From assembly GCA_001303705.1 (NCBI GenBank), contig LJUI01000010.1, forward strand, positions 193 to 64,192: a stretch of DNA of 64,000 nucleotides, written 5' to 3'. Under the pieces are notes generated by a model. That model was not told the origin of the DNA. It worked only from the letters and a program-made list of their open reading frames with translations, and searched no databases. The position numbers were made by a program, and so were the translations under genes. Origin of the DNA: a candidate division TA06 bacterium SM23_40 (GTDB lineage Bacteria; LJUI01; SM1-40). Below are positions 1 to 64,000 of this stretch, in pieces (position 1 is the first letter of the stretch; every line of letters begins with the position of its first letter).

Positions 1-551
1 AGCTCGGCGAGAGCATCCGGTGCCCTGGCATCCTGCTCCAAGAGCCCGTCGTGGCGCGCACCCTCCCTACATTCTCCTCACTTCATCACGCGCATTGTCA
101 TCTTTCTCTCGGGGAAAGAAGCGCACCCTCTGGTGACCTACACCTCCGTATTCTCTATGTCACCAGAGCTGTGCCTGCAGGAGGAGGAATGAGCAGTGCA
201 ACATTGCTCATCCGTATCGCTGATGTGAGTAACCACACGCGAGGGAGCTTCCTGGTCCCGACGTCCCCACATGAAAGAGTCAGTCTCCAGCGGCCCACCA
301 CACGTCACCCGGAGAGAAGACAGGATACCGCACATGCCCTCATGCCTAGCGCCGACACACGTCGGCCCGCCGCATCGTCACTACACTGCATCCCCCCCTT
401 CTTCAACGAGTTGCGGCTTGGTAGTTCCTGACCTACTTCAACCACACTGAGTCCCGGGACAGACATAGCCGTCCACCCGAGAACTGGGTCCACAGATAAT
501 CAATGGTATCCTATCACTCACATCTTGTCAAGTGTTTTTTCGCGCCCCACG

Positions 552-577
552 CAAAAATCGGCAGCCGAAGAGGTTGC
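552..577 (-). terminator. candidate intrinsic terminator downstream of the bactofilin gene
   Basis: Minus strand reads GCAACC-UCUUC-GGCUGC (6-bp stem, one A.C mismatch) about 15 nt after the stop, then CGAUUUUUG. Confidence 0.35.
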
Positions 578-591
578 GCCCGTCCTACCGC

Positions 592-1011
592 TCAGCCCTC
601 CTTCGATGTCTCCGCGGGCTTTGGTGGCGTGCTCGCTGACGGGGCCGCCTTGCCATCGCGCCTCTGGCAGCGCCCTTCAAAGAAGACCCCTTCATTGATC
701 ACCAGGCCCTGGCAGACAATGTCGCCCCTGAGGCGAGAGCCTGTTTCAAGAATTCCGAGTGAACTGAGGAGTAGGTCGCCTGATACATCTCCAGCGACGA
801 TGGCGCTCTTCGCCCTCACCTCCCCGCTCACTCGGCCAGTCTTCCCGACGATCACAGTGTCGGACGAGTCGATCAGTCCCTCGATCTGTCCGTCGATACG
901 GACACTCCCCTTGACTTTTACCTCACCCTTGATAAATGCATCTTTCCCCACGATCGTGTCGAGCTTACCGCCTGTGGCTTCGGAGACCTGAGATCTTTTT
1001 TGCCCGAGCAT
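592..1011 (-). CDS. bactofilin (DUF583) polymer-forming cytoskeletal protein
   Basis: 139-aa ORF with the repetitive beta-helix pattern typical of bactofilins (IKGEVKVKGSVRIDGQIEG..GKTGRVSGEVRAKSAIVAGDVSGDL..RLRGDIVCQGLVINEGVFFEG) and a Pro/Ala-rich tail. Confidence 0.85.
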   Translation of the reverse strand: MLGQKRSQVSEATGGKLDTIVGKDAFIKGEVKVKGSVRIDGQIEGLIDSSDTVIVGKTGRVSGEVRAKSAIVAGDVSGDLLLSSLGILETGSRLRGDIVCQGLVINEGVFFEGRCQRRDGKAAPSASTPPKPAETSKEG

Positions 1012-1085
1012 GCCGCCGCTCCTCCTTCGTGGTAACCAACTAACTCCTGATGGGTTATGTCGCTCCCCGGCTCCGCCCTCAGTCC

Positions 1086-2087
1086 CTACAGTTCGAGTCG
1101 AGACATATCCGCGGTCATCGCATACAGTAGAAGCCGCACGCCGCCTTCGATATCTCCCAGGTCGACCATCTCCGATGGAGTATGAACGTATCGACAGGGA
1201 ACCGAGATGACCCCGGTCGGCACACCACTTCTTGTCGCCTGCATCGCCTGCCCGCCCGCCGTCCTGCCATCGCTTATCTCGAGTTGGTACGGAATCCCCC
1301 GCCTCCTGGCTCCGTCGATCAGCAACTGGCGTACCTTGGGGTGCGAGACTATCCCGGCGTCCTTCACCTTGATCGCCGGTCCCTTGCCCAACTGCACTGA
1401 CGCCGCCTGGCCCTCCGGAGTGTCACCCGTGGGCGATACATCGACTGCCATGCCGATCTCTGGATCAACGCTGTAGGCGGAGGTAATGACGCCGCGCCCC
1501 CCCAGTGCCCCCTGGACGGCCAACACAAAATAGAGATCGTTCTTCGCACCGCGCACTCGCTTCGCCGCCTCGATCAGCATGGCGCACCCGACCCGAGCGC
1601 CGAGCGCCTTCCCGACGATTCTCCCCCCCAGATCTGTTGCCTCTCCGTCGAGGACTGCACAATCCCCCACAGAGACGAGTCCTCCGGCACTCTTGGCGTC
1701 GGCGGCGCCGACGTCGAGGTACATCTTCTCCAGCGTCGGCCTCGCCTTCTCGTCGCCGAGTCCCTCCAGACCGATCGTCCCACGCGTACCATTGGACAAA
1801 ATCACCCGCGCGCCCGGAAGCGTCTCCGATTCGAGGCTGCCGACCGCGGCGAATCTCACAAATCCCTTGGCGTCGATGTGCGTGACAACGATACCGCTTT
1901 CGTCCATGTGCGCAGTCAGCATGATCCGCCGGCCACGCCCTCTTCTTCTGGCGATGAGATTGCCCATCACGTCGGTCCTGATCTCATCGACCGACCGCGC
2001 GATCTCTTTGCGGACCACCTCCCGTACCAATGCCTCTTCGCCAGATGGACCGTAGCAGTCCGATAGTCTCTTCAGTAGCTCCCTCAT
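1086..2087 (-). CDS. M42-family (TET/FrvX/YsdC-like) peptidase paralog 1, apparently non-catalytic
   Basis: Start moved to ATG 2087 (MRELLKRLSDCYGPSGEE), 44 nt after the upstream stop. HMDE motif is present (LTAHMDESG). The DDR motif is LGAR and the QEE motif is QGA (LAVQGALGGRG). Confidence 0.8.
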   Translation of the reverse strand: MRELLKRLSDCYGPSGEEALVREVVRKEIARSVDEIRTDVMGNLIARRRGRGRRIMLTAHMDESGIVVTHIDAKGFVRFAAVGSLESETLPGARVILSNGTRGTIGLEGLGDEKARPTLEKMYLDVGAADAKSAGGLVSVGDCAVLDGEATDLGGRIVGKALGARVGCAMLIEAAKRVRGAKNDLYFVLAVQGALGGRGVITSAYSVDPEIGMAVDVSPTGDTPEGQAASVQLGKGPAIKVKDAGIVSHPKVRQLLIDGARRRGIPYQLEISDGRTAGGQAMQATRSGVPTGVISVPCRYVHTPSEMVDLGDIEGGVRLLLYAMTADMSRLEL

Positions 2088-2130
2088 GTGCGACCCTGCC
2101 CCAATGCGATTACCCTCAATTTCGCCGCCG

Positions 2131-3198
2131 TCACCTTGCCGATCGCCGATGACCAGCCCTGTGAACCGCCTGCCTCCATCCCGGCCGTGCGAGACGCTCG
2201 AGCAGCAGAGCCACCAGTTCTGCGGCATGTCTGATGTCGTGCAGGCTGGCCAGAGAGGCCGGACCATGGAGATATCGGCACGGTACTGAGATGACGGCCA
2301 CCCGGGCTCCTCCTCCCGCCACGGCGATTCTCCCCCCGTCGGTTCCTCCGACCATCGGCCGCTTCGTCTGGAGAGGAATCCCCTCCTGTTCGGCTATCTC
2401 CCTGATGAGTGCCACCAGTCCTGGATCGCAGATGACCGTCCTATCCATCGTCGTCACCGTCGGACCCTCTCCCAGACGCGGCGTGGTCCCTACATCCTTC
2501 CTTCTGGGGAAATCCGCCGCTGCCGTCCCCTCGATGACAATGCCAATGTCGGGCCTCAGCCGCTCGGCAGCGACCCGCGCCCCCCTCAATCCCACCTCTT
2601 CCTGCACAGTGAATGCGAGCGAGACGGGAATAGACTGATGGGCCTTCGCTATCTCCACGAGCACAGCGCAGCCGACACGATCATCAAACGCCTTCCCTTT
2701 GATAACGGTCCGCCCGTACCGCTCGAATGTTGTAGCGAAGACAGCATAGGATCCAACGGGCGCCAGCCGTTTCGCCTCCTCTGCTGTCGACGCGCCGATG
2801 TCGAGGAATAGATCCTTGAGCTTGACCGTCTCTTTCCTCGCCTCGGGAGTCAGCAGGTGAAGTGGCTTCATGCCAACGACTCCGGGGCGCTTCTCGTTGC
2901 CCACGAGGAACGTCTTGGCCGGCAGGAGTCGGACATCGATGCCGCCAACCGTGCGGAATCTGAGTTGCCCTCGTTCTTCATGCCCTACGACCATCAGACC
3001 GACCTCATCCATGTGGGCTGCCACCATCACCCGCGGGCCACGTTCCCCCCTCCGCGTCTGCTTGACCGAGAACAGATTCCCCAGGGCGTCTGTCTCCAGG
3101 CGGTCGACATGATCCGCAATTTCGCGCCTGATCAGCCCGCGCACCTCACCTTCATCCCCGGATACGCCGCTCGCGTTCGATAATGCTTCCAGGATCAC
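2131..3198 (-). CDS. M42-family aminopeptidase paralog 2
   Basis: 355 aa. Motifs AAHMDEVG, AFDDRVGC, TVQEEVGLRGA, CRYLHGP. Confidence 0.88.
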   Translation of the reverse strand: MILEALSNASGVSGDEGEVRGLIRREIADHVDRLETDALGNLFSVKQTRRGERGPRVMVAAHMDEVGLMVVGHEERGQLRFRTVGGIDVRLLPAKTFLVGNEKRPGVVGMKPLHLLTPEARKETVKLKDLFLDIGASTAEEAKRLAPVGSYAVFATTFERYGRTVIKGKAFDDRVGCAVLVEIAKAHQSIPVSLAFTVQEEVGLRGARVAAERLRPDIGIVIEGTAAADFPRRKDVGTTPRLGEGPTVTTMDRTVICDPGLVALIREIAEQEGIPLQTKRPMVGGTDGGRIAVAGGGARVAVISVPCRYLHGPASLASLHDIRHAAELVALLLERLARPGWRQAVHRAGHRRSAR

Positions 3199-3228
3199 CC
3201 CTCGTCCCCTCTGTCCGTGACGAACTGT

Positions 3229-4299
3229 CTATGCTCGGTCTTGCGTGATCGAATCGGGATTCAGAAGAAACCCGACATCTACGAGCTCGGCGCTGAATTC
3301 AACCAGTAATCTGGCGGCCCCCTCCACGTCAGCTGTGGCTACCACCTCTGCGGAGGTGTGCATATAACGAACGGGAATCCCCACGAGCGCCGTAGGCACC
3401 CCCTCACGCGTCAGCTGAATCGCGGCAGCATCTGTGCCCCGTGGGCGCGGCTCCGCCTCGTCCTGAATGGGGATCCCCTCTCTCTCCGCCGTCTCCATGA
3501 GACGGGCACGCAGCCGGGGATGATATCCCGGTCCCACCCCGAGGGTCGGTCCTCCGCCGAGTTCATACGTCTCGTACTTATCGACTCCGAGCATATCACC
3601 GTACGTGACATCGAGTACGACCGCGAGGCCGGGATCGAGCCCGTAGGCGCTGACGGTCGCCCCGAGATGCGCGATTTCCTCCTGGACCGTGGCGACTGCG
3701 TAGATATCCCACCGATGGTCCCGCCGGGCCAACTCCTCCACGGCGAGCACAAGGGCTGCCAGGCTTGCGCGGTCATCAAACGCCTTCGCCGCGCACAACC
3801 CCCCTTCCATCTCCATGAACTTCCGCGATAGGGCGATGGGATCGCCGGTCTTGACACGACGTCTCACAGTCCGCTCGGTGAGCCCGACATCTATGAATAG
3901 ATCTTCGATCTCTACTACCCGATCTTTCTCTTCTTCCAGCTGCAAATGAGGGGGTTCGGACCCGATCACTCCCGGCAGCCGCTTCTCACCATGAACCATG
4001 ACCTCCTGACCGGGAAGTACTCTCGGATCGATCCCGCCGACAGCGGCAAAGCGCAGCACACCGCCGCGGTCAACCTTCCTGACGATGAGGCCGATCTCAT
4101 CGGCATGTGCCGTCAGAAGCAGCCTCCCGCCATCTTCGCTACCCGGGAGGAGCGCGATTCGATTCCCGACGCGATCGACCTCAACCACGGCCCCGGCAGA
4201 TCGCATTTCCTCCTCGACGACCTTCCCGATCCCCGCCTCGAACCCGCTGATGCCGTCACTTTCACTCAGCCTCTGGAGCAACTCTATAGTCCGACCCAC
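3229..4299 (-). CDS. M42-family aminopeptidase paralog 3
   Basis: 356 aa. Motifs TAHADEIG, AFDDRASL, TVQEEIAHLGA, VRYMHTSAE. Confidence 0.88.
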   Translation of the reverse strand: MGRTIELLQRLSESDGISGFEAGIGKVVEEEMRSAGAVVEVDRVGNRIALLPGSEDGGRLLLTAHADEIGLIVRKVDRGGVLRFAAVGGIDPRVLPGQEVMVHGEKRLPGVIGSEPPHLQLEEEKDRVVEIEDLFIDVGLTERTVRRRVKTGDPIALSRKFMEMEGGLCAAKAFDDRASLAALVLAVEELARRDHRWDIYAVATVQEEIAHLGATVSAYGLDPGLAVVLDVTYGDMLGVDKYETYELGGGPTLGVGPGYHPRLRARLMETAEREGIPIQDEAEPRPRGTDAAAIQLTREGVPTALVGIPVRYMHTSAEVVATADVEGAARLLVEFSAELVDVGFLLNPDSITQDRA

Positions 4300-4315
4300 T
4301 CACCACCTCCCCAGG

Positions 4316-5170
4316 CTACTCTATCCTCACGCCGAGGATTGAGAGAATGCGTTCGAGATCTTCAGGAGAATAGAACTCGATCTCGATCTTCCCCTTCTTC
4401 TTCCCGTATCCGATCCGCACCTGCGTCCTGAGACGGTCTCGCAGCGCGCGTGTTACAGCCTCCAGTTCCCCTGATAACTCCTGACCGCGACCTGGCATCC
4501 TCCGTCTCGCCGATCTCGTCTCCACCAGGCGTTCGAGCGCCCGCACTGAGAGCGCCTCCCTGATCGTCCTGCGGCAGAGCGCGATCTGCCGGTGCGCTCC
4601 ACGCGCACTCAGAAGCGCACGTGCGTGCCCCTCAGAGATCCGGCCGGCCTCGAGATGGCGCTTCACCTCCTCTGGCAGGCCGAGCAGCCGCAGAGTATTT
4701 GTAATCGTCGAACGATCCTTGCCCACGCGACTTCCTATTTCGCTCTGAGAGAGTCCATACCTCTCGCTCAGCACCCCGTATGCCCGTGCGCGCTCGAGCG
4801 GAGCCAGGTCCTCACGCTGTATGTTCTCGACGAGCGCAACCTCCAGCGCCTCGACATCGGTCGCCTCCCGCACTATGGCCGGCACCTCAGTGAGGCCAGC
4901 AGCACGGGCGGCCTGAAGCCGTCGCTCTCCGGCAATCAACTGATATTCTCCGTCGACGCGACGAACCACGATCGGCTGCACAAGCCCCTGCTGCCGGATC
5001 GACTCCGCGAGTTCGGCAATCGTTTCGGATTCGACCGCACGTCGCGGCTGGTGCGGGTTCGGGCGAACCGCAGTAACGGGAAGACGCACTATATCCGATT
5101 CCTCGGCAGCTTCGACTGACGCCTGCGGGATGAGCGCATCCAGCCCTCGACCCAATGCCTTTCTAGCCAC
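4316..5170 (-). CDS. parB: chromosome partitioning protein ParB (Spo0J)
   Basis: N-terminus [28 protein letters not shown] box and an HTH segment ([24 protein letters not shown]). 8-nt overlap with parA. Confidence 0.95.
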
Positions 5171-5924
5171 CGTTCATTACCTCCCTGGCGAGCTCCATAT
5201 AGCTCGCCGCACCTGTGGACAGGATATCATACAGGATGATCGGTTTGCCGAAACTGGGCGCCTCGGAGAGCCGAACGTTTCGGGGAATGACAGTCCGGTA
5301 CACTTTGTGGCTGAAGTATTTCCTCGCCTCCTCGAGAACCTGCTTCGAGAGATTGAGGCGAGAGTCGTACATCGTCAGGAGAACGCCCTCTATGGTGAGA
5401 TCGGGATTGAGGTTCTTCTGCACGAGCCTGATGGTGTTCAGGAGTTGACCCAGTCCCTCGAGTGCATAGTACTCGCACTGAATCGGTATTAGGACCGAAT
5501 CGGCCGCCGTGAGACTGTTCACCGTCAGCAACCCGAGCGAAGGAGGGCAGTCCACGATGACATAGGAGTAATCATCCCGAACTGCATGCAATGCCCGCCT
5601 CAGCCGCGTCTCCCTGGCGAGCGCACTCACAAGCTCAACCTCAGCGCCCACCAGCCAGATGTGAGATGGGACGACCTCGAGATAGGGAACTTCGGTATCC
5701 CTGATCGCCTCCCGCACAGGCCGCTCATGAACCAGCACATCATAGATCGAGCTCGACAGGCTTTCTCTGTCAATGCCGAGCCCGCTCGTCGCATTCGCTT
5801 GGGGATCGACGTCCACGAGCAGCACGCGCCGTTCAGCAACGGCCAGACACGCCGACAGGTTCACCGATGTCGTCGTCTTACCCACCCCTCCCTTCTGATT
5901 GACGACTGCGATAATCTTTCCCAC
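5163..5924 (-). CDS. parA: chromosome partitioning ATPase ParA (Soj)
   Basis: Deviant Walker [18 protein letters not shown]. Best start is GTG 5924, preceded by GAGGAG 7 nt upstream. The ORF-track ATG at 6029 adds a 35-aa Cys/Arg-rich non-conserved extension. Confidence 0.93.
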
Positions 5925-6132
5925 TGATCGACTCCTCGATCGCCTATTCCGGCAGCTTCGCCGGCAATCCGAACAGATCTCCTGAATCGCCCTGCGATCG
6001 CAAACGGCAGTAATCTCGTAACATGCCAAAAAATAGGGAGTTACGCAACCAGCTCCCCCTCCCGTCTACATTCTCAGCCACCATACCAGAGCGGGTCGTC
6101 GCTGTCAACCCAAATCTGCAATGTCGTTCGCA

Positions 6133-6834
6133 TCAGACGCGTTCGACGATGACGATCTTCGGGCGCGGACTCAACCTGAGTCCCCTCTTCTCCTCGATGC
6201 CGACGATCCGTCCCCCCCACTTCTCAAGCGACGCACTGCTCTCCTTTGCCTCCGCCTCCGCGGTCCTGCCCTTGAAGGCGAGGAGCCTGCCGCCGGGTGC
6301 GAGAAGCGGGAGCGAGAGCCGGATAACTTCTTTCAGATGGGCGACGGCACGGACGGTTACGCTCACATACCTGCCCCCGTGTGCCGGATCCCTGCACAAC
6401 ATCTCCGCGCGTTCGTTCAGCACGTTGATCCCCGACAGGCCCAGTTCCTGTACTGCGTGCTGAAGAAAGAGTGCCTTCTTTCGAGATGATTCCACCAGCG
6501 TAATGGGCGTCCTGGGAAGGCATATCTTGAGCGGTATTCCCGGGAACCCCCCTCCGGAGCCCACATCCATCACCTCCCCGTCATCCGTATCCCGGATGAG
6601 TGAAAGGGCGATCAGCGACGTGAGCGCGTGCCGGGAGAGCACGGAGCCCGCATCTCGGCGCGACACGAGATTCATCCGCTCGTTCCACGAGAGCAGAACC
6701 TGGCGGAATTCGAGGAACTGATGCCGCTGGTCCGCCTCCAGGTCGATGCCGAGCTGCTCCAGACCCTGGTCGAATGCCGCCAGATCACGTTCCAGCGACG
6801 CGCGCCCCTGTCCACTGTCTCCGGCCTGACGCAC
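6133..6834 (-). CDS. rsmG: 16S rRNA (guanine527-N7)-methyltransferase RsmG (GidB)
   Basis: 233 aa with the SAM motif VMDVGSGGGFPGIPLKI. Canonical position between mnmG and parA. Confidence 0.92.
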   Translation of the reverse strand: MRQAGDSGQGRASLERDLAAFDQGLEQLGIDLEADQRHQFLEFRQVLLSWNERMNLVSRRDAGSVLSRHALTSLIALSLIRDTDDGEVMDVGSGGGFPGIPLKICLPRTPITLVESSRKKALFLQHAVQELGLSGINVLNERAEMLCRDPAHGGRYVSVTVRAVAHLKEVIRLSLPLLAPGGRLLAFKGRTAEAEAKESSASLEKWGGRIVGIEEKRGLRLSPRPKIVIVERV

Positions 6835-6887
6835 AATCCATGCGCCTCCACCGCGCCATCGGGTCAGCCCGCGGCCTTACAGACAAC

Positions 6888-8888
6888 TCAACCGGGCCCC
6901 CCTGTTTCACGTGAAACATCCACATCCGATCGATCACAGCCCGCCGACCGAACCAGCCGATCGACGTGCACTAACAGCAGTGAGATGTCCGCAGGGGTGA
7001 CTCCCGATATCCGGCTCGCCTGCCCGATGGTGCGCGGCATGACCGCTCTCAGCTTCTCCCTTGCCTCGGTCGATATACCTCTGAGGCTCGAGTAGTCGAT
7101 CCACCCGGGAATCGCCCGCTCCTCCAGGTCCCGAAGCCGCTGGACCCGGTCGTTCTGCCGGGCTATGTACCCCTCGTACTTCACGGCCACCTCCACCCGC
7201 TCACTCACTTCCCGGGGCAGGCGCCGCGAACACTCGTCTATCTTCCTCAGATCGGGGTACGTTACCTCAGGCCGCCTGAGAAGCTGCGCCAGGCTCTCGG
7301 GCTCGGCGAGTTCACGGGATCCTACTGCCTTCAGAAGTTCGTTCGATTTGGCCACCGTGGGCCTGGTGCGCTCCAGTCTTCGCCGCTCCTCATCGACGCC
7401 CCGCCGCAGCGCATCCAGGGCTTCCATTGCCCGCCCGGAGATGAGGCCGAACCGGTGCCCGTAATGCATGAGCCGCTCATCGGCGTTGTCGTGCCGCAGC
7501 AGCAGGCGATACTCAGCCCTGGAGGTGAACATACGATAGGGCTCCCCGGTGCCCTTCGTCACAAGGTCGTCGATGAGAACGCCGATGTAAGCCTCCGACC
7601 TCCGGGGCACGAACGGCTCCTCGCCCTGCAGCCGGAGCGCTGCATTGATGCCGGCGACGAGGCCCTGGGCCGCCGCCTCCTCATATCCTGAGGTGCCATT
7701 GATCTGCCCCGCGAGGAAGAGGCCGGTCAGGCGCTTCGTTTCGAGCCACGGCTGGAGCTGCGTGGGGGGAACGAAATCGTATTCGATCGCATAGCCAGGC
7801 CTCAGTATCTCCGTCCGCTCCAACCCCGGAAGTGTCCGCACCATCGAGAGCTGCACATCCTCCGGCAAAGACGATGAAAGCCCGCTCAGATAGTACTCGT
7901 GCGTTGCCCTCCCTTCCGGCTCCAGGAAGATCTGGTGACGCCCCTTCTCCGGGAACCTGACGACCTTGTCCTCTATGCTCGGACAGTACCGGGGCCCGAT
8001 GCCCTCGATCCTCCCGGAGAACAGGGGAGAGCGATCGAGATTTCGACGGATGATCGCATGCGTCTGGTCTACCGTGTAGGTGACATAGCAATCGAGCTGT
8101 CCCCTGAGGAATCCGGGAAGGGACAGGGTCTCCCCTTCCTTCAACATAGTACAGGCCTCTCCCGCATCTGCCTCTTCCCCCTCGGGGCGCAGCGTCCGGT
8201 GCGAGAAGACCCGCGGGTCAGAATCGCCTGGCTGCCGCTGTAACCGGCTGAAATCTACTGTCTTCCCGTCGATGCGGGGCGACGTCCCCGTCTTCAGCCG
8301 GCCCAACTCCAACCCCAGCCGCCTCAACCTGCTTGACAGCCGGGAAGCAGCGAACTCTCCAGCGCGCCCCGCTCTGTAGGTCGACAAGCCTATATGTATC
8401 AGACCATTAAGGAATGTCCCCGTGGTCAAGATGACAGCCCCTCCCCGATATCTCATGCCTCCGAGCGTTCCGATCCCCACCACACGACCTGCCCGTGCGT
8501 GCACCGTCTGAACCAGACCCTGCTTGAGGTCCACGCCCGCCTGTCTGTCGATGCACAGCAGCATCTCTCTCCGATACAAACGCTTATCGGATTGGACCCG
8601 CAGGGCCCGGACCGCAGGCCCCTTCTTTGTGTTGAGCATGCGGAACTGGATCCCGGTCGCATCGGCGACCCTTCCCATCTCTCCGCCGATGGCGTCTATC
8701 TCTTTAACCAAGTGGCCTTTAGCGACTCCACCGATAGACGGATTGCACGACATCTGGGCCACGGTGTCGATATTGAGGGTCATGAGGAGGACGCGCATGC
8801 CCATCCTGGCGGCGGCAAGGGCAGCCTCACACCCGGCATGACCCGCGCCAACCACAATCACATCGTAGGTCTCAGGATAGATGGGCAC
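6888..8888 (-). CDS. mnmG: tRNA uridine 5-carboxymethylaminomethyl modification enzyme MnmG (GidA)
   Basis: FAD motif [23 protein letters not shown]. Preferred start is GTG 8888 (giving [14 protein letters not shown]), with GGGAGA upstream. Alternative starts are ATG 8921 and 9005. Contains an insertion of about 25 aa ([27 protein letters not shown]) relative to the E. coli protein as I recall it. Confidence 0.93.
6903..6918. promoter_or_regulatory. parS: parS centromere site, perfect 16-bp palindrome TGTTTCACGTGAAACA
   Basis: Exact match to the canonical parS consensus. It lies inside the last codons of mnmG (..VSRET..), 1.7 kb from parB. Confidence 0.9.
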
Positions 8889-9285
8889 CGTACATATCTC
8901 CCGCTTGATCGCCCTCGCCATCTCAGGGAGCGCGCGCCGCACACCCACGGCCAGCACGCCTGCACTCCTCCCGACACACGGGGTACGGAACGATAGCACA
9001 GTCATAAGAGCGGTTCAACGGTTTTCACGCCTGGCTGCCCACATCTGTAGCTATGCCATGCGCATCGCCATGCGCCGCACCTCTCAGCTCTATTCACGCT
9101 CCACACAATATTTCATAACATTCTTCACCTTTTTAGTCCTGTCTCATCTCCGCGCCCCCTCTCGCGATCCGTACCCGCCCCCCCTGCCCTCATATTCGAC
9201 AGAGATCAGGACGGCACTCGCTCCTGCACCGTGACCATACCACTGCCTGGCGTCGCCCCGGTGGCCTCATGCAGAGACTCGGCCC

Positions 9286-9314
9286 TTGACATGTACGAAA
9301 GAATATAGCATACT
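9286..9314 (+). promoter_or_regulatory. sigma70-type promoter TTGACA-N17-CATACT
   Basis: TTGACA at 9286-9291, 17-nt spacer, CATACT at 9309-9314. It points toward the histidine kinase gene, more than 400 nt downstream. Confidence 0.5.
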
Positions 9315-9737
9315 CAGAACCTGTACCCGGGATGACGATCTCCCTGCCCCGACCGCCACTGGACGACAGTTGAGCCGATCCGGGCACCGAATGGCCCTAT
9401 CGGGTACCGGTTCGTGCCTGCATCGTTCCGTGGGCAGGACGGACGGAATTCATGATTTCTGCGTGTGCCATCAAGCGAACGTGTAGTTCATCGCAGATGA
9501 GCACACCCGCCAGTTACGCGTTGGCCTTGCGCCGCGTACGATGCCTCGCAACTGGAGCTGCTGTCCCAGGATGACTCCGGCACACTCTCTCTCCCTCGGA
9601 TGCTCACGGACCGTCCACATCCTGCCGACGAGAACCACCGGAAGTCCCCTCGGATACGTACCCAGTCAGTCTGCGCTCTCACACCAATGATCTCCGCCGG
9701 GTTCGCGGGCGCCCGGCCGATCCCGAGGGTCGCCTCT

Positions 9738-12700
9738 ATGCTGAGAAAAACCTCATCGTCTGCCACTGAGAAAGTGATCACCGCACCGATGACTGAGCAG
9801 CTCTCATCGCTCCGCGAAGTCCTCGACGAGAGCTACCATATGCTGGAGATGAGTGGCCGCCGTGGCGGTTTACGTGCCGCTATTGCGAGCGCGACGGCGA
9901 GAGATGTCGAGATTCGCCGTATCCTGGCCACAGTACTCGAACGCCTTGTCGGCTATCTGCAGGCATCGGCGGCGTGCATTCATCTCCTCGATCCTCACGA
10001 AGACGTGCTGACCCTCAAAGCCCAATCCGGCCTCAGTGGTATCGCCCGGAGACAACTCTCCTCACTTGACATTCATGATCCCCCAATGGACAGAGTCATC
10101 GCCCGGAGGACCTCCTATTTCGCCACTGAGCGATGGCCTGCCGGCGAGCCCCCGCCTCAACTGATAGCGCACCTGCCCCGCGGCCTCACCGCCATGTTGC
10201 CCCTCGCTTCGCGAAATCGAGTCATCGGGACGCTCATGATCATCTATCGGGCACCCAGATTCTTCCCTCCATCGAGGACCCGTTTTCTCATCGCCCTCGG
10301 ATGCGAACTGGGGAGAGCAATCGAAGACGCCATGTTGATCGACAAGCTCAGAGACTCCGAGGCCAGACACCGCCTCCTCCTGGAGAGCGCGGGCGATCTC
10401 ATCTATGGCATGGACCTCAATGGGCATACATTCTACGTCAGTCCCAGCTCCAAAGCCATTACCGGATATGAACCCGACGAATTTCTGAGCGGGAGCGTCA
10501 CTCCTCTCCGGATGTGCGTCAAGGAAGACCGTGATGCGCTCAAGGCTATGTTCCGGAGCGCGACACGGGAGGGGACAAGGGGTACCATGGAGTTCCGCGC
10601 GCGCCGGAAGGATGGCCAGGAGGTCTGGCTCTCCGCTACATGGGCCCCGCTCCGCGACAGCGCAGGAGTACACCGTGGAATTCAGGGCACCGTGCGAGAC
10701 GTATCGGCCAACAAACGGGCTGAGGAAGAGCTGCGCCGGCGAAATATCGAACTCGCCGCCATCAACGCAGTCGCCTCGACACTGACCGAGTCGATCGACC
10801 CGGATCAAATGCTCAATCGCACTATCGACGTCGTACTCGAAGTGATCGCCGCCAAGGCCGGAAGGATCGCAGTCCTCCTCGAAGATACTCGCACATTACG
10901 AACTGCTGTTTCGCGCAACATCCCGCAGCGCGTTCTCGACCAGATCGCAGAATTCGAACTCGGCGACGAATGGAGCGGCATGGTTGCTGCGACCGGAGAG
11001 TCCCTCGCGATCGAGGACTTCCCTTCATCAGCCTACGTGCGCCATGCTCATCCCGCAATTGTCGAATGGGGATTGAGAGCGCTCCTGAGCGTCCCCATCC
11101 GCTCCAAAGGACGGGTACTGGGAGTCATGGAAGTCGTCCACGATGTCCCCCACCGGTTCACAGGCAGGGATCTCGACCTCCTCTCAGCAATCGCGAATCA
11201 GCTCGGGCTCGCCCTCGACAACGCCCGGCTGTACGAGCATATGCGCCGCGAGGCCAGAGAACTGGGAATCCTCCACCGCTCCACATCCGATCTGCTCCCC
11301 CTTGCGCCGCTGGAGAGTAAACTCCGACACATAATGAGGACTCTTGAGGAGATATTCGGATATGACGGGGGGTGGCTCGGCCTCGTTGACGAAGAGGGAA
11401 CCAAACTCGTGGGGGCAGCGGGATTCGGAAGAGAGGTGCCAGACGACACGATAGGACTCGAGCTCCCCCTCGATCCGACATTCAGGAACGCCGCCGTTCT
11501 CGCTGTTCTTGAGCGGAAACCCAATGTGATACCAGATCCCCCCCACGATCCCCGGTGCGCAGATCAGCGGGGGAGTGTACCGCTGCGGGGAGCGCGATGT
11601 CTCGCCAACGCACCGATACTCTCGGGCGACCGTATCTTCGGTGTCCTCACCGTTGGGCGCTATGCGCTGGGGGCACCGATAACCGACCGTGACATCGAAC
11701 TCCTGGAAACGTTCGCCAGCCATGTAGCTATCACCATCGAAGGGGCGCGCCTGCTCGAAGATGCGAGGAGGCGGGCCGACCAGGCAGCATCACTCTGCCG
11801 AATCGCGTCTTCACTGACGCAGACTCTGGATGTACAGGATGTGCTAGATCAGATCGTCGCCGATGCAGCCAATCTCTTCTCCGTTGAGATCGCCAGCCTG
11901 TTCCTGTTCGACGAAGCCGCCGGAGATCTTATCGGCAGGGCAGTAGTCGGCCTGGAGGCCTCGGCGCTTGATAACTTCCGCATTCCAATCTCGCTCAGCA
12001 TGACAGCCCGGGAGGCAGCCAGAACTCTCGGGCCGGTCCTCGTCCATGAACCCTCTGAAGATGGGAGAATCCCGGAGCGTCTTCTTGGGCGATTCGCCAT
12101 CACCTCTTCTCTCACTGTGCCCATAGTGTTGAGGGACAAGCTCCTCGGCGTTCTCTTTCTCGATCATGTTTCGAACATCCGACGCTTCAGTCAGAGCGAC
12201 ATCGATCTGGCCTCCAGATTCGCGCATCAAGCAGCCGCCGCGATCGGCAATGCCCGGCTGTTCGATCAAGCCCTGCGCCGCGCGCACCAGCTCGCCGAAC
12301 AGATCGAGGCCCATGCACAAGAACTCGAAGACACCAGGAGCCAGCTCACTACATCGCAATACCTCGCCTGGCTAGGACAGCTTGCTGCCGGCCTCGGACA
12401 CGAGATCCGCTCACCCCTCAGCGTCATAAAAAACGCTGCCTACTACCTGAAGACGCAGCTCGTCGATGCGGATACAACCATACGACGGCATCTCGAGATG
12501 ATCCAGCAGGAGGTGGCGGCATCCGAGCGGATCATCGGACACCTGCTTGACTTCTCTCGCGGCAGGAAGCTGACACATCTGCCCGTGAATCTCCGGGATT
12601 TGATCGAGTCGACGATCGAGCAGATCGAAATCCCCTCGCACGTCACACTCACAACGCACATCGACGAAGATCTCCCCTCAATCATCGGTGATAGCGAACT

Positions 12701-13067
12701 CCTCGCGCGTGTCATCGCCAACCTGACTGCCAATGCGCTCCAGGCGATGCCCGCTTCCGGGGTGCTCACTATCGCGGCTCTGCGCGGCGGCGACGCGGAC
12801 CGCGCCGAGATCAGAGTCTCCGATACCGGAGAGGGGATCCCCACCGAAAATCTGGACAAGGTCTTCGAGCCGCTCTTCACCACGAAGTCCAGAGGGATGG
12901 GGCTTGGCCTCCCCCTTTGTAAGATGCTAGTACAGGCTCATGGCGGAGCGATCACAGTGAAGAGCGAAGTGAGCAGGGGGACTACCTTTACGGTGAGCTT
13001 GCCTGTGCGGACTCCTTCATCCCCTCTGTACGAACCGGGGGAGCCCACAGAGAGAGCTGACTCATAG
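9738..13067 (+). CDS. cytoplasmic multi-GAF/PAS sensor histidine kinase
   Basis: No TM segments. Several GAF-like repeats (..RVIGTLMIIY.., ..GRVLGVMEVVHD.., ..RIFGVLTVGR.., ..KLLGVLFLDH..) and one PAS region. H-box GLGHEIRSPLS and HATPase_c motifs (SDTGEGIP..GMGLGLPLC). Start is ambiguous (9600, 9738 or 9789); 9738 has GAGGG 8 nt upstream. Confidence 0.9.
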   Translation: MLRKTSSSATEKVITAPMTEQLSSLREVLDESYHMLEMSGRRGGLRAAIASATARDVEIRRILATVLERLVGYLQASAACIHLLDPHEDVLTLKAQSGLSGIARRQLSSLDIHDPPMDRVIARRTSYFATERWPAGEPPPQLIAHLPRGLTAMLPLASRNRVIGTLMIIYRAPRFFPPSRTRFLIALGCELGRAIEDAMLIDKLRDSEARHRLLLESAGDLIYGMDLNGHTFYVSPSSKAITGYEPDEFLSGSVTPLRMCVKEDRDALKAMFRSATREGTRGTMEFRARRKDGQEVWLSATWAPLRDSAGVHRGIQGTVRDVSANKRAEEELRRRNIELAAINAVASTLTESIDPDQMLNRTIDVVLEVIAAKAGRIAVLLEDTRTLRTAVSRNIPQRVLDQIAEFELGDEWSGMVAATGESLAIEDFPSSAYVRHAHPAIVEWGLRALLSVPIRSKGRVLGVMEVVHDVPHRFTGRDLDLLSAIANQLGLALDNARLYEHMRREARELGILHRSTSDLLPLAPLESKLRHIMRTLEEIFGYDGGWLGLVDEEGTKLVGAAGFGREVPDDTIGLELPLDPTFRNAAVLAVLERKPNVIPDPPHDPRCADQRGSVPLRGARCLANAPILSGDRIFGVLTVGRYALGAPITDRDIELLETFASHVAITIEGARLLEDARRRADQAASLCRIASSLTQTLDVQDVLDQIVADAANLFSVEIASLFLFDEAAGDLIGRAVVGLEASALDNFRIPISLSMTAREAARTLGPVLVHEPSEDGRIPERLLGRFAITSSLTVPIVLRDKLLGVLFLDHVSNIRRFSQSDIDLASRFAHQAAAAIGNARLFDQALRRAHQLAEQIEAHAQELEDTRSQLTTSQYLAWLGQLAAGLGHEIRSPLSVIKNAAYYLKTQLVDADTTIRRHLEMIQQEVAASERIIGHLLDFSRGRKLTHLPVNLRDLIESTIEQIEIPSHVTLTTHIDEDLPSIIGDSELLARVIANLTANALQAMPASGVLTIAALRGGDADRAEIRVSDTGEGIPTENLDKVFEPLFTTKSRGMGLGLPLCKMLVQAHGGAITVKSEVSRGTTFTVSLPVRTPSSPLYEPGEPTERADS

Positions 13068-14178
13068 CTGTCCGCGGCCGCCTGCCGTCGAACAGGAGAT
13101 AGGGGAGAGTCCTCTTCACGATCGCCCCTGTTCCGCGAAGCTGTTCCTCCCTTCGCAGACGCTCTCTCTGACGAAGCCTGACAATCCTGGTCGCAGAAAC
13201 GGGGCCGATCCCCGGCACCCTCAGCAGTTCTTCGCGGGATGCACGGTTCACTTCCACGGGAAATCGCTCCGGGTGGTTCTCCGCCCAGACGGACTTCGGA
13301 TCCTTGGTCAGTGCCAGGTTACCATCGGGGGAGAAAATTATCTCGTCGGCACTGAACCCGTACCGCCGGAGGAGGTAGTCAGTTTGGTATAGACGGTGCT
13401 CACGCATGGGAGGAGTGGGAGGGAGGTTCTCGAGCGGGGTATCCGACACCGGCTGGAATGCCGAGTAGTACACGCGCGCAAGGTCGAATTCACCATAGAG
13501 GCCTGCCGCGCGTTGAACGAGATCACGATCAGACTCTCCTGCCGCTCCTACGACGAATTGGGTCGTCTGGCCGGCAGGGCTGAGCCTCTTCGCCTCATGT
13601 AGTTCTCTGATCCACCTCATTCGTTCCACGATTCCCGTGGACAGCTCCTTGCCCGGACAGAGGTCAGCCAAGTGCTCTTCCCCCGGCGCCTCCATATTGA
13701 CCGAGACGCGAGACGCGAGTTCCATCGCCCGGGCCACGTGATCGAACGAGGCGCCGGGGATGATCTTCAGGTGGAGATATCCCCTGAATCCCATCTTCAA
13801 GCGTAGGATCTCTGCTGTCCGTATAAGCCTCTCCATGGTACCTGCCACAGATCCGCTCACAGCAGAACTGAGGAAAAGGCCCTGGACCATTCCTCTATCC
13901 CGCAGATTGATGAACAGGCGCGCAAGCTCCTCGGGTGTGAACGTCACCCGGCGGAAATCCCGTGAGCGACGATTCGCGCAGTATCGGCAGCTCTCTTCGC
14001 AGGCGTTGCTCAGGAGTGTCTTGAGGAGGAATACCTTTTTCCCGCTCTGAGGCAGGACCGACGGATAGATCCACCGTCCCACCGGATCGGCGATCCTGCT
14101 CTGCGAGGGGCCACATGCCGCGCAGATGTCATGCTGCGCCGCACGCCCCAGTATGTCGATCTTCTTCAGCGCGTCCAT
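12988..14178 (-). CDS. radical SAM protein of the putative DNA modification/repair type, with C-terminal helix-hairpin-helix
   Basis: CxxxCxxC-like cluster (NACEESCRYCANR) and HhH (EELLRVPGIGPVSATRIV). Resembles the TIGR03916-type family from memory. The 3' end overlaps the convergent kinase gene by 80 nt. Confidence 0.8.
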   Translation of the reverse strand: MDALKKIDILGRAAQHDICAACGPSQSRIADPVGRWIYPSVLPQSGKKVFLLKTLLSNACEESCRYCANRRSRDFRRVTFTPEELARLFINLRDRGMVQGLFLSSAVSGSVAGTMERLIRTAEILRLKMGFRGYLHLKIIPGASFDHVARAMELASRVSVNMEAPGEEHLADLCPGKELSTGIVERMRWIRELHEAKRLSPAGQTTQFVVGAAGESDRDLVQRAAGLYGEFDLARVYYSAFQPVSDTPLENLPPTPPMREHRLYQTDYLLRRYGFSADEIIFSPDGNLALTKDPKSVWAENHPERFPVEVNRASREELLRVPGIGPVSATRIVRLRQRERLRREEQLRGTGAIVKRTLPYLLFDGRRPRTAMSQLSLWAPPVRTEGMKESAQASSP

Positions 14179-14208
14179 CGTCTCTCGTTCTCCACCAGCC
14201 CCATTCGC

Positions 14209-15315
14209 CTAGTGCTCCACCTTCGATTTCGTGTGGCGCACCCGTTCAAAGGCAAGCTCAATGATCCGGTCGAGAAGAGCGGGGAATGTCATACCCATGG
14301 CACGTGCGGCCATGGGATAGAGGCTGATTTCGGTCATCCCAGGTATCGTATTCGTCTCCAACACGTACACTTTCCCGCCTGCGACGATCGTATCTGCTCG
14401 TGACATCCCCTCGCAACCGAGCAACTGATGCACGGTGACCGCCGTCTTCTGCACTTCGGCAATGAGGCGCTCGCTGATCCGTGCGGGCGTGATCTCCTCG
14501 GTAGCACCGGGCGTATACTTCGCCTCATAGTCGAAGTACTGACTCGTCTTGGGGACGATCTGAGTAGGGGGGAGGGCAATGGGATCCTTCCCCGCCTCGT
14601 TCCCGAGCACGGCACAGGTCACCTCATCGCCCTGGAGGTACTCTTCTACAAGGACCTGAGTGTCGTACTCGAATGCCCGCTCCATTCCTGCTTTCAGTTC
14701 GCGTCGCGAGGCGGGCATCGAGGTCCCCACACTCGATCCCAGCCCGGGGGGCTTCACGACACAGGGGAATCCCAGCGTGCTCTCGATCTCCTCGGCCACC
14801 CTGCGGGGCCGCTCCTGCCACGTCCATTCATCATATACCAGCCAGCGAGGCACTGCCAGACCGTGATAGGCGAAGATCTCGCGGGACTTGATCTTATTCA
14901 TGGCCAGCGCACTCGCCAGAACGCCCGAACCAGTATACGGGATGCCAGCAATCTCGAGCAATCCCTGAACGGTTCCGTCCTCGCCGAACGGACCGTGGAG
15001 CGCAATGAAGACGATGTCCACCTTCTCCTCGAGCGCCCGCTCGAGCGCCAGCCCGGTGGGAACAGGTTGCGGGCTCCTCTTCTGAAGCTCCATGAGCTGG
15101 AGGCCGGGAGTACCCTGGACCTTCTTCGGCCCGGTCGAGCCGGTGAGGTACCCCCTAGGCACGAGCCACGTGCCCGACTTCGTGATCGTCACCGGCTTCA
15201 CATTGTACTTGCGCTTATCGAGCGAGTTCACCACGACACGCCCCGTAGCCAGTGACACTTCGTGCTCGGCCGTCCTGCCGCCCATGAGAACAGCTATGTT
15301 CGTCTTCCTGCCCAT
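14209..15315 (-). CDS. ddl: D-alanine--D-alanine ligase
   Basis: 368 aa. N-terminus IAVLMGGRTAEHEVSLATG, ATP-grasp region, and ..VYVLETNTIPGMT. Confidence 0.93.
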   Translation of the reverse strand: MGRKTNIAVLMGGRTAEHEVSLATGRVVVNSLDKRKYNVKPVTITKSGTWLVPRGYLTGSTGPKKVQGTPGLQLMELQKRSPQPVPTGLALERALEEKVDIVFIALHGPFGEDGTVQGLLEIAGIPYTGSGVLASALAMNKIKSREIFAYHGLAVPRWLVYDEWTWQERPRRVAEEIESTLGFPCVVKPPGLGSSVGTSMPASRRELKAGMERAFEYDTQVLVEEYLQGDEVTCAVLGNEAGKDPIALPPTQIVPKTSQYFDYEAKYTPGATEEITPARISERLIAEVQKTAVTVHQLLGCEGMSRADTIVAGGKVYVLETNTIPGMTEISLYPMAARAMGMTFPALLDRIIELAFERVRHTKSKVEH

Positions 15316-15365
15316 GGCTCAATCCCTATACTCAGTCGCCGTCCTGTCGACCTGCCCCGTCCTGT

Positions 15366-16889
15366 TCACTTGCCGATGCAGAACTCGCTGAATATCCGGT
15401 CCAGAATATCATCCGATATATCCTCTCCGATCACCTCGCCGAGACGATGAAGACCCTCGACAAGATCGGCGACAATGAGGTCATCGGGGTATCCGTCGTC
15501 GAGTGCGCCACGTGCCCTTTCGAGCGCTTGCACGGCCCCGCGTACCGCCTCGATGTGTCTCATGTTACACATGAGAACTTCCTCATCCACGCAGCTCCGC
15601 CAGCCGTCCGCGAGTAGTCCACCCGCAACAGACTTCAGTTCCCCGAGGCCTGCTCCTGTAAGGCTCGACACCTCAAGGATCGCTCTCCCCCCACATGACG
15701 GATGCCCCCTCATGTCTGTCCTGCTGATCGCCTGAGGCAGATCGCACTTGTTAAGGACAACAACGACCTGTTTCCCCCGGCATGCCACTATCACATCCTC
15801 ATCTTCTGAAGTAAGGGCCGAGGAGGCATCGACCATCACCAGCAAGGCTGATGCCTCGTCGATTACCGCCCTCGCTCTTCGTATCCCTTCTCTCTCTATG
15901 CCATCCGTCCCGCTCCTAATACCTGCTCCATCGATGAGCCGCACCGGTATTCCTTCTATTTCGGTCCATCCCTCCAACACATCGCGCGTGGTACCGGGAT
16001 CGGGAGAGACGATCGCACGATCAGCACCCAACAGTGCATTGAAGAGGGTCGACTTCCCCACGTTCGGTTTACCTACGATTGCCACCGACACTCCCTCCCG
16101 GAGCGCGGTTCCGATCCTGCTTCCCTCGAGGAGCCGACGGAGCCGGCTGGAGGTCTGCTCGATCTCGCCCCGCACCACCTCTCTCGACACCTGTGGGATT
16201 TCCTCCTCGGGGAAGTCGAGCGTCGCTTCCATCCGGGCTACGAGATCCAGGAATCTTCCCCGAATTTCCTGTACCTGGCGAGAGAGGCCTCCACTGAGCT
16301 GACGCATCGCGACAGTCAAGGCCCGACTCGTTCGCGCCCGCACAACATCTACAACCGCCTCGGCCTGAGCAAGATCGATGCGGCCATTGAGGAACGCCCG
16401 GCGCGTAAACTCCCCGGGTCCCGCCAGGCGCGCTCCCTGCTGTACGAGCGCCTCGAGCACTGTGCGGGCCGCCATCCGTCCTCCGTGGCAACTGATCTCG
16501 ACGACGTCCTCACAGGTATAGGTATGGGGCGCATGCATCACCGACGCGAGAACCTCATCGAGGGCAGCGTTTCCGTCCCCTCCTACGATGAGACCGTGGT
16601 GGACAGTATGCGTCCCGACCACGGCCAGCTGCCTCCGCCCCCTGAATAACCTATCGGTGATCGGAATCGCCTCTCGGCCACTCAGCCTCACCACGGCGAT
16701 CCCCCCTTCACCAGGAGGAGTTGAGATGGCGACTATGGTGTCATCGAACGCCGAACCCGCCTCCCTCGTGCCCGGTGTCGGACGCTCTTTTATCCGACGC
16801 CTCGCTCCACGTTCTGCGGTGCGGGCCTGACTCGCCCTCGTCCGTCTCATCCTTCTCAGCACCTTCTGCTTGCGGTGCCACCACGACAC
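15366..16889 (-). CDS. mnmE: tRNA modification GTPase MnmE (TrmE)
   Basis: DTIVAISTPPGEGGIAVVRLSG, G-domain GKPNVGKSTLFNAL and C-terminal CIGK. The only in-frame starts are ATG 16889 and ATG 16850, giving a basic 35-48-aa N-terminal extension that overlaps jag. Confidence 0.9.
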   Translation of the reverse strand: MSWWHRKQKVLRRMRRTRASQARTAERGARRRIKERPTPGTREAGSAFDDTIVAISTPPGEGGIAVVRLSGREAIPITDRLFRGRRQLAVVGTHTVHHGLIVGGDGNAALDEVLASVMHAPHTYTCEDVVEISCHGGRMAARTVLEALVQQGARLAGPGEFTRRAFLNGRIDLAQAEAVVDVVRARTSRALTVAMRQLSGGLSRQVQEIRGRFLDLVARMEATLDFPEEEIPQVSREVVRGEIEQTSSRLRRLLEGSRIGTALREGVSVAIVGKPNVGKSTLFNALLGADRAIVSPDPGTTRDVLEGWTEIEGIPVRLIDGAGIRSGTDGIEREGIRRARAVIDEASALLVMVDASSALTSEDEDVIVACRGKQVVVVLNKCDLPQAISRTDMRGHPSCGGRAILEVSSLTGAGLGELKSVAGGLLADGWRSCVDEEVLMCNMRHIEAVRGAVQALERARGALDDGYPDDLIVADLVEGLHRLGEVIGEDISDDILDRIFSEFCIGK

Positions 16890-17478
16890 TGCGGAACGCT
16901 CCCTCTCCCACCGTATAGGTCTTCACGTCCGGGTCAGGATTGAGAGTGATGTGAACGATTCTCCTCTCGGCAGGTTGGAGTGGCTCCATCATCGCCTCCT
17001 TGCCCGACGCCTTGACCCGCTCCGCGAGCGCGAGCGCTTTCTTCCGAAGAAACGAGGCACGTCGCGCTCGGTATCCGCCGACATCGACTACCACTCGAGA
17101 CTTCACATCCTGGCGGTAGGCCATGCGACTGACGATGTGCTGGAGCGCCTGAAGGGTGGCACCACTCTTTCCGATCAGAAGACCGTCCATCCCCGATGTC
17201 TCGATATCGATGTGTGCCGCCTCATCGCGTAGCTCCACCTCTACTGAGCCTTGTATACCCATCAATTCGAGGAGCCGCTCAACCATTCCTCCCAACACGC
17301 CAGTGCGAGGCGCGACAGTAGCCCGAATGCGGGCGCTCCGTCCGCCCAGGCCGAAAACCCCCCGCGATCCCTCCTCGAGCACCTCTATCTCCGCATCCTC
17401 TTCCTCCACATCCAGCCGCGCCAGAGCTTTCTGCTTCGCCTCCTCGACGGTTCTCCCTTCCTCTTCGACTGACTTCAT
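16741..17478 (-). CDS. jag: Jag/KhpB RNA-binding protein (Jag_N-KH-R3H)
   Basis: MKSVEEEGRTVEEAKQKALARL N-domain and R3H region (PAERRIVHITL). Conserved yidC-jag-mnmE order. Confidence 0.88.
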   Translation of the reverse strand: MKSVEEEGRTVEEAKQKALARLDVEEEDAEIEVLEEGSRGVFGLGGRSARIRATVAPRTGVLGGMVERLLELMGIQGSVEVELRDEAAHIDIETSGMDGLLIGKSGATLQALQHIVSRMAYRQDVKSRVVVDVGGYRARRASFLRKKALALAERVKASGKEAMMEPLQPAERRIVHITLNPDPDVKTYTVGEGAFRSVVVAPQAEGAEKDETDEGESGPHRRTWSEASDKRASDTGHEGGGFGVR

Positions 17479-17557
17479 CGTCGCTCCCTCCGATGGCTCC
17501 TCCCGTCTCTACATCTGCATTATCTCGGTCCCACTCGTCATCCGGTGACGCCCGTGC

Positions 17558-19315
17558 TCACGGCCGGTCCGTTTGCCGCCCAGCCCCCTCGCTCTGAACG
17601 TGCATGAGATACTGTTCACCAAGGGAGAGGACGCTGTTGACAAGCCAGTACAGTACAAGCCCTGCGGGGAACCGAATGAATAGAAAAGTGAAGATTATCG
17701 GCATCATATACCCCATCATCTTCGTTCTCGGATCACCGCCTTTCGCCGTAAACCGCTGTTGGAGCAACATGACCGCACCCATGATGAGTGGCAAGACCGG
17801 TATCGCCCCATCAGGGAGAAATGGGAAATCGCTAAGGAACGGGAGGTGGAGCCGATCCGGCTCCGAGAGATCACGAATCCAGAGGATGAATGGAGCCCGC
17901 CTCAGCTCGATCGTATTCCTCAACACCGTGAACAGCGCCCAGAAGATAGGAAGCTGCAGCAACATGGGAAGGCAGCCCTTCAGGCTCCCCACGGGACTGA
18001 CTCCGTGCTCACGATAGATCCTCATGGTCTCCTGGTTCAGCTTCTGGGGATTGTTCTTGTACCGCTGCTTCAGCTCATTGAGCTTGGGCTGCAACAGTGC
18101 CTGCTTCTCCTGCATCTCCTTCATCTGACGCATCCCCCGATGGGTCAGGGGAAAATAGATCGCCTTCATGATGCAGGAAAAGAGTATGATCACCACGCCA
18201 TAGTTGGAGACGTACTGATGAGTCCACGTGAGAAGTGTCAGCACGAACTTACTGATAGGTGCGATCGGCCCCCGCCCCAGATCGACCACTCGCTCCATTC
18301 CCAAGCCGTAGCTCCTCAATATCTCGTAGTCGATGGGACCGATATACACCCGGTGCGTCAGCAGTCCGCTCTCCCCGTATCTCCCCCCGAGGTCGAATCC
18401 GACATGTTCCGGCCCCGATGCCATCAGCCGCACTCTGTGCTGCCCGGAGGATTCGGGGACTAGGGTTGCCACGAAGTACTTGGTCCTGACTCCGGCCCAC
18501 CTGACGTCTCCGATCTCCTCCACATAGCTCGCCAGCTCCGAATCCTCCGCCTCCGATCGCCTGCCGATCTTCACCAGATCCCGCCGGTTCTTCCTCACCA
18601 GGACGTCTCCCATGAGGGCCAGTCCCGCAAAATGACTCAGATCCTCCGTCCGATTCCGCTCCGTAGCGCTAAGCCCTGGCTGCCAATGGAGCCAATAGTC
18701 CCGCGCTCCGATCTCTTCGCTCACCGCAATCTCGAGAGCGATATCGTACCGGTTCCGGAAGAAGCGGTAGCGTCTCACTACCTCGCCTCCCTGAGGGAGA
18801 GTGAGTGCGAACGCCACCTCGCCCTCGGGATGCTCCGCGGAGAGGGTCACCTCCGAAACATCAGTCGTGAACGGTGCCAGCGTAAGGTCGATCCCCTCCT
18901 CGCCTGCACCGATCCACAGGCCCAAGATGGCGTGCGCATCCTCGGGGATTAGCTCCACCATCTGACCATTCTGCGCATCGTAGTCCTTTAGACGGACGCT
19001 CGTCAGCGTCGCCCCGCGTGTGCTGAGGCGGGCCCAATACAGGTCTGTCTCGACGACTACCTCGCGCTCGACGGAATCTACCGCGGCCGCACCGAAGAGC
19101 GAATCAAGAGGTGTGAGGCCGTCCCATCGCGGCTCGGGCATGGCCGTATCGCGATCGACATCCGTCTCTTCGACCGCTTCCACCGCCCGTCTGCTCGGTT
19201 CCCGCGCCAGTTCGTCGACGCCCCGCCCCGCTCTCGATCGGATGTAGATGCTATATCCGAAGAGGATCACAGCGATGAGGCCGAGGGCCAGGATCGTCCT
19301 CTTCTCCGCGTCCAT
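17558..19315 (-). CDS. yidC: membrane protein insertase YidC
   Basis: Start at ATG 19315 (MDAEKRTILALGLIAVILFGY), with AAGGAA 8 nt upstream and just after the yidD stop. C-terminal 60-kDa IMP core (..GCLPMLLQLPIFWALF.., ..FPAGLVLYWLVNSVLS). Confidence 0.93.
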   Translation of the reverse strand: MDAEKRTILALGLIAVILFGYSIYIRSRAGRGVDELAREPSRRAVEAVEETDVDRDTAMPEPRWDGLTPLDSLFGAAAVDSVEREVVVETDLYWARLSTRGATLTSVRLKDYDAQNGQMVELIPEDAHAILGLWIGAGEEGIDLTLAPFTTDVSEVTLSAEHPEGEVAFALTLPQGGEVVRRYRFFRNRYDIALEIAVSEEIGARDYWLHWQPGLSATERNRTEDLSHFAGLALMGDVLVRKNRRDLVKIGRRSEAEDSELASYVEEIGDVRWAGVRTKYFVATLVPESSGQHRVRLMASGPEHVGFDLGGRYGESGLLTHRVYIGPIDYEILRSYGLGMERVVDLGRGPIAPISKFVLTLLTWTHQYVSNYGVVIILFSCIMKAIYFPLTHRGMRQMKEMQEKQALLQPKLNELKQRYKNNPQKLNQETMRIYREHGVSPVGSLKGCLPMLLQLPIFWALFTVLRNTIELRRAPFILWIRDLSEPDRLHLPFLSDFPFLPDGAIPVLPLIMGAVMLLQQRFTAKGGDPRTKMMGYMMPIIFTFLFIRFPAGLVLYWLVNSVLSLGEQYLMHVQSEGAGRQTDRP

Positions 19316-19326
19316 AGTACATTCCT

Positions 19327-19536
19327 TTAGATGACAGGGTCGTACCCGCCCCGTGAGAAGGGATGACACCGGAGGAGACGCCTCAGAGCCAGCCAGGCCC
19401 CTCGAGGGAGACCGTGCTTCTCCAGGGCCGTGATCGCGTACTCGGAGCAGGTAGGAGAGAAGCGACAACTCGGAGGCATAAAAGGCGAGAGGGCTCTACG
19501 ATACAGCTGAATCAGGGCGATAAGAACTCCTGTCAT
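19327..19536 (-). CDS. yidD: membrane protein insertion efficiency factor YidD
   Basis: 69 aa. [50 protein letters not shown]. Confidence 0.92.
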
Positions 19537-19891
19537 TCGTCATCCTTGATTTCTGTGCGCGGGAAAACAGAGTCCGTGTCTCCCGCTCGAGGAGATGCCA
19601 GTCAGATTCAAGTACCCGCTCGTTGCCGACCAGAACTATTTCCACATCGCCAGGCAATAATGACCTGTTTCGCCGGTACAACTCCCGTAGTCGACGCCTG
19701 ATACGGTTTCGTCGAACAGATCCCTTGGTCCCCCTGGCAACGACGAAGGCAGCGCGGCGACGCGGTGCACCGCTGATGACAACGATACTCAGGGTGTCCC
19801 CCCGCAGCGTACGCCCGCGCCGGAATAGTCGCCTCACCTGCGAGGACGCACCGATTCGTTCCGAAGAGACGAGCCGTTCGTTCTGGACCAT
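19496..19891 (-). CDS. rnpA: ribonuclease P protein component
   Basis: 131 aa and basic, with the RNR-like motif ([16 protein letters not shown]). Sits between rpmH and yidD and overlaps yidD by 41 nt. Confidence 0.88.
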
Positions 19892-19972
19892 CAGGAGCCC
19901 TACCTTGCTCCCGTGCCGATAACACCTCCAGCCGTTCTATGCGGTGTTACATGCAGTGACGATCGTACTCGA

Positions 19973-20110
19973 CTAGCGAACCGCCTGTCGTCTGCGGCCT
20001 TTGCGGCGCCTGCGCCCGAGCACCTCCCTGCCTGCTCTCGTGCTCATTCGCTTCCGAAACCCGTGGGTCCGACGCCGACTAATTCTGCTCGGCTGATATG
20101 TGCGTTTCAC
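19973..20110 (-). CDS. rpmH: 50S ribosomal protein L34
   Basis: Hand-translated and below the ORF-track cutoff. GTG start, product (M)[44 protein letters not shown], stop TAG. GGGAG lies 8 nt upstream. Confidence 0.95.
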
Positions 20111-20146
20111 GATAATACTCCCGGTTCTGTTCCTGTATATCGCTGC

Positions 20147-20175
20147 ATATTAGGCGTCTGGCGCATAAAAGTCAA
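20147..20175 (-). promoter_or_regulatory. sigma70-type promoter for rpmH-rnpA (TTGACT-N17-TAATAT)
   Basis: On the minus strand, TTGACT is at 20175-20170 and TAATAT at 20152-20147, about 37 nt upstream of the rpmH GTG. Confidence 0.6.
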
Positions 20176-20203
20176 GATTTTTCTGCCTCGCCCGATTTTG
20201 CCC

Positions 20204-20233
20204 TTGACATCCGTTCATCCGTTGTCGTACCAT
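20204..20233 (+). promoter_or_regulatory. candidate dnaA promoter TTGACA-N18-TACCAT
   Basis: TTGACA at 20204-20209 and TACCAT at 20228-20233. Divergent from the rpmH promoter. Confidence 0.4.
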
Positions 20234-20499
20234 ACCACGCCGAGACTGAATCAAGATCGTACAACTTTCTGCTACTCGACATCGATGGAGAGGGTGGACT
20301 CCCGTGAGTACTGGCCGCTCACCGCGGCTGACGCCCTCCAGGCAGCTCGCAGTAGCGGTGTTTTTTGGGGCGGGCGGGCGAACGTGCCGGTACATTCTGC
20401 GGTCTGACCACAATTCCTCGCTGTGCATAACCTCACCACTCGGTGGTGTCTTTTCATCTTAAGTCGCTAGCTGACATGTGGTTCCGCTATTAGTGCTGT

Positions 20500-20600
20500 G
20501 GTGGATAATTTTGTGGGCAACTGTGGCCAGCGCATGCTCTCAACAGTCGACTCTCGGCCGTACCTGACGCTGACCGTTCGCTTCCTGCCCCTGTGGAAAA
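20500..20600. promoter_or_regulatory. DnaA-box cluster upstream of dnaA
   Basis: GGTGGATAA at 20500-20508 (reverse complement TTATCCACC) and TGTGGAAAA at 20592-20600 (reverse complement TTTTCCACA), plus weaker TGTGGGCAA and TGTGGCCAG in between. Confidence 0.55.
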
Positions 20601-20669
20601 GCCCAACTCGCACTACCTGAACTGACAGCCTATCGCCCTTCTCAATCCTGAATTCTGCGGGCTACATCG

Positions 20670-22010
20670 ATGCAACTGCCGAATGCTCAGAAACTGTGGG
20701 AGGAAACGCTCTCCCTTATTCAGGGAAGCGTGAATGGACAGAGTTTCGAGACGTGGTTCAAACCCACGCGCGGCCGGACCATCGATAACAGGGTTCTCTC
20801 GGTCGAGGTGCCGAGTCCGTTCTTCGCCGATTGGCTAGAAGAACACTACATTCAACTTATCGAAGAGGCTGCCTCTCGCGTGGCCAAGGCAAGGCTCGGA
20901 ATCTCGTTTGCCGTGGCGAAGCCCGATGGTGCCGTTCCACAATCCACGCTGCGGCGCCGCGTTCGTGCCAAGACTTACTCCGTAGACGATTCCCAACTCC
21001 ACGATCGTTATACCTTCGAGACCTTCATCGTCGGAAAGGGAAATCAATTCGCCCACGCGGCGGCTCTTGCCGTCGCGGAGGCGCCGGCTACCACATACAA
21101 TCCCCTCTTTGTGTACGGGGGAGTCGGCCTGGGCAAGACACATCTCCTGCAGGCCATCGGCAACTTCGTCAAGATGAGCTCACCCACTGCCAAAGCCTAC
21201 TACACCTCGGCCGAGAATTTCATGAACGAGATGATTCATTCCATACAGAATCGCACTACTCTCGAATTCAAGAGGAAGTACCGCTCCAATGACCTGCTCC
21301 TGATCGACGACATTCATTTCCTCGCAGACAAGGTGAGCCTGCAGGAGGAAATCTTTTACACATTCAACGCTCTCCACGAGGCAGGGAGGCAGATCGTCCT
21401 GACGAGCGATCGTCCGCCGAAAGACATCCCCTCTCTCGAGGAGCGCCTTGTGTCCCGTTTCCAGTGGGGACTTGTCGCTGATATCCAACCTCCCGACCTG
21501 GAGACGCGTACTGCCATTCTACGCAAGAAGGCAGATCGCGACGGCATCGCCATTCCTCACGACGTGACACTGTACATCGCGACCAAAGTCAAATCTAACA
21601 TCCGTGAACTCGAAGGATGCCTGATCCGCCTTCTCGCCTTTTCTTCTCTCTCCGGCCGTGAGATAACTGTCGAGCTGGCCGAGGAGGTTCTCGAAGATAT
21701 CATCGCAGACTCGTCTCCTCCGTTGAGTGTGCAACGCATTCAGTCTGTAGTCGCCGATCACCATGGAGTTTCCGAGGAGGCGCTACGCGGCCGCCGTCGG
21801 ACTGCATCAATCGCCCTCCCGCGCCAGATTGCCATGTACCTCTGCCGGAAGCTGACGAATCTCTCTCTGAGCGAAGTGGGCGCACAGTTCGGCGGCAAGG
21901 ATCACACGACGGTGCTCCACGCGTGCGACAAGATAGAGAGACGCCGCAACGTAGACCGTCCGTTCGATGCAACCATCCAGAGTCTCGAGCGACGCCTGAC
22001 ATCTGGATAG
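20670..22010 (+). CDS. dnaA: chromosomal replication initiator protein DnaA
   Basis: 446 aa. AAA+ Walker A YGGVGLGKTHLL, box VII, and C-terminal DNA-binding domain (..FGGKDHTTVLHACDKI). Confidence 0.97.
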   Translation: MQLPNAQKLWEETLSLIQGSVNGQSFETWFKPTRGRTIDNRVLSVEVPSPFFADWLEEHYIQLIEEAASRVAKARLGISFAVAKPDGAVPQSTLRRRVRAKTYSVDDSQLHDRYTFETFIVGKGNQFAHAAALAVAEAPATTYNPLFVYGGVGLGKTHLLQAIGNFVKMSSPTAKAYYTSAENFMNEMIHSIQNRTTLEFKRKYRSNDLLLIDDIHFLADKVSLQEEIFYTFNALHEAGRQIVLTSDRPPKDIPSLEERLVSRFQWGLVADIQPPDLETRTAILRKKADRDGIAIPHDVTLYIATKVKSNIRELEGCLIRLLAFSSLSGREITVELAEEVLEDIIADSSPPLSVQRIQSVVADHHGVSEEALRGRRRTASIALPRQIAMYLCRKLTNLSLSEVGAQFGGKDHTTVLHACDKIERRRNVDRPFDATIQSLERRLTSG

Positions 22011-22259
22011 AATCTGAATCTCCTGTGCACCATATGTAGACGGATCTACCGCTCGGTCCCAGTCTGTGCAATTGTGTGGATAATCGACCATGTTATGCAC
22101 GGCTTCTCCCTGCGAGCCCGTCTTGTAACCTTCTACATGACAATCGGTTACGAATTGGACCAACATATTCACACCTCCTACTACAGCATCGTATTTATAT
22201 CTATCTTAGAAGTAGATCGGGAGTGGTAACCCTTCGCATCTTGTCCGGGAGAACCAACC
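22011..22259. other. oriC: candidate oriC (dnaA-dnaN intergenic)
   Basis: Perfect DnaA box TGTGGATAA at 22075-22083 (reverse complement TTATCCACA). Near-boxes TTATGCACG at 22093-22101 and ATATTCACA at 22165-22173. The most AT-rich stretch of the window (GTATTTATATCTATCTTAGAAGTAG, 22191-22215) is a possible DUE. Coding-strand polarity switches here. Confidence 0.6.
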
Positions 22260-23378
22260 ATGGAGATACTCATAGCGCAAGAGGTTTTGACAAAGGTCCT
22301 GACGACCGTACTCCACGTAATCCCTGCCCGTACTACATTTCCGGTGCTGTCAAACATCCTGTTGGAGACTGAGGATGGAAAGATACGCGTCTCGGGCACC
22401 GACCTAGATGTGGCAGTTACGACGCAAGTGGAGGCGGAGATCAAGAGGCCAGGGGCGATCACCCTTCCCGCACGGCGCCTCGGGGAGATAGCGCGTGAGT
22501 TGCCGAAGCAGCCGGTCCGAATCGTATGCGAGGGAGAGCAGGCTGAGATCATCTGCCACCGGTCGAAGTTCCGGGTGTCGGGGATGGCGAAGGAGGAGTA
22601 TCCGGAGTTGCCCCCCCTTCCCACAGAGAGCGGTTTCCGCGTGCCTGGCAGTCTCATAGAGCGAACTGTCAACAAAGTAGCGTTCGCGGTTGCAGGCGAT
22701 GAGGCGCGGCCGGCCCTGTGCGGAGCACTGTGTCAGATCGCAGAGGGCACAATCCGATTGGTGGCGACTGACGGACATCGGCTTGCCCTCGTGGAGCGGA
22801 AGGGGCTGCCCGGGTTGCCGAAGAAACTGGAGGCGATCGTCCCGCGGAAAGCTCTGACAGAGGTAATCAGAGTGCTGGACCCGGAGAGCGAGGTAGAGAT
22901 CCGAGTCGATTCCGGACGGATAGGAATCTACCTCGGGGAAACATCCATCACCGCGCGGCTCATCGAGGGTCCGTTCCCGGACTATCGACAGGTCATTCCG
23001 AAAGAGAATCCGAACAGGGTTCGAGTTGAAGCCGGCGAACTCACCGCGGCGCTACGGCGGGTGGCGATCTTCTCAAGTCCCCATACTCATCTCGTCCGAA
23101 TGTCGCTGGGAGGAGAAGGGCTGGAGCTATTCGCTGCGACTCCCGATATCGGTGAGGCGAGAGAGAAAGTGGCATGTGAGTACGGCGGAGAGGATATGGA
23201 TGTCGGGTATAACGCCAGCTATCTTCTAGAGATACTGCGCAATGTTGGCAGCGACCAGGTGCAAATGTCACTCAGCACGCCGCTGTCGGCTGGCTTAGTG
23301 ACGCCGGAAGAGCAGGAGCAGGGAGAAGAGCTGCTCTACCTGTTGATGCCCATCAGGCTATCGGAGGCTGTGGAATGA
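22260..23378 (+). CDS. dnaN: DNA polymerase III beta sliding clamp
   Basis: 372 aa with typical three-domain clamp sequence (..ATDGHRLA.., ..LLMPIRL). Confidence 0.96.
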   Translation: MEILIAQEVLTKVLTTVLHVIPARTTFPVLSNILLETEDGKIRVSGTDLDVAVTTQVEAEIKRPGAITLPARRLGEIARELPKQPVRIVCEGEQAEIICHRSKFRVSGMAKEEYPELPPLPTESGFRVPGSLIERTVNKVAFAVAGDEARPALCGALCQIAEGTIRLVATDGHRLALVERKGLPGLPKKLEAIVPRKALTEVIRVLDPESEVEIRVDSGRIGIYLGETSITARLIEGPFPDYRQVIPKENPNRVRVEAGELTAALRRVAIFSSPHTHLVRMSLGGEGLELFAATPDIGEAREKVACEYGGEDMDVGYNASYLLEILRNVGSDQVQMSLSTPLSAGLVTPEEQEQGEELLYLLMPIRLSEAVE

Positions 23379-23638
23379 GCAGATAGCGATGCAGTGAACG
23401 TCACCGAATCCTGCCGCACCTACCTCCTGCCACTGCACTTCTGCGTGCCCACTCCCGGAACGATAGCCGAACATTCCACATGGTGCTCCCTCACCGAGTA
23501 CTACCATGTCGAGGCGGCCACTACTTGCTCGTAACCGGCTGCCCATACCGGTTGCAGGGAGTGGCAACCCTGTCTTGCGTGAGGAGCGGGGAACTAAGAA
23601 CCCGGAACACGATGGACACCACAAGGGGGGAGGCGGAG

Positions 23639-26395
23639 ATGAAGTGCGCGATGAATAGCTTCTGTCCGCTGTCAGGCCCCGGGCTTATTGTCGTGCTCGC
23701 GCTCGTTATCTCGCAGTCGGTTTGGGCTGACGTACGGGTGAATGACGATCCGCCCGGGCAGAGACAGGAGACGACGAGAGCCGATAGGGCGGTTGCCGTT
23801 GACGAGTCGGGCGCGATCCATGTCGTCTGGTCGGATCACCGGTCGGGCGACTCAGCTAGTGATATCTACTATGCCTCATCGGTCGACGGAGGGCTCTCGT
23901 TCAGCGCGAACGTGCAAGTGAACACAGAGAGCGGTGATCTCTGCGCTCATCGGGAGGCCGCCGTTGCCGTCGGGACTGACGGAGGGATCTGTGTCACATG
24001 GATCGAAGAGACGGCGGGGAGCGGGGGTACACTCCAGTGGAGAGTTCTGTTTGCCAGATCTACAGAGGGTGAAGAGAGATTCTGCGAACAGGTTCCCGTG
24101 AGCGATGAGGCCTGGTCGTCTGCCTGGAAGCGCGCTCCTTCCATGGCGGTAGACGCTTCGGGCAACATCCATATCGTCTGGGAGGATGCGCGCGATGGGA
24201 CGCGCCAGACCTATTCTTCGGTGTCGAGCGATGGCGGGTTCGAATGGACCACTGATGAGCCGGTAGCCCATGTGCCCGGAGCGACGAGTGCGTACTCGAT
24301 CACGCCATCAATAACATTCGATCCGATGTCGGGACTGGTGGCCGTCGCGTACTATGCGAAGTTTCGGTACGCTCCAGAGGGTGAAGGAGGAGGGGGTACT
24401 GCACCGACCGTGTATGTGAGTCGATCGACGGGGCTCGGCTCGGGGTTCGAGCATGCCGTTCAGGTTGCGGATGTACAGGCACAGGATAGTCTCAGCTGCC
24501 CCTCGATTGGAGCGGACGGTAGGGCGAAGCTGTATGTCGCTTGGAGCGACCGCCGGAACGGGGACTACGACATCTGGGTCTCGGGATCGACCGATGGCGG
24601 AGCGAGCTTCGAAGAAGATGTGCTTATCAGCGACGATCTAACCGGGAGCGAGCAGCTCCTTCCCTCGGTCTCGGCAGGGAACGTGGACGGGCAGCCGGAT
24701 AGCCGGGCGGTGGTCTGGGTCGGATATTGCGATCGACGAAGCGGGGACTGGGAGTGCTATCTCGCTCGGTCATTCAACAGCGGCCAGAGCTTTGGGCCGA
24801 GCCGTCGTCCGTACTCCACAGCGGTGCCGGGTCCACGCATACTCCCCTCGATCCATGTCGATGCATCGAATGCCGCGCACTGTGTGTGGACCGACCGACG
24901 CGAAGATGCCGGAGATATTTACTATCATCGGACAGTCCGTTGTTTCCTCATCTGGGACAACGATAGCGGAGTGACGTTCAACGATCCGGATGCCCAGTGG
25001 CAGAGTCTCTACTGCTTGTCGGGGCTGCATGAGACCACCTCTCCCGAGGCGGAGCTCGGGCAGGCCCTGGCTCTGGCCGACCCGGCGGCGATGGTGGTTA
25101 CCAGTGTCCAGGATGCCGATCTCGGCGAGTACGATCTCCGAGACTACGATGCGGTATTTGTCGCGCTCGGCTGGCGACCGGAATCGCTGAGTTGCGGGGG
25201 AACGATCGAGTCGACGGAGGCATCGCAGCTGGTCGAGTACCTCAAGGTGGGAGGGGGGGGGTTCTGTGAGGGGAATGACGGATTCGAGCAGTACTCGCAG
25301 CCACCCGATACGCTCGATTCCCTCTTCGCGCACTACTTCGGCGGAATCCTGGCCGATACCTCAGTCGGCCAGGTCGACTCGATCGTGGGGCAGGCGGGTA
25401 CTGTCTTCGGGGGACTCCGATTCGTGTACAGTTCCAATGACCTCGGGCCGCACACATCGATCGATGTGATAGACGCGCTGCCAGGATACGGCAGTGAGGT
25501 CTTCTCCGCAGGAGTGAGCGACGCCAGGTTGGGGAATGGGCTCGGCATCCGGTCGGTTCGATACAAAGCTATCTACTTCTCTTTTGCCCTCGGTGCGCTC
25601 GAGAACCAGGGGGTGAATACGAAATCCGAAGTAATAGAAAGAATTCTAGATGTGCTGTGTCCTGATCGGCCCTACATCGAACTCGACATCGAGGGAGATG
25701 TGAGCGAACGAGAGGCGGTCTCCTATTGTCCAGGGGATTCTCTGGCTCTCACCTATCTCATACGTAACTGCACGGACGAGAAGTTCACCGGCAGCCTCCA
25801 CCTCGTCCTGAGAGGCGGGCCGTCAGCCAGCCACTACATCGCCTCGGAGGCGTGCACTGTGGCGGCGCGGGACAGCCTGATGGGATCCCGTCACGGCGAC
25901 GCGATCCCGATGGGAGTGATCCCTTCGGACAACTACCGGCTCGTAGGATACGTCTCCTATTCCCCTGATCCCCAGAGCATCGTCAAAGGACCCGTTCTGG
26001 CGGAGGATGATTTCCACGTTATCATCTTCTCGCCTGTGTCGACGAGCCTGATACCGGATGCTTTCCCCACAATCATACCCCCGGGGGGCGGGGAGGTGGG
26101 GTACACTGCGGTATTGCGGAACGCGGTCGATCGGGACGTCACAGTAGATGTGTGGACAGCAGTTCTCGGGCCCGTTGGGCCGATCATCGACCCGGTGTTC
26201 GGGCCGCATACGGTCGCGATAGGCCCGCTGGACTCTCTCTCCCTTCATCGGGTGGACGTTGTGCCGGGCTGGGCCCCTACGGGCATGTACTGCTATTGCC
26301 TCAATTCCGGGATCAAGCCCATGGGGGGGCTCTGTAGGCGAGAGTCGGCCGCGATCTGGACCCAGGCATGTTTCGAGGCCTATAAGTTGCCCTAG
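23639..26395 (+). CDS. secreted BNR/Asp-box repeat (sialidase-like beta-propeller) protein with central ThuA/DUF4159-like region and C-terminal beta-sandwich module
   Basis: Start at ATG 23639 with GGGAGG upstream. Signal peptide MKCAMNSFCPLSGPGLIVVLALVISQSVWA. Asp-boxes SVDGGLSF, SSDGGFEW, STDGGASF, SFNSGQSF. The C-terminal ~100 aa is shared with two other proteins in the window. Confidence 0.8.
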   Translation: MKCAMNSFCPLSGPGLIVVLALVISQSVWADVRVNDDPPGQRQETTRADRAVAVDESGAIHVVWSDHRSGDSASDIYYASSVDGGLSFSANVQVNTESGDLCAHREAAVAVGTDGGICVTWIEETAGSGGTLQWRVLFARSTEGEERFCEQVPVSDEAWSSAWKRAPSMAVDASGNIHIVWEDARDGTRQTYSSVSSDGGFEWTTDEPVAHVPGATSAYSITPSITFDPMSGLVAVAYYAKFRYAPEGEGGGGTAPTVYVSRSTGLGSGFEHAVQVADVQAQDSLSCPSIGADGRAKLYVAWSDRRNGDYDIWVSGSTDGGASFEEDVLISDDLTGSEQLLPSVSAGNVDGQPDSRAVVWVGYCDRRSGDWECYLARSFNSGQSFGPSRRPYSTAVPGPRILPSIHVDASNAAHCVWTDRREDAGDIYYHRTVRCFLIWDNDSGVTFNDPDAQWQSLYCLSGLHETTSPEAELGQALALADPAAMVVTSVQDADLGEYDLRDYDAVFVALGWRPESLSCGGTIESTEASQLVEYLKVGGGGFCEGNDGFEQYSQPPDTLDSLFAHYFGGILADTSVGQVDSIVGQAGTVFGGLRFVYSSNDLGPHTSIDVIDALPGYGSEVFSAGVSDARLGNGLGIRSVRYKAIYFSFALGALENQGVNTKSEVIERILDVLCPDRPYIELDIEGDVSEREAVSYCPGDSLALTYLIRNCTDEKFTGSLHLVLRGGPSASHYIASEACTVAARDSLMGSRHGDAIPMGVIPSDNYRLVGYVSYSPDPQSIVKGPVLAEDDFHVIIFSPVSTSLIPDAFPTIIPPGGGEVGYTAVLRNAVDRDVTVDVWTAVLGPVGPIIDPVFGPHTVAIGPLDSLSLHRVDVVPGWAPTGMYCYCLNSGIKPMGGLCRRESAAIWTQACFEAYKLP

Positions 26396-26661
26396 GCCCC
26401 GACTGCCTCGTTCTGGCGGTTCATTGCACCCCCTCACTACACCCCTGGCAGCCTTCTTCCGGGCTGATCGCCCAGCGGAAGAGCGGCAGCCAGGGGTCTG
26501 TCATGAGACTTCGGTTAGGGGGGACATATCATTGCCTGCGAAATTCTCAGAAACTAAAAAGGAGACGCGGTGGCCTGTGTCTCCAGGGTCTGGAGACACC
26601 ATGTGGCAGCGTTCCCGGCGCCGCAAGCCGGGGGCGTGAGGAGGAGGTGCGGAATCGAGCA

Positions 26662-26690
26662 TTGACATTCTCGGGCGAAAACAGTATGCT
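26662..26690 (+). promoter_or_regulatory. sigma70-type promoter TTGACA-N17-TATGCT for the kinase gene
   Basis: TTGACA at 26662-26667 and TATGCT at 26685-26690, 66 nt upstream of ATG 26756. Confidence 0.55.
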
Positions 26691-26755
26691 CGTGGGGAGA
26701 CCGGGCACGTGGTCTTATCATTGTATGAGAAGTTCCCAGATATCGGGGAGGCCAG

Positions 26756-28564
26756 ATGGGAGCGGTTGTCGGGGGTCGGTACGAGCTGACAGAGGTCGCT
26801 GGAAGCGGGATTGGCGGGATAGTATACAGGGCGGTCGACCGGCTCACGGGGCGTGTAGTAGCGCTGAAGGCGGCACGGCACCTTGGTCTCTCCGCAGAGG
26901 AACCGGAGGACGTTGGCGGAGAAATTCTGCCGCCGGCTGCACTGGGGGCGCGGCTCCGGGACGAGTTTCGGACTATGGCCCGGCTCACCCATCCCAACAT
27001 CGTGCGTGTGTACGACTTCGGCGAGACCGGATCCGGAGCGCCGTTCTTCACGATGGAATTCGTGGAGGGAGGGTCGATCATCGACGCGTGTTGGCGCGAT
27101 GACATCGATGGATTAGTCTGTCTCGTGCTGGGAGTCTGTGATGCTCTCGATTACGTCCACGAGAAAGAGATTGTGCACGGTGATCTGAAGCCGGGCAACA
27201 TCCTCGTCAGCAGGGATACTCGTGGCCCCGGGGTGGTCAAGCTAACCGACTTCGGCCTCGCACGCTACGTAACGGAGATGGTGGAGAATAGAGCGCTCTT
27301 CGGCACAATCCCGTACCTCTCTCCCGAGGCGATCGCCGGAAGACCGTGCAATGGCAGGTCCGATCTCTATTCGCTGGGCGTCATCCTGTACCAGGCTCTG
27401 GCCGGGAGCCTGCCGTTCGAGGGGAGTTGGCGCGACATACTTGACCAACATCTCCATCGGCCTCCACCTCGGCTCCACGAACGCGCTTCCCATGTCTCCG
27501 TCGAACTCTCGGAGATCGTGGGACGATTGCTGGAGAAATCGCTTGCCCGCCGTATCCACTCCGCTGCAGCGCTTTCCTCTGAGCTTCGTGCGATTCTGGA
27601 GGAAAAAGGTAGTCGACTATTGCGTAGAGGCCGCGAGCTGGGTGACGGCGACTTTGTCGGGCGCGAGGCGGAGCTGGAACAGCTGAAGGAGATCGCGCTG
27701 AGGGCGCGGGGTGGAGCAGGGCAGGTGGCGGTTATCACGGGGGAGGAAGGTATCGGGACGACGCGTCTCCTTCGCGAGTTCATGAGCTGGGCGCAGGTGC
27801 AGGGATTCTTTGTGATCGACGTGATGCAAGAGCGCGGAGCGGACGCGGCAGATTCGCTGGTGCGCGGGCTGAGGCGGTCTGAGGGGCTGGCGGAGACGCA
27901 GCTATCGGCCGCGGCGGAGGCAGACCTCGATGCCATCGGCGAGCTTCTCCAGCACGCATCGGAGCGGGTCCCCATTGCGGTGATCATCGACGAGTTCGAT
28001 CGCAGTGATGCAGTCTCCGCGGGGATACTCCACTATGCAGCGAGGAGGACGACAGATCTGCCGGTGATGATCTGTGTGGGCGTAAGCCACAGAGGCGAAG
28101 GGGAGGTATCATCGGATGCACTGGACAACGTCGAGGAGATACCCGGGGCCACAGCGATCCACCTCACCGGTCTGGAACGGGAGGAGATCCGTCGTCTCGT
28201 GGGGTCAATGGCGCGGTGCCGGGTGGTGGGCAAGGAACTTGTCCGCCTCCTTGAGTCGAACACGGGGGGAAACCCGCTGCTCGTCAAGGAGTGCCTGAAG
28301 AGTCTTGCTTCCCGTGGGGCGGTTTGGTTCGAAGAGGGTGAATGCGATCTCGTGGCAGGGGAGCATGAGATCGTCGCTCCCCCGTCGGTAGAAGAGGCCG
28401 TGCTCGCCCGCCTTCAGGGGATGAGCGGGGCTGCGAGAGAGGTCGCTGAACTCGTGGCAGTGGCGGGCGGTCGGTGCCACCTGGGTGCCATCGCGGACCT
28501 GGTAGGATTGGGAGAGAACGTTCGTTCTGAGGCGCTTGCCGAACTGGCGAGCAAGCAAGGATGA
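26756..28564 (+). CDS. Ser/Thr protein kinase fused to AAA_16/STAND-type NTPase domain (N-terminal part of a split gene?)
   Basis: Kinase motifs GSGIGGIVY, VALK, HGDLKPGNIL (non-RD), DFGLA, SPE. Then GREAELEQL..VAVITGEEGIGTTRLL (Walker A with Thr in place of Lys) and Walker B VAVIIDEFD. Confidence 0.88.
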   Translation: MGAVVGGRYELTEVAGSGIGGIVYRAVDRLTGRVVALKAARHLGLSAEEPEDVGGEILPPAALGARLRDEFRTMARLTHPNIVRVYDFGETGSGAPFFTMEFVEGGSIIDACWRDDIDGLVCLVLGVCDALDYVHEKEIVHGDLKPGNILVSRDTRGPGVVKLTDFGLARYVTEMVENRALFGTIPYLSPEAIAGRPCNGRSDLYSLGVILYQALAGSLPFEGSWRDILDQHLHRPPPRLHERASHVSVELSEIVGRLLEKSLARRIHSAAALSSELRAILEEKGSRLLRRGRELGDGDFVGREAELEQLKEIALRARGGAGQVAVITGEEGIGTTRLLREFMSWAQVQGFFVIDVMQERGADAADSLVRGLRRSEGLAETQLSAAAEADLDAIGELLQHASERVPIAVIIDEFDRSDAVSAGILHYAARRTTDLPVMICVGVSHRGEGEVSSDALDNVEEIPGATAIHLTGLEREEIRRLVGSMARCRVVGKELVRLLESNTGGNPLLVKECLKSLASRGAVWFEEGECDLVAGEHEIVAPPSVEEAVLARLQGMSGAAREVAELVAVAGGRCHLGAIADLVGLGENVRSEALAELASKQG

Positions 28565-30356
28565 GATAGCTGACGACCTGGCGTACCACTGGCTGGGCGC
28601 AGGCGATCGGGAGATGGCACGGTGGTACTTGGCGCAGGCCGGGGATCGCGCCTGTGGCGCGCACCTTGTCCGCAGGGCGATCGGTCTGTTTGAGCAGGCC
28701 CTTGCGCTCGGTCCTTCGCCGGCCGAGCGGGCTCCGCTCGAGGAGAAGGTGGGAGATCTGCAGGCCCTGTGCGGGAGGACGTCGAACGCGCTTGCTAGCT
28801 ACGCTCAGGCCCGGTCATCCTATTGCGCCGCGGCGGGTGGTTCATGCGAGGCAGTGGTCGATCGGGCGCGCCTGTTCCACAAGAGCGGCAGGCTGTGCGA
28901 AAGAAGGGGTCAGGCCTGGTATGACGATGCGGAGGAGTCCTATCGGAAGGCGCTAGATCTGTACGAGAGCGCGAGTCACGTGGCAGGGGCAGCAGGCGTG
29001 CGCATCGATCTCGGCTGGCTCAGTTCCCAGCGCGGTGAGCACGAGCAGGGCCTGCGCATGTGCGAGAGGGCCCGGCAGATCCTGGCTGAGCGCGACGAGG
29101 AGGAGCTGGCGCGGGCGCTGACGGCGATGGGGCTCATCTACCTCAAGATCGGCGAGGTCGATGCCGCGGCACGGTGCCTTCATCAGAGTCTCGAGGTTGC
29201 TGAGCGAAGTGGGGACGGGAGGGAACTCGCGCGGGCACATCACAATCTCGGCATGTCATATCTCGACACGGGCGACTGGCGGCGTGCCGTCGACGAGTTC
29301 GAGCGCGCCATCGCCATTCAGGAAGAACTCGGGAATGTCGGGGCGGTTGCGAGATACACGAATAGTCTCGGTGCGTGTCTTGTCGAACACGGGGAATGGG
29401 ACCGCGCCAGGCAGGTGCTTGAGCGTGCTATCGTTCTCGGGAGACGGTGCGAGAACGTATCGTACGTCAGGAGGGCGACGAGGAACCTGGGAGCTGGGTA
29501 CTATCTCCGGGGGAGAGATCTCGAGCGTGCGGCGAGATGCTACGAGGAATTTCTCTCCCTGGAGGAGACGCCGCAGGCGCGGGCGCGCACCATGCTTCTC
29601 CTCGGCGCGATCTACTACGAAAAGGGCGAATGGGATCGGGCGGTTGGTCACTACGTGCGGGCGCTTCGTCTCTCCGCGAGACACGCCGAGCGCGAGCGGA
29701 TGGGAGGAATATACTGCAACCTGGGGGTCCTCTATGGGAAGAGGGGGGATCGGCGGAGGGCGACCGCGTGCTTCTCCAAGAGCCTCGCGCATGCGCGTCT
29801 GATTCAGAACGATAGTCTAACGGTTGGAGTCACGTGCAGCGCCGCGGAGACGTACATGAGGTGGGGAGATCTGGATGCCTCGCGACAGCTGTTGCAGCAA
29901 GCGAGAGCTGTGGCCGAATGCGGCCCGATGGAGCGCGATTTGGCCGAGATCGAAATGAGGGAGGCTGAGCTCGCCGTTCAGGAAGGGCGGGCGGACGATG
30001 CACTCGCGCTCCTCTCCCGAGCACGGGAGAGTGCAGAGCGCGGCGGGGATCGCGTGTCGGTGGCTATCTGTGCTCGGCTCGAGGGCAGGACATATGCGTT
30101 GAAGGACGTGTGGGAGCGAGCGGCCCAGCGCTTCGAGGAGAGCATAGAGGGACTGAGTGGAGCGGAATCGATCCATGAGCTGGCGCTTACATTCATGGAG
30201 ACTGCTGTCTTCAAATGGCGGTATGGCTACGTCGAGGAGGCACTCGAATTGATGGGTCGTGCACATGAGATCTTCTCCCGGCTCGGGGCGGTCCCCGACG
30301 CGGAGCGATCACAACTCTATCTGGGCAGGTGGAAAGATGAAACAGACCAGGAGTGA
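28536..30356 (+). CDS. TPR-repeat protein (C-terminal part of the kinase-STAND-TPR architecture)
   Basis: Opens in a different frame, overlapping the previous ORF by 29 nt, with only a TTG start. Its first conserved residues (DEIADDLAYHWLGAGDREMARWYL) normally sit in the interior of STAND-TPR proteins. More than 10 TPR-like repeats follow. Confidence 0.75.
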   Translation: MPNWRASKDEIADDLAYHWLGAGDREMARWYLAQAGDRACGAHLVRRAIGLFEQALALGPSPAERAPLEEKVGDLQALCGRTSNALASYAQARSSYCAAAGGSCEAVVDRARLFHKSGRLCERRGQAWYDDAEESYRKALDLYESASHVAGAAGVRIDLGWLSSQRGEHEQGLRMCERARQILAERDEEELARALTAMGLIYLKIGEVDAAARCLHQSLEVAERSGDGRELARAHHNLGMSYLDTGDWRRAVDEFERAIAIQEELGNVGAVARYTNSLGACLVEHGEWDRARQVLERAIVLGRRCENVSYVRRATRNLGAGYYLRGRDLERAARCYEEFLSLEETPQARARTMLLLGAIYYEKGEWDRAVGHYVRALRLSARHAERERMGGIYCNLGVLYGKRGDRRRATACFSKSLAHARLIQNDSLTVGVTCSAAETYMRWGDLDASRQLLQQARAVAECGPMERDLAEIEMREAELAVQEGRADDALALLSRARESAERGGDRVSVAICARLEGRTYALKDVWERAAQRFEESIEGLSGAESIHELALTFMETAVFKWRYGYVEEALELMGRAHEIFSRLGAVPDAERSQLYLGRWKDETDQE

Positions 30357-31935
30357 GGCAAACGAATGGTGGGCTGGACGTGAGGAGACGATCATCTACT
30401 CTCCCAAGGTGCCTATGGATAAGGAGCGGCTCGTGACTCTCTATCAGGCGGGGAGAACCGTGGCCTCGCTCTGGGAGCTGGAGAAACTCCTGGCGCGCCT
30501 GATGGATCTGGTGCTCATCACGCTCCCCGCGGAGAGAGGATTGATCCTGCTCGCGGGCAAGGACGACGGGGATCTGGCCGTAGAGGCGGCGCGAAATGTC
30601 GGGGGAAAGACGATCGAAGACGCCGCCGACTTCAGCCGGACGGTTGTGACCCTGTCGGTGGATGAAGCGAGGGCAGTCTATTCGCGCGATGCACAGAGGG
30701 AATTCAGCATGTTCGAGAGCATCGTGGAATACAAGATTATCTCATTCATATGCGTTCCGCTCAAGCTCCCCGAGCAGGTCATCGGGGCGATCTACGTAGA
30801 CAGCCGCGACCCGACGAAGGTCTTCACATCGGACGACGTCGATTTCCTCGCATCGCTGGCGTACATGGCAGCCCCTGCGATCGGGAGTGCGCGGCTCCAT
30901 GGAGAGAGAACGGAGGAGATCGCCACGCTTCGCTCCGCTCTTCGCACGAGGGATCGCTCAATAGTCGGGCGTAGCCCTGCCATCGGTCGGGTGCTCGACA
31001 GCATAGCGCGGGTGGCGAAGAGCAATGTCTCGGTCGTCATCAGTGGGGAGAGTGGGACGGGGAAGGAGTTGGTGGCGCGCGCGATCCATATGACTGGTCC
31101 CCGGGCGAGCAAGCCATTTGTGCCGTGTAACTGTGCCGCGATACCGACAGATCTGCTCGAGAGCGAGCTCTTCGGGTACAAGCGAGGAGCGTTTACCGGA
31201 GCCATCCGGGACAAGAAAGGTCTGTTCGAGGAGGCGGACGGGGGCACGCTGTTCATGGATGAGATCGGGGATCTCAGTTCGTACACCCAGGCGAAGCTCC
31301 TGAGAGTCCTCCAGGAAGGAGAGATCCGACGAGTCGGTGATACGGAGCCGCGGCGGGTCGACGTGCGGATCATTTCCGCGACGAACAAAGATATCGAGAA
31401 AGAAGTCGCCGAGAAGAGGATCAGGGAAGATCTGTACTATCGGCTCAATGTCTTCTCGATTCACATACCCCCGCTCCGTGACAGGCCGGAGGATATTCCC
31501 CTTCTCGTCGATCATCTTCTCCGGGATGCGGACGGTAAGCGACGGAAGGGGATAACTCCTTCTGCTCTCGACCTTCTCTGTCGCCAGCGGTGGCCGGGCA
31601 ATGTGCGCGAGCTGGAGAACGTCATCGAGCGCGCCATCGTGCTGGCCGATGAGGACATGATTGCGGTTGAGCATCTTCCCGACCTGTCTCTGCCCGACGG
31701 GCTGAGGATCGATCTCCACCAGACGCTGGAGCGGATCGGACAAGAAGGGAAATGCCATGCCATCGAACGGGGAATCCGGGCGGCCTTGGCCGCGACGGGG
31801 GGCGATATGCGTGCGGCGGCGGACAGGCTCGGCGTGGGGCAATCTACTCTCTACCGGTGGTGCCACAAACTGGGCATTGAGCGGGGCCGGCGCCCCTACC
31901 GGAGGAGTGGGAATGAGCGACACGAGAGGACTTGA
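30337..31935 (+). CDS. sigma-54-dependent transcriptional activator (GAF-AAA+-Fis HTH)
   Basis: GAF-like N-terminus, Walker A GESGTGKELVARAIH, GAFTGA loop, ESELFGY and C-terminal HTH (AAADRLGVGQSTLYRWCHKLGI). Start is ATG 30337 (overlaps the TPR stop by 20 nt) or ATG 30415. Confidence 0.92.
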   Translation: MKQTRSEANEWWAGREETIIYSPKVPMDKERLVTLYQAGRTVASLWELEKLLARLMDLVLITLPAERGLILLAGKDDGDLAVEAARNVGGKTIEDAADFSRTVVTLSVDEARAVYSRDAQREFSMFESIVEYKIISFICVPLKLPEQVIGAIYVDSRDPTKVFTSDDVDFLASLAYMAAPAIGSARLHGERTEEIATLRSALRTRDRSIVGRSPAIGRVLDSIARVAKSNVSVVISGESGTGKELVARAIHMTGPRASKPFVPCNCAAIPTDLLESELFGYKRGAFTGAIRDKKGLFEEADGGTLFMDEIGDLSSYTQAKLLRVLQEGEIRRVGDTEPRRVDVRIISATNKDIEKEVAEKRIREDLYYRLNVFSIHIPPLRDRPEDIPLLVDHLLRDADGKRRKGITPSALDLLCRQRWPGNVRELENVIERAIVLADEDMIAVEHLPDLSLPDGLRIDLHQTLERIGQEGKCHAIERGIRAALAATGGDMRAAADRLGVGQSTLYRWCHKLGIERGRRPYRRSGNERHERT

Positions 31936-31992
31936 GATTTCTATTGCGGGGCGGTAGAAAGGCCGATACAATAGAATTGAGGGAGGAATGCC

Positions 31993-33105
31993 GTGCGACT
32001 CACCTCACTCCTTGCGAGGAACTTCCGGAATCTTGAGGAGCTTCACCTCTCCTTCGACGCACAGAGGAACCTGCTCATCGGCAAAAATGGGGCGGGCAAG
32101 TCGAATGTCCTCGAGGCCATCTACTACCTCTGCGTATCCCGTTCTCCACGAGGGGCCCTTGATGGTGAGCTTGTGAGGTGGGGAGCGGATTTCTTTCATC
32201 TAGAAGGTCGGGGAGAGAGGCGCAGGGGGCCATTCGAAGTCACGGCAACGGTACGCGGCGGCCAGAAGGAGGTCGGATTCAACGGTGTCCGGCTCGCCAG
32301 GATATCGGAGCTGGTCGGCGAGATAGCCGTCGTCAGCCTGTCGCAGGATGACACGAAATTGACAAAGGGCCCGCCCGGCCAGCGCCGCCGCTTTCTCGAT
32401 ATCGCCGTCTCTCAGATATCGCGGATCTATCTTCAGATGTTGAATGACTATCGACGGACCCTGCAACAGCGTAATCGTGTGCTGCTCGTGGCGCGAGAGA
32501 GCGGGGGGGTGCGTGCGGAGAGCCTCGAGCCGTGGGATGAACAGCTCGTCTCCCTGGGCGCCAGGATCATCGTGGAACGGCAGTCTGCGATGGAGGAATT
32601 GGCGCCGCGCGCGATCGCATTGTATGGCCAGCTGGGAGGAGGTCGCGATTCTATGGATCTTGTCTACGCCCCCACTGTTGGGGACGGGACCGGAATGAGC
32701 GGAGATGAGCTGGCCAATGAGTTCCGCGATAAGCTCGTACGGACGAGGAGGGCTGAGATCGAGCGGGGACAGACACTGGTTGGTCCTCACCGTGACGACA
32801 TTGAGGTAGCAGTTGGGGGGCGGAATCTGCGTACCTACGGTTCCGAAGGGCAACACCGGAGTGCGGCCATCGCACTTCGCCTCGGAGAGGCGGATCTGCT
32901 GCGCAGGCATATCGGAGAGGACCCCGTCTTTGTCCTCGATGAGGTCTTTTCCGAGCTCGACAGGGACCGGGCAGGTGCCCTGGTGACGATATTGGAGGAG
33001 TGGGAACAGATATTCCTGGCGACGACGAGGAGCGATAGCATCGAGGCAAGGGATCTGGAGGCGGCGACGTTTCTGCTCGAGGACGGGGCGTTCGTCGAAG
33101 GTTGA
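31993..33105 (+). CDS. recF: DNA replication and repair protein RecF
   Basis: GTG start with GGGAGG upstream. Walker A GKNGAGKSNVLEAI and signature ..SEGQHRSAAIALRL.., ..VFVLDEVFSELD. Confidence 0.95.
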   Translation: MRLTSLLARNFRNLEELHLSFDAQRNLLIGKNGAGKSNVLEAIYYLCVSRSPRGALDGELVRWGADFFHLEGRGERRRGPFEVTATVRGGQKEVGFNGVRLARISELVGEIAVVSLSQDDTKLTKGPPGQRRRFLDIAVSQISRIYLQMLNDYRRTLQQRNRVLLVARESGGVRAESLEPWDEQLVSLGARIIVERQSAMEELAPRAIALYGQLGGGRDSMDLVYAPTVGDGTGMSGDELANEFRDKLVRTRRAEIERGQTLVGPHRDDIEVAVGGRNLRTYGSEGQHRSAAIALRLGEADLLRRHIGEDPVFVLDEVFSELDRDRAGALVTILEEWEQIFLATTRSDSIEARDLEAATFLLEDGAFVEG

Positions 33106-33106
33106 G

Positions 33107-35334
<2,228 letters not shown>

Positions 35335-35457
35335 GGCGACGGTCTCTGCAGGCGCACCTGAGTTCGGAGCCCGTGGACCGGTGCTGGACTCAGGTGAATG
35401 TAAACCGGGGGACAGTCCCGGCCAGGTGAAAGAGGAGATCTGCGGAAGAAGGAAGGA

Positions 35458-37917
35458 TTGATGGCGATTCGTCGCGAAAAGGTTGTCCCGGTAGATATCG
35501 AAGATGAGATGAGAACTTCCTATCTCGACTACGCCATGAGCGTGATCGTAGGAAGAGCTCTGCCTCGGGTGCGGGACGGACTGAAGCCCGTCCATCGAAG
35601 AATCCTCTTCGCCATGCGGGAGCTGGGGCTGGCCTCCAACCGCCCATACAAGAAGTCGGCGGCGGTGGTGGGGGATGTGTTGGCCAAGTACCATCCCCAC
35701 GGGGATGGCGCCGTGTACGATGCGATCGTACGTATGGTCCAGGATTTCTCGTTGCGCTACCCACTCATCGATGGTCAGGGGAACTTCGGATCGGTAGATG
35801 GTGACGCGGCGGCTGCGTATCGGTATACGGAAGTGCGGCTCACTCCGATAGCAGAGGCGATACTGGCTGACATAGATAAAGAGACAGTTGACTTCATCTC
35901 CAACTATGATGCAAGCCGCGAGGAACCGACGGTCCTCCCGTGTGGAATTCCCAACCTGCTGGTGAGCGGCTCATCCGGGATCGCAGTAGGGATGGCGACA
36001 AACATCCCGCCTCACAACCTGGGAGAAATCGTCGACGCGCTGATTGCATTGATCAAAAATCCCGAGATAAACACCTCGAAACTGATGAAACATGTCCACG
36101 GCCCGGACTTCCCCACCGGGGGCATTGTCATCGGTGCAAAAGGCATCCGCGATGCATATGAGAGCGGCAAAGGGCGACTAGTCGTGAGGGCGCGAGTAAG
36201 TGCTGAGACGAGGAAGGGGGGACGCGAACGGCTCGTCATCAGCGAGATCCCGTACCAGGTCAACAAATCGGTTCTCATCGAGCGGATCGCCCGGCTCGTG
36301 CGGGATCGGAGGATCGACGGCATCACCGATCTGCGCGATGAGTCAGATAGAGATGGAATGCGTATCGTACTCGAACTGAAGCGCGATGCGCAACGGGAGG
36401 TGATTCTCAACCAGCTGTACCGGCATACGCAGATGCAGGACACGTTCGGGGTCATTATGCTCGCCCTCGTGGATGGCCAGCCGCGTGTGCTCAATCTGAA
36501 ACAGATGCTCGAGTTCTTTCTCGAGCACCGACATGAAGTGGTAGTGCGGCGGACGAAGTTTGAGCTCGACAAGGCGGAGAAGCGAGCTCACATTCTGGAA
36601 GGGCTCAAGATCGCGCTCGACCACATCGATGCCATTGTCACTCTGATCAAGAAATCGCGCACCCCCGAGACTGCCAGGCAGGGCCTGGTGAAGGAGTTCA
36701 AACTGAGCGAACTGCAGGCTCAGGCGATCCTGGACATGCGTTTGGCCAGGCTCACGGGACTGGAGCGCAAGAAGGTCGATGAAGAGTATCTCGAGATCAT
36801 CAAGCTCATCGCAAAGCTCAAGTCGATACTGGCAAGCCGGGCCGCGGTGATGGAGGTCGTCAGGGCGGAGCTGCTCCAAGTGAAGAAGCGGTTCGCTGAT
36901 GATCGCCGCACTGAGATCGTAAGCGAGGAAGAGGAGGAACTGACGGTCGAGGACCTGATTGCTGAGGAGGACATGGTCGTCACGGTCTCCCACCGGGGAT
37001 ATTACAAGCGGATGGCAGTGAATGCCTATCGGCGTCAGGGGCGTGGCGGCAAGGGGATGATAGGAGTCCTCACGAGAGAAGATGACTTCGCCGAGAGCCT
37101 CATCGTTGCGTCGACACACCACTATATTCTCTTCTTCACCGATCGGGGGCGGTGCTACTGGCTCAAGGTGCATGAGATAGTGGAGGGAGGGAGACTGGCG
37201 AAGGGGCGGGCGATCACGAACATGCTGGCACTGGGCCAGGGTGAGGCTATTACGGCCTACGTGCCGGTGAGAGATTTCATGGGCGGTGGGTATCTGGTGA
37301 TGGCAACTAAGAACGGGCTCGTGAAGAGGATCGCCCTATCCGAATTCTCGCATCCGCGCCGCACAGGGATCCATGCGGTGACGATACGCGAGGGGGACTC
37401 GCTCATCGAGGTGAAGGCCACGGATGGCTCACAGGATGTCATGCTCATTACTCACTTGGGGAAGGCAATTCGGTTCCACGAGTCAGAGGTCCGTCCTATG
37501 GGACGTTCGGCTGCCGGCATCAAGGGCGTATCGCTGAGAAAGGGCGATGAGGTCGTTGGCATGGTAGCGGTGAAGCGGCAGGCGAGCCTTCTCATCGTAA
37601 CTGAACGGGGGTACGGGAAGCGGACAGCGATCGCTGACTACCGCGTGCAATCGCGCAGCGGCTTGGGGCTGATAACGCTGAAGGTATCGGAGAAGAACGG
37701 CCCCATCGTTGCCGCGCTCGAGGTGGTGGAGAGCGACGGGGTGATCATCATGTCGTCTCAGGGGCAGGTAATCAGGATCGCGGTGAGCGACATACGGGAG
37801 ATGGGGCGGAGCACGCAGGGGGTGCGCCTTATCGACATCGAGCGGGGAGATCGGGTCTGCGATGTCGCCAGAATCGTGAGCGAGGAGGGTCCGGAGTCCT
37901 CATCGGACAGCAGCTAG
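35458..37917 (+). CDS. gyrA: DNA gyrase subunit A
   Basis: 819 aa. ..[27 protein letters not shown].., active-site region [11 protein letters not shown], and C-terminal beta-pinwheel repeats. Confidence 0.97.
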
Positions 37918-37924
37918 GGGAGAG

Positions 37925-39055
37925 ATGGCAGTACAACGATCGCACAGAAATCTGCTCCAGAAGTTGTGGGAGAGACGCTGGGTGCGGCGTCTCTCTCTCT
38001 GTTTGTGGACCCTCGTCATTGTCGCCGCGGCATCAGAGGCGGCATTGCGGACCGCATTCGTTCGGCTCGTTACGGTGCCGCTCGTCATGGAGAAGGTGGT
38101 GTGCACCTACGACGAGGAACTGGGATGGAGGGGGCTGGCCGGCGCCCGCACGGTTCACTCTGGTCAGGAGTGGCGAGTAGAGGTGAAGATCAACGCGAGG
38201 GGATTGCGTTCGAAAGAGTACGAGTACGATAAGCGTGTCGGGGCGAAGCGCGTCGTCGTACTCGGCGACTCCTACGCGTTCGGGTACGGCGTGGCTCAGG
38301 AGGTCGCGTTCCCCAGTCAGCTCGATAGTATGCTGGGTCAGGATGTAGAAGTGATTAACCTGGGGACGAGCGGTTACAGCACTGATCAGCAGCTGCTCTT
38401 CTTGCGGCGTGAGGGAGTGAAGTACCACCCCGATCTCGTCATTGTTGCGTTTTATCTCAATGATGCGTACGACAATCTGATAGCCTACTACAACGAGTGG
38501 TATGGGAAGCCAAGGTTTGTCGTCGGGCGCGATGGTGCACTCCAGCTGGTGGGGGTACCTGTACCGAGGTTTGAGGGATCGAGCTATCTCGTCAGTTTCG
38601 TCCGCCGAAGATGGTATGCTCTTCGTGATCTCGTGAATGTCGGCAGCAAGTTCAAACGGCTGGAGTGGTTCAGCATCTTCGATCGCTCCTTCGCGGAGGA
38701 GGGGAGGTGGGATGTGACCGAGCGGCTCCTCGTGGAGATCGACAGGGTAAGCCGCTCGCATGGAGCGGGGATGGTGCTGGTCGTCATCCCTGTGGTAGAA
38801 CAGATCTATGCCAGGGGGGTGCGCCATCCGGGGATCACGCCCGAGGACTTCGATCTCGACGCGCCACAGCAGAGGCTCGTGCGGTTCGCCCAAGGGGCGG
38901 GGATCGAGGTGGTCGACCTCCTTCCCCTGCTGCGGGAGCATGCGGAGGGCCGCTGGCTCTACTTCAAGGCTGACAACCACTGGAATGAGCGCGGCCACCG
39001 GCTGGCGGCCGAGGCGTTTGTGGAGGTTGTTGAGAAGCTACTGCACGAAGGGTAG
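37925..39055 (+). CDS. membrane-anchored SGNH/GDSL-family hydrolase
   Basis: N-terminal TM segment (LSLCLWTLVIVAAA). Block I VVVLGDSYAFGYGV and block V ..DNHWNERGHRL. Confidence 0.75.
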   Translation: MAVQRSHRNLLQKLWERRWVRRLSLCLWTLVIVAAASEAALRTAFVRLVTVPLVMEKVVCTYDEELGWRGLAGARTVHSGQEWRVEVKINARGLRSKEYEYDKRVGAKRVVVLGDSYAFGYGVAQEVAFPSQLDSMLGQDVEVINLGTSGYSTDQQLLFLRREGVKYHPDLVIVAFYLNDAYDNLIAYYNEWYGKPRFVVGRDGALQLVGVPVPRFEGSSYLVSFVRRRWYALRDLVNVGSKFKRLEWFSIFDRSFAEEGRWDVTERLLVEIDRVSRSHGAGMVLVVIPVVEQIYARGVRHPGITPEDFDLDAPQQRLVRFAQGAGIEVVDLLPLLREHAEGRWLYFKADNHWNERGHRLAAEAFVEVVEKLLHEG

Positions 39056-39307
39056 TACAGCAGATGTCGTGGGAAGCAGATGTCATGGATGGTAGATGGA
39101 GGTTGACTGCGGGTCGCCGGCCACGTGTGGAGGATGCTGGCGAGGAGCCGCACATCCGGGGAGAATCGACCCGAAGCACGGATCGGGAGGGCGGCGATTG
39201 AGTATCTCTCCGATGGGTATCTCTGAAGTATAGCCGGTCCCTGACAACGATTGGGCGTTGGCGAGCGCGTCCCCGGTCTTGAGCATGATCATGGAGGATA
39301 TCCGATT

Positions 39308-40672
39308 ATGAAAACACCAGTAGAGTACATCAACTCGAATGGCGAACGGTTTGTCCAGGAGCTGGCTGACATGCTGCGTATTGAGAGCGTCAGCACGGAT
39401 CCGGCGTATCGGGACGAGGTTGCCAGGTGTGCCGGGTACATCCACAGACATCTCGAGAAGGTCGGGTTCAAGGTACAGACGTTCGAGACGAAGCGCCATC
39501 CGATCGTCTATGCAGAGTGGCTCGGGGCGAAGGGGCGTCCTACTGCCCTCATCTATGGTCATTACGATGTGCAGCCGCCTGATCCGCTGGAGCTGTGGAG
39601 GACCGGCCCGTTCGAGCCAACGATGGCCGACGGGAACATATATGCGAGGGGTGCGAGCGATGACAAGGGGCAGTTCCTCGCCCATGTCAAGGCTGCCGAG
39701 GCGTACCTCAAGACCGCGGGTCAGCTTCCAGTGAATGTCAAATTCATCCTCGAGGGGGAGGAGGAGGTGGGGAGCGGGAGCCTCGCCCAGTTCATAAAAT
39801 CCCATACCGATCTGCTGCGGGCTGATGTCCTGATCGTCTCCGATTCCTCGCAGTTCGAGGCGGGGATCCCGGCGATCACGTATGCATTGCGGGGGATCGT
39901 GGCCGCGGAAGTAGTTGTTCGGGGGCCGAATCAGGATCTCCATTCCGGGGGCTTCGGCGGATCGGTCGCGAATCCGGCTAACGTCCTGGCGAAGATCATC
40001 TCCCAGTTCCACGATGAACATGGGCGGGTGACAGTCCCCGGATTCTATGACGATGTCCTCCCGTTGGCCGAATGGGAGCGCGAGGCCTGGTCTGCTCTTC
40101 CCTTTGACGAAGAGGAGTACCGTCAGTTTCTGGGCGTCAAGGAGCTGTACGGTGAGGAGGGGTTCTCCAGCCTGGAGCGGAGGTGGGCCAGACCTACGCT
40201 TGATGTCAACGGGATCTACGGAGGGTATATGGGGGAGGGGAGTAAGACGATCGTTCCCTCGAGCGCGGGCGCGAAGATCAGCATGCGTCTCGTGCCGAAC
40301 CAGGATCCGGAGCGGATCGGACGATCCTTCGAGGAGCACGTCCGGGCGCTCTGCCCCTCAACCGTCGAGCTCATGATGACGAAGGCCCACGGGTCTCCGC
40401 CGCTCCTCTTGCCGAGTGAGGGGCCAACGATGGATGCGGCCGCTGAGGCGTACCGCAAGGGGTTCGGAGTCAAGCCGGTCCTCATCCGCCAGGGGGGATC
40501 GATCCCGATCGTCACGACGTTCGTTGAACACCTGAAGGTGCCGGCCATCCTCATGGGGTTTGGCCGCCCGGACGACAACCTCCACTCGCCGAACGAGAAG
40601 CTGAACCTGGAGGACTTCCACAAAGCGATCCTGGCCTCGGCCTATCTGCTGGAGGGACTGGGGGGAGCTTAG
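39308..40672 (+). CDS. M20-family dipeptidase
   Basis: ATG 39308 with GGAGGA upstream. ..YGHYDVQPPDPLELW..PFEP...IYARGASDDKGQ.., ..ILEGEEEVGS... Confidence 0.88.
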   Translation: MKTPVEYINSNGERFVQELADMLRIESVSTDPAYRDEVARCAGYIHRHLEKVGFKVQTFETKRHPIVYAEWLGAKGRPTALIYGHYDVQPPDPLELWRTGPFEPTMADGNIYARGASDDKGQFLAHVKAAEAYLKTAGQLPVNVKFILEGEEEVGSGSLAQFIKSHTDLLRADVLIVSDSSQFEAGIPAITYALRGIVAAEVVVRGPNQDLHSGGFGGSVANPANVLAKIISQFHDEHGRVTVPGFYDDVLPLAEWEREAWSALPFDEEEYRQFLGVKELYGEEGFSSLERRWARPTLDVNGIYGGYMGEGSKTIVPSSAGAKISMRLVPNQDPERIGRSFEEHVRALCPSTVELMMTKAHGSPPLLLPSEGPTMDAAAEAYRKGFGVKPVLIRQGGSIPIVTTFVEHLKVPAILMGFGRPDDNLHSPNEKLNLEDFHKAILASAYLLEGLGGA

Positions 40673-40724
40673 GCCGGAGCGCTCTCGGCACGACCTCCGT
40701 GTCGGCTTCCATGAGCTCCTGGTT

Positions 40725-42143
40725 CTAGCGCCTGAGGAGATGGATGGCCTTCCCGATTGCCCCCTCTGCTGCCTCGACAAGCGATTCGGAAAGCGTAGGG
40801 TGAGGATGAATGGTGCGGGCGATATCGTGGATCGTTGCTTCCATCTCGATCGCCAGGGCCGCCTCCCCGATGAGAACACCCGCCTCAGGCCCCACAATGT
40901 GGACCCCCAGCACCTTCTCCGTTCCCTTTTGGGCCACCACGTTCACAAATCCATCTGGTTGAGCCATGGTGAGGGCGCGCCCCAGGGCGGCGAACGGGAA
41001 TCTGCCGACTATTGTCTCTATCCCCTGCGCTTTGGCCTGGGCATCGGTCATTCCGACGGTGGCGATCTCCGGATCGGTGAAGACGACCGCGGGCACGACC
41101 CTCCAATCGACTCTTGCATCTTGTCCTGCAATCACGGTTGCGGCGAGGATCCCCTCCCGCGATGCCTTGTGGGCCAGGAGGGGCTGGCCGGCGACGTCCC
41201 CGATGGCGAAGACGTGCGGGACTGAGGTGCGCATCTGGTCGTCGGTATTGATGAATCCCCCGTCGCCGAGCAGTACACCAGCTGCGTCGAGTCCGAGGTC
41301 TTCGGTATTGGGGCGCCTGCCCACGGTGATGAGAGCTCTGTCGAACGGGATGGTTTCCCTCGTCCCCTCGCGCTCCACTTCGAGAACCGTCCTCCCGTCT
41401 TCCTCCTTCACTCCCACCGCTTTCGTGCGTAGATGCACTTCTATTGCGAGCTGTTTGAGCCGGCGGGCTACGGTCTGGACGAGGCGGAGTTCAGTGCCGG
41501 GAAGGAGCTGGTCAAGCATCTCGACGACTGTGACCGCGCTGCCGAGTTTGGCGTATACCGTGCCCAGCTCGAGCCCGATATACCCGCCGCCGACCACGAG
41601 GAGTCGCGGTGGCACCTCCTGGAGGGCGAGGGCTTCGGTCGAGGTGATGATGCGCTCGCCGTCGAACGGCAGCCCGGGGATCTCGAAGGGGCGGGATCCG
41701 GTGGCGATTATCGCGTGCTCGAATTCGATCTCTCCTGTGCCGTCGGGCGTCCTTACCTCGACCTGTCTCGGCCCGGTGAGCCGGGCGACACCCTGGACCA
41801 CGACCACGCCATTACCTTTGAGGAGCTTTGCAACGCCGTCGGTGAGCCGTCTGATGATATCGGTCTTCCACGCCTGGAGCTTCGATATGTCGACGTTCGC
41901 CCCTTCCACCAACACCCCCATCTCCTGTGCCGTTGTCGACCGGTGCACGAGGTCCGCTGCCGAGATGAGTGCTTTCGACGGGATGCAGCCGTGGTTCAGG
42001 CAGATGCCTCCAGGCGATGGTTCCTTTTCCACGAGCGTCGTCTCCACTCCGAGCTGTGCCGCCCGGATGGCGGCCACATATCCTCCAGGCCCGGCTCCGA
42101 TCACGAGCAGTCGGGTGGACTTCGGGAGTTCGTTCTCCGGCAT
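40725..42143 (-). CDS. lpdA: dihydrolipoyl dehydrogenase
   Basis: LLVIGAGPGGYVAAIRAAQLG, redox disulfide GGICLNHGCIPSKAL, and C-terminal HPHPTLSE dimerisation motif. Confidence 0.94.
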   Translation of the reverse strand: MPENELPKSTRLLVIGAGPGGYVAAIRAAQLGVETTLVEKEPSPGGICLNHGCIPSKALISAADLVHRSTTAQEMGVLVEGANVDISKLQAWKTDIIRRLTDGVAKLLKGNGVVVVQGVARLTGPRQVEVRTPDGTGEIEFEHAIIATGSRPFEIPGLPFDGERIITSTEALALQEVPPRLLVVGGGYIGLELGTVYAKLGSAVTVVEMLDQLLPGTELRLVQTVARRLKQLAIEVHLRTKAVGVKEEDGRTVLEVEREGTRETIPFDRALITVGRRPNTEDLGLDAAGVLLGDGGFINTDDQMRTSVPHVFAIGDVAGQPLLAHKASREGILAATVIAGQDARVDWRVVPAVVFTDPEIATVGMTDAQAKAQGIETIVGRFPFAALGRALTMAQPDGFVNVVAQKGTEKVLGVHIVGPEAGVLIGEAALAIEMEATIHDIARTIHPHPTLSESLVEAAEGAIGKAIHLLRR

Positions 42144-42182
42144 GTCGTATTCCTCCTGATGAAGAGACCGGGGATGGAGACC

Positions 42183-42277
42183 GGGGACGTTGGTAGGTTC
42201 TGAAGGTTACCGGAAGACACCGACCGGGGGATCCTGGAGGAGTCCACAATAGCCTTCAGAACCTTGGCGCGTCCGGG
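42183..42277 (-). repeat. 26-nt repeat, copy A (42183-42208, minus orientation) plus degenerate inverted copy (42252-42277)
   Basis: The reverse complement of 42183-42208 is AACCTTCAGAACCTACCAACGTCCCC, 40 nt upstream of the lpd start. 42252-42277 reads CCTTCAGAACCTTGGCGCGTCCGGGG on the plus strand. Confidence 0.8.
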
Positions 42278-42456
42278 GGCAACCGATAACCTCCTGAAGC
42301 TACTGCTCTCCCCCGAGATCGTTCATGCTGGATGATTCACGAGTCGCGAGCGATGTACGAGTGTCTGTTCCTCGCCCCCTTCGGGGCAGAGGAGCGTCGG
42401 GCATGTACTGAGCGCAGAGCGTAGCACGGGCGAGTCATTTAGTCAACTCCGCGCCC

Positions 42457-45201
42457 TCATGCCGCGTCTGGCGCGGCGTGGTCACGTGGGGTCGACCGCG
42501 TAGAATCGACCCTGCGCGAGAACCGGTCGACAAGGCCGAGGAGTGCGGGCAGGGCCACGAGCGAGGTGATAAGACAGGTTCCTACTCCGATGAACAGGAG
42601 TGAACCCAGACTTCCCAGTCCTCGATAGGTGGCGAAGACGAGCGAGCCGAAGGCGAGCATAGTCGTCAGCGAGGTGATGAGAACAGCTTTCCCCGTGCTC
42701 GACAGGATCGCGCGGATGTTGCCTCTCGCCTCGACGCGATGTCGGTGGAGAATGTGGACGCCGTCGTCGATGCCGATCCCGAGAATTAGCGGGATGCCCA
42801 TTACATTGACGATGGTGAGCTTCATCCCGATCAGATGCATGATGCCCACCATCCAGACTGCGCCGATGAGGAGCGGGATCATCGCCAGGAGTGTCGATCG
42901 GATGCTGTGGAAGTCGAGAAAGAGAAGGAGAAAGATTACGATGAGTGCGACCCCGGTGGCCCGGCGTCCGTCCCTGCCGATGACCTGTATGAGCTCGAGG
43001 AAAAGCGGAGGCGTGCCCGTGACACGGGGGTCGATTCGCTTCATCTGCTCAGTGAACCGGTTCAGGAACTTGATGTTCCACACCTGTTCCTTGGGGTAGA
43101 TCGTGACGAGGAATCTGTCCCCGCTTCTGCTTACATACCGTTCGACGATATCGGTAGGGACACTGTCAATGGTGATGGGATCGGGTGAGGCCATTGCCAT
43201 CGCCCTCTGTCGGAGGATCGGTTCATACTGCGACTGGAAGTGGTTGAGGTGGCGGACGGCCTTCGTACGATCTTCCCCGATGTGGTCGATGGCAAGAGCG
43301 ATCGGGCCCGGCCCCTGGCTCTCCCCCGGCTCGCCGAGGATCCTCTGGCATGTTCGATCTACTTTGTCCCGTCCGCTGATGAACGCGAGCTGACTCAACT
43401 CAACGACATTATCCTCCAGCCTGCCGAGTTCTTCGATGAGTCTGCCAAGCGTGCCCGGGGTGATGGGCGAGACGGTTCGGTTCGCCGTGAGATCGCGGCG
43501 GATCTTCCATAGATACGGGCGACGTCGCTGCTGCTGCTCCTGCGACGGCAGATATTCGGAGATGCTCTCGACTCCCCCGACGATGCCGAGTTCCTTGGCT
43601 GCCTCGGCGATCGTCCGCGCATCCTCAACGGTGCTGGTCGTGATAAGGGCGAAATCAGGGCTGATGTCGAACTTCTCTATCATCCGCTCCTGGAGAATAA
43701 CCGATGTCAACCCCTCCGGCTCCATATTGAGGTAGTTGTAGTCGAATTGGACGTGGAGGGCGCTGTAGAGAAAGAGGGCGGTGAGTAACAGGACGGCGAT
43801 GAGGGTGGGGGTCGAGTATCGGGCCGCACCGTCAGCCAGTGCGCCGATGAAGGTGAACTGGCGTGCTCGAAATCTGACCCGGTGGCGCGCGATGCGGGCG
43901 GCGATTCTCTCGCGCAGAGTGAGCATCGAGGGGAGGACGAGGACCGCCGACAGCATACAGAGGATGACTCCTTCCCCCATGACGAAGCCCATTTCGCGTA
44001 TGCCGGCCGAGTCGGCGATCATGAGGGTGAAAAAGGCGCATGCGGTCGTGAGGGCACCGGTGACGATACCCGACCCGGACTTGTTGAGCGTGTCGCGCAA
44101 AGCATCGGGAACCGATTCGCCCATGGCGCGGCGCTCGGTGTACAGAGAAATGATATGGATGGAAAAATCGACGCCCAGGCCGAGAAGGATGGCGGCAAAC
44201 ATGGAGGTCATGATATTGAGTGTACGGACGGTGACCGCCGCCAGGGCCGCCGCCCAGGTGATCCCGATGATGAGGTTGAGCGCGGCGAGGAGCGGAGCAG
44301 TCCACATACGGAAAGAGAAGATGAACAGAGCCAGGATGAGGACCAGCGCGAGGATGGAGGTGAGATACATGTCGCTCCGTGCGGCGACAAGCTCATCGCG
44401 GGCGAGGACTATTGTCCCCGTGAGGCCGGCATCGATGCCGGGGTGCGCAGCGGCGAGGTCGTCGATGAGCGCCTCGATCGTATCGCATGCTGCGACACAC
44501 ATGTCGAGGTCGGTAATCGGAAATGTCGGACGGACGATGAGGAGGAGCATCGTCTTGTCATAGGATAGATAGTAGGGGTCACCGACAAGGAGGGTGTACA
44601 CGGCATCCCGGGCAACAGCCGGATCTGTGGCAGGGCCGCGGAGGGCGTACTGATCGATTGCCTTGATCCACCGTTCCAGGCCCTCGAGGTAGCGAATAGC
44701 TTCATCCTCTTTTTCCTTGGTGCTGAGACTCAGCTCGTCCTCGACGTATTCTTTCTCGAACGAGTCGTTGATGTGGGCGAGGAGGGGGATGAGGGCGAGG
44801 TCGGAGAAGAGGTCCTGTAAGTTCTCGAGATCGGAGGTCTCCTCTAACATAAATCCGTGTCGTGCGATGTAGCCTTCGTCGATCTTGTGGGTCACTCGCT
44901 CGACATACTCCTCCAGCTGTTCAACGCTCGCAGCCAGCCGGTCGGCGAACGGTTTCATCTGATCGGGCTCGCCCTGTACCACGATGATAATATTCGATGC
45001 AGTGCTGTACTCCTCGACGATCTTGTTGAACTCCACGACCATCGGATTACCCTGGGGCATGAGGTCGGAAAACCTGGTGGTGAGCTGGAGCCGAGTGGCG
45101 ACACCTGCCGCGAGGGCGGTGGCTATGAGGGCCACGAGCACGATAATGCCCGAATGCCGGTACGTCATGCGGGCGATGAAAGTAAATATCCGTTGGCGCA
45201 T
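42457..45201 (-). CDS. MMPL/RND-superfamily exporter (two-halves, ~12 TM)
   Basis: 914 aa. Duplicated membrane domains with large loops. Resembles MMPL/HpnN-like transporters. Confidence 0.85.
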   Translation of the reverse strand: MRQRIFTFIARMTYRHSGIIVLVALIATALAAGVATRLQLTTRFSDLMPQGNPMVVEFNKIVEEYSTASNIIIVVQGEPDQMKPFADRLAASVEQLEEYVERVTHKIDEGYIARHGFMLEETSDLENLQDLFSDLALIPLLAHINDSFEKEYVEDELSLSTKEKEDEAIRYLEGLERWIKAIDQYALRGPATDPAVARDAVYTLLVGDPYYLSYDKTMLLLIVRPTFPITDLDMCVAACDTIEALIDDLAAAHPGIDAGLTGTIVLARDELVAARSDMYLTSILALVLILALFIFSFRMWTAPLLAALNLIIGITWAAALAAVTVRTLNIMTSMFAAILLGLGVDFSIHIISLYTERRAMGESVPDALRDTLNKSGSGIVTGALTTACAFFTLMIADSAGIREMGFVMGEGVILCMLSAVLVLPSMLTLRERIAARIARHRVRFRARQFTFIGALADGAARYSTPTLIAVLLLTALFLYSALHVQFDYNYLNMEPEGLTSVILQERMIEKFDISPDFALITTSTVEDARTIAEAAKELGIVGGVESISEYLPSQEQQQRRRPYLWKIRRDLTANRTVSPITPGTLGRLIEELGRLEDNVVELSQLAFISGRDKVDRTCQRILGEPGESQGPGPIALAIDHIGEDRTKAVRHLNHFQSQYEPILRQRAMAMASPDPITIDSVPTDIVERYVSRSGDRFLVTIYPKEQVWNIKFLNRFTEQMKRIDPRVTGTPPLFLELIQVIGRDGRRATGVALIVIFLLLFLDFHSIRSTLLAMIPLLIGAVWMVGIMHLIGMKLTIVNVMGIPLILGIGIDDGVHILHRHRVEARGNIRAILSSTGKAVLITSLTTMLAFGSLVFATYRGLGSLGSLLFIGVGTCLITSLVALPALLGLVDRFSRRVDSTRSTPRDHAAPDAA

Positions 45202-45229
45202 CAGGGCCGTCCTCCCCAGTGATCAGGCG

Positions 45230-45258
45230 ATTATAAAAATACCCCCTCTCCCTGTCAA
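45230..45258 (-). promoter_or_regulatory. strong sigma70-type promoter TTGACA-N17-TATAAT for the MMPL gene
   Basis: On the minus strand, TTGACA is at 45258-45253 and TATAAT at 45235-45230. GGAGG RBS lies 10 nt before ATG 45201. Confidence 0.7.
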
Positions 45259-45305
45259 TACCAGCCGGGGAAGTACCCAGGTTTTGAAGGTTATTGACAT
45301 CGAGG

Positions 45306-45331
45306 CGGGGACGTTGGTAGGTTCTGTAGGT
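45306..45331 (-). repeat. 26-nt repeat, copy B
   Basis: The reverse complement is AACCTACAGAACCTACCAACGTCCCC, identical (26/26) to copy F. It lies upstream of, and co-oriented with, the MMPL gene. Confidence 0.85.
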
Positions 45332-45445
45332 TGGTGATCCCGGGCATAAGCACTCGTAGGTTCCAAAGGCCTGCTCAAGCCCGACAATCCTGATGCAGAC
45401 GAGCTCTCAGGGTCGGACATGTCGGTATGTCGGTGCTGCTCCAGC

Positions 45446-45471
45446 AACCCACGCTTCCTACCAACGTCCCC
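45446..45471 (+). repeat. 26-nt repeat, copy C
   Basis: AACCCACGCTTCCTACCAACGTCCCC. Confidence 0.8.
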
Positions 45472-45575
45472 GGCAGGGTCTGAGGAGCGCATAAGGCGGC
45501 GCTGCCGCAATGATCTTCGTCTTCTGCAAACATCTGGTGGGTATGGGTAGGCGGGGTCCCCGAGGGATTTGCGAC

Positions 45576-45682
45576 AACCTTCAAAATCTAGGTACGTCCC
45601 CGGGTGTTACCGGCAACCTTCGTTTCCTACCAACGTCCCCGGCGGGTCATGCCAGTAACCTACAGAACCTACCAACGTCCCC
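45576..45682 (+). repeat. three tandem copies (D, E, F) of the 26-nt repeat at 39-42-nt spacing
   Basis: 45576 AACCTTCAAAATCTAGGTACGTCCCC; 45615 AACCTTCGTTTCCTACCAACGTCCCC; 45657 AACCTACAGAACCTACCAACGTCCCC. All point toward the creatininase-family gene. Confidence 0.85.
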
Positions 45683-45695
45683 GGTGTGCCCGGTG

Positions 45696-45724
45696 TTGAC
45701 AGGGGAGGGAGCGTCCGTCATACT
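45696..45724 (+). promoter_or_regulatory. sigma70-type promoter TTGACA-N17-CATACT
   Basis: TTGACAGGGGAGGGAGCGTCCGTCATACT, 87 nt upstream of GTG 45811. Confidence 0.5.
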
Positions 45725-45810
45725 GGGCCCTGCAGGGCGGTGTGATTCGATCGGGAACGACTGGGAAGAGTGTGCAGCACCATATCGAGAATGACTGGAA
45801 AGGAGGAGCG

Positions 45811-46554
45811 GTGAGGACACTCTATCGGGAGCTGACGAGCGAGGAGATACGGGAGGCCGCCGAGCAAGACTACATCGCGGTGCTCCCTACGGGGTGCATC
45901 GAGCAGCACGGTCCGCATCTTCCCGTCGACGTGGATTTCGGTGGGTTTGAGGATATGCTGGCAGAGGCTGCCGAGCTCGCCCGCGAGACGCATGGTCTCA
46001 AGATTCTGGTGATGCCTCCCATCCCCTACGGGCCAGCAAACGAGCACATGGGGTTCCCGGGAACGATCTCGATCTCCTATCAGACCTATTTCCGGTTCCT
46101 GTTCGAGATTGCTGTCTCTCTTATCGAGCACGGCTTTCGCCGGATCGCACTCGCGCCCGGATGCGGTGGCCACTATCTCGAACCGGCTGCCTGGGAAGTT
46201 CGGAGATGGGCCGCGGAGGAGGGGAAGCCGGCTGTTGTGTGGGTGCTCTCGTGCAACTACTGTGAGATCGGGGAGCGCCTCATCCCCGGGACATCCGATT
46301 TCCATGCGGGAGAGTTCGAGACCTCGTTGGTGCTGGCCACACGGGAGCATCTCGTGAGGAAGGAGAAGATCAGGAGACCGAAGCTGGCCGAATTCTCGTT
46401 CAAATCGGCGTGGTCGATGCACGAAATCTCGGACACCGGGGCATCCGGCGATCCGACGAAAGCAACGAAAGAGACGGGGGAGCAAATCTACCGGAGCATC
46501 ATTGAGTTCTGGTGTGCCCAGTTCAAGGAGATCGAGGAGGGCGAGGCAGAGTAG
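45811..46554 (+). CDS. creatininase-family amidohydrolase
   Basis: GTG 45811 preceded by AGGAGG. Signature ..AVLPTGCIEQHGPHLPVDVD.. and ..HAGEFETS... Confidence 0.85.
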   Translation: MRTLYRELTSEEIREAAEQDYIAVLPTGCIEQHGPHLPVDVDFGGFEDMLAEAAELARETHGLKILVMPPIPYGPANEHMGFPGTISISYQTYFRFLFEIAVSLIEHGFRRIALAPGCGGHYLEPAAWEVRRWAAEEGKPAVVWVLSCNYCEIGERLIPGTSDFHAGEFETSLVLATREHLVRKEKIRRPKLAEFSFKSAWSMHEISDTGASGDPTKATKETGEQIYRSIIEFWCAQFKEIEEGEAE

Positions 46555-46558
46555 GTCC

Positions 46559-46756
46559 CTATCTGGCTGAGTGGATTCTCACGAACCGCGCGATCGACCG
46601 ATCGTAGGTTCGCTCGACTTCTGGAGGGAAAAGACAGCCGGGGAGCTCGCCGTGCTCCCAGTGGTAGGTGATGCATTCACAGCACTTGCCCTTCCGTGAG
46701 CACGGTTCATAGGTGCAGGGGCAGTCGGCACGGTTCTCCTCGATGTTGCATTCCAT
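46559..46756 (-). CDS. small Cys-rich protein (DUF6485-like, probable metal-binding)
   Basis: 65 aa: [54 protein letters not shown]. Seven Cys plus His in a CPC..C..CCxC..H..C pattern. The family name is from memory. Confidence 0.6.
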
Positions 46757-46939
46757 AGTGCGGCTCCCTGTACGGTTCGCAGTATCGTCTGGAGGGGAAT
46801 TCCCGGTCTGTTGCCCCCTGAGCGTATCAGAGGTCGATCGTCCCTGTCAAGCGCATTGCCTGCACAGCCAGTTCCCCACGGCAGCACTCCATTCAGGACA
46901 GCGGGCTGGCGGTAAGGAGAGGGGCTGCCTCAATTGGGC

Positions 46940-46968
46940 TTGACAGGGGAGGAGGGTTCGTCTACTAT
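46940..46968 (+). promoter_or_regulatory. sigma70-type promoter TTGACA-N17-TACTAT for the tRNA
   Basis: TTGACAGGGGAGGAGGGTTCGTCTACTAT, about 58 nt upstream of the tRNA 5' end. Confidence 0.55.
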
Positions 46969-47025
46969 AGTCGTGTACACGGGTGGCGGGAATCCGGCGA
47001 GCGAAGGACATCTGCATAAGGGAGT

Positions 47026-47102
47026 GGCGGCGTAGCTCAGTTGGCTAGAGCGGGTGAATCATAATCACTAGGTCCGGGGTTCGAGTCCCTGCGCCGCCAC
47101 CA
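47026..47102 (+). tRNA. tRNA with CAT anticodon, elongator type; likely tRNA-Ile2 (lysidine) rather than tRNA-Met
   Basis: Hand-folded 77-nt cloverleaf: GGCGGCG/CGCCGCC acceptor, GCTC/GAGC D stem, GGTGA-ATCATAA-TCACT anticodon arm, CGGGG-TTCGAGT-CCCTG T arm, encoded CCA. 1:72 is paired and there is no GGG/CCC anticodon stem, so it is not an initiator. Confidence 0.9.
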
Positions 47103-47110
47103 TGTAACGG

Positions 47111-47135
47111 GATCGATCTACTGGATCGATCTTTC
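47111..47135 (+). terminator. intrinsic terminator after the tRNA
   Basis: GATCGATC-TACTG-GATCGATC perfect 8-bp hairpin followed by TTTCGCTCTT. Confidence 0.6.
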
Positions 47136-47535
47136 GCTCTTACTCAGCCAAGATCTGCGGGCGCGAGGGCACTCAGGCTGACACCAACCGGGTGTTCGCT
47201 TGCTCAGGCGGGCTCTCCTCGTCCAGGGGCAGGCATCCGACGGGTTTGCCACCTCCGGAGCGCCTTTCCGCTCGCGGGGGCGGGCTCGCACCCTGGGGTC
47301 TCGCCCTTCCGGCGTCGCTTCTGGGCGCAGGGGCTGGTCTTTGTCGGGTTCCTGCCCTCCCGGTGGGGTTCCTGCCCCTCGGGTTCACACGTCCTGCCGG
47401 GCGGCGGGGTCTCTCCGGACGGGCCAGGTTTCCCCTTGCCCAAGCTCCGCCGTGGTGATATATTCGATGGTAGAGAGGTGTGGCCGCTGCTGGGAAGGGG
47501 TGCATGCTGTCCACACCATCACCGAGGAGGATATC

Positions 47536-48951
47536 GTGCCTTTTGTCAGTCAGGTCAGAGGGACGATTGCGAAACACAGCATGTTCGGCCGCGGGGATAC
47601 GGTCGTCGTGGGGGTCTCCGGGGGCGTCGATTCCATGGCTCTCCTCCACGTTCTCGTGGAGTTGCGGGATGAGTACGCCCTTCAGCTTCACGTGGCACAC
47701 CTCAACCACGGCTTCCGGGGCGAGGAGGCAGACGCGGATGCGGCGTTGGTCGAAGCTGCGGCGGGAGACCTGCGCATTCCTGCGACTGTGCAGAAGTTCG
47801 ATGTCCCGGGATTTGCCAGCAGGATGCGGCTGGGCGCTCAGGAGGCGGCGCGGAACGCCAGGTATGAGTTCCTCGAAGGAGTGGCCTCGCGCATCGGAGC
47901 GGACAAAGTAGCCACCGGCCACACCGCGAGCGACCAGGCCGAGACGGTCCTCATCAACCTGCTCCGTGGGTCGGGCGCACTGGGGCTAGGGGGGATTCCA
48001 CCGGTGCGTGGTCGTGTCGTCCGTCCCCTTATCGAGGTGACAAAAGACGAGGTGTGGGAATTCGCCAGGCGAGGAGGAATCGCCTGCCGGGAGGATTCAT
48101 CGAACGCTAAGTCCGTTTACCTCCGGAATCTGATCAGATCTCGTTTGCTTCCCCTCCTTGCGGCAGAATTCAACCCCCAAATCGTTTCCGTGCTGGCCAG
48201 GACGGCTGAACTGCTCCGCGAGGACGAGCGACACCTTCAGAACGATAGTGAAGCCGCCCTCCAGAAAGTGGTCGTTTCGGTCGAGCCGGGGGAGAAAATT
48301 GCTGTTGATCTGGGCGCACTGCTCAGCTATGATATTTCATTGCGGCGTCGGATCCTGCGCGAACTGGTCATCATGTTCCGCGGGGATCCACGTGGGCCGA
48401 GTTTCGAGGAGATCGAGAATCTCATGCGGCTAACCCGGCGGCCGGGCGGGTCGGCCCGTCTCGACCTGGGGTCGGGGATGTACGCCGAGAGACTATATGG
48501 TCGGCTTCTGCTGACCCGGCAGGCCGATCCCATGCCGACCGGGGCCGTCCTCGAGGCGCTCGAGATTCCAGGCGTGACCAGGGTTGCGCCTCTCGGCTTG
48601 ACTGTCGAGGCCAGGGTCTTTGGGCGATCCGGTCTGCCCGATGACCTTCGCAAGACACGATCGTCTATGGCGTACTTCGACCACGAACAGATCGTCTCTC
48701 CGGTCGTCGTCCGTGTCCGCTCGCCCGGAGACACATTCCAACCGATGGGGATGCCGGGCTCGCGAAAGCTGAAGCGGGTGTTCATCGACGACAAGATCCC
48801 GCGGGCGACGCGCGATCAGATTCCACTGCTCGCTGATGCCAGAGGTGTCTTCTGGATCGTGGGCCACAGGATCTCCGAGCGGGTGAAGGTGAATCCCGAC
48901 ACCCGCGAGGTGCTGTGGGTCAAAGTCCTCGAAGACGCGGCGGTCCAGTGA
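47536..48951 (+). CDS. tilS: tRNA(Ile)-lysidine synthase TilS
   Basis: PP-loop VVVGVSGGVDSMALLHVL. GTG 47536 is preceded by GAGGAGG with a 5-nt spacer. Candidate promoter TTGCCC-N17-TATATT at 47436-47464. The ORF track's 47200 start adds about 110 aa of low-complexity, non-conserved sequence. Confidence 0.9.
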   Translation: MPFVSQVRGTIAKHSMFGRGDTVVVGVSGGVDSMALLHVLVELRDEYALQLHVAHLNHGFRGEEADADAALVEAAAGDLRIPATVQKFDVPGFASRMRLGAQEAARNARYEFLEGVASRIGADKVATGHTASDQAETVLINLLRGSGALGLGGIPPVRGRVVRPLIEVTKDEVWEFARRGGIACREDSSNAKSVYLRNLIRSRLLPLLAAEFNPQIVSVLARTAELLREDERHLQNDSEAALQKVVVSVEPGEKIAVDLGALLSYDISLRRRILRELVIMFRGDPRGPSFEEIENLMRLTRRPGGSARLDLGSGMYAERLYGRLLLTRQADPMPTGAVLEALEIPGVTRVAPLGLTVEARVFGRSGLPDDLRKTRSSMAYFDHEQIVSPVVVRVRSPGDTFQPMGMPGSRKLKRVFIDDKIPRATRDQIPLLADARGVFWIVGHRISERVKVNPDTREVLWVKVLEDAAVQ

Positions 48952-49016
48952 TCTCGGCGAGGTCCTGTCGGTCTGCTCATAGGTGATGAGATTCGCATTG
49001 GGGGGGGAACGCGACG

Positions 49017-49607
49017 GTGCGAACCATCGTCTCACAAGAGGCCATACAGGAGAAGGTGCAGAAGCTGGGGCGGAGGATATCGAGCGACTATAGGGACAAG
49101 AATCCGGTGCTCGTGACGATCCTCAAGGGCGGGGTCATCTTCCTTGCGGATCTCATCAGGCACATCTCGATTCCCGTACAGCTCGACTTCATGGCACTCT
49201 CCAGCTATGGAGGTTCGACCGAGTCTTCAGGAGTCGTGCGCATCCTCCAGGATTTGAGCACCAATATCTCGGGACGGCACGTCATCGTCATTGAGGATAT
49301 TGTTGATACCGGTCTTACTCTCAACTACATTCTCGAGAATCTCAAGACGCGCCATCCTGCCTCACTGAAGGTGTGTGCCCTCCTCGATAAGCGGCGGCGT
49401 CACAGATTGAGCATCGCCGTTGACTACCTGGGCTTCGTCATTCCCGACGTCTTTGTTGTTGGGTACGGTCTTGATCTGGGAGAGCATCACCGGAACATTC
49501 CTTATGTAGTAGCCGTCGACGGTGGTGAGGAAGAGGTCGCGGAGTTGAACGGCGGTGACTGGAGCAGCCATTATGGGTCGTCTGAGTCGACTACTCGGGG
49601 AACGTAG
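49017..49607 (+). CDS. hpt: hypoxanthine phosphoribosyltransferase
   Basis: ..[18 protein letters not shown].. and PRPP motif [14 protein letters not shown]. Conserved tilS-hpt-ftsH order. Confidence 0.93.
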
Positions 49608-51681
49608 CAAGGGCGTTCTTCCTCTGCGCACTGCAGACAAAGGGCCCGGGCGGGAGAGGCCCGGCGGGGAGAGAGGGAGACGCCCGGGGCCGCCTGGTTC
49701 TGATCGGCCCCCACCTACGAGCCAGTTCAGGAGGACATCGAGGACGCTTCTCTTCTGGGCGCTCCTCATTCTGGTGCCCCTCACGCTGATCGGGCTCATC
49801 AGCTCGAGGAGGATGCAGGATCAGGAGATATCGTACACGCGGTTCAGGGAAGAGTTGGAGAGGACGAATATCGAGAAGGTGACGATCGTCGAGCGTGAGG
49901 CCAAAGGCATGCTCAAGCAGCCTGGCGAACTGGTCCTCGACGATCGCGTCGTGACGTTCACGAAGTTCAAGACCTACATTCCGTTCGACGATCCAGATCT
50001 CGCCAATGAGCTCGTTGCTCAGGATGTCGACGTCAGTGCGAAGCCGGCCATTAACTGGATACAGATGGTCTGGACCTATCTCCCCTGGATAGCGCTCCTC
50101 GCCATCTGGTTCTTTTTCATCAGGCAGATGCAGTCCGGCCCGAACCGGGCATTCACTTTCGGGAAGAGTCGTGCCCGGGTGTACGGAGAAGATCGGCCGA
50201 GTGTTACATTCAAGGACGTCGCGGGGGCAGAGGAGGCGAAACAGGAACTCAGGGAAGTAATCGACTTTCTCAAGTCGCCGCGCAAATACGAACGGCTGGG
50301 GGGAAAGATACCGAAGGGAGTGCTTCTGCTGGGTCCCCCTGGGACCGGCAAGACCCTCCTCGCCCGCGCAGTTGCCGGCGAAGCCAGAGTGCCGTTCTTC
50401 TTCATCAGCGGGTCGGGGTTCGTGGAGATGTTCGTGGGTGTGGGCGCATCGAGGGTGCGGGATATGTTTGAGCAGGCGAAGCGGAACAAGCCCTCGATTA
50501 TCTTCATCGATGAGATCGATGCGGTGGGTCGACAGCGCGGAGCGGGGTTGGGAGGCGGCCATGACGAGCGGGAACAGACTCTCAATCAGCTCCTCGCCGA
50601 GATGGATGGCTTCGAATCGGATGAGCATGTCATCCTGCTTGCCGCCACGAACCGTCCCGACGTTCTGGATCCGGCACTGCTGCGGCCGGGCAGATTCGAT
50701 CGCCAGGTGGTTGTGGATCGGCCCGACGTGAAGGAGCGCGAGGGTATCCTCAAGGTCCATACGCGCAAGATCCCTCTCGCGGAGGATGTTGATCTGGCAT
50801 TGCTGGCCCGCGGCACGCCTGGCTTCTCCGGCGCGGACATTGCCAACATGGTTAATGAGGCGGCCCTTCTGGCCGCGCGGCTCAACCGCAATAAGGTGGC
50901 CCGCGCGGACTTCGAGAACGCGAAGGATAAAATCCTCCTCGGTGTGGAGAGACGGAGTCTCCTGATAAGCGAGGAGGAGAAGAAGAGTACGGCATATCAT
51001 GAGTCCGGCCACGTTCTCGTCTCAAGGATGATCCCGGGAACAGATCCCATTCACAAAGTGACGATCATTCCACGCGGGCGTGCGCTCGGTGTGACGCAGC
51101 CGCTGCCGATCGATGAGCGGCGAACGTACTCCAAGGAATACTGTCTCAATCTGCTGGCCTTCCTTCTCGGTGGGCGTGCGGCCGAGATGGCGATCATGGG
51201 TCAGCTCACCACCGGGTCGGGTGACGATATTGAGAAGGCGACTGAACTTGCACGCAAGATGGTCTGTGATTGGGGGATGAGCGAGGAACTCGGTCCGTTG
51301 ACGTTTGGCAAGAAGGAAGAAGAGATATTCCTCGGTCGGGAGATCGTCCAACATCGCGACTATAGCGAGCAGACGGCTGTGCTCATTGACAAAGAGGTGA
51401 GGCGGATCGTCGAGACCCAGCAGAAGCGGGCGGAGCAGATCGTGCGCGACAATATCGAGAGGCTCCACCGTCTGGCTGAGGCACTGCTCGAGCGTGAGAT
51501 TCTTGACGGGGCTGAGATCGATGCCGTGCTGGAGGGCAGGCCAATCGAGGCAAGGGTGGATGTGGCTCAGGCTGAATCTGAGGCAGTACAGACCGATGCG
51601 GGGCGCGAGCAGGTTGCAGAAGAGAAGGACCGAAAGGGCATCCTTCCGGGGAGAATGGAGGAGGCGCCGAGCGGGGCGTGA
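49573..51681 (+). CDS. ftsH: ATP-dependent zinc metalloprotease FtsH
   Basis: Walker [21 protein letters not shown], and HEXXH (AYHESGHVL). Start is ATG 49573 or 49555. Arg/Pro/Gly-rich ~55-aa extension before the first TM. Confidence 0.96.
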
Positions 51682-51735
51682 GGGTGCAGTCTTTTTGAGG
51701 GTCATCGCTCAGTCTCTGGGCGGGTATCGGGGCGG

Positions 51736-52302
51736 ATGATGATCGACAAGGCAAAGGTGGAGCGTGCCGTACAGCTGTTCCTCGAGGGCATTGGGGAGGA
51801 TGTGAATCGCGACGGGTTGCGCGGTACTCCTGCCCGCGTGGCCGAGGCGTGCACCGAGATATTCAAAGGTGTCGGCCTCGATCCGACTACAGCGATGGAA
51901 TTCTGTTCCGCCCCCAACCAGGATGAAATGATCCTCGTCCGCGACATCCCCTTCTACTCCATCTGCGAACACCACCTATTGCCATTCTTTGGCAAGGCAC
52001 ATGTTGCCTATATTCCCAACGAGGATAGAATTGCGGGTTTTTCGAGTCTGGTCCGGGTCATCGAGACGATGGCGAAGCGTCCTCAGATGCAAGAGAGGTT
52101 GACGACTGAGATCGCGGATACACTTGTCGCCTCTCTGGAGCCGAAAGGGATCGTGGTCGTTATCGAGGCCGAACACATGTGTCTGACGATGCGTGGAGTG
52201 AAGAAGCCGGGTTCTCTCACGGTCACTTCTGCCATGCGGGGCATCATGCGGAAGGAGGCGACAAGGGCGGAGGCGTTTGCTCTGATTAAAGGGAGACGAT
52301 GA
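51736..52302 (+). CDS. folE: GTP cyclohydrolase I (FolE)
   Basis: 188 aa. ..FYSICEHHLLPFFGKAHVAYIP... Confidence 0.94.
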   Translation: MMIDKAKVERAVQLFLEGIGEDVNRDGLRGTPARVAEACTEIFKGVGLDPTTAMEFCSAPNQDEMILVRDIPFYSICEHHLLPFFGKAHVAYIPNEDRIAGFSSLVRVIETMAKRPQMQERLTTEIADTLVASLEPKGIVVVIEAEHMCLTMRGVKKPGSLTVTSAMRGIMRKEATRAEAFALIKGRR

Positions 52303-53195
52303 GAGGGAAACCTGGTATGCTTGAGCTCGACTGCCGGGGCGAACAGATTGATCTCTCCTCACGTACCCACGTGATGGGGGTGATCAATGTGACCCCGGAT
52401 TCTTTCTCCGATGGTGGGCGATTTTTCGATCCCGGTTTGGCCGTAGCTCACGGGATCGCGATGGTAGCCGAGGGGGCGGACTTCCTCGATGTGGGAGGTG
52501 AGTCGACGAGGCCAGGGTCTGATCCGGTGACGCTCGAGGAGGAACTTCGCCGGGTTCTGCCTGTGGTCGAGAGGCTGGCAAGAGAGGTTGATGTCCCGGT
52601 CTCGGTCGACACGTACAAGGCCGCCGTTGCAGAGCGGGCTCTCGATGCCGGAGCCGCGATGGTGAACGACATCAGCGCACTTTCGTTCGATCTGCGAATG
52701 GCGGCTGTGGTGGGGGAGTCGGGGGCTGCAGTCGTTCTCATGCATATCAAGGGGACCCCCAAGGATATGCAGAACGATCCCAACTACGATGATGTTGTAG
52801 GCGAAATATCAGAATATCTGGAAAGGGCAATCGAGCGAGGGGAGGAACACGGGATCAGGCGAGATCAGATCATTGTCGACCCTGGCATTGGCTTCGGCAA
52901 ACGCCAGGAGGACAATCTTGTTATTCTGTCAAGGCTCCGTGAGTTCACTTCACTCGCCAAGCCGATACTCGTTGGACCATCACGCAAGTCGTTCATCGGT
53001 CGGATCCTTGATCTTCCGGTCGAGGAGCGACTGGAAGGGACATCGGCAGCCATTGCCTGCGCGATTCTTAACGGCGCCAACATCGTCCGTGTGCACGATG
53101 TGCGGGAGATGGTACGCGTAGCGCGAGTCGCCGATGCCATCGCTGGGAGTTCACAGCGTTCTCACCCAATAGGACAACCTCAGCACGCCCGATGA
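52299..53195 (+). CDS. folP: dihydropteroate synthase
   Basis: ..VMGVINVTPDSFSDGGRF.., ..DVGGESTRPG... ATGA overlap with folE. Confidence 0.94.
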   Translation: MRGKPGMLELDCRGEQIDLSSRTHVMGVINVTPDSFSDGGRFFDPGLAVAHGIAMVAEGADFLDVGGESTRPGSDPVTLEEELRRVLPVVERLAREVDVPVSVDTYKAAVAERALDAGAAMVNDISALSFDLRMAAVVGESGAAVVLMHIKGTPKDMQNDPNYDDVVGEISEYLERAIERGEEHGIRRDQIIVDPGIGFGKRQEDNLVILSRLREFTSLAKPILVGPSRKSFIGRILDLPVEERLEGTSAAIACAILNGANIVRVHDVREMVRVARVADAIAGSSQRSHPIGQPQHAR

Positions 53196-53953
53196 TCTCA
53201 AGCGTCATCCACATTGCCCTCGCCATTCTCGATATCGTCATCGTTGCATTCATCGCCTATCAGCTACTGCTCCTCATCAGAGGCTCAAGGGCGACGGAGA
53301 TGCTTGTAGGGTTGCTGGTTATCGTTGTGGTATCTCTTGTGGCCTACTGGTGGGACCTCGGGGGGACGAAATGGATAATCTCCACACTGAAGGCAGTGTG
53401 GGTCGTTGCTTTCGTGATTCTGTTCCAGCCCGAGCTGCGCCGGGCCCTGGCTCAGCTGGGGAGGAACAGACTTGTGCGGGCGTTTCTACGGATCGAGCAG
53501 AGCGAGGTGGTGGACGAGATCATCGGTGGTGTTGAAGGTCTAGTCGACAAGAAGATCGGGGGGTTGATTGCGATCGAGCGGAGGACAGGTCTCAAGGAAT
53601 ACATCGAGACCGGAGTTCTGGTCGAGGCACGTGTGTCGGCAGATCTGATAACCACCATTTTCATGCCTCACTCCCCGCTCCACGACGGGGCTGTTGTGAT
53701 CCATGGCGATTCGATCGTTGCCGCTGGCTGCATCCTTCCGTTGAGCGAAGATACCAGCCTTGAGCGCGAACTCGGGACCCGTCACCGTGCGGCCCTCGGG
53801 CTGAGCGAGGAGACGGATGCCGTGTGCGTAGTGATTTCGGAGGAGACGCAGAAGGTCTCGTTTGCCTCGCGGGGGAAGCTCGTCTGGGCAGTCGATTCCC
53901 CTTCTCTGCGAAAGAACTTGCTGAAGGCACTGGGTCGAGACGGAGGGGTGTAG
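53192..53953 (+). CDS. cdaA: diadenylate cyclase CdaA (3 TM + DAC domain)
   Basis: N-terminal TM helices, ..GALIAIER.. type core (GGLIAIERRTGL), ..DGAVVIHGD.., ..GTRHRAALGLSEETDAVCVVISEET... 4-nt overlap with folP. Confidence 0.9.
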   Translation: MISSVIHIALAILDIVIVAFIAYQLLLLIRGSRATEMLVGLLVIVVVSLVAYWWDLGGTKWIISTLKAVWVVAFVILFQPELRRALAQLGRNRLVRAFLRIEQSEVVDEIIGGVEGLVDKKIGGLIAIERRTGLKEYIETGVLVEARVSADLITTIFMPHSPLHDGAVVIHGDSIVAAGCILPLSEDTSLERELGTRHRAALGLSEETDAVCVVISEETQKVSFASRGKLVWAVDSPSLRKNLLKALGRDGGV

Positions 53954-53980
53954 AGAGCACTCAATCGGCGGAGGAGATAG

Positions 53981-56836
53981 ATGGAGGGAAGCAGGAGAGA
54001 GACGCTGATCGGTTTCTTCATCGTACTGGTTGTAGTCTTCGGGGTATATGTGGCGACGCTTCCGCCTACGGTCTCTTTCTGGGACTGTGGGGAATTCATC
54101 GCTGTCTCCTACATTCTGGGAGTGCCCCATCCTCCCGGGTCTCCCCTGTACGTCCTGGTGGGCAGAGTCGTAGCGATCCTGCTCTCGATGTTTGATGAGG
54201 TTGCGTTTCGGCTAAACCTCTTCTCTGCCATATCGGGGGCGCTCGCCTGCGCGCTGCTGTTTGTCCTGATCGTCAAGGTGGTGCGGGAGTGGCATGGCAA
54301 GCTGCTGAAACTCGAAGAGAGACTGATACTGTACGCTGCTGCTGCAGCCGCTTCGTTCATGATAGCGTTCTCGTCTACCTTCTGGGACAACTCGATCGAG
54401 GCAGAGGTCTACTCCCCGGTGGCCGTCATCATGCTGATCGTGACGCTGCTCGCGCTCATCTGGCAGGATAGGGTGCGGGAGGCGGGGAGCAAGAAGTTGC
54501 TCATCGTGTCAGTCTATCTCCTGTCGCTCAGCATCGGGATCCACCTCTCAGCTATGCTCGTCGCTCTTCCCCTTATGATATTTGTCGTGATCTGGAATCG
54601 CGATTCGGTGTTCGACAAGCGATTCGTTCCTGCTATTCTCGCTCTGGTGTCGATCTGGGGAGTAGTGCGGCTCTCGGAGGCATGGACCGGAACCACAGCC
54701 TTCATAATCGGCGCGGTTCTCGCCGGTCTGGCGCTCTACGTTGCATGGGAGAGGACCTGGAAGGTTGACCATCCCGCAGTGCTCGGCACGATCGCTGCCC
54801 TGGCATTTTGTCTCTGGGGGCTGTGGAAGGGGGAGATAGTGCTGTTCGCGGCCGGGGTGGGTGCATTCCTCGTCTTTGCGTACTGGGGCGGGAAGCTGTA
54901 CCAGGACTGGAAGGGAATAGCGGTGCTCGTCTTCGTGCTCGGGCTGACCGTACAGTTCTATCTGCTGGTGCGGGCGCACCACGATCCGGGAATCAATGAG
55001 GTCGCACCTACTACGTGGCGGGCCTTTCTCGATGTCCTCGAGCGGAAGCAGTACGAGCCATATCGGTTCTTGCCGCGAAAGACCGACAACGGGATCGGTC
55101 CGGTGGCTGCCTACGTTCAGCAGCTCCTTGTCTATTTTCAGTACTTCAAGATACAGTTCACGCCCCTCCCCATGTGGTCTAACGATCTCTCGAGAGCTGG
55201 GTCTGCTGCTGCGGCCTTTGTGAAAGCGCTGTTCGGTCTGCTCATCCTTCCTCTGGGCTTCTGGGGAGCGTGGGTGCACTACCGGAACGATCGGCGTCGT
55301 TTTCTTCTCCTCGCCCTCATCTTCTTGATTACGAGCGTCGGGCTGGTCACATATCTCAACATGAAATACTCGCCGAGCGACCCTAACCCTCTACACAATC
55401 CCGACGAGGTGCGTGAGCGTGACTACTTCTTCGCTGCTTCGTTCCTCTATTTCGGCTTTTTCGTCGGGATGGGTGCGTGGGCGGTCCTGAGGTGGTTGTG
55501 GGAGCGGATCTCGGCGACGATCGCCGAGCGCCCGGCCGCCATCTCGCTCGGTGCGGGGATATTGCTCCTGTCGACCGTGCCCCTCCTCAGTCACTACGAG
55601 ACGCACAACCGGTCGAATAACTGGATCCCCCATGACTACGGCATGAACATGCTGGCGTCGTGCGATGAGGGAGGAGTGATCTTCACCAACGGCGACAACG
55701 ACACGTTTCCGCTCTGGTTCGTCCAGGAAGTAAAGGATTTCAAGAAGAGTGTCACCGTAGCCAATCTCAGTCTATTGAATACACCATGGTACATCAAACA
55801 GTGTAAGCGGCGAGGGGTCCCGATCAGTCTCACGGATGAAGAGATCGAAAATCTGCGTCCACGGTCCATCCGCGAGGACGGAGTGTCGCTGTACCCGTTT
55901 CTCCGCGGCGGGGAGGTCTGGTATGTCGCCGAGACTCGTGAGATCTTCCGATCAGTGACGCAAGATGGGAAGACGTACTGCCAGGATCGCAGCGGGAAGC
56001 TCTGGGAGTTGACATCCCTATTGGTGAAAGATTATGCAGTCCGGGATATCATTGCGTCAAACACGGGGCTCGATCTGACGCTCGACGAGCTCTCGCTTTC
56101 GACCGAGGAGTTCCTGGACCTGGTGATGAAGGATTACGATGGCAAAATAGCCGTCTTCTTCGCAGTTACGGTTTCCCAGGATAATCTCGGTGGATTTCAA
56201 CCGTACTTGAAACTCGAGGGCCTGACCTACCGGCTCGTGCCGGAGCCGGGCGAGAGCCAGATCGATGTGGAATTGACCTGGCACAACGCTCATGAGGTGT
56301 ACAACTACCGTGGGATCTTCGACGATGCCGTGTACAAAGACAAGAATACACAGAAACTTCTGTCCAACTATGCGGCAGCATTTTTCCGGCTCGGGATAAC
56401 ATACCGCGATATGGGGGATTTGGATAAGGCTATCGCAGAGTTCGAAGATGGGGCCCGGTTCAACCCGCCTGATTTGACACCATTCGACTACCACCTCTCT
56501 GTTCTGTTCATCCAGACGGGGCAGTTGGAGAAGGCCGAGGAGCGACTGGTGGCGGCTATCGCGCGGACCCCGGAGCTGTCGTTCTTCCGAACCCAGCTCG
56601 GATATGTATACCATCAGCAGGGGCGGCTCGATGAGGCTATCAGTGCATACCGGGATGCGATCCGACTCGATCCAAGGGACGCCCAGGCATATAGGAATCT
56701 CCTCACCGCCTACGAGAACAGGGGAGATACGCAGTCGGTGATTCGCGCTCTCGAGAACTGGCTGGCGAGAAATCCGCAGGATGAGGGGGCGCGGAATATG
56801 CTCAATCAGTTCCTGAGGAGAGGGGACACGTTGTAG
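53981..56836 (+). CDS. DUF2723 (GT-C/PMT-like glycosyltransferase fold) membrane protein with C-terminal TPR repeats
   Basis: Signature TLPPTVSFWDCGEFIAVSYILGVPHPPGSPLY, more than 10 TM segments and C-terminal TPRs (..AISAYRDAIRLDPRDAQAYRNL..). Confidence 0.85.
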   Translation: MEGSRRETLIGFFIVLVVVFGVYVATLPPTVSFWDCGEFIAVSYILGVPHPPGSPLYVLVGRVVAILLSMFDEVAFRLNLFSAISGALACALLFVLIVKVVREWHGKLLKLEERLILYAAAAAASFMIAFSSTFWDNSIEAEVYSPVAVIMLIVTLLALIWQDRVREAGSKKLLIVSVYLLSLSIGIHLSAMLVALPLMIFVVIWNRDSVFDKRFVPAILALVSIWGVVRLSEAWTGTTAFIIGAVLAGLALYVAWERTWKVDHPAVLGTIAALAFCLWGLWKGEIVLFAAGVGAFLVFAYWGGKLYQDWKGIAVLVFVLGLTVQFYLLVRAHHDPGINEVAPTTWRAFLDVLERKQYEPYRFLPRKTDNGIGPVAAYVQQLLVYFQYFKIQFTPLPMWSNDLSRAGSAAAAFVKALFGLLILPLGFWGAWVHYRNDRRRFLLLALIFLITSVGLVTYLNMKYSPSDPNPLHNPDEVRERDYFFAASFLYFGFFVGMGAWAVLRWLWERISATIAERPAAISLGAGILLLSTVPLLSHYETHNRSNNWIPHDYGMNMLASCDEGGVIFTNGDNDTFPLWFVQEVKDFKKSVTVANLSLLNTPWYIKQCKRRGVPISLTDEEIENLRPRSIREDGVSLYPFLRGGEVWYVAETREIFRSVTQDGKTYCQDRSGKLWELTSLLVKDYAVRDIIASNTGLDLTLDELSLSTEEFLDLVMKDYDGKIAVFFAVTVSQDNLGGFQPYLKLEGLTYRLVPEPGESQIDVELTWHNAHEVYNYRGIFDDAVYKDKNTQKLLSNYAAAFFRLGITYRDMGDLDKAIAEFEDGARFNPPDLTPFDYHLSVLFIQTGQLEKAEERLVAAIARTPELSFFRTQLGYVYHQQGRLDEAISAYRDAIRLDPRDAQAYRNLLTAYENRGDTQSVIRALENWLARNPQDEGARNMLNQFLRRGDTL

Positions 56837-56872
56837 GAGAGGGGACACCTTGTAGGAGAGGCGGCACGATGT
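56816..56872. repeat. 19-nt tandem repeat x3 spanning the DUF2723 stop codon
   Basis: AGGAGAGGGGACACGTTGT / AGGAGAGGGGACACCTTGT / AGGAGAGGCGGCACGATGT, followed by a decayed 4th unit. Confidence 0.85.
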
Positions 56873-56943
56873 AGGCGCGGGCTGAGATTCGGTCAACTCT
56901 GCCGGCGGAGAAGAGGGGGAGTTCGGCGAGAAGATGGAGAGGC

Positions 56944-57708
56944 TCATGCACGGGGGCGTTCGACAGGGCGCCCCCGATTCTCGTCAAGCCAGGAGTGGAG
57001 TGTGAGCGCGCCGTCTCTCAGACGGGCGTATGTGAAGTGACGCATCCAGTCGCCCAGATTTACATACGTCTTCCCTGCCTGGGTGTGCAGAGAGGGGCGG
57101 TGGCTGTGGCCGAGGATAACGGCATCGAGCGGGCCCTCGAGCATCGATTTCGCATATGCGAACAGATGGCGTTCGGTGGTGACATAGCTGTTGACATTGT
57201 TGCTTCTGCTCAGTCTCGATGCCACCTGGGCGATCCGGATGCCGATATCGGGATGGAGGAGCGAGAAGAGCGTGATATTCACGGGGTTACGGAGTGTCGC
57301 TTTGAGGAGGCGATATCCGAAATCTCCGCTCGTCAGACCGTCGCCATGTGCGACAAAGAGCCGCCGGCCCTGAATGGTCGTGGTCAGCGTATTACGGACG
57401 ACATCGATGCCGAGTTCATGCTGGAAGAAATTGCCGATCCAGTAGTCGTGGTTTCCCACCACATACGTGATAGGGATGTCCGATCTCCGCAGCTCATAGA
57501 GCTTGTTGACGATGCGGTAGTGCTGACGGGGTATGACCGCGCGATATTCGAACCAGAAATCGAATAGGTCGCCTACGATAAAGAGAGATCCCTCACGCGA
57601 GTGCACAAGGCTGAGGAACTCGATGAGGGTATCTTCCTTCAGTCTCTCGCGGTCCTCCGAGTCGACGCCCAGATGAGCGTCGGAGACGAAATAGCACTCA
57701 TCGTGCAT
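56944..57708 (-). CDS. lpxH: UDP-2,3-diacylglucosamine diphosphatase LpxH
   Basis: Calcineurin-like motifs FVSDAHLG, GDLFDFW, GNHDYW, AHGDG, GHSH. Confidence 0.88.
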   Translation of the reverse strand: MHDECYFVSDAHLGVDSEDRERLKEDTLIEFLSLVHSREGSLFIVGDLFDFWFEYRAVIPRQHYRIVNKLYELRRSDIPITYVVGNHDYWIGNFFQHELGIDVVRNTLTTTIQGRRLFVAHGDGLTSGDFGYRLLKATLRNPVNITLFSLLHPDIGIRIAQVASRLSRSNNVNSYVTTERHLFAYAKSMLEGPLDAVILGHSHRPSLHTQAGKTYVNLGDWMRHFTYARLRDGALTLHSWLDENRGRPVERPRA

Positions 57709-57854
57709 GACAGTCGCTCCACGTCCAGGATCTCGTATGCCTCCGGCCGCACGAGGCTACCACACTCGGCTGGGAAATGCAAGAGATCATGTCGCCCGGA
57801 ACGCTCGGCACGGCAACAGCAGGGATCATGTCGCCCCTTGCAGTAGAGACGACT

Positions 57855-57879
57855 GAAAAAGGGGCGGCCGTGCGCCCCT
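57855..57879 (-). terminator. intrinsic terminator-like hairpin (minus strand)
   Basis: Minus strand reads AGGGGCG-CACGGC-CGCCCCU followed by UUUUUC. It lies about 290 nt downstream of the Hc1-like gene stop. Confidence 0.5.
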
Positions 57880-58170
57880 GATGGTGATATGTCCTAGTGA
57901 GGCAAAGCGCGGCCCCGTGCTCGGAGCTGAATCGTTGAGGTCGGGCAGATCTTCGGCCGGACGGCGAAGCTGACACTCCCTCCTGGCGACACTGCGGCCC
58001 CTCGCCAGCGGCCGGGTACGCGGGCCGAAAGGCCAGAAGGAGTAATCGAGCAGGCCTCGGAGGCGGGTCTCCTGTGAGACTGCAGTACATACCGCCTTCC
58101 CTGCAATCTCCCCCTGGCATTCGAGGGGTGTTCCCGAATGGCGCGGCCAGAAACGCGCCTGATTGATCGA

Positions 58171-58347
58171 CTAGATCCTATCGCGGATCTCCAGTGCCTC
58201 TTTGCGCCCCTCCTTGCACGCTTTAGAGATGTCCATGAGTGCCTTTCTCACCCGGGGAGCTGCCGCCTTCACGCCCTTCATCTCCAGTTTCTCGATGTCC
58301 GGTTGCATCGATTCCAGGATCGCCTTGATCTGATCGACGCTCTTCAT
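58171..58347 (-). CDS. histone H1-like (Hc1-family) nucleoid protein
   Basis: 58 aa from ATG 58347 (AGGAAGGAGGAGTC upstream): MKSVDQIKAILESMQPDIEKLEMKGVKAAAPRVRKALMDISKACKEGRKEALEIRDRI. Matches the ..LES.Q.D..K.EKGNKAAA.RVRK....K..K..RKE.. pattern of chlamydial Hc1 and Bacteroidetes H1-like proteins, from memory. Confidence 0.7.
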   Translation of the reverse strand: MKSVDQIKAILESMQPDIEKLEMKGVKAAAPRVRKALMDISKACKEGRKEALEIRDRI

Positions 58348-58596
58348 GACTCCTCCTTCCTGGTGGTAGATACCTCTTGAGGCGCAGTGAACCTCCACAT
58401 CGGCCAACTGACTCTCTGTGCCGCGACCCGGGACGAGAGTACGGACGATCCGCAAACGGTCATCGGCGATCCGCCGACGGACCGAGCGGGTCACCTACGG
58501 GTGCCTCAGGCCTTTGAGGTCGCCGTGAGGACATTTTCCACACATCGGGCCGTCCTGTCAAGCAAAACCGACAGGCCTGACCTCCTGGTCTGCCTG

Positions 58597-59550
58597 CTAC
58601 TCCCCTGCACCTTCCCTCAGCCACAGGCGAAGCGTCTCGGCGATCGTCGCCGGCGCGTTGCCCTCCGCTCTGTTGTTCACATACAAGTACGCGGCCATCT
58701 CACCCGCAATAGCGCGGCCCATCAGGTTCACCAGATCCCGGCGGCGCCGCGGCCATGGGTCGGTGATCGCCTCGTATGGCTCGAACTGCTTTACGGCGTC
58801 CGCGTAGGTCCTGCCGGGCCGCAGCAGTGCGCGGGCCACCACGATGTCCGTGGTCAGGACATTCTCGTCCTGGGCCTGGATCCCTATGGGGGGCATGCGC
58901 GTCCAGCCGTTGAAGACGTGGGCCACTGAGTGCCGACGCAGGACATCGAAATATGGGCGGCCGAGGAGGTCCCGGTTGCGGATCTCCACCGCATAGGCGT
59001 ATCCAGCCGGGAGCTCGCCGAGGAACCGGTCGAGACGCTCCAGGAAATCCCCATCCCGCCACACGCCCACGGGGAGCGAGCCGAACTCGAACATGAGCGG
59101 GCCAAGGCGGGGGCCGAGGGGTTCGATCCCGGGCAGGAAACGGTCAACGAAGACAGCCGGATCGAGAAAAGCCTCATTGAGAGTCCCGCGGCGTGTTCCA
59201 TACCGCTGGTGTGTTGGATACTTCCAGACCGTAAGCTCTTCAGTCACCTTGAGCCCGAACTTGAAGAATTCAGGCGTCTGGTCTGCCATGCGGCGCATGG
59301 AGGCCGCCGTGGGGAAGGAATAGAAGGTGAAATCGACTCCCACGGACGGGAAGACCTCGGCGTACTCCTCGAGACATTTCGCCGCAAACGCCTTCTCATT
59401 GGGGTAGTCACGATTGTAGACCACACCCTTCCACCCCGCATATCTCCATGAGGAGGTACCGAAGTAGATCTGCTGCTCCCGCGCGAGCGGCCAGCATTGC
59501 TTGAGCCCTTCCCGTACCTCCTCGCGAGACATCAGGTCTTCCTGTTCCAT
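58597..59550 (-). CDS. DUF72 (UPF0759) family protein
   Basis: Start at the second of two ATGs (59550), 5 nt after GGAGG. ..YFGTSSWRYAGWKGVVY.., ..YAEVFPSVGVDFTFY... The ORF-track start at 59889 adds 113 aa of low-complexity sequence. Confidence 0.8.
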   Translation of the reverse strand: MEQEDLMSREEVREGLKQCWPLAREQQIYFGTSSWRYAGWKGVVYNRDYPNEKAFAAKCLEEYAEVFPSVGVDFTFYSFPTAASMRRMADQTPEFFKFGLKVTEELTVWKYPTHQRYGTRRGTLNEAFLDPAVFVDRFLPGIEPLGPRLGPLMFEFGSLPVGVWRDGDFLERLDRFLGELPAGYAYAVEIRNRDLLGRPYFDVLRRHSVAHVFNGWTRMPPIGIQAQDENVLTTDIVVARALLRPGRTYADAVKQFEPYEAITDPWPRRRRDLVNLMGRAIAGEMAAYLYVNNRAEGNAPATIAETLRLWLREGAGE

Positions 59551-59894
59551 CATGACCTCCGCTGCTATCGGTGTCGGCGCCATTATGCCACGGCAGGATC
59601 TACTTTGCAAGTGACAAGTGGGAGTCCGCGTCCACCCCACTGCGTTACGCCTCGCGGAGGAGACTGCGCCCGACAGCGCGGCCTTTCCTGAAAGATGAGA
59701 GGGAGCGGGCGGAACGAGCAGCTGAGGACGAGACAGAGGAAGGAGCGGCAGTGCAGAGCAGCAGGAACAGGGAGCGGCAGAAGGAGGGAGTACCGGCAGC
59801 ATGGGGCAGGTGTTGAGGATGGAGAGAAAGAAGGCATTTGGTTCGCCAGGGATCGGACATTGCAGTTGTGCATTGACAGGGAGGCGCAAAATGC

Positions 59895-59923
59895 TTGACA
59901 GCGGTGAGCTCTTGTGATAATCT
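59895..59923 (+). promoter_or_regulatory. candidate sigma70-type promoter (TTGACA-N15/17-GATAAT/TAATCT)
   Basis: TTGACAGCGGTGAGCTCTTGTGATAATCT, about 175 nt upstream of ATG 60096. Confidence 0.4.
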
Positions 59924-60095
59924 CTATTCTGACGAATCAGGCGGAAGTTCGACGGTCGCGGCCGGAGAGCGCCCTCGCTCCTTCATAGTGCGGGAGGTGG
60001 CAGGGCGTGACTGTCAGCGGCCATCTGAGGGAGCACTTACTTGCGCTGGCTCCTGAGCGCTTCTGGGGGCGGGAACCCTTCAAGGAGGACGCACT

Positions 60096-62216
60096 ATGCG
60101 TATGAGGCGGCTCGCAGGCATGCTGCTGTGCGCGGCTGCGGCGTCCATGATGTCAGGCATGGTCGGGCCGGCCTGGGCAGGTGTAGAGCGAGTCGGTCTG
60201 GTGGAGGTCATGGTGTGCGCAGGCTCACCGGAGAGTGGGCTCTCAGAGACGGCAGCGGCGGACCTGGCGGATCTGTACGGTGAGCGCCAGATGGCGCTCC
60301 TCGCCTATCACCCATCGGACGACGGGCTCGGCACGGTCGAGACAGATGCGCGGATTTCTGCGTACGGTGATCCCGGATTGCCGTTCTGCATCTTTGATGG
60401 CATGGTGCCTGTCGCACACGGCTGGGGGACCGTGCGGCGCGCGTACGAGGGGCGGCTTGACGACCGGCTGGCGCTGGATCAGATGAGCCCGATCGATGTG
60501 GCCGTCGATTTCATCATAGCAGGGCCGGATACCACGGCGAGGGCCCGCGTTCTGGTCGTCGATGCCCTCGGAGCCGGGACCTACGAGGTCCATATGGCAG
60601 TCTTCGAGGACAGCGTGACGCACGAGACCGATCTCTATCGCTATGTCGTGCGCGATCTGCTCGATCCTGAGGCCCTGACGGTCTCCGTTCCGGGCGACAG
60701 CCAGGTCGTCGAGCACACGATCTCAATCGCACCTGAGTGGGAGCTCTCCCGTGTCGGCGTCGTGGCTTTCGTGCAGGATGTAGTATCGATGGAGGTGCTT
60801 CAGGCCGGGGTGTATATTCCCGATGTGCGGAAGGCAGAGCACAATGTCTCCCTGCGCCGGGGAGGGACGAGTCTGATGGTGCTGGAAGAGATCTTCCCCG
60901 GATTCTGGCAGGCGGTATCAGATACGTGCGGGTACCGGAACGTAGGTGCATCGCCTGATGCGGATAGCATGGTCATTCTCCTTGATCAGGATCTCCCCGG
61001 CGGCTGGAGGGCTGACCCGTGTACCGGGGCCATCTGCCTGCTGGGCGATTCTGTTCTCGTCCCGTTTCCCTACCCTCCTGATACGACCGAGGTCCTCCAT
61101 CTCAGTATGTTCCTGGACAGCACACAGGTGCCGGTTAACGACTCACTCATGGCCGAAGCTGCGGGCAGCCGGATCAGGCTCACGGTACGGTCCTACCTCG
61201 ATCCATCCCGTGATCAGACCGTCGAGTATATCCTCGTCACCGATACGATGCCTGATATCATGTTCATCAACGGTGGCGACGAGACCGCGGAGGCTGCGTT
61301 TGCTGGGGCTCTCGAGGAAGGGGAGTACCGCCACACCGTCTGGGATCTGCTCTATCAGCATAGTCCGCAGGCATCCGAGCTGGCCGACTATGACGTCCTC
61401 ATCTGGAACGGCGGCCAGTCAGGTGGGATGACGGCGGGAGAGGAGGCAACGCTTACCGGGTACCTCGACGGCGGGGGAGGGCTGTACCTCTCGAGCCAGG
61501 ACTATCTCGACTACCTACTGCCGGGCGGCAGCACCCTGTCCCAGGACTACCTCCATGTGGGGTCGTGGAGCACAGATGTGGGGTGTGCGGTTGCCACCGG
61601 AGATCCCGGTGACACGATAGGTGACGGCCTGGTGCTCCCGCTCGACTATGCGACCGTCGGATACGATGACTGGTCTGACGAGCTGTACGGCGGGGATCGG
61701 GTCTTCTCGAATCCGGGCGGGAATCGGTGCGCCGTCGCGTACCACTCGGGAGATTCCGGGACGTTTGCCGCGATCTTCACCGCCTTCCCGTTCGAGGCGG
61801 TGAGCGAGGCGGCCCCGGACCCGAACAACAGGGCTACCCTTATGGGTCGAATAGTGGAGTGGCTCCTCTCGCCCATAGCTACTGAGGTGGCGGATGGGCC
61901 TGGTGGCCTCGCCGAGCCGACCGCCTTCTGGCTGGGGCAGAATCGGCCGAATCCCTTCTCGGGCAACACGCTGATCAGCTATGCTGTAGGGCCGGAGAGG
62001 GCGAATGTCTCTATCTCGATCTACAACGTGCAGGGGCAGCTCGTGAGGAGATTGGCGGATGGGGAGCATGCTCCAGGCGGGTACGTCGTCGAGTGGGATG
62101 GCTGCGATCAGCGGGGGCGGCCGACGGGGACCGGGATCTACCTTCTGGCGATGCGGCCGGGAGGAACTGGCGGCGACGAGAAACTGTTATTGAAGAAGAT
62201 GGCGCGCGTCCGGTGA
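60096..62216 (+). CDS. secreted multidomain protein: degenerate thioredoxin-like (SxxS) N-domain, ThuA/DUF4159-like region, C-terminal FlgD-Ig/T9SS-type sorting domain
   Basis: AAGGAGG RBS. Signal peptide MRMRRLAGMLLCAAAASMMSGMVGPAWA. The N-terminal ~230 aa is paralogous to the 62357 gene. C-terminus ..GQNRPNPFSGNTLISYAV..VSISIYNVQGQLVRRL..GGYVVEWDG.DQRGRPTGTGIYLL... Confidence 0.85.
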   Translation: MRMRRLAGMLLCAAAASMMSGMVGPAWAGVERVGLVEVMVCAGSPESGLSETAAADLADLYGERQMALLAYHPSDDGLGTVETDARISAYGDPGLPFCIFDGMVPVAHGWGTVRRAYEGRLDDRLALDQMSPIDVAVDFIIAGPDTTARARVLVVDALGAGTYEVHMAVFEDSVTHETDLYRYVVRDLLDPEALTVSVPGDSQVVEHTISIAPEWELSRVGVVAFVQDVVSMEVLQAGVYIPDVRKAEHNVSLRRGGTSLMVLEEIFPGFWQAVSDTCGYRNVGASPDADSMVILLDQDLPGGWRADPCTGAICLLGDSVLVPFPYPPDTTEVLHLSMFLDSTQVPVNDSLMAEAAGSRIRLTVRSYLDPSRDQTVEYILVTDTMPDIMFINGGDETAEAAFAGALEEGEYRHTVWDLLYQHSPQASELADYDVLIWNGGQSGGMTAGEEATLTGYLDGGGGLYLSSQDYLDYLLPGGSTLSQDYLHVGSWSTDVGCAVATGDPGDTIGDGLVLPLDYATVGYDDWSDELYGGDRVFSNPGGNRCAVAYHSGDSGTFAAIFTAFPFEAVSEAAPDPNNRATLMGRIVEWLLSPIATEVADGPGGLAEPTAFWLGQNRPNPFSGNTLISYAVGPERANVSISIYNVQGQLVRRLADGEHAPGGYVVEWDGCDQRGRPTGTGIYLLAMRPGGTGGDEKLLLKKMARVR

Positions 62217-62356
62217 GGAGGGAACGTGCACCTGGGAGGATGTCAGTTTACAAAGGAAAGGGGGGACGTGCCGGAACGAATGCGAATGCTTGCCGGAAGC
62301 AGCAGGACGTGGAAGTGTCCGGGTGGTCGGAGGATGAGAACTCACCAAGGAGGGTG

Positions 62357-63388
62357 ATGATGAGAGGATTGCGATACTTCGTGCCGGTCGCGATCGCTGC
62401 CGTGATGCTGGCAGCGGCAACGGCGTCTGCCGCCGATCGGGCCGTGCTGACAGAGCTCTTTACGTGGACATCGTGATCGAGCTGTCCAGTCGCGGAAGCG
62501 GCACTCGGCCAGTTGGCCGGGGAATATGATCCGACCCAGATCGCACCGTTAGTGTGGCATGTCGGGAGTGGCGATCCGTTTGCGACCAGCGAGACGTGGG
62601 CTCGGTTCTATTACTACAATCTGGTCTACACGCCCACGTTCATGCTCGATGGGTGGGATCAGTACGTCGGGACTAGTTACTATACAGTCAAATCGAAGCT
62701 CGACAATCACCTGCTCGACCCGAGTTCCGTGTCGATAGATGTTGCGGGTGTGATCGACGACACGGATGGGGAGGTAACTGTCGACGTCACTGCTCTGTAC
62801 ACCATCTCCCAGTTGAATCTGAAGGTCCGGATCGTTCTGTACGAAAGCCGGATCTACTGGGGTGGTAGGTGGTTCGACCACACGGTCCGCGATGTGTTGC
62901 CCGAGCAGAGCATCACGCTGAGCCAGCCGGGCGATCACGTCCAGGTGCAGCGGTCGTTCACGCTCCAGCCCACCTGGGTGGCCGAGAACATGGGGATCGT
63001 GGCCTTCGTTCAGAGCGACGTCGACAAGAGAATTCTCCAGGCAGCCAATCTGACAGAGGCGACAGTCTCCCTCACCCCGCATGCGCTTTCCTTCCCGCGC
63101 GGCAGCACGATGGGGTACTCAGCTCTGCTGATGAGCAACATGGATAGCCCACAGACAGTGGTCGCATACGCCGAGGTCTGGCTCCCGAACGGGAATCCGT
63201 ACCCCGGTAACCCCGTGAAGGGACCTGTCAACGTGCCGCTATCGGCGTATCAGGTGCGGCAGCTCCAGCTCGGGCACCATATTCCGATGGGCGCTCCGCT
63301 CGGCGATTACATCTACAAGGTGACGCTCGAGAACCTCGGCGGAGACGTCATCGATGAGGATGAATTCGTCTTCACAGTGACGGAGTGA
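62357..63388 (+). CDS. candidate selenoprotein: secreted thioredoxin-like protein with UxxC (in-frame TGA at 62474-62476) and C-terminal beta-sandwich module
   Basis: Two same-frame ORFs (62093..62476 and 62513..63388) are separated only by the TGA. AAGGAGG RBS plus ATG 62357/62360 and signal peptide ..AAATASA|AD. The junction reads ELFTWTS-TGA-SSCP, and a hairpin follows the TGA. Confidence 0.7.
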
Positions 63389-63481
63389 GTGTGTGCGTCG
63401 CTGCTGAGAAGTTGATGGGAGAGCGGTGCCAGTAACGCGCCGCGATGACTACCTGGGTACCACATGATTTGAGGGATAGGT

Positions 63482-63514
63482 CAGGCGGCGAGCCTTATCG
63501 TGGCTCGCCGCCTG
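63482..63514. terminator. 13-bp perfect hairpin between convergent genes (bidirectional terminator candidate)
   Basis: CAGGCGGCGAGCC-TTATCGT-GGCTCGCCGCCTG. There is no clear U-tract on either side. Confidence 0.5.
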
Positions 63515-63574
63515 AATTCTACGCTCCGATTCCTCTGGCCGGGTGTCGCCTGCTAAGGCTCCGGGCTCCCGGGG

Positions 63575-64000
63575 TTATGGAAGGGTGATCACGAACCAGC
63601 AGAGGTCGTCGTCGGTAATCATATTGGGCGGCGTGCCAACGCACCCGCGATACTCGTACAGGCCCAGCGGCGCGGTAGCGGGAACAGAGTGATTCACGGT
63701 GCGCTGGGCTGACTCTCGTGGGCCGAGGGACACAGGAACAGGGCCCGCCACCGGGTTGCCGGGGAATGGCTGGCCACCGGGCATGATCACATCAGTCCAT
63801 CCGTAGAAGTCTTTCGGCTCGTTAGTATTGTTCGTCACCGTCACGATGATGCTGAGCGTACCTCCCTGCGGGACGACGGCGCCGGCGGGCCGGACCTCCA
63901 CCTCGAGATCCTTGCCTCCCACGAAGTAGAATGTCTCTCCCGGCCAGGAAAGCTTGTCATAGGCCTCCACGCCCATCACGCCCCGTCCGCCATATCCCCA
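63575..64000 (-). CDS. partial gene (N-terminus beyond window) ending in the shared beta-sandwich module
   Basis: The reading frame is open to the window edge. The C-terminal ~100 aa (..YGWTDVIMPGGQPFPGNPVAGPVPVSL..VPATAPLGLYEYRG..) is paralogous to the C-termini of the 23639 and 62357 proteins. Confidence 0.7.
   Translation of the reverse strand, partial: WGYGGRGVMGVEAYDKLSWPGETFYFVGGKDLEVEVRPAGAVVPQGGTLSIIVTVTNNTNEPKDFYGWTDVIMPGGQPFPGNPVAGPVPVSLGPRESAQRTVNHSVPATAPLGLYEYRGCVGTPPNMITDDDLCWFVITLP

Follow-up and report, generated by a model that had tools for sequence, protein, structure and literature searches.

The window, by which we mean the whole stretch of 64,000 nucleotides that was analysed, comes from an uncultured sediment bacterium of candidate division TA06 and contains the genes dnaA, dnaN, recF, dciA and gyrB. 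The sign of the GC skew changes at about 22 kb in the window, which places the genes from dnaA to gyrB all on the leading strand. Between dnaN and recF lie 8.6 kb filled with co-oriented genes, the last of which ends 57 nt upstream of recF with no terminator-like site found in that interval. The original prediction held that recF usually stands next to dnaN and that this arrangement is interrupted here. A survey of 20 unrelated genomes with recF bears this out, since 13 of them have the two genes side by side, the other 7 have them unlinked, and a gap of 1-10 kb was seen in 0/20. The features of the locus, in window positions, are as follows.

20670-22010, dnaA (Pfam)
22260..23378, + strand, dnaN, the left border of the island, with three DNA_pol3_beta domains (Pfam)
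23639..26395, + strand, predicted propeller protein, secreted, with BNR-like Asp boxes, 918 aa (the ORF from 23480 encodes 971 aa)
26537..26549, candidate operator 1, a 13-bp near-palindrome TGCGAAATTCTCA in a block conserved in the relative L016
26662..26690, + strand, sigma-70-like promoter TTGACA-17-TATGCT before the sensor gene, matching 10/12 consensus positions
26726..26738, candidate operator 2, a 13-bp near-palindrome TGAGAAGTTCCCA between the promoter and the sensor start codon
26756..30356, + strand, sensor gene: non-RD Hanks kinase, AAA_16 STAND with a degenerate P-loop, winged helix and TPRs (Pfam)
28551..28552, position of a 149-nt gap relative to sister assemblies
30337..31935 (ORF from 30259), + strand, sigma-54 activator (enhancer-binding protein, EBP), GAF / sigma-54 AAA+ / HTH_8, 532 aa (Pfam)
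31993..33105, + strand, recF, the right border of the island (SMC_N match at residues 3-48; TIGR00611, 315.6 bits)
33107-33433, dciA (Pfam)
33403-35334, gyrB (Pfam)

The locus was compared with L015 and L018, sister assemblies or contigs that are 99.9% identical to it, and with L016, which is more distant than these sisters, and L017; these two informative relatives were obtained solely through protein-cluster look-ups. A genome search at the level of the phylum returned no closer relative, only the source genome itself, and a scan with DnaN of genome and metagenome contigs gave a best match of 42% identity, in Latescibacterota.

In the window the sensor gene reads as two ORFs, one for the Pkinase and AAA_16 domains (26756-28564) and one for the TPRs (28536-30356), and the original prediction counted four ORFs between dnaN and recF. 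Although the predicted domains and the co-orientation of these ORFs stand, the genes number three, because the kinase/STAND and TPR ORFs, when set against the other assemblies, are one gene that is broken by 149 missing nucleotides in the window's assembly only. L015 and L018 both contain the 149 nt and a single sensor ORF of 1249 aa, the orthologue in L016 is intact at 1251 aa, and an alignment with paralogues places the absence at about 50 aa of winged helix. We note that the TPR ORF had already been termed a 'continuation' in the original prediction.

The sensor qualifies as a Hanks-type Ser/Thr kinase by its Pkinase domain (PF00069, 143.6 bits) and its catalytic motifs, all of which are intact: GSGIGG (GxGxxG), VALK, HGDLKPGN, DFG and SPE. 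The motif HGDLKPGN marks the kinase as non-RD, as had been claimed. The remainder has the layout of a STAND protein, with a P-loop NTPase domain (AAA_16, 49.4 bits) followed by a winged helix, seen in the sister assemblies, and by TPR repeats (TPR_MalT, 73.8 bits). What it lacks is the lysine of the Walker A motif GxxGxGK[ST]: the motif is GEEGIGTT in the window, with Thr in place of the lysine, and GEEGIGIS in the L016 orthologue, with Ile. A classical nucleotide-driven STAND switch is unlikely at this locus because the lysine is absent from both. The NTPase domain is also the least conserved part of the sensor (42% identity to L016). In C4, a paralogue elsewhere in the source genome, the Walker A motif is GEVGVGKS and retains the lysine.

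The EBP has a complete AAA+ domain (Sigma54_activat, PF00158, 241 bits), with Walker A GESGTGKE, Walker B LFMDEI, a GAFTGA motif and the arginine finger RVDVR, and a C-terminal HTH of the Fis type (HTH_8, 25.7 bits; cut-off 22); together with the rpoN gene and promoters described below, these features identify it, by sequence, as an enhancer-binding protein. Domain searches found no receiver domain in it, and no histidine kinase adjoins it, in agreement with the original prediction. Its score against the NifA equivalog lies below the cut-off (TIGR01817, 398.9 versus 528.85) and its neighbours are dnaN and recF rather than nif genes. The protein is 83% identical to its L016 orthologue, the first 26 residues included.

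The junction between sensor and EBP is itself conserved. The TPR stop codon (30354-30356) and the EBP start codon (ATG at 30337) overlap by 20 nt, as originally described, with the EBP in a different frame. The overlap recurs in L016 (29 nt) and L017 (4 nt), and in the window as in L016 the EBP ATG is preceded, 4-5 nt upstream, by an AGGTGG. Because the stop and the overlapping ATG are both retained in the two relatives, we rejected the idea that the junction is a frameshift in a fused gene. This is the layout of a coupled pair of partner and activator, with overlapping stop and start and a Shine-Dalgarno sequence inside the upstream gene, and the sensor and EBP are probably translationally coupled.

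The first gene of the island encodes a protein that had been described as a secreted BNR/Asp-box propeller. A hydrophobic N-terminal signal and four Asp boxes (S/T-x-D/N-x-G-x-x-W/F) support that description, but the BNR profiles score below threshold (BNR_2, 26.8 bits against a cut-off of 31.4; BNR_4, 21.8 bits). The most likely start is the ATG at 23639, because of the signal peptide, an upstream GGAGG and the agreement with the orthologue in L016, which is 63% identical and occupies the equivalent position. Homologue searches otherwise make this protein a near-orphan, and a PDB sequence search with it gave no match.

Transcription of the sensor gene would start from the sigma-70-like promoter upstream of it, where the aligned site in L016 reads TTGACA-17-TAGGCT. 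L016 also carries a perfect CTGAGAAGTTCTCAG at the position of candidate operator 2. We considered the palindrome as the mark of an EBP regulon and dropped the idea: the 2.88-Mb genome holds seven sites within one mismatch of TGAGAA-N-TTCTCA, candidate operator 1 among them, and this is the number expected by chance. No strong sigma-54 site has such a palindrome within 400 nt. The same genome-wide scan also picked up candidate operator 2. The source genome does encode rpoN (TIGR02395, 434 bits, at C101), and a genome-wide scan found 21 perfect matches to TGGCAY-N5-TTGCW, where shuffled sequence gave 1-4. Judging by sequence, the sigma-54 system of this organism is active. The original prediction found no properly spaced sigma-54 promoter in the island, and we likewise find no GG-N10-GC site of any quality in the intergenic DNA of the island, no sigma-54 promoter at the locus in L016 and no target sigma-54 promoter in the island or elsewhere on the contig; a TGGCAA-N7-TTGC upstream of the propeller gene was rejected for its wrong spacing. 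In this respect the island differs from paralogue C4, which has a sigma-54 promoter directly downstream of its fused gene.

The original prediction also proposed that the kinase/STAND/TPR module feeds the GAF-EBP, and this link is now strongly supported by comparison of predicted proteins and gene orders. The source genome has five modules that combine kinase-STAND-TPR with GAF-EBP. Two of these are fused into single chains (C4, 1830 aa, and C147; range 1630-1830 aa), two are adjacent genes in the island order (among them C138/C96) and one is in reverse order (C149). Linkage to a kinase-STAND-TPR is thus seen for 5/5 GAF-EBPs and for 0/13 other EBPs of this genome. By tblastn, alignment and tree both halves of the island are homologous to C4 and C147, and these comparisons of predicted proteins show that the sensor and the EBP each represent one half of a family whose members elsewhere, including two in the source genome, are made as one polypeptide. 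The island itself does not encode a single polypeptide, since the stop at 30354-30356 is conserved in position in both L016 and L017. Fusions occur in other phyla too: beyond this genome, 22 of the 120 best homologues of the kinase-STAND-TPR part carry GAF and Sigma54_activat in the same chain. Each of the seven stand-alone EBP homologues that were sampled, from Gemmatimonadota, KSB1 and other metagenomic lineages, shares its gene string with a Pkinase gene. At these seven loci the kinase is of the Pkinase-PEGA type, without STAND or TPR, and the EBP belongs to the same clade. The kinase-linked GAF-EBPs all fall into one clade (100/100 support), and the neighbourhood data suggest that pairing with a kinase is a general property of that clade. 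The claim that this is an unconventional route to sigma-54 control needs tempering: the route is less unusual than it seemed because the fused form is common in public databases, where it is annotated 'sigma 54-interacting transcriptional regulator'. A literature search found no published study of, or experiment on, the fused or the split family.

The gene order from dnaN through the propeller, the kinase-STAND-TPR and the GAF-EBP, including the overlap of TPR stop and EBP start, is the same in L016. Identity to L016 is 83% for DnaN, 63% for the propeller, 50% for the sensor and 83% for the EBP, which makes the sensor the fastest-evolving gene of the island. The GC content of the island (0.60-0.64) is that of the genome (0.603), no tRNA lies within 15-40 kb of it, and neither flanking direct repeats nor an integrase in or beside it were found. 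The conserved order, the genome-like GC content and the lack of these marks led us to reject an origin as a mobile element and uphold the earlier view that the island does not look like something recently inserted by one. The otherwise rigid dnaA-dnaN-recF-gyrB cluster can evidently tolerate a stable 8.6-kb insertion, whose position is kept in at least two lineages.

We propose that the island is an old unit of three genes that this TA06 lineage has inherited vertically, made up of the propeller gene and of a sensor that gates a NifA-like EBP, and that the split of the sensor gene is an artefact; to this explanation as a whole we assign a probability of about 0.62. Translational coupling on a single sigma-70-driven mRNA would keep the sensor and the EBP at a fixed ratio, and the two would form a complex through their TPR and GAF ends, which the fusions link covalently. 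The 1249-aa cytoplasmic sensor could then gate the assembly or the ATPase activity of the EBP ring, through binding and/or Ser/Thr phosphorylation, in the style of an activator with a dedicated partner such as NifL-NifA. The active EBP would open sigma-54 promoters located outside the island. Binding, phosphorylation of the EBP and the sign of control are all points that we infer from sequence.

If the 149-nt deletion were real in the source strain, the sensor would be broken: it would be a fresh pseudogene that consists of a kinase/NTPase stub and of a TPR piece which is untranslated or translated separately. The EBP, deprived of its partner, would then be either constitutively active or inactive. 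We consider this unlikely. It is true that no repeat flanks the deletion that assembly could have collapsed, that the window has SNPs relative to both sister contigs and so represents a separate population or assembly, and that the sensor diverges faster than any other gene of the island (50% versus 83% for the EBP). However, the region is intact both in two independent assemblies that belong to the same species and in the more distant orthologue, and both halves are still long open frames. A comparable private, out-of-frame gap of 101 nt in the essential gene gyrA of the sister assembly L019 points to a recurrent artefact of assembly or scaffolding in this data set. The 149-nt gap is thus probably an artefact private to the window's assembly, and in these sediment MAG assemblies the look of a split gene can apparently arise from an out-of-frame gap of 100-150 nt that is private to one assembly. 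Another alternative is that the island is a chance gathering of functionally unlinked genes in a permissive gap after dnaN, as might be read from its lack of a sigma-54 promoter or obvious common target and of a demonstrated tie between the propeller gene and either the sensor or the EBP. For the sensor and EBP this is contradicted by the fusions, the conserved overlap, the 5/5 versus 0/13 linkage and the kinase neighbours at all seven loci in other phyla, and we hold it to be highly improbable.

A further alternative is purely catalytic control, in which the kinase would phosphorylate Ser/Thr of the GAF-EBP as a counterpart of NtrB-NtrC, without a stable complex, and the STAND/TPR part would only sense. 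The intact catalytic motifs of the kinase fit this reading, as does the occurrence of Pkinase-PEGA kinases with the same EBP clade at 7/7 other loci, which makes the kinase domain the common denominator. Nevertheless, the TPR end is joined directly to GAF in the fusions, and synthesis in stoichiometric amounts is suggested by the overlap of the genes; each of these observations fits a physical complex, and a search of the GAF alignment for a conserved phospho-acceptor yielded no invariant Ser/Thr beyond the structural motifs. We consider purely catalytic control rather unlikely. About as probable is a reading that takes in the wider family. Here a clade of GAF-type sigma-54 activators, in FCB-group phyla and beyond, would use Hanks kinases as dedicated sensors in a counterpart to NtrB/NtrC, with a kinase that is either a membrane Pkinase-PEGA or a cytoplasmic NLR-like kinase-STAND-TPR. 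Sensor oligomers of the STAND branch would template the AAA+ ring, fused or split, and the TA06 copy near the origin, with its dead P-loop, would work independently of nucleotide.

Activators of sigma-54 promoters are textbook cases of control by receiver domains, ligand-binding domains or anti-activators, and to our knowledge there is very little documentation of eukaryote-like Ser/Thr kinases in this role. NifL has a kinase-type nucleotide-binding domain and yet acts by binding. The island resembles the NifL-NifA pair of Klebsiella and Azotobacter in that an activator of GAF/AAA+/HTH type has its sensory partner immediately upstream in the same operon, which for the island is a predicted one, and differs in that the partner is a Hanks kinase/STAND/TPR protein and not a PAS/GHKL protein, in that the EBP falls below the NifA equivalog and in that nif genes are not nearby. 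In its review, PMC12548453 reports nifL-nifA to be translationally coupled (Govantes et al. 1998). The sensor shares an N-terminal Hanks kinase, a STAND NTPase and a TPR sensor with PknK and other Pkinase/AAA_16/MalT-like TPR kinases. PknK of Mycobacterium tuberculosis acts on the transcription factor VirS, whereas in the island the partner is a sigma-54 activator whose gene lies in the same predicted operon, and in the fused paralogues it is part of the same chain; the island sensor, unlike PknK, lacks the Walker A lysine and has a non-RD kinase. Jelsbak et al. are said to have described, in 2005, FHA-domain enhancer-binding proteins of Myxococcus xanthus that are linked to Ser/Thr kinases. 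There, as here, Ser/Thr-kinase signalling to sigma-54 activators would replace a histidine kinase and receiver, but the island EBP has no FHA domain, its sensory domain is GAF and its kinase is adjacent or fused.

The closest counterparts are the fused kinase/STAND (AAA_16)/TPR/GAF/sigma-54 AAA+/HTH_8 proteins, named 'sigma 54-interacting transcriptional regulator' or 'Nif-specific regulatory protein' in databases, which have the same domains in the same order as the island pair. The island differs from them in that TPR and GAF lie on separate chains, encoded with an overlapping stop and start, and in that its STAND domain is without the P-loop lysine (GIGTT). It differs from C4 in particular in that no sigma-54 promoter adjoins it. 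Judged by this architecture, the island is the split form, probably coupled in translation, of a family that is widespread and annotated in databases. It adds to the kinase-STAND-GAF-EBP fusions a natural 'split' version, and the one that is easiest to approach biochemically, since its sensor (1249 aa) and its EBP (532 aa) can be handled as separate proteins.

The two regulatory genes between dnaN and recF form a split, P-loop-dead, origin-cluster version of a widespread multidomain regulator family, in which a Hanks kinase/STAND/winged-helix/TPR sensor goes together with a GAF-containing sigma-54 enhancer-binding protein (EBP). The replication origin lies within the window, with GC skew changing sign near 22 kb, and the relevant features are as follows:

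20670-22010, + strand, dnaA
22260-23378, + strand, dnaN
26537-26549, 13-bp near-palindrome TGAGAA-N-TTCTCA
26662-26690, sigma-70-like promoter TTGACA-17-TATGCT, before the sensor gene
26726-26738, second 13-bp near-palindrome TGAGAA-N-TTCTCA
26756-28564, + strand, Pkinase and AAA_16 (Pfam)
28536-30356, + strand, dense TPR/TPR_MalT (Pfam)
last island ORF, + strand, GAF, Sigma54_activat, AAA_lid_14 and HTH_8 (Pfam)
31993-33105, + strand, recF; dciA, gyrB and gyrA follow on the same strand

Among 20 unrelated recF-bearing genomes, 13 have dnaN and recF side by side and the other 7 have them unlinked; an intermediate gap occurs in none of the 20, so a stable 8.6-kb insertion with an intact downstream cluster is unusual. 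Neither a tRNA nor flanking repeats were found at the island, whose GC content is 0.60-0.64 (genome, 0.603). We note that a DciA gene (33107-33433; PF05258, 76 bits) lies between recF and gyrB and overlaps gyrB.

The original prediction described four island ORFs; Pfam confirmed their domains, but sister assemblies show that the kinase/STAND and TPR ORFs are one gene, which makes three. Alignment with paralogues reveals that the window sensor lacks about 50 residues of a winged-helix segment (Y-x-F-x-H...R..LH) exactly where the frame changes. The nearest database protein, AMJ71_10665 of 'candidate division TA06 bacterium SM1_40', is a single ORF that contains this segment and otherwise differs by one residue. 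The missing 149 nt, which are not a multiple of 3 and thus shift the frame, are absent after window 28551 and present in two sister contigs, both from assemblies 99.9% identical to the window, SMTZ1_10027693 (L015, ~4034-4182) and LIZS01000012.1 (L018:7989-8137); the latter encodes the sensor as a single 1249-aa ORF. It is this gap that makes the gene look split. The gap itself, which no repeat was found to flank, might reflect a real strain deletion, but a third assembly (L019, GCA_001304185.1) carries its own private out-of-frame gap, of 101 nt, in the essential gene gyrA (window 37721-37820 against L019:7921). We therefore take such private gaps of 100-150 nt to be artefacts of assembly or scaffolding in these sediment MAGs, with a probability of about 0.7, a true deletion being the less likely reading.

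The wiring is ancient, not novel. L016, a Logan contig from a more distant relative (DnaN 83% identical), keeps the window's order of dnaA', dnaN, propeller (918 aa, 63% identity), kinase-STAND-TPR sensor (1251 aa, 50%) and GAF-EBP (83%); the genome and metagenome collections searched contain no relative closer than those described here. The sensor stop codon is at the homologous place in both, and an EBP ATG preceded by AGGTGG lies upstream of it, by 20 nt in the window and 29 nt in L016. Because this ATG, its AGGTGG and the first 26 residues are conserved in L016 and Met27 is not, the predicted EBP start is ATG 30337, overlapping the sensor gene, rather than Met27. The public gene call (506 aa) begins at Met27 (window 30415). 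In a third lineage (L017, EBP 54% identical) a TPR gene again runs into the EBP gene, with a 4-nt overlap of stop and start, and no recF lies behind the EBP, so the sensor-EBP pair predates its placement at the origin.

Further evidence that sensor and EBP belong together comes from the 2.9-Mb genome, which holds five kinase-STAND-TPR/GAF-EBP modules:

C4:7529-13021, single polypeptide, kinase/STAND/TPR/GAF/AAA+/HTH
C147:5223->10124, single polypeptide, kinase/STAND/TPR/GAF/AAA+/HTH
C138 and C96 (overlapping contigs), sensor gene, then GAF-EBP after 24 nt, with GGAGG
C149, reverse order, EBP first and sensor 48 nt behind
window island, fifth module, split, sensor then EBP

All five GAF-EBPs are thus sensor-linked, and the genome's 13 remaining EBP genes all lie on contigs with no Hanks kinase. 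GAF and Sigma54_activat occur in the same chain in 22 of the best 120 sensor homologues, among them 'sigma 54-interacting transcriptional regulator' proteins of Planctomycetes and Acidobacteriota; in others of the 120 the chain terminates in a GGDEF, cyclase or histidine-kinase output. The sample of stand-alone EBP homologues comprised seven, at 43-47% identity, from Gemmatimonadota, KSB1 and further metagenomic lineages (contigs L039, L041, L043-L047). In each case the gene string also contains a Pkinase(-PEGA) gene, directly downstream in five and overlapping the EBP stop in two. These strings usually include a CarboxypepD_reg-like protein, and proteins with a T9SS tail or a propeller are frequent in the vicinity. 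A tree places the kinase-linked GAF-EBPs, split and fused forms interleaved, in one clade (100/100) apart from nine receiver-type EBPs of this genome, although this clade may simply be 'GAF-EBPs', since the outgroup had no classical NifA, NorR or FhlA. We also observe four tandem Hanks kinase paralogues, with no EBP nearby, at C157:7467-16722. Fusions, neighbourhoods and the conserved overlap together support the predicted link; the observation as a whole was confirmed and its interpretation is supported, corrected as to gene count, the age of the wiring and the apparent split.

The sensor's kinase domain is intact yet non-RD (HGDLKPGN). Its Walker A (GEEGIGTT) lacks the lysine, replaced by Thr in the window and Ile in L016, which argues against a nucleotide-driven STAND switch in the copy at the origin; the NTPase domain is also its least conserved part (42% between window and L016, against 67% for the central TPRs). 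The EBP has the complete motif set (GESGTGKE, GAFTGA, LFMDEI, RVDVR). The propeller protein, a near-orphan in databases, has weak BNR matches in Pfam and four Asp boxes. Its C-terminal ~140 aa (window 26105-26395) form a domain with no Pfam match (motif ..VP..AP.G.Y.Y..) that recurs in secreted proteins of the same genome (C4:15715-15996, C149:4959-5375, C68:7593-7877, C96 ORFs), some adjoining further kinase/EBP modules; perhaps the domain serves in sorting or anchoring and is specific to this lineage.

The sigma-70-like promoter and the near-palindromes flanking it are conserved in L016; window 26559-26600 falls in a gap of the intergenic alignment and is not. Only seven genome sites lie within 1 mismatch of TGAGAA-N-TTCTCA, a chance number, but a pair within 190 nt, both kept in L016, is more than chance explains. 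We regard the two as candidate operators, which the EBP's own HTH might bind. No terminator-like site was found between EBP and recF. The genome has rpoN and 21 perfect TGGCAY-N5-TTGCW sites (1-4 in shuffles) and, judged from its sequence, a working sigma-54 regulon. Several of these sites lie in front of genes that encode type IV pilin-like proteins, response regulators and secreted proteins. As predicted, the island has no sigma-54 promoter, and no perfect site was found on the whole contig. Directly after the fused C4 gene, a perfect promoter (TGGCACAGGTCTTGCT, C4:13465) precedes a gene for a secreted CBM96 and FG-GAP protein (C4:13567-16065), the probable target of that paralogue; C4 has a second perfect site at C4:17080. 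In L017 a good sigma-54 site lies ahead of a beta-propeller gene behind the EBP. By analogy with these two loci, the targets of the island EBP are probably secreted or surface proteins.

We propose that sensor and EBP would be co-transcribed from the sigma-70 promoter, that coupled translation would fix their stoichiometry, and that they would assemble into a complex by way of the sensor's TPR end and the EBP's GAF end, which are contiguous in the fusions. Sensor binding, Ser/Thr phosphorylation, or both could then control EBP ring assembly or ATPase activity. We found no published study of this kinase-STAND-TPR-GAF-EBP family in the literature. By sequence, the sensor's nearest kin are PknK-type kinase-STAND proteins. 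For the sensor-EBP pair, the closest worked-out analogy is NifL-NifA, where the gene for a sensory partner lies immediately upstream of that for a GAF-EBP and is translationally coupled to it (PMC12548453).

Follow-up and report, generated by a model that had tools for sequence, protein, structure and literature searches.

The 26-nt repeat units between genes of the window (the whole 64,000-nt stretch of DNA that was analysed) belong to a multicopy intergenic family with no orientation preference relative to genes, and in other genomes the same unit is associated with a transposase gene. We consider it likely, with good confidence, that the units are gene-less terminal inverted repeat (TIR) copies of a TIRtron. 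An earlier note on this DNA had read them as ECF-type promoters co-oriented with the downstream genes. That reading is unsupported because of the mixed orientation of the units, the conservation of the whole unit, the varying period of the arrays and the identity of the unit with a TIR. The note's fallback, a small REP/MITE-like element, is supported by the unit being the TIR of a Y1-transposase element in other genomes.

Repeat units and promoters in the window

The proposed 26-nt repeat family is real. The 15-mer CCTACCAACGTCCCC occurs exactly five times in the window, at 42183 (-), 45307 (-), 45457 (+), 45626 (+) and 45668 (+), against an expectation of about 1e-4 exact matches for a given 15-mer (128 kb, i.e., both strands). 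The 26-nt unit is AACC-N7-CCTACCAACGTCCCC; the spacer of eight bases given for it before was one too long, and the unit length and the AAC-N16-CGTC spacing, which is present in every good copy, were right. The units, and two promoters that lie outside the repeats and are included for context, are as follows.

42183..42208, minus strand: copy A, type 1 (AACCTTCAGAACCTACCAACGTCCCC), 1 mismatch to the T1 consensus of the lineage
42251..42276, plus strand: copy A', decayed, inverted relative to A, pointing at the MMPL 3' end
42288..42313, plus strand: copy A'', decayed (7 mismatches), 37 nt downstream of A' and in like orientation
45230..45258, minus strand: MMPL promoter, sigma70-type TTGACA-N17-TATAAT, 12/12 matches
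45267..45292, minus strand: copy B', type 2 (AACCTTCAAAACCTGGGTACTTCCCC), a D-type variant, outermost of the left array
45307..45332, minus strand: copy B, type 1, perfect inverted match to F
about 45346..45371, minus strand: possible half-copy B'', decayed and weak (12/26 mismatches), keeping only GTAGGTTCCAAAGG (45356-45369)
45446..45471, plus strand: copy C, type 1 core with a diverged 5' half, innermost of the right array
45576..45601, plus strand: copy D, type 2 (CTAGGTACGTCCCC), 2 mismatches to the T2 consensus
45615..45640, plus strand: copy E, type 1
45657..45682, plus strand: copy F, type 1, outermost of the right array, 13 nt from the creatininase-family -35 box
45696..45724, plus strand: creatininase-family promoter, sigma70-type TTGACA-N17-CATACT

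All copies are intergenic, as had been reported. In one cluster (42183-42313) a single minus-strand unit precedes a pair on the plus strand, and in the other (45267-45682) two or three units on the minus strand precede four on the plus strand. The six good copies and the degenerate one counted before were all recovered, and B', A'' and possibly B'' had been missed. The coordinates of A, C, D, E and F stand, B lies one base further right than had been given, and the degenerate inverted copy (A') begins at 42251 and ends at 42276, not at 42252 and 42277. A weak echo at 248-274 differs from the unit at more than 10 of 26 positions and is due to chance, because a shuffled window contains about 16 sites with ≤10 mismatches to the 26-mer.

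The identity of B and F was confirmed as perfect, the two being complementary over 27/27 nt (100%) in inverted orientation. The AACC ends of A and A' face each other across a 42-nt spacer, and their 15-nt arms are 93% complementary. A single 26-mer is not self-complementary (minimum free energy of 0.0 kcal/mol for type 1) and contains CGTC and GTAG internally, never as an unpaired tag on a stem; a structured RNA in the single unit was rejected as it has no fold. Between inverted units, the A/A' hairpin in the minus-strand RNA had z = -2.4 and the pairing of the inverted arms of the B-F region had z = -4.0. No U-tract terminators were predicted at the window arrays.

Group 4 ECF promoters (of the B. 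subtilis SigW/SigX/SigM type) have the form AAC-N16-17-CGT(A/C). If the units were ECF-sigma promoters, AAC would be the -35 and CGTC the -10 element, and transcription of lpd, of the MMPL gene and of the creatininase-family gene would start from them. The 16-nt geometry in all good copies is in line with this, and so is the position of copy A, whose outer end is 39 nt (not 40, as first given) from the lpd ATG, in a region where no sigma70-type promoter was found between the MMPL stop and that ATG, so that copy A could in principle act as a promoter. The good copies in the window also all aim at gene starts, as had been claimed, although A' and A'' face the MMPL 3' end and the pattern did not hold in the lineage. 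The co-orientation in the window arises because the inverted array pair sits in a divergent intergenic region. Against the promoter reading, the MMPL and creatininase-family genes have strong sigma70-type promoters of their own outside the arrays. These had correctly been noticed just past B and F, and TTGACA-N17 boxes were found on both sides: the MMPL TTGACA begins 8 nt past B', which is nearer to this promoter than B, just outside the left array, and the creatininase-family TTGACA begins 13 nt past F, just outside the right array.

Arrays in the lineage of the window

A scan of metagenomes identified 64 GC-rich sediment contigs (GC 0.56-0.63, like the window) with 239 copies, of which 161 in 68 clusters were non-redundant. 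The window's own contig is absent from both collection scans, and the contigs are linked to its organism by read depth. The depth of contig L054 equals that of the window in three metagenomes (8, 23 and 6, respectively), with zero differences for L054 in run X5. The repeats themselves are covered 10-30-fold more deeply, and they are places where assembly contigs break.

The clusters are either one-directional tandem arrays or inverted array pairs, in which the AACC ends point inwards and the CGTCCCC ends outwards. The longest example of the former has six minus-strand units head-to-tail with a period of 31-32 nt (L049), and another has four minus-strand units in one direction (L061). Across the 161 non-redundant copies the array period was 28-44 nt, with modes at 31-32 and 43-44, and with the spacing spread over this range a fixed helical phasing was rejected. 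CRISPR was ruled out by the period and by the absence of fixed-length unique spacers. The inner spacers at minus/plus junctions (n = 18) were 21-294 nt long and unrelated between inverted arrays, matching only among redundant samplings of one locus. Conservation spans the whole 26 nt, with ≥86% conservation at 20/26 positions, among them 10-15 and 19 within the would-be promoter spacer.

The orientation of the outward (CGTCCCC) ends was tallied in the lineage contigs and in lower-GC genomes, and neither showed a preference for gene starts. In the 68 non-redundant lineage clusters, 37 ends (83 copies) face the 3' end of a gene and 30 (60 copies) face a gene start, and 32 of those 37 lie ≤28 nt from the stop codon. 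In the lower-GC genomes the corresponding numbers were 41 and 26, with six copies inside ORFs. Both tallies argue against ECF promoters, random orientation being a result that the note itself had named as refuting them, as do the conservation of the would-be spacer along with the boxes, the tandem arrays such as the six head-to-tail units described above, and the fact that in other phyla the identical sequence forms the inverted ends of a transposase unit. We therefore regard ECF promoters as highly improbable, and the likeness of AAC-N16-CGTC to them is most likely coincidental.

The same stop codon-proximal placement would suit an exaptation of the units, secondary to a selfish origin, as RNA or DNA hairpins with REP-like roles in mRNA stabilisation or termination. 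In that case, transcripts would carry inverted units in their 3' UTRs or between co-transcribed genes such as MMPL-lpd. The pairing of A with A' in the minus-strand transcript and the perfect 27-nt pairing of B with F are consistent with this, and E. coli REP elements hold such roles (reviewed in PMC3733652). However, many arrays are one-directional and cannot pair (including the six-unit and four-unit arrays above), and the U-tract terminators are lacking among the predictions. Such a role is rather unlikely, though it deserves some weight.

Sigma70-like sequences adjoin the arrays beyond the window as well. A match to TTGACn-N16-18-(T/C)AnnnT was detected within 2-31 nt, mostly 8-16 nt, of the outward end at 17 of 80 ends in the lineage, compared with 0.5% of random 70-mers, and this excess could reflect more than passive survival. 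On one side the arrays stop within a few bases of stop codons, and on the other they leave 8-16 nt to a -35 box.

One explanation would be that the arrays are binding sites of a host protein, possibly a domesticated TIRYT or its HTH domain, acting as an upstream activator, repressor or insulator. The window arrays halt 8 and 13 nt before the -35 boxes, the promoter matches follow the outward ends more often than in random sequence, conservation over 26 bp is typical of protein recognition, and the associated enzyme has a dsDNA-binding HTH of the DnaA-C type. Yet most array ends adjoin stop codons, 8 of the 43 clusters that were fully resolved sit in promoter-less gaps between convergent genes, the 28-44-nt period is not helix-phased, and no candidate regulator is known. 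Intergenic regions are also short, and therefore any insert would be near both a stop codon and a promoter. Overall, binding sites of this kind appear quite improbable.

Among strains, no presence/absence polymorphism of the window copies was seen, only small spacer indels, and the data thus hold no direct evidence of current mobility.

The transposase unit in other genomes

The gene-less TIR interpretation is based on a cross-genome scan that yielded 46 loci; the near-invariant unit AACCTTCAAAACCTACCAACGTCCCC is present at almost all of them. This 26-mer occurs in many lower-GC genomes labelled "Deltaproteobacteria". In at least seven complete units of 1054-1099 bp, inverted 26-nt copies are located at both ends of an ORF of about 320 aa, and remnants of the transposase gene adjoin further repeat copies. 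The bracketed ORFs from these related genomes (L048 and L042, not the window) matched Pfam Y1_Tnp (PF01797) and Bac_DnaA_C (PF08299), and scored 73 bits against NCBIfam REP_Tyr_transpos, for which the cutoff is 80. The transposases are 51-69% identical to each other, with the TIR almost unchanged. The search for homologues gave more than 7,900 proteins, the majority of which have both domains. Integron attC sites, considered for the 0.7-1.9-kb segments between pairs, were rejected given that the AAC/GTT halves are wrongly ordered and the enclosed gene is a transposase, and the match to Tn3-type 38-bp ends (GGGG...TAAG) is limited to GGGG.

The full element would thus read GGGGACGTTGGTAGG..GAAGGTT-(gene)-AACCTTC..CCTACCAACGTCCCC, about 1.06 kb, with a single gene predicted to encode a Y1/HUH tyrosine transposase with a C-terminal DnaA-domain-IV-like HTH (TIRYT, TnpA-REP subclass 2.1). 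In the window's lineage the TIR appears to have multiplied without the transposase gene, the copies probably being made in trans by such a transposase, whose HTH and/or HUH domain may recognise the whole 26 bp. We suggest that new ends were joined beside existing ends, which would account for the arrays and for partial duplications of an end plus its flank. Copies would survive where they are harmless, in the stretch from a stop codon to the following -35 box, and inverted units could pair as REPIN-like hairpins.

An HMM search with a profile built from eight TIRYTs detected no TIRYT gene in the window or in the approximately 0.55 Mb of the 64 GC-rich contigs, and a resident mobilising enzyme in the lineage is therefore unproven; the enzyme may have been lost, be encoded in another part of the genome, or be supplied by a different genome. 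The five most GC-rich-encoded among the 120 best homologues were evaluated as the lineage's own TIRYT and rejected, as they belong to other genomes; they carry other TIR variants (GGGGACGTTGCTTCC, GGGGACGCTGGCAAC and GGGACGCTGCAAAG).

Relation to known repeats and implications

The TIRtron/TIRYT class was defined with the TIR motif GGGGWSAS (Di Nocera, De Gregorio & Rocco 2013, PMC3733652), and its equivalent is TnpA-REP subclass 2.1, whose enzymes have a Bac_DnaA_C/HTH tail (Quentin et al. 2018, PMC6006769). The element described here resembles TIRtrons in its single Y1/HUH transposase gene, DnaA-C-like HTH, long non-palindromic TIRs and GGGG outer end, and in that TIR copies in some genomes also occur alone, as dimers or in groups. 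It differs in the outer motif, which is GGGGACGT and matches GGGGWSAS at 6/8 positions (other clade members have GGGGACGCTG or GGGGACGTTG), and in a 26-bp TIR that is near-invariant across genomes of very different GC and phylum label. Published surveys found TIR families to be only moderately abundant (PMC3733652, PMC6006769), whereas the window's lineage has well over 100 copies in one-directional tandem arrays, with no transposase gene found in its GC-rich contigs.

Like REP/BIME/REPIN-RAYT systems of Enterobacteria and Pseudomonas (PMC2817692, PMC3116915), these are short intergenic multicopy repeats, often in inverted hairpin-capable pairs, mostly downstream of coding regions and flanking a cognate Y1 transposase gene. 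Unlike REPs, the unit is no palindrome (fold energy 0) and lacks the unpaired GTAG/CGTC tag on a stem, and units are stacked in one orientation, whereas BIME units alternate. The arrays share with MITEs that they are non-autonomous and bounded by inverted transposon-end copies, but they have no conserved interior or fixed length, the number of end copies per side varies, and the enzyme belongs to the Y1 and not to the DDE transposases.

Transposons with multi-site ends include Tn7 (TnsB sites) and Mu (L1-L3/R1-R3). The arrays resemble these, by analogy only, in that each side consists of several directly repeated protein-binding units and is inverted relative to the other; the enzyme class is different, there are 1-6 units, and most arrays enclose no gene.

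It is also conceivable, if unlikely, that, with the transposase apparently gone from the lineage and its 26-bp ends kept and amplified as directional arrays, the host has adopted the arrays as protein-bound boundary or upstream-promoter modules, or that they carry an outward ECF-like promoter, in which case the near-invariance of the 26-mer across phyla would stem from a conserved binding partner instead of recent transfer.

The repeats are probably another member of the published TIRtron/TIRYT class. For the organism, this disposes of a misleading idea: lpd, the MMPL exporter and the creatininase-family gene are most likely not joined in an ECF regulon, and promoter annotation for these genes should rely on the sigma70-type boxes outside the arrays. 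For the class, it adds a TIRYT-type family in which the 26-bp end is near-constant across genomes while enzyme identity falls to around 50%, repeats that expand as one-directional arrays, and a lineage where the repeats may have outlived their transposase gene. To our knowledge, TIRYT activity has never been demonstrated biochemically; the invariant 26-mer, together with the large protein family (which includes two paralogues of the cultivated Deferrisoma camini), provides a concrete start for TIRYT assays.

Repeat copies and genes in the window

A 15-mer, CCTACCAACGTCCCC, was found five times exactly in the window, confirming the repeats described in the earlier note. The 26-nt length, the AAC-N16-CGTC geometry and copies A to F are all correct, while the proposed N8 is N7 (true unit AACC-N7-CCTACCAACGTCCCC), copy B had been placed one base too far left, and the "echo" at 248-274 is at chance level, with more than 10 of 26 positions mismatched.

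Repeat copies and adjoining genes in the window (coordinates, strand, feature)
40725-42143, minus: dihydrolipoyl-dehydrogenase-type flavoprotein (lpd)
42183-42208, minus: copy A, good copy
42251-42276, plus: copy A', additional copy
42288-42313, plus: copy A'', additional copy
42457-45201, minus: MMPL/RND-type transporter
45267-45292, minus: copy B', additional copy, D-like variant
45307-45332, minus: copy B, good copy
45346-45371, minus: copy B'', possible decayed half-copy
45446-45471, plus: copy C, good copy
45576-45601, plus: copy D, good copy, variant
45615-45640, plus: copy E, good copy
45657-45682, plus: copy F, good copy
45742-46554, plus: creatininase-family protein

From left to right, cluster 1 consists of A, a 42-nt spacer, A' and A'', and cluster 2 of B', B, possibly B'', a spacer, and C to F. 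Minus-strand copies lie on the left and plus-strand copies on the right, with AACC ends facing inward and CGTCCCC ends outward. B matches F perfectly in inverted orientation across 27 nt, and B' and D are one and the same variant. Repeat positions are identical in the sister assembly, and among strains no presence/absence variation of the window copies was seen, only small spacer indels. The MMPL gene is a single ORF of 914 aa in the window (42457-45201) and two ORFs of 408 and 495 aa in the sister assembly (L002 6775-9460), a split that reflects either a frameshift or a difference in assembly.

Cluster 2 is bordered on its outside by strong sigma70-type promoters: TTGACA-N17-TATAAT starts 8 nt past B', and TTGACA-N17-CATACT starts 13 nt past F. 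Past the -35 hexamer, both carry TTGACAGGG(G)AG(G/A)G (45249-45258 and 45696-45709); this extension does not seem to be part of the repeat, since it is absent from the -35 boxes beyond arrays at other loci. In the intergenic stretch that separates the MMPL gene from lpd (42144-42456), neither a minus-strand sigma70-type promoter nor an intrinsic terminator was found, so the simple reading is that lpd may be co-transcribed with the MMPL exporter, with the A/A' hairpin within the intercistronic RNA.

The repeat family in the window's lineage

A metagenome scan with AACCNNNNNNNYCTASSWACGTCCCC followed by G matched 87 loci, 64 of them with a GC content of 0.56-0.63 (window, 0.60) and stemming from SMTZ1_, Ga0111224_, Ga0111195_, Ga0209427_ and Ga0209636_ records. 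These 64 contigs hold 239 copies (161 non-redundant) of two subtypes that frequently alternate within arrays, T1 (AACCTTCTGAACCTACCAACGTCCCC; n = 116) and T2 (AACCTTCAAAACCyrGGTACGTCCCC; n = 45). Conservation is at least 86% at 20 of the 26 unit positions; the other six are 6, 8, 9 and the three of the T1/T2 switch (16-18). At the switch, CCA in T1 and GGT in T2 (E 45630-45632 versus D 45591-45593) are complements without reversal; a partner segment making the switch compensatory was looked for and none was found.

Tandem arrays have one orientation and up to six units, with start-to-start spacings of 28-44 nt (modes 31-32 and 43-44) and thus no fixed helical phase. Inverted array pairs like those of the window also occur, with mutually unrelated inner spacers of 21-294 nt. 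One contig, L054 (Ga0111224_1007), very probably belongs to the window's genome, because its depths in metagenome runs X1, X5 and X6 (8.0, 23.2 and ~6) agree with those of the window (8.5, 22.6 and ~6) and it has no differences in X5. Coverage climbs 10-30-fold across the repeats, the excess coming from many distinct contigs at roughly the window/L054 depth, and assemblies break there. L049, which carries a six-unit array (depth ~5, 18 and 4; ~1% differences), is from a close relative; beside this array, a second depth spike (7344-7477) falls on a tRNA-like sequence (loose ends ..GGGTTCAAATCCCAC), so the array directly adjoins a tRNA gene. On L061 (Ga0209636_10013502), four tandem paralogous genes with T9SS-type C-terminal tails (..YFCRLEAGDFTETRRMVILR*) each have an array 6 nt after the stop codon, aimed into the 3' end (1043, 3312-3487, 5620-5760 and 8187).

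The earlier note likened the repeats to ECF-type promoters co-oriented with downstream genes. Counted on gene calls from ORF heuristics (length plus GC3/GC2), and hence approximately, 37 outward ends (83 copies) in 68 non-redundant clusters of the lineage point to a gene 3' end, 32 of them from no more than 28 nt beyond the stop codon, and 30 (60 copies) point to a gene start. Contexts were co-directional (24), divergent (11) or convergent (8). In the lower-GC genomes described below the counts were 41 versus 26, with 6 inside predicted ORFs, and 11 of the 41 abut or overlap the neighbour's stop codon (TAG-GGGACG). The clear lack of co-orientation in both sets, conservation along the entire unit and the dense tandem stacking refute the ECF-promoter reading on the earlier note's own terms and make an ECF regulon most unlikely. 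The co-orientation inside the window is what an inverted array pair in a divergent intergenic region always shows.

A sigma70-like promoter match follows 17 of 80 outward ends at a distance of 2-31 nt, compared with 0.5% of random 70-mers. We attribute this to short intergenic regions, in which anything inserted after a stop codon and ahead of the next promoter will inevitably neighbour the two; the units might alternatively be upstream protein-binding sites, a putative role. Inverted units can pair, so REP-like RNA effects are possible.

A transposase gene between inverted units

Scanning one genome per prokaryotic species with AACCNNNNNNNYCTASSWACGTCCCC gave 46 loci, nearly all in lower-GC MAGs labelled Deltaproteobacteria, Syntrophobacterales, Desulfobacterales or Geobacteraceae, where the unit is near-invariant, AACCTTCA(A/T)AACCTACCAACGTCCCC. 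At least seven (L048, L042, L007, L006, L036, L003 and L032) have two inverted units around a 1054-1099-bp segment that contains one ~320-aa ORF, in the layout GGGGACGTTGGTAGG..GAAGGTT-[ORF]-AACCTTC..CCTACCAACGTCCCC; further copies are adjoined by pieces of the transposase gene. The ORF matches Pfam Y1_Tnp (IS200-like) and Bac_DnaA_C, and its match to NCBIfam "REP-associated tyrosine transposase" is slightly below the cutoff. It has more than 7,900 homologues, many called RayT or transposase. Transposases bounded by the 26-mer share only 51-69% pairwise identity. Related ends (GGGGACGTTGCTTCC, GGGGACGCTGGCAAC), again with duplicated end copies, occur in other members of the clade.

[quoted passage not shown] In the classification of Quentin et al., TIRYTs fall within TnpA-REP subclass 2.1, with members bearing Bac_DnaA_C/HTH tails (PMC6006769). 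The 26-nt family fits this class, with its Y1 transposase gene between long TIRs in other genomes. A profile search found no TIRYT gene in the window or the GC-rich contigs, and the most GC-rich-coded homologues looked up (five, among the best 120 of more than 7,900) were all from other genomes.

Many homologues lie on contigs of 1,064-1,072 nt, one TIRtron length, which suggests that assemblies routinely break at multicopy TIRtron ends. Complete TIRtrons (L048 4440-5506; L042 5150-6203; L007, L006, L036 and L003) mostly have TA next to each end (..TA-GGGGACG ... CGTCCCC-TA..), and in the GC-rich lineage the two flanking bases are mostly GG instead. Three explanations offer themselves: a repeat that includes the TA, a TA target, or stop codons provided by insertion.

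Array growth and place of the family

We propose that a TIRYT would recognise the whole 26 bp and copy or join ends beside existing ends. Two observations support such end-joining. At L061 1043-1068 and its flank, CCAACGwCCCCGGTGTTCTAGCGCA occurs twice, i.e., CCAACG(T/A)CCCCGGTGTTCTAGCGCA, and partial copies of the outer end plus 8-15 nt of flank, repeated in tandem, are also present in L138 (~170-230), L023, L032, L034 and L041; these may be the footprint of array growth. Right ends are duplicated in other TIRtrons as well. Judged by sequence comparison, the window repeats are a member of the TIRtron/TIRYT (REP-like) family, unusually expanded and array-forming; the class was already known, and this family of it is newly described here.

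Follow-up and report, generated by a model that had tools for sequence, protein, structure and literature searches.

The commonest selenoprotein theme is a UxxC motif set in a thioredoxin fold. One family of this type, named GOS_C, was recognized in the Global Ocean Sampling data, with 74 selenocysteine (Sec) sequences, 312 Cys homologs, a thioredoxin-like (Trx-like) fold and SECIS-like elements (Zhang and Gladyshev, 2008; PMC2398784). In a 2026 review of the prokaryotic selenoproteome, the family NF045500 is equated with this "Hypothetical protein GOS_C" and listed with the motif UxxC (Table 1, PMC13188914). Exported UxxC selenoproteins have also been predicted among DsbA-like proteins, DsbG-like proteins and the thiol:disulfide interchange protein (Table 1, PMC13188914). 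A counterpart that employs Cys is HBP35 of Porphyromonas gingivalis, a cell-surface protein whose in-vitro thioredoxin activity needs both active-site Cys residues (PMC2907840).

The gene considered here occupies positions 62357..63388, on the plus strand, of a 64-kb stretch of DNA (hereafter the window) from an estuarine-sediment bacterium of candidate division TA06, whereas the source of GOS_C is ocean surface plankton. Exact protein matches place the window among the TA06 MAGs of the White Oak River estuary: its DnaA is identical to KPJ53796.1/KPK70757.1/KPL05935.1, and the paralog next to the gene to KPK70776.1/KPL07430.1. The product of the gene is a relative of the GOS_C family predicted in 2008, and the protein group is in this sense already known; since UxxC in a thioredoxin fold is so common among selenoproteins, no new mechanism is opened by it. 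The window protein resembles NF045500/GOS_C in the UxxC motif, the Trx-like fold, the many Cys homologs and the SECIS-like hairpins after the UGA, but adds a C-terminal beta-sandwich domain with the motif LPNGNPYPGNP. With the DsbA-like, DsbG-like and thiol:disulfide interchange selenoproteins it shares a thioredoxin fold, a predicted extracytoplasmic location and the use of Sec for the N-terminal Cys of CxxC; these proteins, however, belong to another domain family with another architecture, and none of them has the Omp28/DUF1223 beta-sandwich extension. HBP35 is similar in being exported or cell-surface located and in having a thioredoxin-like redox domain followed by beta-sandwich domains, but it differs in the presence of Cys instead of Sec, in its T9SS C-terminal domain and in hemin binding, and sequence identity is about 12%. 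Finally, the window protein scores above the Pfam gathering thresholds of both DUF1223 (PF06764; 2axo, Atu2684) and Omp28 (PF11551), families of unknown function that are Cys-containing or non-redox, whereas the window protein would contain Sec. Omp28 proper is a Bacteroidota lipoprotein, in contrast to the SPase-I type signal peptide and the Sec predicted here.

The reading frame, its relatives and its fold

Translated in a single frame, 62357-63388 comprises 344 codons; the last of them, at 63386-63388, is TGA, and the only stop before it is the TGA at 62474-62476. Homologs run unbroken across the junction. The open reading frame list splits the gene at this point into 62093..62476 and 62513..63388; read through, the product has 343 aa, with Sec as residue 40. 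A Shine-Dalgarno sequence, AAGGAGG (62347..62353), can be read directly 3 nt 5' of ATG 62357, which forms with the next codon a paired ATG ATG (62357/62360). The N-terminus, MMRGLRYFVPVAIAAVMLAAATASA followed by ADR, is signal-peptide-like, and a signal peptide for the Sec translocon is predicted at 62357..62431, with cleavage probably taking place between ASA and A. The first-pass annotation had described one frame broken only by TGA 62474-62476, the ribosome binding site, the two ATG codons and the signal peptide, and renewed translation and inspection of the DNA agree with it on each of these. The junction is ELFTWTS-TGA-SSCP, which decoded with Sec becomes TWTS-U-SSCPVAEAALGQLAGEYDPTQ; the TGA at 62474..62476 would encode position 1 of UxxC and the TGT at 62483..62485 encodes the resolving Cys of U-S-S-C.

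Relatives were collected by an exhaustive HMMER search in which the query was the post-TGA protein, and 1217 of them were found. The homologs that are full-length and align across the junction, about 60 in number, have Cys at the TGA column, which is the first Cys of CxxC, within the motif (A/V)ELFT(A/G)TW-C-x-x-C-P; the ExFTxTxCxxCP motif quoted in the first-pass annotation is thereby confirmed, in the form ELFTxTW-C-xx-C-P. About 25 of the HMMER matches are N-truncated gene calls. The DNA of nine truncated matches and of three close orthologs was fetched, and 11 more genes proved to have a TGA at precisely this column, spread over at least eight additional metagenomes or MAGs. These are L001 (TGA position 9914, TQTG-U-PSCP, syntenic and 71% identical), L005 (position 106, GATW-U-GFCQ, 38% identical), a tandem pair in L017 (position 1498, TATW-U-VYCP; position 3578, TSTT-U-PVCP) and another in L018 (position 242, EVC-U-GYVP; position 1331, VHC-U-GYIP), L019 (position 334, MAG-U-NGYDP), L021 (position 1462, GTW-U-GFCP), L022 from an NCBI MAG (position 1093, ATW-U-PYCR), L023 (position 1471, SVF-U-GYCP) and L025 (position 222, YPT-U-GYCP). 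Each of the 11 has its own in-frame signal peptide ahead of the TGA, which places Sec at residue 35-40, and hydrophobic N-termini comparable to that of the window protein are present in all of them (11/11). Two features by which bacterial selenoproteins are recognized are found in this alignment, namely a UGA aligned with Cys (a Sec/Cys pair) and TGA homologs elsewhere with conserved flanks, and the examination of this column that had been suggested as a check on the first reading returned Cys or TGA. One further candidate, P0020, was rejected as a truncated TGA-type gene, since it is of Cys type and its start had been miscalled, and a metagenome scan returned only two loci, both Cys-type.

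From a structural perspective, the mature protein begins with an Omp28/DUF1223-like domain (62432..63049), composed of a thioredoxin-like subdomain and a beta-sandwich, to which Pfam, NF045500, 2axo and the structural model all point. With U written as C, the Pfam scores are 46.8 bits for DUF1223 (gathering threshold 30.7) and 43.9 bits for Omp28 (34.9). The best NCBIfam match is NF045500, "Omp28-related selenoprotein" (59.1 bits, E = 4.9e-16), so that the initial guess of an Omp28-related protein was right; the alignment pairs residues 17-231 of the protein with positions 28-265 of the profile, which has 377. NF045500 is also the best family for all ten of the Sec-type relatives scanned (48-112 bits). 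The curated cutoff of this family is 200 bits, and a score of 59 bits places the window protein outside the curated membership, in a sister clade; judged from these sequence scores, the gene is probably a new member of a sister clade to the known GOS_C selenoprotein family.

The C-terminal beta-sandwich domain (63062..63385, about 110 aa, motif LPNGNPYPGNP) is all-beta in the model and gave no match in Pfam or NCBIfam. Among the 150 best representative matches it recurs in about 50, mostly in C-terminal position, and a genome-contig scan driven by its PNGNPYPGN motif returned C-terminal-domain relatives only, in Gemmatimonadota MAGs. No T9SS sorting domain (Por_Secre_tail / TIGR04183) was detected in the window protein with Pfam and NCBIfam; such a domain is present in the adjacent paralog and in several Sec-type relatives.

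Structures were modelled for the post-TGA part of the window protein and for P0012, a full-length Cys-type homolog. In the AlphaFold2 model of the former (pLDDT 94.8), helix alpha1 begins at the resolving Cys and is followed by two beta-sandwiches. The P0012 model (pLDDT 91.1) has beta1 at 28-34, C38-x-x-C41 and alpha1 at 41-54, and the location of CxxC between beta1 and alpha1 is, as modelled, the classic active-site geometry of the thioredoxin fold. The U-S-S-C motif and the two models together show the UxxC in a Trx-like fold that also characterizes GOS_C. Among known structures, 2axo matches the window protein by sequence (E = 3.4e-6) and the P0012 model in Foldseek (TMt 0.66). The top PDB match of the P0012 model is HBP35 (5y1a; E = 5.7e-14, TM 0.52/0.58), which Foldseek also matched to the window model.

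RNA hairpins after the UGA

The published model of bacterial SECIS elements (bSECIS) comprises a loop of 3-9 nt, a stem of at least 4 bp, a G as first or second nucleotide of the loop, a spacing of 16-37 nt and a minimum free energy (MFE) of -7.5 kcal/mol or lower (PMC13188914). Two hairpins that satisfy this model follow the UGA of the window gene. In hairpin A (62478..62507), GUCGC (62489-93) pairs with GCGGC (62498-502) around a GGAA loop (62494-97) located 17 nt after the UGA, and CGAG (62478-81) and CUCG (62504-07) may form a lower stem; the 5 bp alone give -6.5 kcal/mol, and -14.2 kcal/mol is reached with the CGAG/CUCG stem. Hairpin B (62504..62521), CUCGGCC-AGUU-GGCCGGG, has 7 bp, -11.9 kcal/mol and a loop 34 nt after the UGA. 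The SECIS of the window gene would be hairpin A and/or hairpin B.

GC-rich coding sequence folds easily, and for this reason the hairpins were compared with synonymous recodings that follow the codon usage of the gene in question. The statistic was the best simple hairpin with a loop that starts 15-37 nt after the UGA and has G at its position 1 or 2. Against these recodings, the MFE computed over the full 60-nt segment of the window gives no signal (z = +0.15), because any recoding of a segment with 60% GC folds well. Hairpin A of the window, taken alone, is no better than its synonymous recodings (P = 0.30), and the best hairpin of the window by this statistic is hairpin B (P = 0.036). The energies of the 12 Sec-type genes add up to -93.0 kcal/mol, which none of 2000 recodings reaches, versus -32.7 +/- 9.3 kcal/mol for the null (z = -6.45). 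At the homologous position of five control genes, four of Cys-type and the Ser-type paralog of the window, z is +0.39, and four of the five are without any qualifying hairpin. These results support the selective maintenance of SECIS-like hairpins across the Sec-type genes, with no such maintenance in the small Cys-type control set (n = 5). Of the SECIS-like folding proposed in the first-pass annotation, the coordinates of both hairpins stand and an enrichment is found across the family, but the GGAA hairpin by itself does not exceed expectation.

The position of the loop and its G conform to the bSECIS rules in 12/12 Sec-type genes, and the limit of -7.5 kcal/mol is reached as a simple hairpin in 8/12. 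A hairpin with its loop start 17-19 nt after the UGA is likewise present in 8/12, with differing stem sequences: GUCGC/GCGGC, GCCGC/GCGGC, CCACUGC/GCAGUGG, CGCCGGC/GCUGGCG, GGCUG/CAGCC and CCAUC/GAUGG are the stems that correspond to hairpin A. Hairpin B with its AGUU loop is also found in L001, L017a and L019 with compensatory stem changes (GGCC/GGCC versus GAUC/GAUC), the letters of the stem changing while the hairpin stays; in L021, a related hairpin with a GUU loop is likewise spaced 34 nt from the UGA. The L005/L018 clade differs in that its hairpin loop, GGA or UGGAU, lies 28-29 nt after the UGA. Between genes the hairpin registers shift by 1-2 nt (3-, 4- and 5-nt loops), so that no single dot-bracket structure fits and the counting of column-wise covariation is unsuitable. 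No SECIS family was matched in Rfam, whether the gathering threshold or E <= 10 was applied.

Decoding of the UGA

Taken together, the reading frame, the Cys/TGA column and the hairpins make it very probable that TGA 62474-62476 is a Sec codon and that 62357-63388 is one gene encoding an exported selenoprotein of 343 aa, expressed as follows. Translation would start at ATG 62357 behind the strong ribosome binding site, and SelB with Sec-tRNA(Sec), brought in by a stem-loop within the next ~45 nt of the mRNA (hairpin A and/or hairpin B), would decode UGA 62474-76 as Sec, after which the ribosome would carry on as far as the stop codon at 63386, a TGA. The signal peptide would then take the protein across the inner membrane via the Sec translocon. 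The mature protein is predicted to hold its U-S-S-C redox centre at the beta1-loop-alpha1 of the thioredoxin-like Omp28/DUF1223-type domain, ahead of two beta-sandwich domains, and the U40-x-x-C43 selenenylsulfide couple would engage its redox substrate in thiol-disulfide exchange outside the cytoplasm. By analogy with HBP35, the most likely function is that of an extracytoplasmic thiol/selenol-disulfide oxidoreductase.

The UGA might instead be read through with no selenium involved, by insertion of Cys, Trp or Gly via near-cognate or suppressor decoding or of Cys via the Sec machinery. This is compatible with the finding that selA, selB, selD and tRNA-Sec are present neither within the 64-kb window, where the one tRNA is tRNA-Met, nor in any fetched related locus, and the Cys/TGA column would fit Cys insertion too. 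The window is, on the other hand, a chromosomal origin region of 60.4% GC (parAB, gidAB, mnmE, yidC, dnaA, dnaN, recF, gyrB, gyrA) in which the 34 annotated genes end with TGA in 18 cases, TAG in 15 and TAA in one, recF and the selenoprotein gene itself being among those closed by TGA. UGA as a normal stop in 18/34 genes means that general suppression is absent and that the codon has not been reassigned, and the early judgement that a genome-wide reassignment is unlikely is upheld. A structured element kept specifically after a UGA is a hallmark of SelB-dependent recoding. That the 12 TGA-type genes maintain one and the Cys-type genes do not argues for decoding of this kind, and the nearest curated family, NF045500, is itself a selenoprotein family; read-through without Sec is therefore improbable.

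Still less probable is a true stop at the TGA, with a 39-aa leader peptide followed by a separate protein from TTG 62513 or by termination-reinitiation. This is how gene callers and GenBank present the locus, the protein being deposited as a 291-aa "hypothetical protein" that starts at TTG 62513 (KPJ53820.1, KPK70778.1, UniRef100_A0A0S8GGN9), and the same truncated call is found in the TA06 DG_24 and SM23_40 MAGs and in JGI, ENA and Logan contigs, which represent several independent assemblies. The TTG is, however, the sole start of the downstream frame and has no Shine-Dalgarno sequence ahead of it, as had already been remarked, and a product from this codon would be without the signal peptide, beta1 and the first redox residue, three elements that the ~60 homologs have contiguously. 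Moreover, the called start codon falls at differing places after the TGA between orthologs, which is how gene callers behave after an internal stop, and the DRxVLxELFT segment 5' of the TGA shows protein-level conservation in the same frame. Between the window gene and L001, dN/dS is ~0.40 over the 38 codons 5' of the TGA and 0.38 over the 26 codons 3' of it, which fits one translated open reading frame. Orthologs that are genuinely two genes at this point would have told against the first-pass reading; the orthologs and paralogs keep the TGA within a single frame.

A last alternative is a Cys-type gene in which the TGA arose by nonsense mutation (a pseudogene) or through faulty sequencing or assembly. 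Some colour could be lent to it by the TA06 SM1_40 assembly (L004), where a deletion of 23 nt in the same gene puts the signal peptide out of frame. It is effectively excluded: the TGA is retained in orthologs that are 97%, 71% and 38% identical and in eight more genes of other metagenomes, dN/dS is about 0.4 on either side of the TGA, and the identical truncated call in several independent assemblies excludes a read error.

Significance and the adjacent paralog

With the UGA most probably decoded as Sec, there is high confidence that the gene of the window is a genuine selenoprotein gene, currently mis-annotated. The public annotation is to be corrected accordingly, since KPJ53820.1 and KPK70778.1 are truncated at the N-terminus and have neither signal peptide nor catalytic residue. 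It is a more tentative proposal, slightly more likely than not, that this gene and its 11 TGA-type relatives constitute a distinct clade, as yet uncurated, of Omp28/HBP35-like selenoproteins that are exported and belong to TA06 and related uncultured lineages, and that they offer the first evidence that TA06 decodes UGA as Sec. The group of TGA-type genes includes tandem duplicates and active-site variants, such as C-U-G-Y-V/I-P and U without a resolving Cys at +3. In the literature, the search found no paper linking TA06 with selenoproteins, Omp28 with selenoprotein or DUF1223 with selenocysteine.

NF045500 as curated fails to capture an entire clade of relatives with probable Sec, and gene callers split such genes at the TGA. 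The short list of exported bacterial selenoproteins would gain an extracytoplasmic HBP35-like redox protein, and if the Sec machinery is confirmed, candidate division TA06 joins the Sec-using lineages. A window-wide scan for other TGA-interrupted coding frames yielded two long candidates on the minus strand, 39083-40942 and 45718-46929, both rejected for their Arg-rich, antisense-like translations.

The gene is preceded by a paralog of 706 aa (60096..62216, plus strand). By alignment it has S-P-E-S where the window protein would have U-S-S-C, and Pfam/NCBIfam assign a FlgD_ig / T9SS-type domain to its C-terminus. The two proteins are 28% identical (E = 3e-22) and align without gaps over the motif segment, with Ser-x-x-Ser opposite TGA-x-x-Cys exactly as had been noticed at the outset. 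The paralog, presumably a redox-inactive surface relative, is identical to KPK70776.1/KPL07430.1 (exact protein match) and is syntenic in the orthologous loci L001 and L004.

Gene calls and active-site variants of the probable selenoprotein gene and its relatives

In GenBank and UniRef, the probable selenoprotein gene (62357-63388, plus strand) is represented by a 291-aa hypothetical protein covering positions 62513-63388 and starting at the TTG at 62513 (KPJ53820.1, KPK70778.1 and UniRef100_A0A0S8GGN9). The NCBIfam model for Omp28-related selenoproteins, NF045500, would not rescue this annotation because the gene product scores 59 bits, under the cutoff of 200 bits. Among the relatives with TGA at the same alignment column, tandemly duplicated genes are found at two loci, L017 (1393-3369 and 3476-4869) and L018 (125-1162 and 1214-2254), and each of these genes has been called as a mini-ORF of 34-39 aa plus an N-truncated main ORF. 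The active site varies in this group: both L018 genes (TGA at 242 and 1331) encode C-U-G-Y-(V/I)-P, with a Cys at -1 and none at +3 (a CU-type centre), while a gene of locus L019 (TGA at 334) encodes U-N-G-Y-D-P, with a Cys at -6 and none at +3.

The adjacent paralog and the SM1_40 copy

The selenoprotein gene adjoins a paralog of 706 aa (60096-62216), composed of an Omp28-like N-domain with S-P-E-S opposite U-S-S-C, a weak ThuA-like region in the middle and a C-terminus of the FlgD_ig/Por_Secre_tail (T9SS-type) kind. The synteny of the pair is kept in L001, the locus of the 71% ortholog, and in L004, the TA06 SM1_40 contig (JGI SMTZ1_10016169, protein KPL07431.1). In the latter, a 23-nt deletion at about position 7333 (window 62392-62414) falls in the sequence coding for the signal peptide and leaves the ATG out of frame with the remainder of the gene; this points either to a pseudogene at strain level or to an artefact of assembly.

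The C-terminal domain

The selenoprotein ends in a beta-sandwich domain of about 110 aa (63062-63385) with the motif LPNGNPYPGNP and the terminal F-x-F-T-V-T-E, for which scans of Pfam and NCBIfam gave no match. Of the 150 top-ranking representative protein matches, about 50 share this domain (P0025, P0034, P0042, P0062, P0141 and others), mostly at the extreme C-terminus and behind unrelated N-terminal parts, and several Gemmatimonadota MAGs (L006-L014) have it as well. This could be a C-terminal domain for sorting or anchoring that is so far uncharacterised.

Other genes in the window

Two pairs of long ORFs on opposite strands occur at 39083-40672 and 45718-46554, and the strand that was compared with Pfam gave no match. 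On the minus strand the frames have the appearance of antisense artefacts, which makes 39251-40672 and 45742-46554, both on the plus strand, the probable real genes. In the origin region, adjoining parAB and gidAB, three M42 glutamyl-aminopeptidase paralogs lie in a row on the minus strand (1086-4299).
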